Source: Candidatus Thorarchaeota archaeon (GTDB taxonomy: Archaea; Asgardarchaeota; Thorarchaeia; Thorarchaeales; Thorarchaeaceae). Taken from it: a stretch of 7,230 nt of DNA. This document shows positions 1 through 7,230 of the stretch, in pieces. Position numbers and translations under genes: made by a program. The number at the start of each line of letters is the position of its first letter. Within the stretch, counting starts at the first letter, position 1. A model generated the notes under the pieces. The model searched no databases and had not been told where the DNA came from. It saw only the letters and a program-made list of their open reading frames with translations. The stretch is from positions 1 to 7,230 of the forward strand of contig PRDJ01000009.1 of NCBI GenBank assembly GCA_003345555.1, in the 5' to 3' direction.

Positions 1-844
1 TCAACAACTCTTCGAAGTTGGAGGGCTGCATTTGGTAGGCTTTTCGAACAGCATCCCAGTCCATTCGCCTGGGAATGACCTTGTAGGAGGGAATCTCTGC
101 TGGAGGTCCAAAGCCATCAAGCCAAGGAACGAGAGTCGTCTCTCCATGAGGCTGGATATTCTCGAGTAGCCTCCTGATCCGGAGTGGTCCCTCTTTCACG
201 ATGTCTGCACTCGTGGACCGGCAATCACGTGAATTCCTAGAGGTCATGTCAAGCACAACGCTCTTCGCTTCGCCCGAAATCATTCCTGCATGAGGCTCCT
301 CGACGTAGCTGCGCAAGTGCTCAGAAATCCAGTGGTACCTGCGAGCATCACCAGTCTTTGAGTCCATTCCTTGCTGTACAACGGCCCAGTTCTCGTCTTG
401 GTCTACGAAGAAAACATGGTGGTACAGTTGGTAACCTGCCTGTATTGCAGCGTTGTCAACCTTGGCAACTGCCCTACTCGTCCAAGCGAGCTTCTTGCCA
501 TTCAGCCCACAATCCTCTAGTGCCCTCAGTTGGTCAGGTGTCTTGAGGGAAGCAAGACCCTTTCCACCAACTGCTACGAGGCCGTGCTTCTCGAAATTCA
601 GAACGGACTTCAGCACACCGCAAGTGACTGTTGTCGAACCGGAGCTATCCCAGTCGTATCCAAGTACGTTGGAGAGCGCCTGGAAATATACCGGGTCTGA
701 AATCCTCCGAAGGAGTTCAACAGTACCGTATTCATCAACGATGAACTCACATAACGCACTGGCCATTGGCATCATTCTCTGGATCAGCCAGTGGGGCGCT
801 CTCCCCGGGTGCAACCTGAGGTTTGCGACACCTGCTCTCATCAT
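1..844 (-). CDS. DUF763 family protein (3' end truncated by the window edge)
   Basis: Manual translation from ATG at 844 is open to base 2: MMRAGVANLRLHPGRAPHWLIQRM...ISDPVYFQALSNVLGYDWDSSGSTTVTCGVLK...GGKG...SRAVAKVDNAAIQAGYQLYHHVFFV...WAVVQQGM...ARRYHW...QPSNFEELL. These motifs match DUF763 as I recall the family. The ORF track misses it because the stop lies outside the window. An alternative GTG start is at 868, and an in-frame TAA lies at 880-878. Confidence 0.9.
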   Translation of the reverse strand, partial: MMRAGVANLRLHPGRAPHWLIQRMMPMASALCEFIVDEYGTVELLRRISDPVYFQALSNVLGYDWDSSGSTTVTCGVLKSVLNFEKHGLVAVGGKGLASLKTPDQLRALEDCGLNGKKLAWTSRAVAKVDNAAIQAGYQLYHHVFFVDQDENWAVVQQGMDSKTGDARRYHWISEHLRSYVEEPHAGMISGEAKSVVLDMTSRNSRDCRSTSADIVKEGPLRIRRLLENIQPHGETTLVPWLDGFGPPAEIPSYKVIPRRMDWDAVRKAYQMQPSNFEELL

Positions 845-916
845 ATGGAACAGCTCATTTCTATCCACGGCATGTTCTTAGATAAGTTCGACAGGTGCAC
901 GAAAGTACTCTGATCG

Positions 917-936
917 ACTGAAGGCATCTCTTCAGT
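917..936. terminator. 7-bp stem-loop (ACTGAAG-gcatct-CTTCAGT) just downstream of the DUF3795 stop; possible terminator or mRNA-stability hairpin
   Basis: Perfect inverted repeat about 25 nt past the DUF3795 stop on the minus strand. There is no strong U-tract, so the function is uncertain. Confidence 0.3.
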
Positions 937-959
937 TCACAACTGGCATTTGGCTCCGA

Positions 960-1319
960 TTAGGCCATCTGTTGACTCCTGCGAATATCATTCAGCACAA
1001 TACGAGTTTCGGCGTCACCGACCATCTTAAACAGCTGTTCTAAATCGGCACAGGGGTACTTGTTACAAAAGGCACAATTCTCCAAACGTTTGCCGCTACA
1101 ACATTGCCTGACCGCACAGACCGTGCAATGCTTGAAGAGCTTCCCGCCCTCCGATTTGCAGCCATCACAGTTCACTTCTTCCGGTGTGACTGAGTAGTTG
1201 GGTCCTGACCACCTTTGGGCTGTTCTTGCTCGTAGGGCATCGTCATTGGTCCTGAGCGCGACATAGGCCGGACAATTGGTGCAGACCAGACCGCAGTAGG
1301 CACGCATTTTCTTGGGCAT
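960..1319 (-). CDS. DUF3795 domain Cys-rich putative metal-binding protein
   Basis: 119 aa with 12 Cys in the pattern YCGLxCxxC...CDGC...CxxC...CC...NCAFCxxYPC, typical of DUF3795. Confidence 0.85.
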   Translation of the reverse strand: MPKKMRAYCGLVCTNCPAYVALRTNDDALRARTAQRWSGPNYSVTPEEVNCDGCKSEGGKLFKHCTVCAVRQCCSGKRLENCAFCNKYPCADLEQLFKMVGDAETRIVLNDIRRSQQMA

Positions 1320-1477
1320 TGTTTATCCAATTCCCCCCGGGCCGACAAGAGGCAAACTACGCATTCCACTGCATCGCATTTGAGCCTATCTTGTGTCCGA
1401 TGACCTTAGTTTCCTTCATCAGTGTCTCTCAAGGTCAGACATCAATGATTGCGAGACAAGTCCCTTTCAAGCAATCC

Positions 1478-1484
1478 TTTTATT
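1478..1484. promoter_or_regulatory. Candidate TATA element (TTTTATT) in the divergent intergenic region
   Basis: Most TATA-like AT run in the 230-bp gap between the divergent DUF3795 and thioredoxin-like genes, about 65 nt upstream of ATG 1550. Direction is not determinable. Confidence 0.3.
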
Positions 1485-1549
1485 GGCTAACTGGAATGCC
1501 CCTGCACTACTCCGTTGGTAGGACTCTAGAATCTCCCGATGTGATACAG

Positions 1550-2098
1550 ATGTCCGAGTTCACGATGAAGACTGCATGGGATAGGGCCGTGGATTATGAG
1601 ACCTTCCTCAAGTCAGCCAGAGAAAACGTTGAATGGATGAGAGCACGCTTTCACGACTTGATGCTCAACGAGACTGAAGAAGAGACACTAAAGGGAATAC
1701 AGAACGAAATCAAGATCCTTGTCGTGGGCACAGACCGATGCAACGATACCGCAGGAAACCTGCCTGTCTTAGCACGCATTGTCTCATTGACACCCAAGGT
1801 CCAGCTCAGAGTGCTTGACAGTGACAGCAATGCGCAATTCCATCAACAGTTCAAAGTAAACGGGAAAAGGAAGACGCCCGTTGTCCTCTTTCTCAGTTCT
1901 GATTACGAAGAGCTCTGTCGTTGGGTCGAACGACCAAGTGCGGCCTATAGAATAGTCAACGAGAAGACCAATTCGTCAGTTGACGACCGCAGAGCCATTC
2001 TGAGGAAGCTCTATGGTGACCCTGAGATTCTCCGCCAGAGCCTTGGCGAGTTCGTTGAGTTGCTCACGCGGGCCGACTTGATTCTGGGACGTCGGTAG
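1550..2098 (+). CDS. Thioredoxin-fold protein (Thioredoxin_9-like, single-Cys CxD motif)
   Basis: KILVVGTDRCNDTAGNLPVLARI...NGKRKTPVVLFL...ELCRWVERP resembles the Thioredoxin_9 pattern (xWCxD...P, NG.R..P..IF, RWxxRP). The start is revised from 1319 to ATG 1550, which is preceded by SD-like GTGAT at 1541-1545. The N-terminal 77 aa of the ORF-track product look non-coding and span the divergent promoter region. Confidence 0.8.
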   Translation: MSEFTMKTAWDRAVDYETFLKSARENVEWMRARFHDLMLNETEEETLKGIQNEIKILVVGTDRCNDTAGNLPVLARIVSLTPKVQLRVLDSDSNAQFHQQFKVNGKRKTPVVLFLSSDYEELCRWVERPSAAYRIVNEKTNSSVDDRRAILRKLYGDPEILRQSLGEFVELLTRADLILGRR

Positions 2099-2100
2099 GA

Positions 2101-2757
2101 ATGGAGAACCTTGGCAAGGCTGACTGGGATGACCCTGAAAGAGTCAAGAGGCTAGCAGCCTCCTATAGTCAGCGATATGGTAAAACCTTCTGGCACACCC
2201 TGCTTAAGCTGACCGGCCCCGAGCGAAGAGAGACTATCCTCGACCTAGGTTGCGGCCCCGGTCTGTTCTTGCTTGATGCAACGACCCGATATAAGGCAAA
2301 ACGTGTCATCGGTCTCGATGCAAGTGAGGCCATGCTTGAGCAGGCCCACCACTTTCTAGCAGGTAAGCTAGAGGAAAGCAACACACTCCTTCGAGTCGTA
2401 GATTTCGACTCTTCAGACCCCGGAGTAGAACCAAACACGATTGATTTGGCGTTTTCCGGTTTCCTGCTTCACGAGATTCGGAATCCCGAGGGTCTCCTCC
2501 CTCATGTCTACAAATCATTGAAACCAAAGGGGATCTACGCGGCCTACGAGTTTGTCTCTGGTGACTTGGTTTCCTTCATTGATTACATGAAGAGAGGCGG
2601 CATGAGTGAAGCTGATGCTAGGCGCAGATATCCGCACATGTGCAAGTACAGTCTGGCTCAGTTTGAGGGCATGTTGCGTGGTGCTGGCTTCTCACGCGTC
2701 AAGAGCTCACTGATTGATGTCCGTGCCGTATTCGTAGGGCTAAAAGCAGAAAAGTGA
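2101..2757 (+). CDS. Class I SAM-dependent methyltransferase (substrate unknown)
   Basis: Motif I ILDLGCGPG, followed by VIGLDASEAML, VVDF and DLAFSGFLLHEI...LKPKG. Starts 2 nt after the upstream TAG. Confidence 0.92.
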   Translation: MENLGKADWDDPERVKRLAASYSQRYGKTFWHTLLKLTGPERRETILDLGCGPGLFLLDATTRYKAKRVIGLDASEAMLEQAHHFLAGKLEESNTLLRVVDFDSSDPGVEPNTIDLAFSGFLLHEIRNPEGLLPHVYKSLKPKGIYAAYEFVSGDLVSFIDYMKRGGMSEADARRRYPHMCKYSLAQFEGMLRGAGFSRVKSSLIDVRAVFVGLKAEK

Positions 2758-2790
2758 AACAACAGAACAGAAATCAGTTTGGTGACGACG

Positions 2791-3024
2791 ATGTCTGAGG
2801 ATCGACGCAAATCGCCTTGGGCGCATGAGGATTCCGAAGTGAAGTGCCCCCGGTGCGGTAGTGCAAATGTATCTCGAGTTCTTGATACTTGGGCGCTGTC
2901 AAGAGGCATTCAGATATTCTCTTGTGCATCGTGCGGCAAGAAGTTCTACGACCGCGGGCTCGATGATTACCAGCCGACTTACAGCGAGACCGACAGGACC
3001 ATGGAAGAGCAGCGTGAAGACTAA
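2791..3024 (+). CDS. Small C4 zinc-ribbon protein
   Basis: 77 aa containing CPRCGS-x-IQIFSCASCGKKF (CxxC-x22-CxxC). SD GGTGA at 2781-2785 lies 5 nt before ATG 2791. The gene fills the gap between the methyltransferase and priL. Confidence 0.75.
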   Translation: MSEDRRKSPWAHEDSEVKCPRCGSANVSRVLDTWALSRGIQIFSCASCGKKFYDRGLDDYQPTYSETDRTMEEQRED

Positions 3025-3025
3025 G

Positions 3026-4165
3026 GTGATTACTGCGAGCGCTGGACTGACAAGACTTCAGATGTTACGGTATCCCTTTTCAGTGGAGGCTAGGGAGCTC
3101 TCACAAAGACAAGCCCGTGACGTGGAGACTCTGGTTAGTCTGCTCGAAACTTCAAGAAACGAGTATGTTGTCGAGGAAGCCGAGAATCGTGTTATTGCCG
3201 CCCTTGACCAGTCTGAGATTCTCACAGTTAACAACAACGATGACAGGGACTTCTTAATCTATCCCACATCAAGACTCATCGTCGAAAAGATAGGTGACTC
3301 CCGTCTGAAGGAGTATCAGGCCGAAGCAGAATCAAAAGCAGTCAACGGGCATTTGGAGAACGAAAAAGATGACATTGTACTCCACCTCTGCAAATCCGCG
3401 TTCAGTTGGCAAGTGGAGTCAACCGGAAAACCGGTGCAACGCGCAAGTCTTCCTTTGTGGCTTCGGACCTTCGACTTTCGTATGAGATTTGAAGATTTTC
3501 TGGAGATAGCACCAGAGTTCCACCAATCACCTTGGAAGCTCGTGAACAGGTATCTTGACGCTGGCTGGTTGCCTGTGCAAGGCCTTGAGCTGAAACGGCT
3601 GATGTCGGGCAAGTTCAAGCAGCTTATCCTGATGAGCAGTCTCGAAGTACGCACGCTTCCAGCGAGAATCACAGAGGCAGTACAGCGCGTAGAGAGTGAG
3701 CTTCGTGGGAAGATTAAGACGACCCAGCCTGTCAAGATCACTGAGAGTATCGTTACAGCCTTCCCTCCTTGCATAAGGCAGATGCACGAGGACTCGATAC
3801 GTGGGAAGAACCTCCCTCATGAGGCAAGGTTCGCTCTGGCTGCCTTTCTCCTGAAGATAGGAATGAGTCAGCAAGAGGTACTGGGAGTATTCAAATCATC
3901 ACCGGACTTCGTAAGCAGCCTGGCGGAATATCAAGTTCGACATATCTCGTCGAAGTCAGGTGGCGAAGGCTATACTCCTCCTGGCTGCAGGAAACTTCAA
4001 GGCAATGGTCTCTGTCCGGTTTATCAGGGGTTGGAGTATGACCCTCTTTGCGAGTACGTCAAACACCCGCTGGGCTTCTACAAGACGCGTGCTTGGGAGA
4101 TAATGAAGGGGATTGAGAACCATTCATGGTATGCTTCCAAGAGGAAGAAGCAGCAGAGTTTCTGA
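3026..4165 (+). CDS. priL: Archaeal DNA primase large subunit (Fe-S domain-containing)
   Basis: N-terminal LRYPFSVEARE, central WKLVNRYLDAGW, and C-terminal Fe-S domain FPPCI...NLPHEARFALAAFL...EYQVRHI...YTPPGCRKLQGNGLCP...DPLC..VKHPLGFY with four Cys. Start is uncertain: GTG 3026 is preferred, ATG 3062 is possible. The ORF-track start at 2861 overlaps the Zn-ribbon gene and is unlikely. Confidence 0.93.
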   Translation: MITASAGLTRLQMLRYPFSVEARELSQRQARDVETLVSLLETSRNEYVVEEAENRVIAALDQSEILTVNNNDDRDFLIYPTSRLIVEKIGDSRLKEYQAEAESKAVNGHLENEKDDIVLHLCKSAFSWQVESTGKPVQRASLPLWLRTFDFRMRFEDFLEIAPEFHQSPWKLVNRYLDAGWLPVQGLELKRLMSGKFKQLILMSSLEVRTLPARITEAVQRVESELRGKIKTTQPVKITESIVTAFPPCIRQMHEDSIRGKNLPHEARFALAAFLLKIGMSQQEVLGVFKSSPDFVSSLAEYQVRHISSKSGGEGYTPPGCRKLQGNGLCPVYQGLEYDPLCEYVKHPLGFYKTRAWEIMKGIENHSWYASKRKKQQSF

Positions 4166-4170
4166 GTCTT

Positions 4171-5016
4171 TCATCTCTTTGGCTTCTTTCCGCCCGTCCG
4201 AGTGTAGTAGTACAGGTACTCTTGAGCATAGCCTGCGTACTTGCCGAAGTAATCCCTAGCCGCTCTCGATTTCTTGCTATATGACTTGCCTACATCTGTG
4301 AACAGCCCATAGTGCTCTTGGATAACGCGTTCTATCCATACATCAATTGGAAATGCCTCCAGAAACCCAAGTGAAAAGAGACACACACAATCGGAGACTT
4401 TGTCCCCGACGCCATGAAGGTCCTTGAGCACTTCATGTGCCTCTTCGTATTTCATCTTCTCCAGTTCTTCGGGCTTGATATCACCTGCAAGGATGGACGC
4501 CGTGGATCTTGAAACGAAGTCTGCGCGCCAGTCAAGGCCAAAACCCCTCAGTTCGTCAATCGTTGCTCCTGATAATTGCTCGGGCGTCGGGAAGCCATGT
4601 AGTTCATGTCCTCTGAACTGGTACGCGGGACCGTAACGGTCCCTTATGCGCTGCACCATTCTCTGGATATTCGGGATGTTGTTGCGGATTGAGCATAGAA
4701 AAGAGACTAGGCATGGGAAGAATGGGTCCCGGGCTATTCGAATGCCCGGCGCGAAGGTGATGCATGTCTTCAACAGTTCGTCTCTAGCAATCTCCTGTTT
4801 TATCTCACGAATGGGATCGCGGAGTCCAAGTAGTGTACTAATGTCAATCTCATCAGCTGAAGACTCATACTGCAGTGTGTCTCCTTTCTGCACTACATAG
4901 ACAACTTGCCCGATGTCCGCGTTAACATATCCTTCGCCTTCCTTAGTCCAGCAAAAGGTCTGTCCACACTCTAGAGTATCAGTCAAGTCGAAGTCGGTAA
5001 CTGTGAGGCTTTTCAC
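4171..5016 (-). CDS. ogg1: 8-oxoguanine DNA glycosylase / AP lyase (OGG1-type: OGG_N plus HhH-GPD)
   Basis: N-terminal DLTDTLECGQTFCW (OGG_N), GIRIARDPFFPCLVSFLCS..NNIPNI, FPTPEQL, HhH motif LHGVGDKVSDC with the catalytic Lys, AFPIDVW with the catalytic Asp, and C-terminal YAGYAQEYLY. Confidence 0.9.
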   Translation of the reverse strand: MKSLTVTDFDLTDTLECGQTFCWTKEGEGYVNADIGQVVYVVQKGDTLQYESSADEIDISTLLGLRDPIREIKQEIARDELLKTCITFAPGIRIARDPFFPCLVSFLCSIRNNIPNIQRMVQRIRDRYGPAYQFRGHELHGFPTPEQLSGATIDELRGFGLDWRADFVSRSTASILAGDIKPEELEKMKYEEAHEVLKDLHGVGDKVSDCVCLFSLGFLEAFPIDVWIERVIQEHYGLFTDVGKSYSKKSRAARDYFGKYAGYAQEYLYYYTRTGGKKPKR

Positions 5017-5106
5017 AAGCTCGTCCCTGACCTCTTGCCCAAGAAGAGCGTTGCGATATCGCCTGTTCTTGGGTAATGCTCATATCCACAGTGAGCAGAA
5101 GCCGTA

Positions 5107-5176
5107 GTTGGCGATGATGACACACCTATGAGTGATTGAGGAAGGATGAACGACCCTAGGGTATCTGAGCCGCAAC
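5107..5176 (+). ncRNA. Box C/D methylation-guide sRNA
   Basis: Box C ATGATGA at 5114-5120; 15-nt guide; D' TTGA at 5136-5139 (alternative GTGA at 5132-5135); short loop; C' AGGATGA at 5143-5149; 15-nt guide; box D CTGA at 5165-5168. Terminal stem GGC(5110-5112)/GCC(5169-5171) is in exact K-turn register with a 3-nt bulge. It lies fully within an intergenic gap and is followed by a TTTT run at 5178-5181. Confidence 0.82.
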
Positions 5177-5233
5177 ATTTTCTATCATGCACTGTCTGCC
5201 CCCAGTTCTGGATTCCAGCAGTTTCTTTGCACT

Positions 5234-7230
5234 TCAGACAACTGTCTCGTGTCGCTGGTAGACTCTGTACTTGAGAAACGCATACATGGCAAATAGCATG
5301 GCTGTACTCAAGAGCGCAGCAGGAGCGACAGCTGTTATCCAGTGCTCCCTCGGGTTCCAGTCAATACCATCGGGGATTCCATCGTAGTCGGTGTCAGGAT
5401 TTGTTGGCGAGAGGCAATACTCCACCTCATAGGCATCACCCAGCCCGTCACCATCTGTATCGCCGCTGTTTGGGTTCAAACCATTGACTATCTCAAACAT
5501 ATCGCTGAGGGCGTCCATGTCCGTATCAGGTGACAGAGGATTAAGCCCGATTGCGACTTCGAGACCGTCATCGAGGCCATCACTGTCAGTATCGACCGTC
5601 AAGGGGTTTGTTCCATATGTGTCTACTTCAACTCCATCATCAAGCCCGTCCTCGTCGGTGTCGGGGTTGATGGGATTTGTCCCAAGAGTCATCTCGGCGC
5701 CGTCCAGCAGCCCATCTCCATCGGTATCCTGGATGAATGGATTGGAACCATGCAAGACCTCCCAGTAGTCAGGTGCTGTATCGCCATCAGTATCTGGATT
5801 TGTCGGGGTTGTGCCCAAGCCAAGCTCGGCATCATCGGGCAAGCCATCCCCGTCTGTATCGACTGAATACGGGCTTGTACCTATACTAACCTCTAGAGTA
5901 TCAGATAGGCCGTCGCCATCGATGTCATTAAGGAAAGCAACAGTGGCCGTGACCAGTGCCGCATTACTGCCAAGATTGCTGACCGTGAAATTGAACTGAC
6001 CTGCGTGTTTTGATAGATACTTCACAACGATGAGGCCGCCGTCTCCCGTTCGTTGGTATAGAAGCTGATGAGAGTCCGCATCGGCTATGGTGGCAGAGAT
6101 TGTTGTGTTCTCGGTCCATCTGACTGTCGCATTAACGAAGCCATTGAACGTCAGCATGAGTTGCTCGGAGACCTGACCCAGTGGATTCAATGTGCTCGTC
6201 ACATAGAATGATGCTGCATCACTACCAAGCATTCCGACATATGCTATGACACAAGCTGCACAGGCTGTGATTTCTTTCGCCTTGTCATAGCTGTACTTGC
6301 TGTTGCTCCACACATCATTGGACGTGTCGTGATATGTGTCATACCAGTATCCTTGAGAAATGTGGATGGCTGGTCTCCCCACCTGCCAAAGCTCGTATGC
6401 CATGGATTTCTGAGCTATGTCCTGGTCGGCAGCATACTGGAGCCTGCCTGCTCCTTTCGAAGTGGATAGTCCCAGCAAGATGTCTGTTGTCCATCCCCCG
6501 TCTTGGTACCTAGAGCTGCCTAGATAGCTTCTCAATGATATCTTCGTTCCATAAAGGAAGCCAATATCATCAAAGAGTATGCGTTCGAATGACAAGGATG
6601 TTACAGTCTGGGTTTGAGTGGAGTCTAGCCAAGAAACGAAAGCTCTAGCTCCAAGGTCGGCGGTGGAACTGCTTGAGTCCCTGTTTATCAAGACGTAGTA
6701 GACATCGCAATACAGAGTGTATTTGCCCAAGACTCGTGCTATTTCGAGAACGGCCGCTACGCTTGAAGCCACTTGGTTGGCGCCCGGCGTTGACCCGGAG
6801 CTAACCACGCCCGTGACAAGAATCGCCTGTCGTGGAGCCGGGCCGACACCGTTCTTGATCGCAAGCAGAGTTCTGTGATCGGTCACTTGACGGAAAGCAA
6901 GTTGCCCTGCAGTGTTGTTCTTCAGAGTATCATTTGCCCACACCCATGCGTTCTGAAGAATCGCTGACGGAGTCTCATTCACTTCGTTCCATACTCTTCC
7001 GGGATATAGTAGCGACAAATCCCGTGTGTAATTCAATAAGCGATTCGCTGAAGTTGCACTCCATATTTCATCCCAGAGTTGAGTAACATTGAAGTCTGAA
7101 GATGACCCGGTTATGACAGGATTCTCGGGGTGCTCGGGCCGTATTTGGGCGATCGGGCCGGCTGAATGAATCGCGCATACTATGATTGCGAGTGTTAGAA
7201 GCGCGAATCCGCTTTCGGCTCGGACCCATC
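5234..7230 (-). CDS. Secreted, C-terminally membrane-anchored protein: degenerate M28 peptidase-like domain + beta-sandwich + TSP3-like repeats + TM helix (5' end outside the window)
   Basis: The frame stays open from the ORF-track TTG at 7036 to the window edge and adds a signal-like segment (FALLTLAIIVCAIHSAG). M28 scaffold: AILVTG..S...PGANxxASSVAAVLEIARVL...DVYYVLIN...YHDTSND. C-terminal hydrophobic helix WITAVAPAALLSTAMLFAMYAFL followed by KYR and a short tail. Eight N-x-S/T sequons in the ectodomain. Confidence 0.85.
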   Translation of the reverse strand, partial: WVRAESGFALLTLAIIVCAIHSAGPIAQIRPEHPENPVITGSSSDFNVTQLWDEIWSATSANRLLNYTRDLSLLYPGRVWNEVNETPSAILQNAWVWANDTLKNNTAGQLAFRQVTDHRTLLAIKNGVGPAPRQAILVTGVVSSGSTPGANQVASSVAAVLEIARVLGKYTLYCDVYYVLINRDSSSSTADLGARAFVSWLDSTQTQTVTSLSFERILFDDIGFLYGTKISLRSYLGSSRYQDGGWTTDILLGLSTSKGAGRLQYAADQDIAQKSMAYELWQVGRPAIHISQGYWYDTYHDTSNDVWSNSKYSYDKAKEITACAACVIAYVGMLGSDAASFYVTSTLNPLGQVSEQLMLTFNGFVNATVRWTENTTISATIADADSHQLLYQRTGDGGLIVVKYLSKHAGQFNFTVSNLGSNAALVTATVAFLNDIDGDGLSDTLEVSIGTSPYSVDTDGDGLPDDAELGLGTTPTNPDTDGDTAPDYWEVLHGSNPFIQDTDGDGLLDGAEMTLGTNPINPDTDEDGLDDGVEVDTYGTNPLTVDTDSDGLDDGLEVAIGLNPLSPDTDMDALSDMFEIVNGLNPNSGDTDGDGLGDAYEVEYCLSPTNPDTDYDGIPDGIDWNPREHWITAVAPAALLSTAMLFAMYAFLKYRVYQRHETVV
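5351..5926 (-). repeat. Tandem TSP3-like Ca2+-binding repeats (8 full units of 22-23 aa plus 1 partial)
   Basis: Consensus DTDxDGLxDxxExxxGxxPxxx, e.g. DIDGDGLSDTLEVSIGTSPYSV, DTDGDGLPDDAELGLGTTPTNP, DTDEDGLDDGVEVDTYGTNPLTV, ending with DTDYDGIPDGIDWNP. Confidence 0.9.

Follow-up and report, generated by a model that had tools for sequence, protein, structure and literature searches.

Genomic setting of the locus

The window analysed here is an entire contig of 7,230 nt (C9), which belongs to a 2.28 Mb archaeal MAG (51% G+C, 93% complete). The host is an Asgard archaeon, as a first-pass annotation had suspected from the DNA, and orthologous contigs carry the titles Thorarchaeota or Promethearchaeota. 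About 7% of the genome is unassembled, and the organism's own 16S rRNA is not part of the assembly.

Two genes on the minus strand leave a gap of 217 nt, and on the plus strand of this gap lies a predicted box C/D sRNA, as initially described. The sRNA is oriented divergently from the OGG gene and convergently with the TSP3/M28 gene. The features of the locus are:

4171..5016, minus strand: gene of an OGG-type 8-oxoguanine DNA glycosylase (Pfam OGG_N and HhH-GPD), divergent from the sRNA
5072..5085, plus strand: BRE/TATA-like promoter motif, GGTAATGC plus TCATAT, located some 25 nt before the predicted 5' end
5107..5177, plus strand: predicted box C/D sRNA transcript of about 66-71 nt, coinciding with the conserved island; ends predicted
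5109..5112, plus strand: 5' strand of the terminal stem, UGGC, pairing with 5169-5172
5114..5120, plus strand: box C, AUGAUGA; UGAUGA is invariant in 35 orthologues
5121..5131, plus strand: D' guide (spacer) of 11 nt, fast-evolving except for CC at g6-g7
5132..5135, plus strand: conserved D' box, GUGA; the family form is GNGA, and its G..GA columns do not vary in the alignment of orthologues
5136..5139, plus strand: UUGA, the D' box of the first-pass annotation; genus-specific (only G000-G003) and probably part of the D'-C' loop
5143..5149, plus strand: box C', AGGAUGA; AUGA is invariant, the exact register ambiguous
5150..5164, plus strand: D guide (spacer) of 15 nt, with g1 = U5164 and g5 = G5160; its 3' part GGGUAU is invariant
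5165..5168, plus strand: box D, CUGA, invariant in 35 orthologues
5169..5172, plus strand: 3' strand of the terminal stem, GCCG, pairing with 5109-5112
5178..5181, plus strand: T tract TTTT, a likely archaeal termination signal
5234..7036, minus strand: gene of a TSP3-repeat/M28-like secreted protein, flanking the sRNA and convergent with it

The OGG neighbour is kept in most orthologous loci, where the sRNA stands head-to-head with OGG and beside the primase gene PriL; in one subgroup the sRNA is found more than 1 kb away from OGG. An ORF of 59 aa on the minus strand (5013-5192) overlaps the sRNA element and has no Pfam match. The proteins that the first-pass annotation had named for confirmation are all encoded in the genome: according to profile matches, a fibrillarin gene (297.8 bits) adjoins a Nop5 gene (Nop, 228.4 bits) on contig C18, and an L7Ae gene (95.6 bits) is located on contig C26. 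Judged by its sequence, that is, by its boxes, a covarying stem, 35 orthologues and a promoter motif, the element is a genuine archaeal box C/D sRNA gene that had escaped annotation, as the first reading had proposed.

Boxes, terminal stem and spacers

Direct reading places box C, box D and the strings AGGAUGA and UUGA where they had been reported. It also agrees with the claim of a terminal stem in exact K-turn register, formed by GGC (5110-5112) and GCC (5169-5171) and extended by a U5109-G5172 wobble. The K-turn is read as the bulge G5113-A5114-U5115, followed by tandem G-A pairs, U-U, G5119-C5165 and A5120-U5164. The minimum-energy fold of the element is no better than that of shuffled sequences (z = 0.59), which is expected for a C/D sRNA.

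The internal motif departs from the initial description. UUGA, proposed there as the D' box, is confined to this genus, whereas GNGA (GUGA, 5132-5135) is kept across all 35 orthologues, and therefore the D' spacer is taken to be 11 nt long rather than 15 nt. With GUGA as the D' box the supposedly symmetric 15-nt guides become guides of about 11 and 15 nt, and the D'-to-C' interval amounts to 7 nt instead of the 3-4 nt K-loop that depended on the non-conserved UUGA. Throughout the family GNGA and (R)AUGA are conserved in the internal D'/C' motif, the C' register being ambiguous and without usable covariation. Many relatives harbour two tandem C'-like copies, AUGAAC and then AUGAUCG, such that the sequence alone cannot fix the register of the internal K-loop.

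In the family the D' spacer ranges from 8 to 13 nt. The D spacer comprises 15 nt here (with AGGAUGA as C') and 15-17 nt in relatives, and it contains a 10-nt palindrome, ACCCUAGGGU. The last six nucleotides before box D read GGGUAU in the window and GGGGUAU in most relatives, while the middle of the spacer varies and accumulates indels. With 11 and 15 nt, the spacers deviate from the spacing of about 12 nt of archaeal C/D sRNAs. In vitro work with Methanocaldococcus sRNPs reportedly found a spacer of about 12 nt to be optimal for archaeal RNPs, a length that the 15-17 nt of this family exceed. The deviation does not exclude the element from the archaeal box C/D sRNAs, since Sac-sR128 and IHOsR425, two published crenarchaeal sRNAs with an equivalent guide, share a long D spacer (about 17-18 nt). 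Accordingly, the length of the D spacer goes with this guide; it is neither a mark of Asgard archaea nor, as had been suggested, a relaxed spacing that resembles eukaryotic snoRNAs.

Chance expectation and conservation

A relaxed four-box pattern without the stem occurs at a single locus in the 2.28 Mb genome and at none in eight locally shuffled genomes, which bears out the initial view that the combination is unlikely to arise by chance. Box C and box D together with a stem of at least 4 bp are found at six loci, compared to about one in shuffles. An Rfam scan of the window yielded seven weak matches, six of which stack on the sRNA locus; these six are all C/D families and all fall below the gathering score. 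The element has its box order, overall length and terminal GGCG...GCC context in common with the Rfam families sR1, sR5, sR14 and sR46 (RF01152, RF01304, RF01145 and RF01130), yet it scores 14-18 bits against them, where the gathering scores are 38-50. By these scores it belongs to no curated Rfam family.

Conservation outlines the predicted RNA. A BLAST search with 111 nt around the element against 40 relatives produced matches in three genomes of the same genus and four of the same family, at identities from 91% down to 73%. The matches end where the predicted RNA ends and the flanks are not conserved, leaving a sharply bounded island. An exact-pattern scan of 185,579 species genomes (one genome per species) recovered 37 loci, 35 of which lie in MAGs titled Thorarchaeota, Promethearchaeota or uncultured archaeon. 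Each of these 35 archaeal loci combines a GCGGY...RCCGC stem with RUGAUGA some 45 nt upstream; the other two are bacterial, lack box C and are taken as chance background. Thus, box C, box D and the stem are preserved in 35 of 35 orthologous intergenic regions, which answers the question of conserved boxes raised at the outset.

The stem varies in a manner characteristic of base pairing. Adjoining the K-turn, 24 orthologues have a C-G pair, eight U-A and three U-G, with none unpaired, and over the 35 sequences the terminal stem is paired at 96.6%, compared to 28-50% when the partner columns are slid. The conserved block contains 1- and 2-nt indels among orthologues, which rule out a coding reading of the 59-aa ORF on the minus strand.

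A covariance model built from the 35 sequences scores 69 bits over 5107-5175 in the window. It matches 13 of 26 sampled genomes of the family as well as two of three genomes of one other family of the phylum, and finds no match in the other 25 families sampled. A pattern search in 81 genomes of the family detected the sRNA in nine of 16 genera. In five genera without the sRNA, no box C was found in the syntenic spacer upstream of OGG. Four of five sRNA-less genera whose 23S rRNA was read (out of seven such genera), g3, g4 and g12 among them, retain the target sequence described below, a point against the explanation preferred here. A metagenome scan for further diversity returned mostly GC-rich bacterial chance matches, along with seven near-identical family members. 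The distribution among genera is patchy.

Promoter and transcription

Upstream of the stem, an RRCAAW-NC-TAAAA-like motif is present in 35 of 35 orthologues at a fixed distance from box C in the anchored alignment, and the A/T content reaches 91-97% at positions -31 to -34 relative to box C. The 20-odd bases that separate this promoter-like motif from the stem are unconserved. The motif persists at loci that place the sRNA more than 1 kb from OGG, and hence it belongs to the sRNA. Its fixed position, combined with the usual archaeal distance from TATA box to transcription start, predicts a start at about 5107-5110, at the first bases of the stem. In addition to the TTTT tract of the window, a T-rich run is located within about 5-12 nt of the stem in most orthologues. 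The motif at a constant upstream distance and the downstream T tract support the sRNA as an independent transcription unit on the plus strand, in keeping with the first-pass annotation. A scan for sigma-70 promoters and intrinsic terminators is uninformative for an archaeal host.

In the wetland metatranscriptome X10, a contig of 169 nt from a congener spans the locus with three differences over 43 nt, reaching from an adapter junction within box C as far as 93 nt beyond box D. Contigs of this kind carry neither strand nor ends and may stem from DNA carry-over, and therefore this one is at most a weak hint of transcription.

The D guide and helix 74 of 23S rRNA

In the organism's own 23S rRNA, the pairing partner of the D guide is UUACCCCAGGGG (nt 2566-2577) on the 5' strand of helix 74 (H74). 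We take this segment to be E. coli about 2437-2448, counting against m2G2445, D2449, A2451, Cm2498 and Um2552 in the E. coli sequence. A5163-G5159 pair with U2567-C2571 (5 bp) and U5157-C5154 with A2573-G2576 (4 bp); between the two blocks, at g7, A5158 is mismatched to C2572. G5160 (g5) faces C2570, the equivalent of E. coli C2441, as a Watson-Crick pair in the N+5 register. Pairing in relatives comprises 6-7 bp, one or two mismatches and then a further 3-5 bp (computed for two of them), or 3-6 bp for other forms according to a hand estimate. The computed offset and register, with 2441 at N+5, are identical for five Thorarchaeota genomes and four published sRNAs.

Archaeal target predictions usually rest on at least 9 contiguous pairs, and the 5 bp, C-A mismatch and 4 bp seen here were counted against H74 as the target. 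The first reading, too, had asked for a target of 9 or more base pairs. In this respect its expectation failed, as neither guide forms at least 9 contiguous pairs apart from one chance-level match of the D' guide. It held to the extent that the D guide forms its 5 + 4 pairs, and 6 + 4 to 6 + 6 in relatives, at the site of published archaeal sRNAs.

Candidate sites were ranked over all LSU (and SSU) positions, anchored at g2, with scores of 2 for a Watson-Crick pair, 1 for G-U and -2 for a mismatch, the scheme used for Pyrobaculum (PMC6009581). The H74 site scores 16 in the window genome, more than any other rRNA site there. It comes first for G000, G003 and G001 and shares first place for G012. 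For G016 it drops to 11th, with a score of 12 compared to 18 at a 16S site, CUACCCUGUGGAG (about nt 112-124).

Ungapped searches and RNAduplex revealed no contiguous target of at least 10 bp for either guide in the own 23S rRNA, a congener's 16S rRNA, 15-33 tRNA genes with flanks and introns, or the whole genome. Genome-wide near-matches of the guides lie in coding sequence or in non-coding DNA without an Rfam family. Three further candidates for the D guide were discarded. Neither UACCC nor AUACC is present in any tRNA gene, intron or flank, which eliminates a target at the tRNA wobble position or in an intron; the 16S 790-loop, GAUUAGAUACCC, has only AUACCC in common with the complement of the guide; and AAUACCCCAC at 23S nt 139 offers 6 bp only, which are lost in G012 and G016.

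Thorarchaeota read CUUACCCCAGGGGUAACAG at the target, a sequence unchanged in 21 of the 23 genomes of the family that were read; five genomes without an assembled 23S rRNA (G066, G081, G009, G015 and G017) are excluded from this count. Two genomes of genus g5 have UUACCUC instead, and no sRNA of this family, hence no compensated guide, was found in them. In about ten genomes of the family, the H74 strand ends at the insertion site of a LAGLIDADG intron.

The target segment UUACCCC-A-GGGGUAA is a perfect palindrome around A2444. A perfect guide to such a target would itself be self-complementary, which may be the reason why the guide is near-palindromic and tolerates mismatches and indels in its middle. 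Most likely, the conserved D arm directs sugar methylation of a single 23S nucleotide beside the peptidyl-transferase centre.

The D' guide

Apart from CC at g6-g7, the D' guide changes even within the genus. Its match of 9 bp (including one G-U) with 23S 380-388 was rejected as chance level, about 0.45 such matches being expected in 3.1 kb of rRNA. Of the relatives, G003 and G012 preserve it, their guides sharing a common origin, while G001, G002 and G016 have lost it.

The D' guides of some relatives pair elsewhere in 23S rRNA. In G016, 10 of 10 positions pair (two of them as G-U) 22 nt upstream of the D site, a classic double-guide geometry. The D' guides of G157 (8 of 9 in a hand reading) and G003 pair partly near the D site, in different registers, and those of G001/G002 and G023 share one register with 23S GGUGGAGGC near nt 850. 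For the D' guide of the window, neither the pairing near the D site nor that near nt 850 was found, and no target exceeded chance.

Proposed mode of action and alternative explanations

We consider it likely, though well short of certain, that the locus is a single-copy box C/D sRNA gene with its own promoter, the D guide of which targets C2570 of 23S rRNA for methylation. An sRNA of about 66-71 nt would be transcribed from its BRE/TATA-type promoter on the plus strand. By analogy with characterised archaeal C/D sRNPs, L7Ae would bind the terminal C/D K-turn and the internal C'/D' motif, and two Nop5-fibrillarin units would assemble on the RNA. The D guide would then anneal to helix 74 of 23S rRNA, on the 5' strand leading into the peptidyl-transferase central loop of domain V, and place C2570 in methylation register. 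On the same analogy, fibrillarin would transfer a 2'-O-methyl group to the target nucleotide opposite g5, the fifth position of the guide counted upstream from box D. The gene, its boxes, the covarying stem, the promoter motif, synteny, the protein machinery and the ranking of sites were observed here, whereas the transcript ends, RNP assembly and methylation itself are inferred.

Alternatively, the sRNA may be genuine and its pairing with H74 fortuitous, the true target being the 16S site CUACCCUGUGGAG or a sequence in the unassembled 7% of the genome, or the guide may be an orphan. Such a reading draws on the short and interrupted 23S pairing, on the unassembled 16S rRNA of the organism and on the recurrence of the 16S site, which scores 15, 16 and 18 in G003, G001 and G016, respectively, and is the best site of all in G016. 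Furthermore, orphan guides are common and make up about 28% of the Pyrobaculum guides (PMC6009581). However, the 23S site ranks first in three of five species and joint first in a fourth, and its position and register are identical to those of four published sRNAs from three other archaeal lineages. No S128, N14 or I425 label appears at the 16S site in the published alignment (PMC4644070), and no site stands out in 33 tRNA genes or in non-coding DNA. Taken together, a fortuitous H74 pairing appears unlikely.

The RNP might also serve primarily as an assembly chaperone that clamps the 5' half of the palindromic H74/PTC strand, with methylation of C2441 as a secondary activity, a view that we regard as rather unlikely. 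If it were true, the H74/PTC strand could self-fold or dimerise during 50S assembly, and the guide would have been kept in Sulfolobales, Desulfurococcales, Nanoarchaeota and Thorarchaeota in order to clamp H74. Selection against self-pairing of the guide would account for the length of the D spacer, for the conservation of the A-A mismatch and for the indels in the middle of the guide. The sRNA may then also act on the exon end of intron-bearing pre-rRNA.

It is distinctly improbable that the K-turn RNP is mainly non-methylating, either since a hairpin of 3-4 bp in the D spacer plugs the arm or since the RNP functions as an H74/PTC chaperone in 50S assembly. The configuration ACC(N)-loop-(N)GGU is indeed kept through spacer forms of 12, 13 and 14 nt, with G-U wobbles, and the paralogue G009:C44 shows a swap from C-G to U-A. 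Pairing counts are compatible with the hairpin, but double changes number zero in 35 sequences. Moreover, the hairpin is thermodynamically marginal and absent from the predicted minimum-energy fold, and its closing A-U pair is broken without compensation in five of the 35 sequences. The mismatches in the middle of the guide are conserved, and a precedent comes from Pyrobaculum, where guide interactions conserved in spite of a mismatched methylation position have been read as folding aids (PMC6009581). Here, by contrast, the G-C pair at N+5 is intact in all orthologues except the G009:C44 paralogue, the target of which was not read, and methylation is therefore not disabled. Finally, the palindromic target accounts for a palindromic guide without invoking a hairpin.

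That there is no RNA gene at all, and that chance boxes, the minus-strand ORF of 59 aa or a palindromic DNA operator in the OGG promoter region simulate one, is hardly tenable: although the ORF overlaps the element, a dimeric protein might recognise the palindrome ACCCTAGGGT with its 10 perfect bp and the element lies within the divergent promoter region of OGG, the ORF lacks a Pfam match, the conserved block contains indels of 1 and 2 nt, stem covariation via a U-G intermediate and G-U pairs in the near-palindrome are signals at the RNA level, the palindrome is imperfect in most orthologues, the promoter motif persists where the element is more than 1 kb from OGG, and shuffles exclude chance.

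Implications for Asgard archaea

No account of Asgard guide RNAs of the C/D type turned up in a literature search. These organisms are the closest archaeal relatives of eukaryotes, and the sRNA described here has an ordinary archaeal architecture and its own promoter. The predicted target is common to Crenarchaeota and Nanoarchaeota, which suggests that C2441 is an old, or at least repeatedly chosen, modification site rather than a eukaryote-like innovation. Methylation guided by this sRNA predicts Cm at position 2570 of the own 23S rRNA in the nine genera that bear the gene, and none in the seven genera without it. The covariance model offers a route to annotating the sRNA in Thorarchaeota MAGs.

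Comparison with known C/D guide RNAs

The D guides of Sac-sR128, IHOsR425, NeqsR14 and PCAsR16 end in GGGGUAA, GGGGUAG or GGAGUAG (Dennis et al. 2015, PMC4644070 supplement). According to our computation, all four pair at one offset with 23S UUACC(C/U)C(G/U)..., and the published LSU alignment carries the labels N14, S128, K16 and I425 at the head of the H74 block (PMC4644070).

Sac-sR128 of Sulfolobus acidocaldarius has a D guide ending in ...CCCUGGGGUAA before CUGA, which pairs with 23S UUACCCCGGGG and places C2441 at N+5. At about 17 nt, its D spacer exceeds the usual length as well. In contrast to the 5 + 4 pairs of the window sRNA, this guide forms 11 contiguous bp. The D' guide of Sac-sR128, GAGUCAUGCC, appears complementary to GGGCAUGAC, about 9-16 nt upstream of the D site; this segment was reassembled by hand across two alignment blocks, and since an exact-string search did not find the target, its position rests on the hand reading. 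Unlike its counterpart, the D' guide of the window is not complementary to the equivalent segment. Apart from the boxes and the D guide, nothing in the sequence of Sac-sR128, which stems from another phylum, resembles the window sRNA.

The D guides of Ignicoccus hospitalis IHOsR425 (...CCGGGGUAG) and Nanoarchaeum equitans NeqsR14 (...AAGGAGUAG) address the same 23S site in the same register, and IHOsR425 likewise possesses a long D spacer (about 18 nt). They pair over 11 bp and 7 bp, respectively, both without an internal mismatch, whereas the window guide forms its 5 + 4 pairs around one. Their D boxes (CCGA and CUGC) differ, and their D' guides are unrelated to that of the window.

The D guide of Pyrobaculum calidifontis PCAsR16 (...UUCCAGGGGUAG) carries an A at g8 opposite A2444, the very A-A mismatch of the Thorarchaeota family. 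Its D spacer, on the other hand, has the canonical 12 nt. The text of the LSU alignment block contains no P16 label (PMC4644070), and the site of PCAsR16 is assigned by computed pairing.

The likeness to Sac-sR128, IHOsR425 and NeqsR14 does not go beyond boxes and D guide, and the D' guides differ, so that common descent is not established; a function shared with the C2441 guides is plausible. Guides to the C2441 site are already known from other archaea, and what is new here is their probable Thorarchaeota example.

Insertions in the rRNA genes

In one relative, G010, the 23S rRNA gene is interrupted by about 790 nt of extra sequence (L257:262-1050; contig C122, about 60021-60810) immediately 3' of GGGGUAA, at E. 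coli positions ~2449-2451, where the D-guide target has its 3' edge. A LAGLIDADG protein of 242 aa (Pfam LAGLIDADG_3, E = 6e-11) is encoded within the inserted stretch. BLAST matches to 23S rRNA are split at the same point in G004, G007, G013, G014, G158, G173, G198 (where the 5' part lies at a contig end), G200 and G201, a pattern that points to comparable insertions in some nine additional family genomes. No such insertion is present in the window genome's own 23S rRNA gene.

In another relative, G012, the 23S rRNA gene (L070, contig C9) contains an additional insertion after AAGAGUUCCU, at E. coli position about 2476, and the 16S match (L030, C2:589938-592348) extends over 2,411 nt, ~900 nt longer than in relatives; both probably represent further rRNA introns.

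In the window genome, the 23S rRNA gene stands alone on a 28-kb contig (C47:9388-12470, L007), and the assembly of this MAG contains no 16S rRNA. One possible explanation is that the rRNA genes are unlinked; alternatively, the 16S gene may simply be absent from the bin.

sRNA genes and their surroundings

Since orthologues of the 8-oxoguanine DNA glycosylase (OGG) align with the 281-aa ORF only from residue 16 onward, translation may begin not at the GTG at 5016 (window positions 5013-5016) but at a start codon ~45 nt further downstream, near 4971; the intergenic region would then be wider.

Elsewhere in the window genome, another candidate for a box C/D sRNA was observed:

L213:427-498 (-), corresponding to contig C10:8632-8690: GUGAUGA, 10-nt spacer, CUGA, internal hairpin GGGCA-UUCG-UGCCC, degenerate C', 12-nt spacer, CUGA

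Its terminal stem comprises 6-7 bp, and its Rfam C/D match is weak (SNORD46, E = 0.099).

The sRNA family occurs twice in the relative G009 (L086, C23:21073-21141; L090, C44:8413-8480). One copy retains the scaffold together with a D' spacer of the CUCC type, but its D guide is swapped for the unrelated UACGGUGAGCAG; the other harbours CUCUAGAG instead of CCCUAGGG. This exemplifies guide replacement on a conserved scaffold.

Follow-up and report, generated by a model that had tools for sequence, protein, structure and literature searches.

A Thorarchaeotal box C/D sRNA with an interrupted guide predicted for helix 74 of 23S rRNA

The short interval between two protein genes of a Candidatus Thorarchaeota archaeon raises the question of whether it encodes a box C/D sRNA and, if so, which ribosomal nucleotide that RNA would direct to methylation. 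The window, the whole stretch of 7,230 nt analyzed here, had been interpreted from its letters as carrying a D guide for 2'-O-methylation of helix 74 (H74) of 23S rRNA through a canonical, perfect 10-bp duplex. We find that positions 5110 to 5171 are a genuine box C/D sRNA gene of this Thorarchaeote. The gene is real and its RNA of an ordinary class, and the sole point of interest is an imperfect guide that is found throughout the family. Judging from sequence comparison, we put at about 60% the probability that it works as a single guide methylating 23S C2441 (E. coli numbering) despite a mismatch.

The sRNA gene and its homologues

The sRNA has the elements by which an archaeal C/D sRNA is recognized, namely a box C RUGAUGA, a box D CUGA, and a terminal stem (K-turn), together with the non-consensus boxes GUGA and AUGAACG, which can form a D'/C' K-loop (Table 1). 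Because the alignment of homologues (A1) fixes boxes D' and C', the spacers measure 11 and 12 nt, in agreement with the approximately 12 nt of archaeal box C/D sRNAs. The guide 5154 to 5163 reads CCCTAGGGTA, T5164 adjoins the box D CTGA at 5165 to 5168, and G5160 counts as the +5 nucleotide, all as the sequence-only reading had stated; the first letters of the stretch that it marked, 5150 to 5152, are part of box C'.

Table 1 Features of the sRNA locus and of the rival 16S site (window positions unless another gene is named)
Feature	Position	Strand	Basis or remark
Terminal stem, 5' arm, GGC	5110–5112	+	Pairs with 5169–5171 in the computed fold; family consensus GCGGC...GCCGC
Box C, AUGAUGA	5114–5120	+	Sequence; UGAUGA invariant in A1
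D' spacer, 11 nt, probably a non-working guide	5121–5131	+	+2 to +5 vary freely among homologues
Box D', GUGA, non-consensus	5132–5135	+	G, G, and A columns invariant in A1
Box C', AUGAACG, K-loop partner of D'	5146–5152	+	Alignment of homologues
D spacer (guide), 12 nt	5153–5164	+	G5160 is +5; A5158 is the mismatch to 23S C2443
Box D, CUGA	5165–5168	+	Invariant in A1
Terminal stem, 3' arm, GCC	5169–5171	+	Family consensus and computed fold
ogg1, Ogg1-type 8-oxoguanine glycosylase	4171–5016	-	Pfam OGG_N; divergent from the sRNA
Large protein with TSP3_bac repeats	5234–7228	-	Pfam PF18884; convergent on the sRNA
Rival 16S site CUACCCUGUGGAGG	nt 115 in the G002 gene		Site also written UACCCUGUGGAGG

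Boxes C, D', C', and D, the terminal stem, the spacers, and the +5 rule are shared with archaeal box C/D sRNAs generally (L7Ae–Nop5–fibrillarin), whereas the first K-loop pair is swapped (G in D' and C in C', instead of the usual C in D' and G in C'), the D'–C' loop has 10 nt, and probably only one half guides. The second D'–C' pair is U-A in 7 genomes, U·U in 10, and A-U in 25. The combinations are GUGA/AUGAACG (7), GUGA/AUGAUCG (9), and GAGA/RUGAUCG (25), with A never opposite A, so that the K-loop pairs show compensatory states across homologues. As parsed, the first two bases of D' pair with C' in 42 of 42 homologues; this parse favoured pairing, and the box columns were already invariant in A1 beforehand.

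The host genome (G000) encodes fibrillarin and Nop5 in tandem, plus L7Ae-family proteins. Rfam returned weak matches to five C/D families, all below the gathering threshold, and a scan with the sigma-70 promoter model, which is ill-suited to archaea, gave nothing relevant. In an RNA library run (X1; share 0.19), a single contig of depth 3.5 represents a homologue resembling that of G003; it carries no strand information, is a different copy from the window's, has adapter at box C, and extends 93 nt beyond box D. One further contig of this run falls on the neighbouring gene. Upstream, the gene for the primase large subunit (2861–4165) and ogg1 converge with 5 nt between their stop codons.

A search model built from 20 homologues was used to scan 86 genomes of the family and matched in 45 of them, covering 9 of the 16 genera; no homologue was found by this search in the other 7. 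The GGGUA-type guide occurs in 42 genomes, the window's and 41 others. At the 20 loci tested, ogg1 lies beside the sRNA in 16, and a TSP3-repeat protein gene is nearby in 10. A pattern derived from the sRNA and run on GTDB hit 44 contigs, of which 36 are archaeal, mostly titled Candidatus Thorarchaeota; we take the remaining 8, from scattered bacteria, as chance matches. Identical copies at two contig ends (G049:C1:8-62 and G049:C177:16-70) are probably an assembly overlap, and G023:C552 carries two related copies on a single contig. In addition, paralogues with the same scaffold (L161, second copy; L162; L163; L164; L165) have a D guide ending in GGUGAGCA, complementary to the 23S A-loop at about U2555, and in G009 such a paralogue lies approximately 60 nt from the H74 guide gene. 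A related sRNA in G072 (L166) has A at +5 and a guide ending in CUAGAGUAU; it would require U2441 or else leave a mismatch at +5, and G072 has no assembled 23S.

The predicted, interrupted duplex with helix 74

The window's genome contains one 23S gene, full in length (G000:C47:9388-12470, minus strand). At the target it reads UACCCCAGGG, and the 3' strand of H74 reads UUACCCCAGGGGUAAC; TACCCTAGGG is absent from the whole gene. Because this 23S has C2443, the duplex with the guide consists of 5 bp (U2438–C2442), an A5158·C2443 mismatch at +7, and 4 bp (A2444–G2447), giving 9 of 10 pairs with the mismatch 2 nt from C2441. All 79 Asgard 23S matches share C2443, and neither they nor the organism's own 23S contain UACCCUAGGG, the target sequence on which the sequence-only reading relied. 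That reading had undertaken to abandon its target should the organism's 23S differ there and offer no other 10-bp site. Formally this is the outcome: position 2443 differs, and no 10-bp target for the guide exists in the own 23S or in two 16S genes of the genus, used because G000 has no assembled 16S. Its helix placement at 2438 to 2447 and its target number 2441 agree with the alignment in PMC4644070 (suppl. 3), and the site and nucleotide are supported by the comparisons below; the 10-bp geometry is what has to be given up. In the 23S itself, C2443 has its partner, G2067, on the 5' strand at nt 2188, a pairing known from the established 23S structure.

Several explanations of the mismatch, and one other mode of pairing, were rejected. 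A relic of an ancestral U2443 is ruled out by the invariance of C2443, and a mis-binned 23S gene by its 97.7% identity to the G002 gene and by C2443 in 29 of 29 family matches. A split guide, with CGACC paired to GGUCG at about 23S nt 158, fails since its CG is part of box C' and G001 and G003 show no covariation. Avoidance of self-pairing is unsupported because the window's guide is a perfect 10-nt palindrome (5153–5162), with a predicted self-dimer of -19.4 against -14.8 for the target duplex.

The interruption is not peculiar to this genome. In every family homologue the duplex breaks, after 5 pairs in 6 genomes, 6 pairs in 35, and 7 pairs in 1, so that the longest uninterrupted pairing is 7 nt; the cause is nearly always an A at +7 or +8, and most homologues carry at +7 a G that fits C2443. 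These counts come from related genomes that are not independent: had the break arisen once, in the common ancestor of the family, its spread would need no selection.

The 15 distinct spacers do not differ at positions +2 to +6, and the Watson–Crick +5 G:C pair between G5160 and C2441 is invariant in 42 of 42 homologues. Position +1 may be T, A, or G and has box C, rather than rRNA, as a possible partner. Positions +10 and +11 are nearly always C or U, as pairing with G2446–G2447 requires, and most of the variation in the distal arm is likewise an exchange of C and U, both able to pair with G2445–G2448.

The target strand has peculiarities of its own. Position 2448 is G in Thorarchaeota and many other Asgards (G000:C47 23S nt 2577) and A in E. 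coli, which makes the strand 2438–2450 near-palindromic. An insert of approximately 33 nt separates C2440 from C2441, the predicted methylation site, in L091 (G007), L089 (G025), and L090 (G078); in G025, which also has the sRNA, the guide could pair only after splicing, since the insert splits the two nucleotides. Six family genomes (L091, L086, L092, L089, L095, and L090) have another insert, after GGGGUA (2450/2451), and the inserted sequence in these six 23S genes totals 146 to 793 nt.

Choice of target and competing readings

In one genome, the match to H74 proves little: among 1000 shuffled spacers, 12.6% reach 9 of 10 Watson–Crick pairs somewhere in 23S and 16S, so it is not significant by itself and the case for H74 rests on comparison. 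H74 is the only site with 9 of 10 Watson–Crick pairs in the own 23S and the genus 16S. When 14 guide variants were scored on cognate or near-cognate rRNAs, C2441 came out first among 597 rRNA alignment positions, by mean energy (-15.2 kcal/mol, with a score for each of the 14) as well as by worst-case energy, and it is among the top six sites in every genome tested. With the G000 spacer alone it ranks third, two G·U-rich sites being equal or better. Moreover, the homologue in G011, at a non-syntenic locus, combines the same D guide with a D' guide that forms 10 Watson–Crick pairs with C2498, 57 nt downstream (scored on the 23S of G004, as G011 has none). Uninterrupted canonical guides of the type CCCUGGGGUA occur in Asgard families f6 and f25, and the window's guide is one G-to-A change away from them. 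In the published predictions of Dennis et al. (2015, PMC4644070, suppl. 1), position C2715 of their alignment is the target of three sRNAs, S. acidocaldarius sR128, I. hospitalis sR425, and Methanopyrus kandleri sR16, the last of which is also assigned C2772; counted on that alignment, C2715 is E. coli 2441 and C2772 is E. coli 2498. Conservation, the double-guide homologue, and these predictions thus support H74, nucleotide C2441, as the predicted target. Our literature searches returned no experimental report of Nm at 2441.

The D' spacer offers nothing comparable. Its best Watson–Crick run in rRNA is 6 to 8 bp over nine genomes, with no rRNA target conserved among homologues; in the window's sRNA no rRNA run exceeds 7 bp, and there is no D' target within 100 nt (C2498). 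A candidate at 23S nt 383 with 7 Watson–Crick pairs was discarded, as it is lost in relatives. A double guide of the M. kandleri sR16 type is therefore found only in the G011 homologue. Directly after box C, the D' spacer keeps a Y-H-C-C motif (5123–5126 in the window), also in the paralogues with another D guide.

The +5 rule and the assembly of the particle, in which L7Ae recognizes both the K-turn of boxes C and D and the K-loop of D' and C', and Nop5–fibrillarin then assembles on the sRNA, are established. In the mechanism that we favour, the sRNA is presumably expressed, its D spacer would pair with the 3' strand of H74 before the helix forms, and fibrillarin would add a ribose methyl group to C2441, which faces G5160. 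The reaction is probably less efficient than one directed by a perfect guide; the D' guide of a presumed ancestral double guide would have decayed. By the rule of at least nine consecutive Watson–Crick pairs spanning +5, which is relaxed for double guides only (PMC4644070), the window's duplex falls short and, D' being without a target, cannot benefit from the relaxation; under that rule the sRNA would be called an orphan. The palindromic spacer, with a predicted self-dimer stronger than its target duplex, also counts against this mechanism. PMC7089733 reports that methylation depends on how stable the duplex is and on an A-form geometry close to the target, and that activity is high when guide duplexes have 8 to 10 bp; methylation of C2441 is therefore likely but not assured.

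A rather unlikely alternative is that the sRNA binds the H74 strand weakly or without methylating it, either as a chaperone of folding, keeping the near-palindromic 2438–2450 open, or as a decaying relic. The interruption after 5 to 7 pairs in 42 of 42 homologues, the degenerate D' spacer, and the 7 genera without a match would suit such an RNA, and conserved guide interactions that do not methylate are known in Pyrobaculum (PMC6009581). However, those described guides mismatch at +5 (PMC6009581), whereas here the +5 G:C is invariant, as are the positions around it from +2 to +6, and the boxes and K-loop pairs are maintained by compensatory changes.

We consider it improbable that the main or second target is a 16S site (Table 1), presumably near E. 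coli C136, with A at +7 as a compromise between two rRNAs. Each of the 13 family 16S genes has UACCCU there, and pairing of A5158 with the U brings the duplex to seven consecutive pairs. Where the guide has a CUCUA arm (G001, G003, G011, and G016), the 16S duplex is about as stable as that with H74 (-12.0 versus -11.8, -14.2 versus -14.1, and -15.0 versus -14.1). Nevertheless, the G000 guide pairs 2.9 kcal/mol more weakly with 16S than with H74 (-11.9 versus -14.8), and on average the family's guides too favour H74 (-12.4 versus -15.2). The good 16S duplexes require a target bulge of 1 to 2 nt, the G at +7 of most homologues suits C2443, and the second guide of G011 points to 23S.

It is similarly doubtful that Thorarchaeota keep the break by selection, be it for dual service to 23S C2441 and the 16S UACCCU or for quick release of the near-palindromic H74 strand. 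If they did, C/D guiding in this Asgard lineage would work through a short seed and tolerate mismatches, at a place where an intron immediately precedes C2441 in some relatives.

Other AUACCC sites, namely 23S nt 139–145, the 16S 790 loop (C796), and a tRNA anticodon arm (C39), are highly improbable targets: each offers 6 to 7 pairs with +1 included, but +1 varies and can pair box C, the 23S site becomes AUAACCU in G016 while the guide is unchanged, the 790 site pairs just 6 nt, and across 86 genomes the tRNA-type pattern matched only sRNA genes and scattered places.

Relation to known guides

Returning to methylation of C2441 as the preferred reading, one of the closest known guides is M. kandleri sR16 (PMC4644070), whose D guide is likewise aimed at 23S 2441 with the same GGGUA core, and which shares its second target, C2498, with the G011 homologue. 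It differs as a double guide whose 10 paired nucleotides are mismatch-free (one G·U), whereas the window's RNA has A·C at +7 and no D' target. Similarly, sR128 and sR425 share the predicted D target, and the sR128 core is one G-to-A change from the window's guide; unlike the window's sRNA, both have uninterrupted duplexes and a D' target approximately 17 nt upstream (PMC4644070). Their targets are predictions for thermophiles, not measured modifications (PMC4644070). By our own reading of the published sequences (PMC4644070), the D guide of Pyrobaculum calidifontis sR16 also fits H74, with an A·A mismatch at +8 as in most Thorarchaeota homologues; its authors give no target, and it retains an sR128-like D' guide. 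N. equitans sR14 was dropped as a guide to U2441, as its authors place it at E. coli 2438.

The helix 74 site, hitherto predicted in three archaea that are hyperthermophilic or thermoacidophilic, would thus extend to Asgard archaea, for which our literature searches found no C/D sRNA catalogue. The 15 interrupted guides on one invariant target form a natural test set for the mismatch tolerance of the archaeal C/D particle. The gain is modest, since class, mechanism, and site were already known.

A search of the genome for other 10-bp guides gave 16 matches against 4 to 18 with shuffled rRNA and is therefore uninformative. ARAGORN finds only 17 tRNAs in G000, and in many of them the introns lie outside the canonical position. 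Another candidate C/D sRNA lies at about G000:C12 11750–11830 on the plus strand, its D' guide forming 9 pairs with 23S AGCUGGGUU (approximately U2580).
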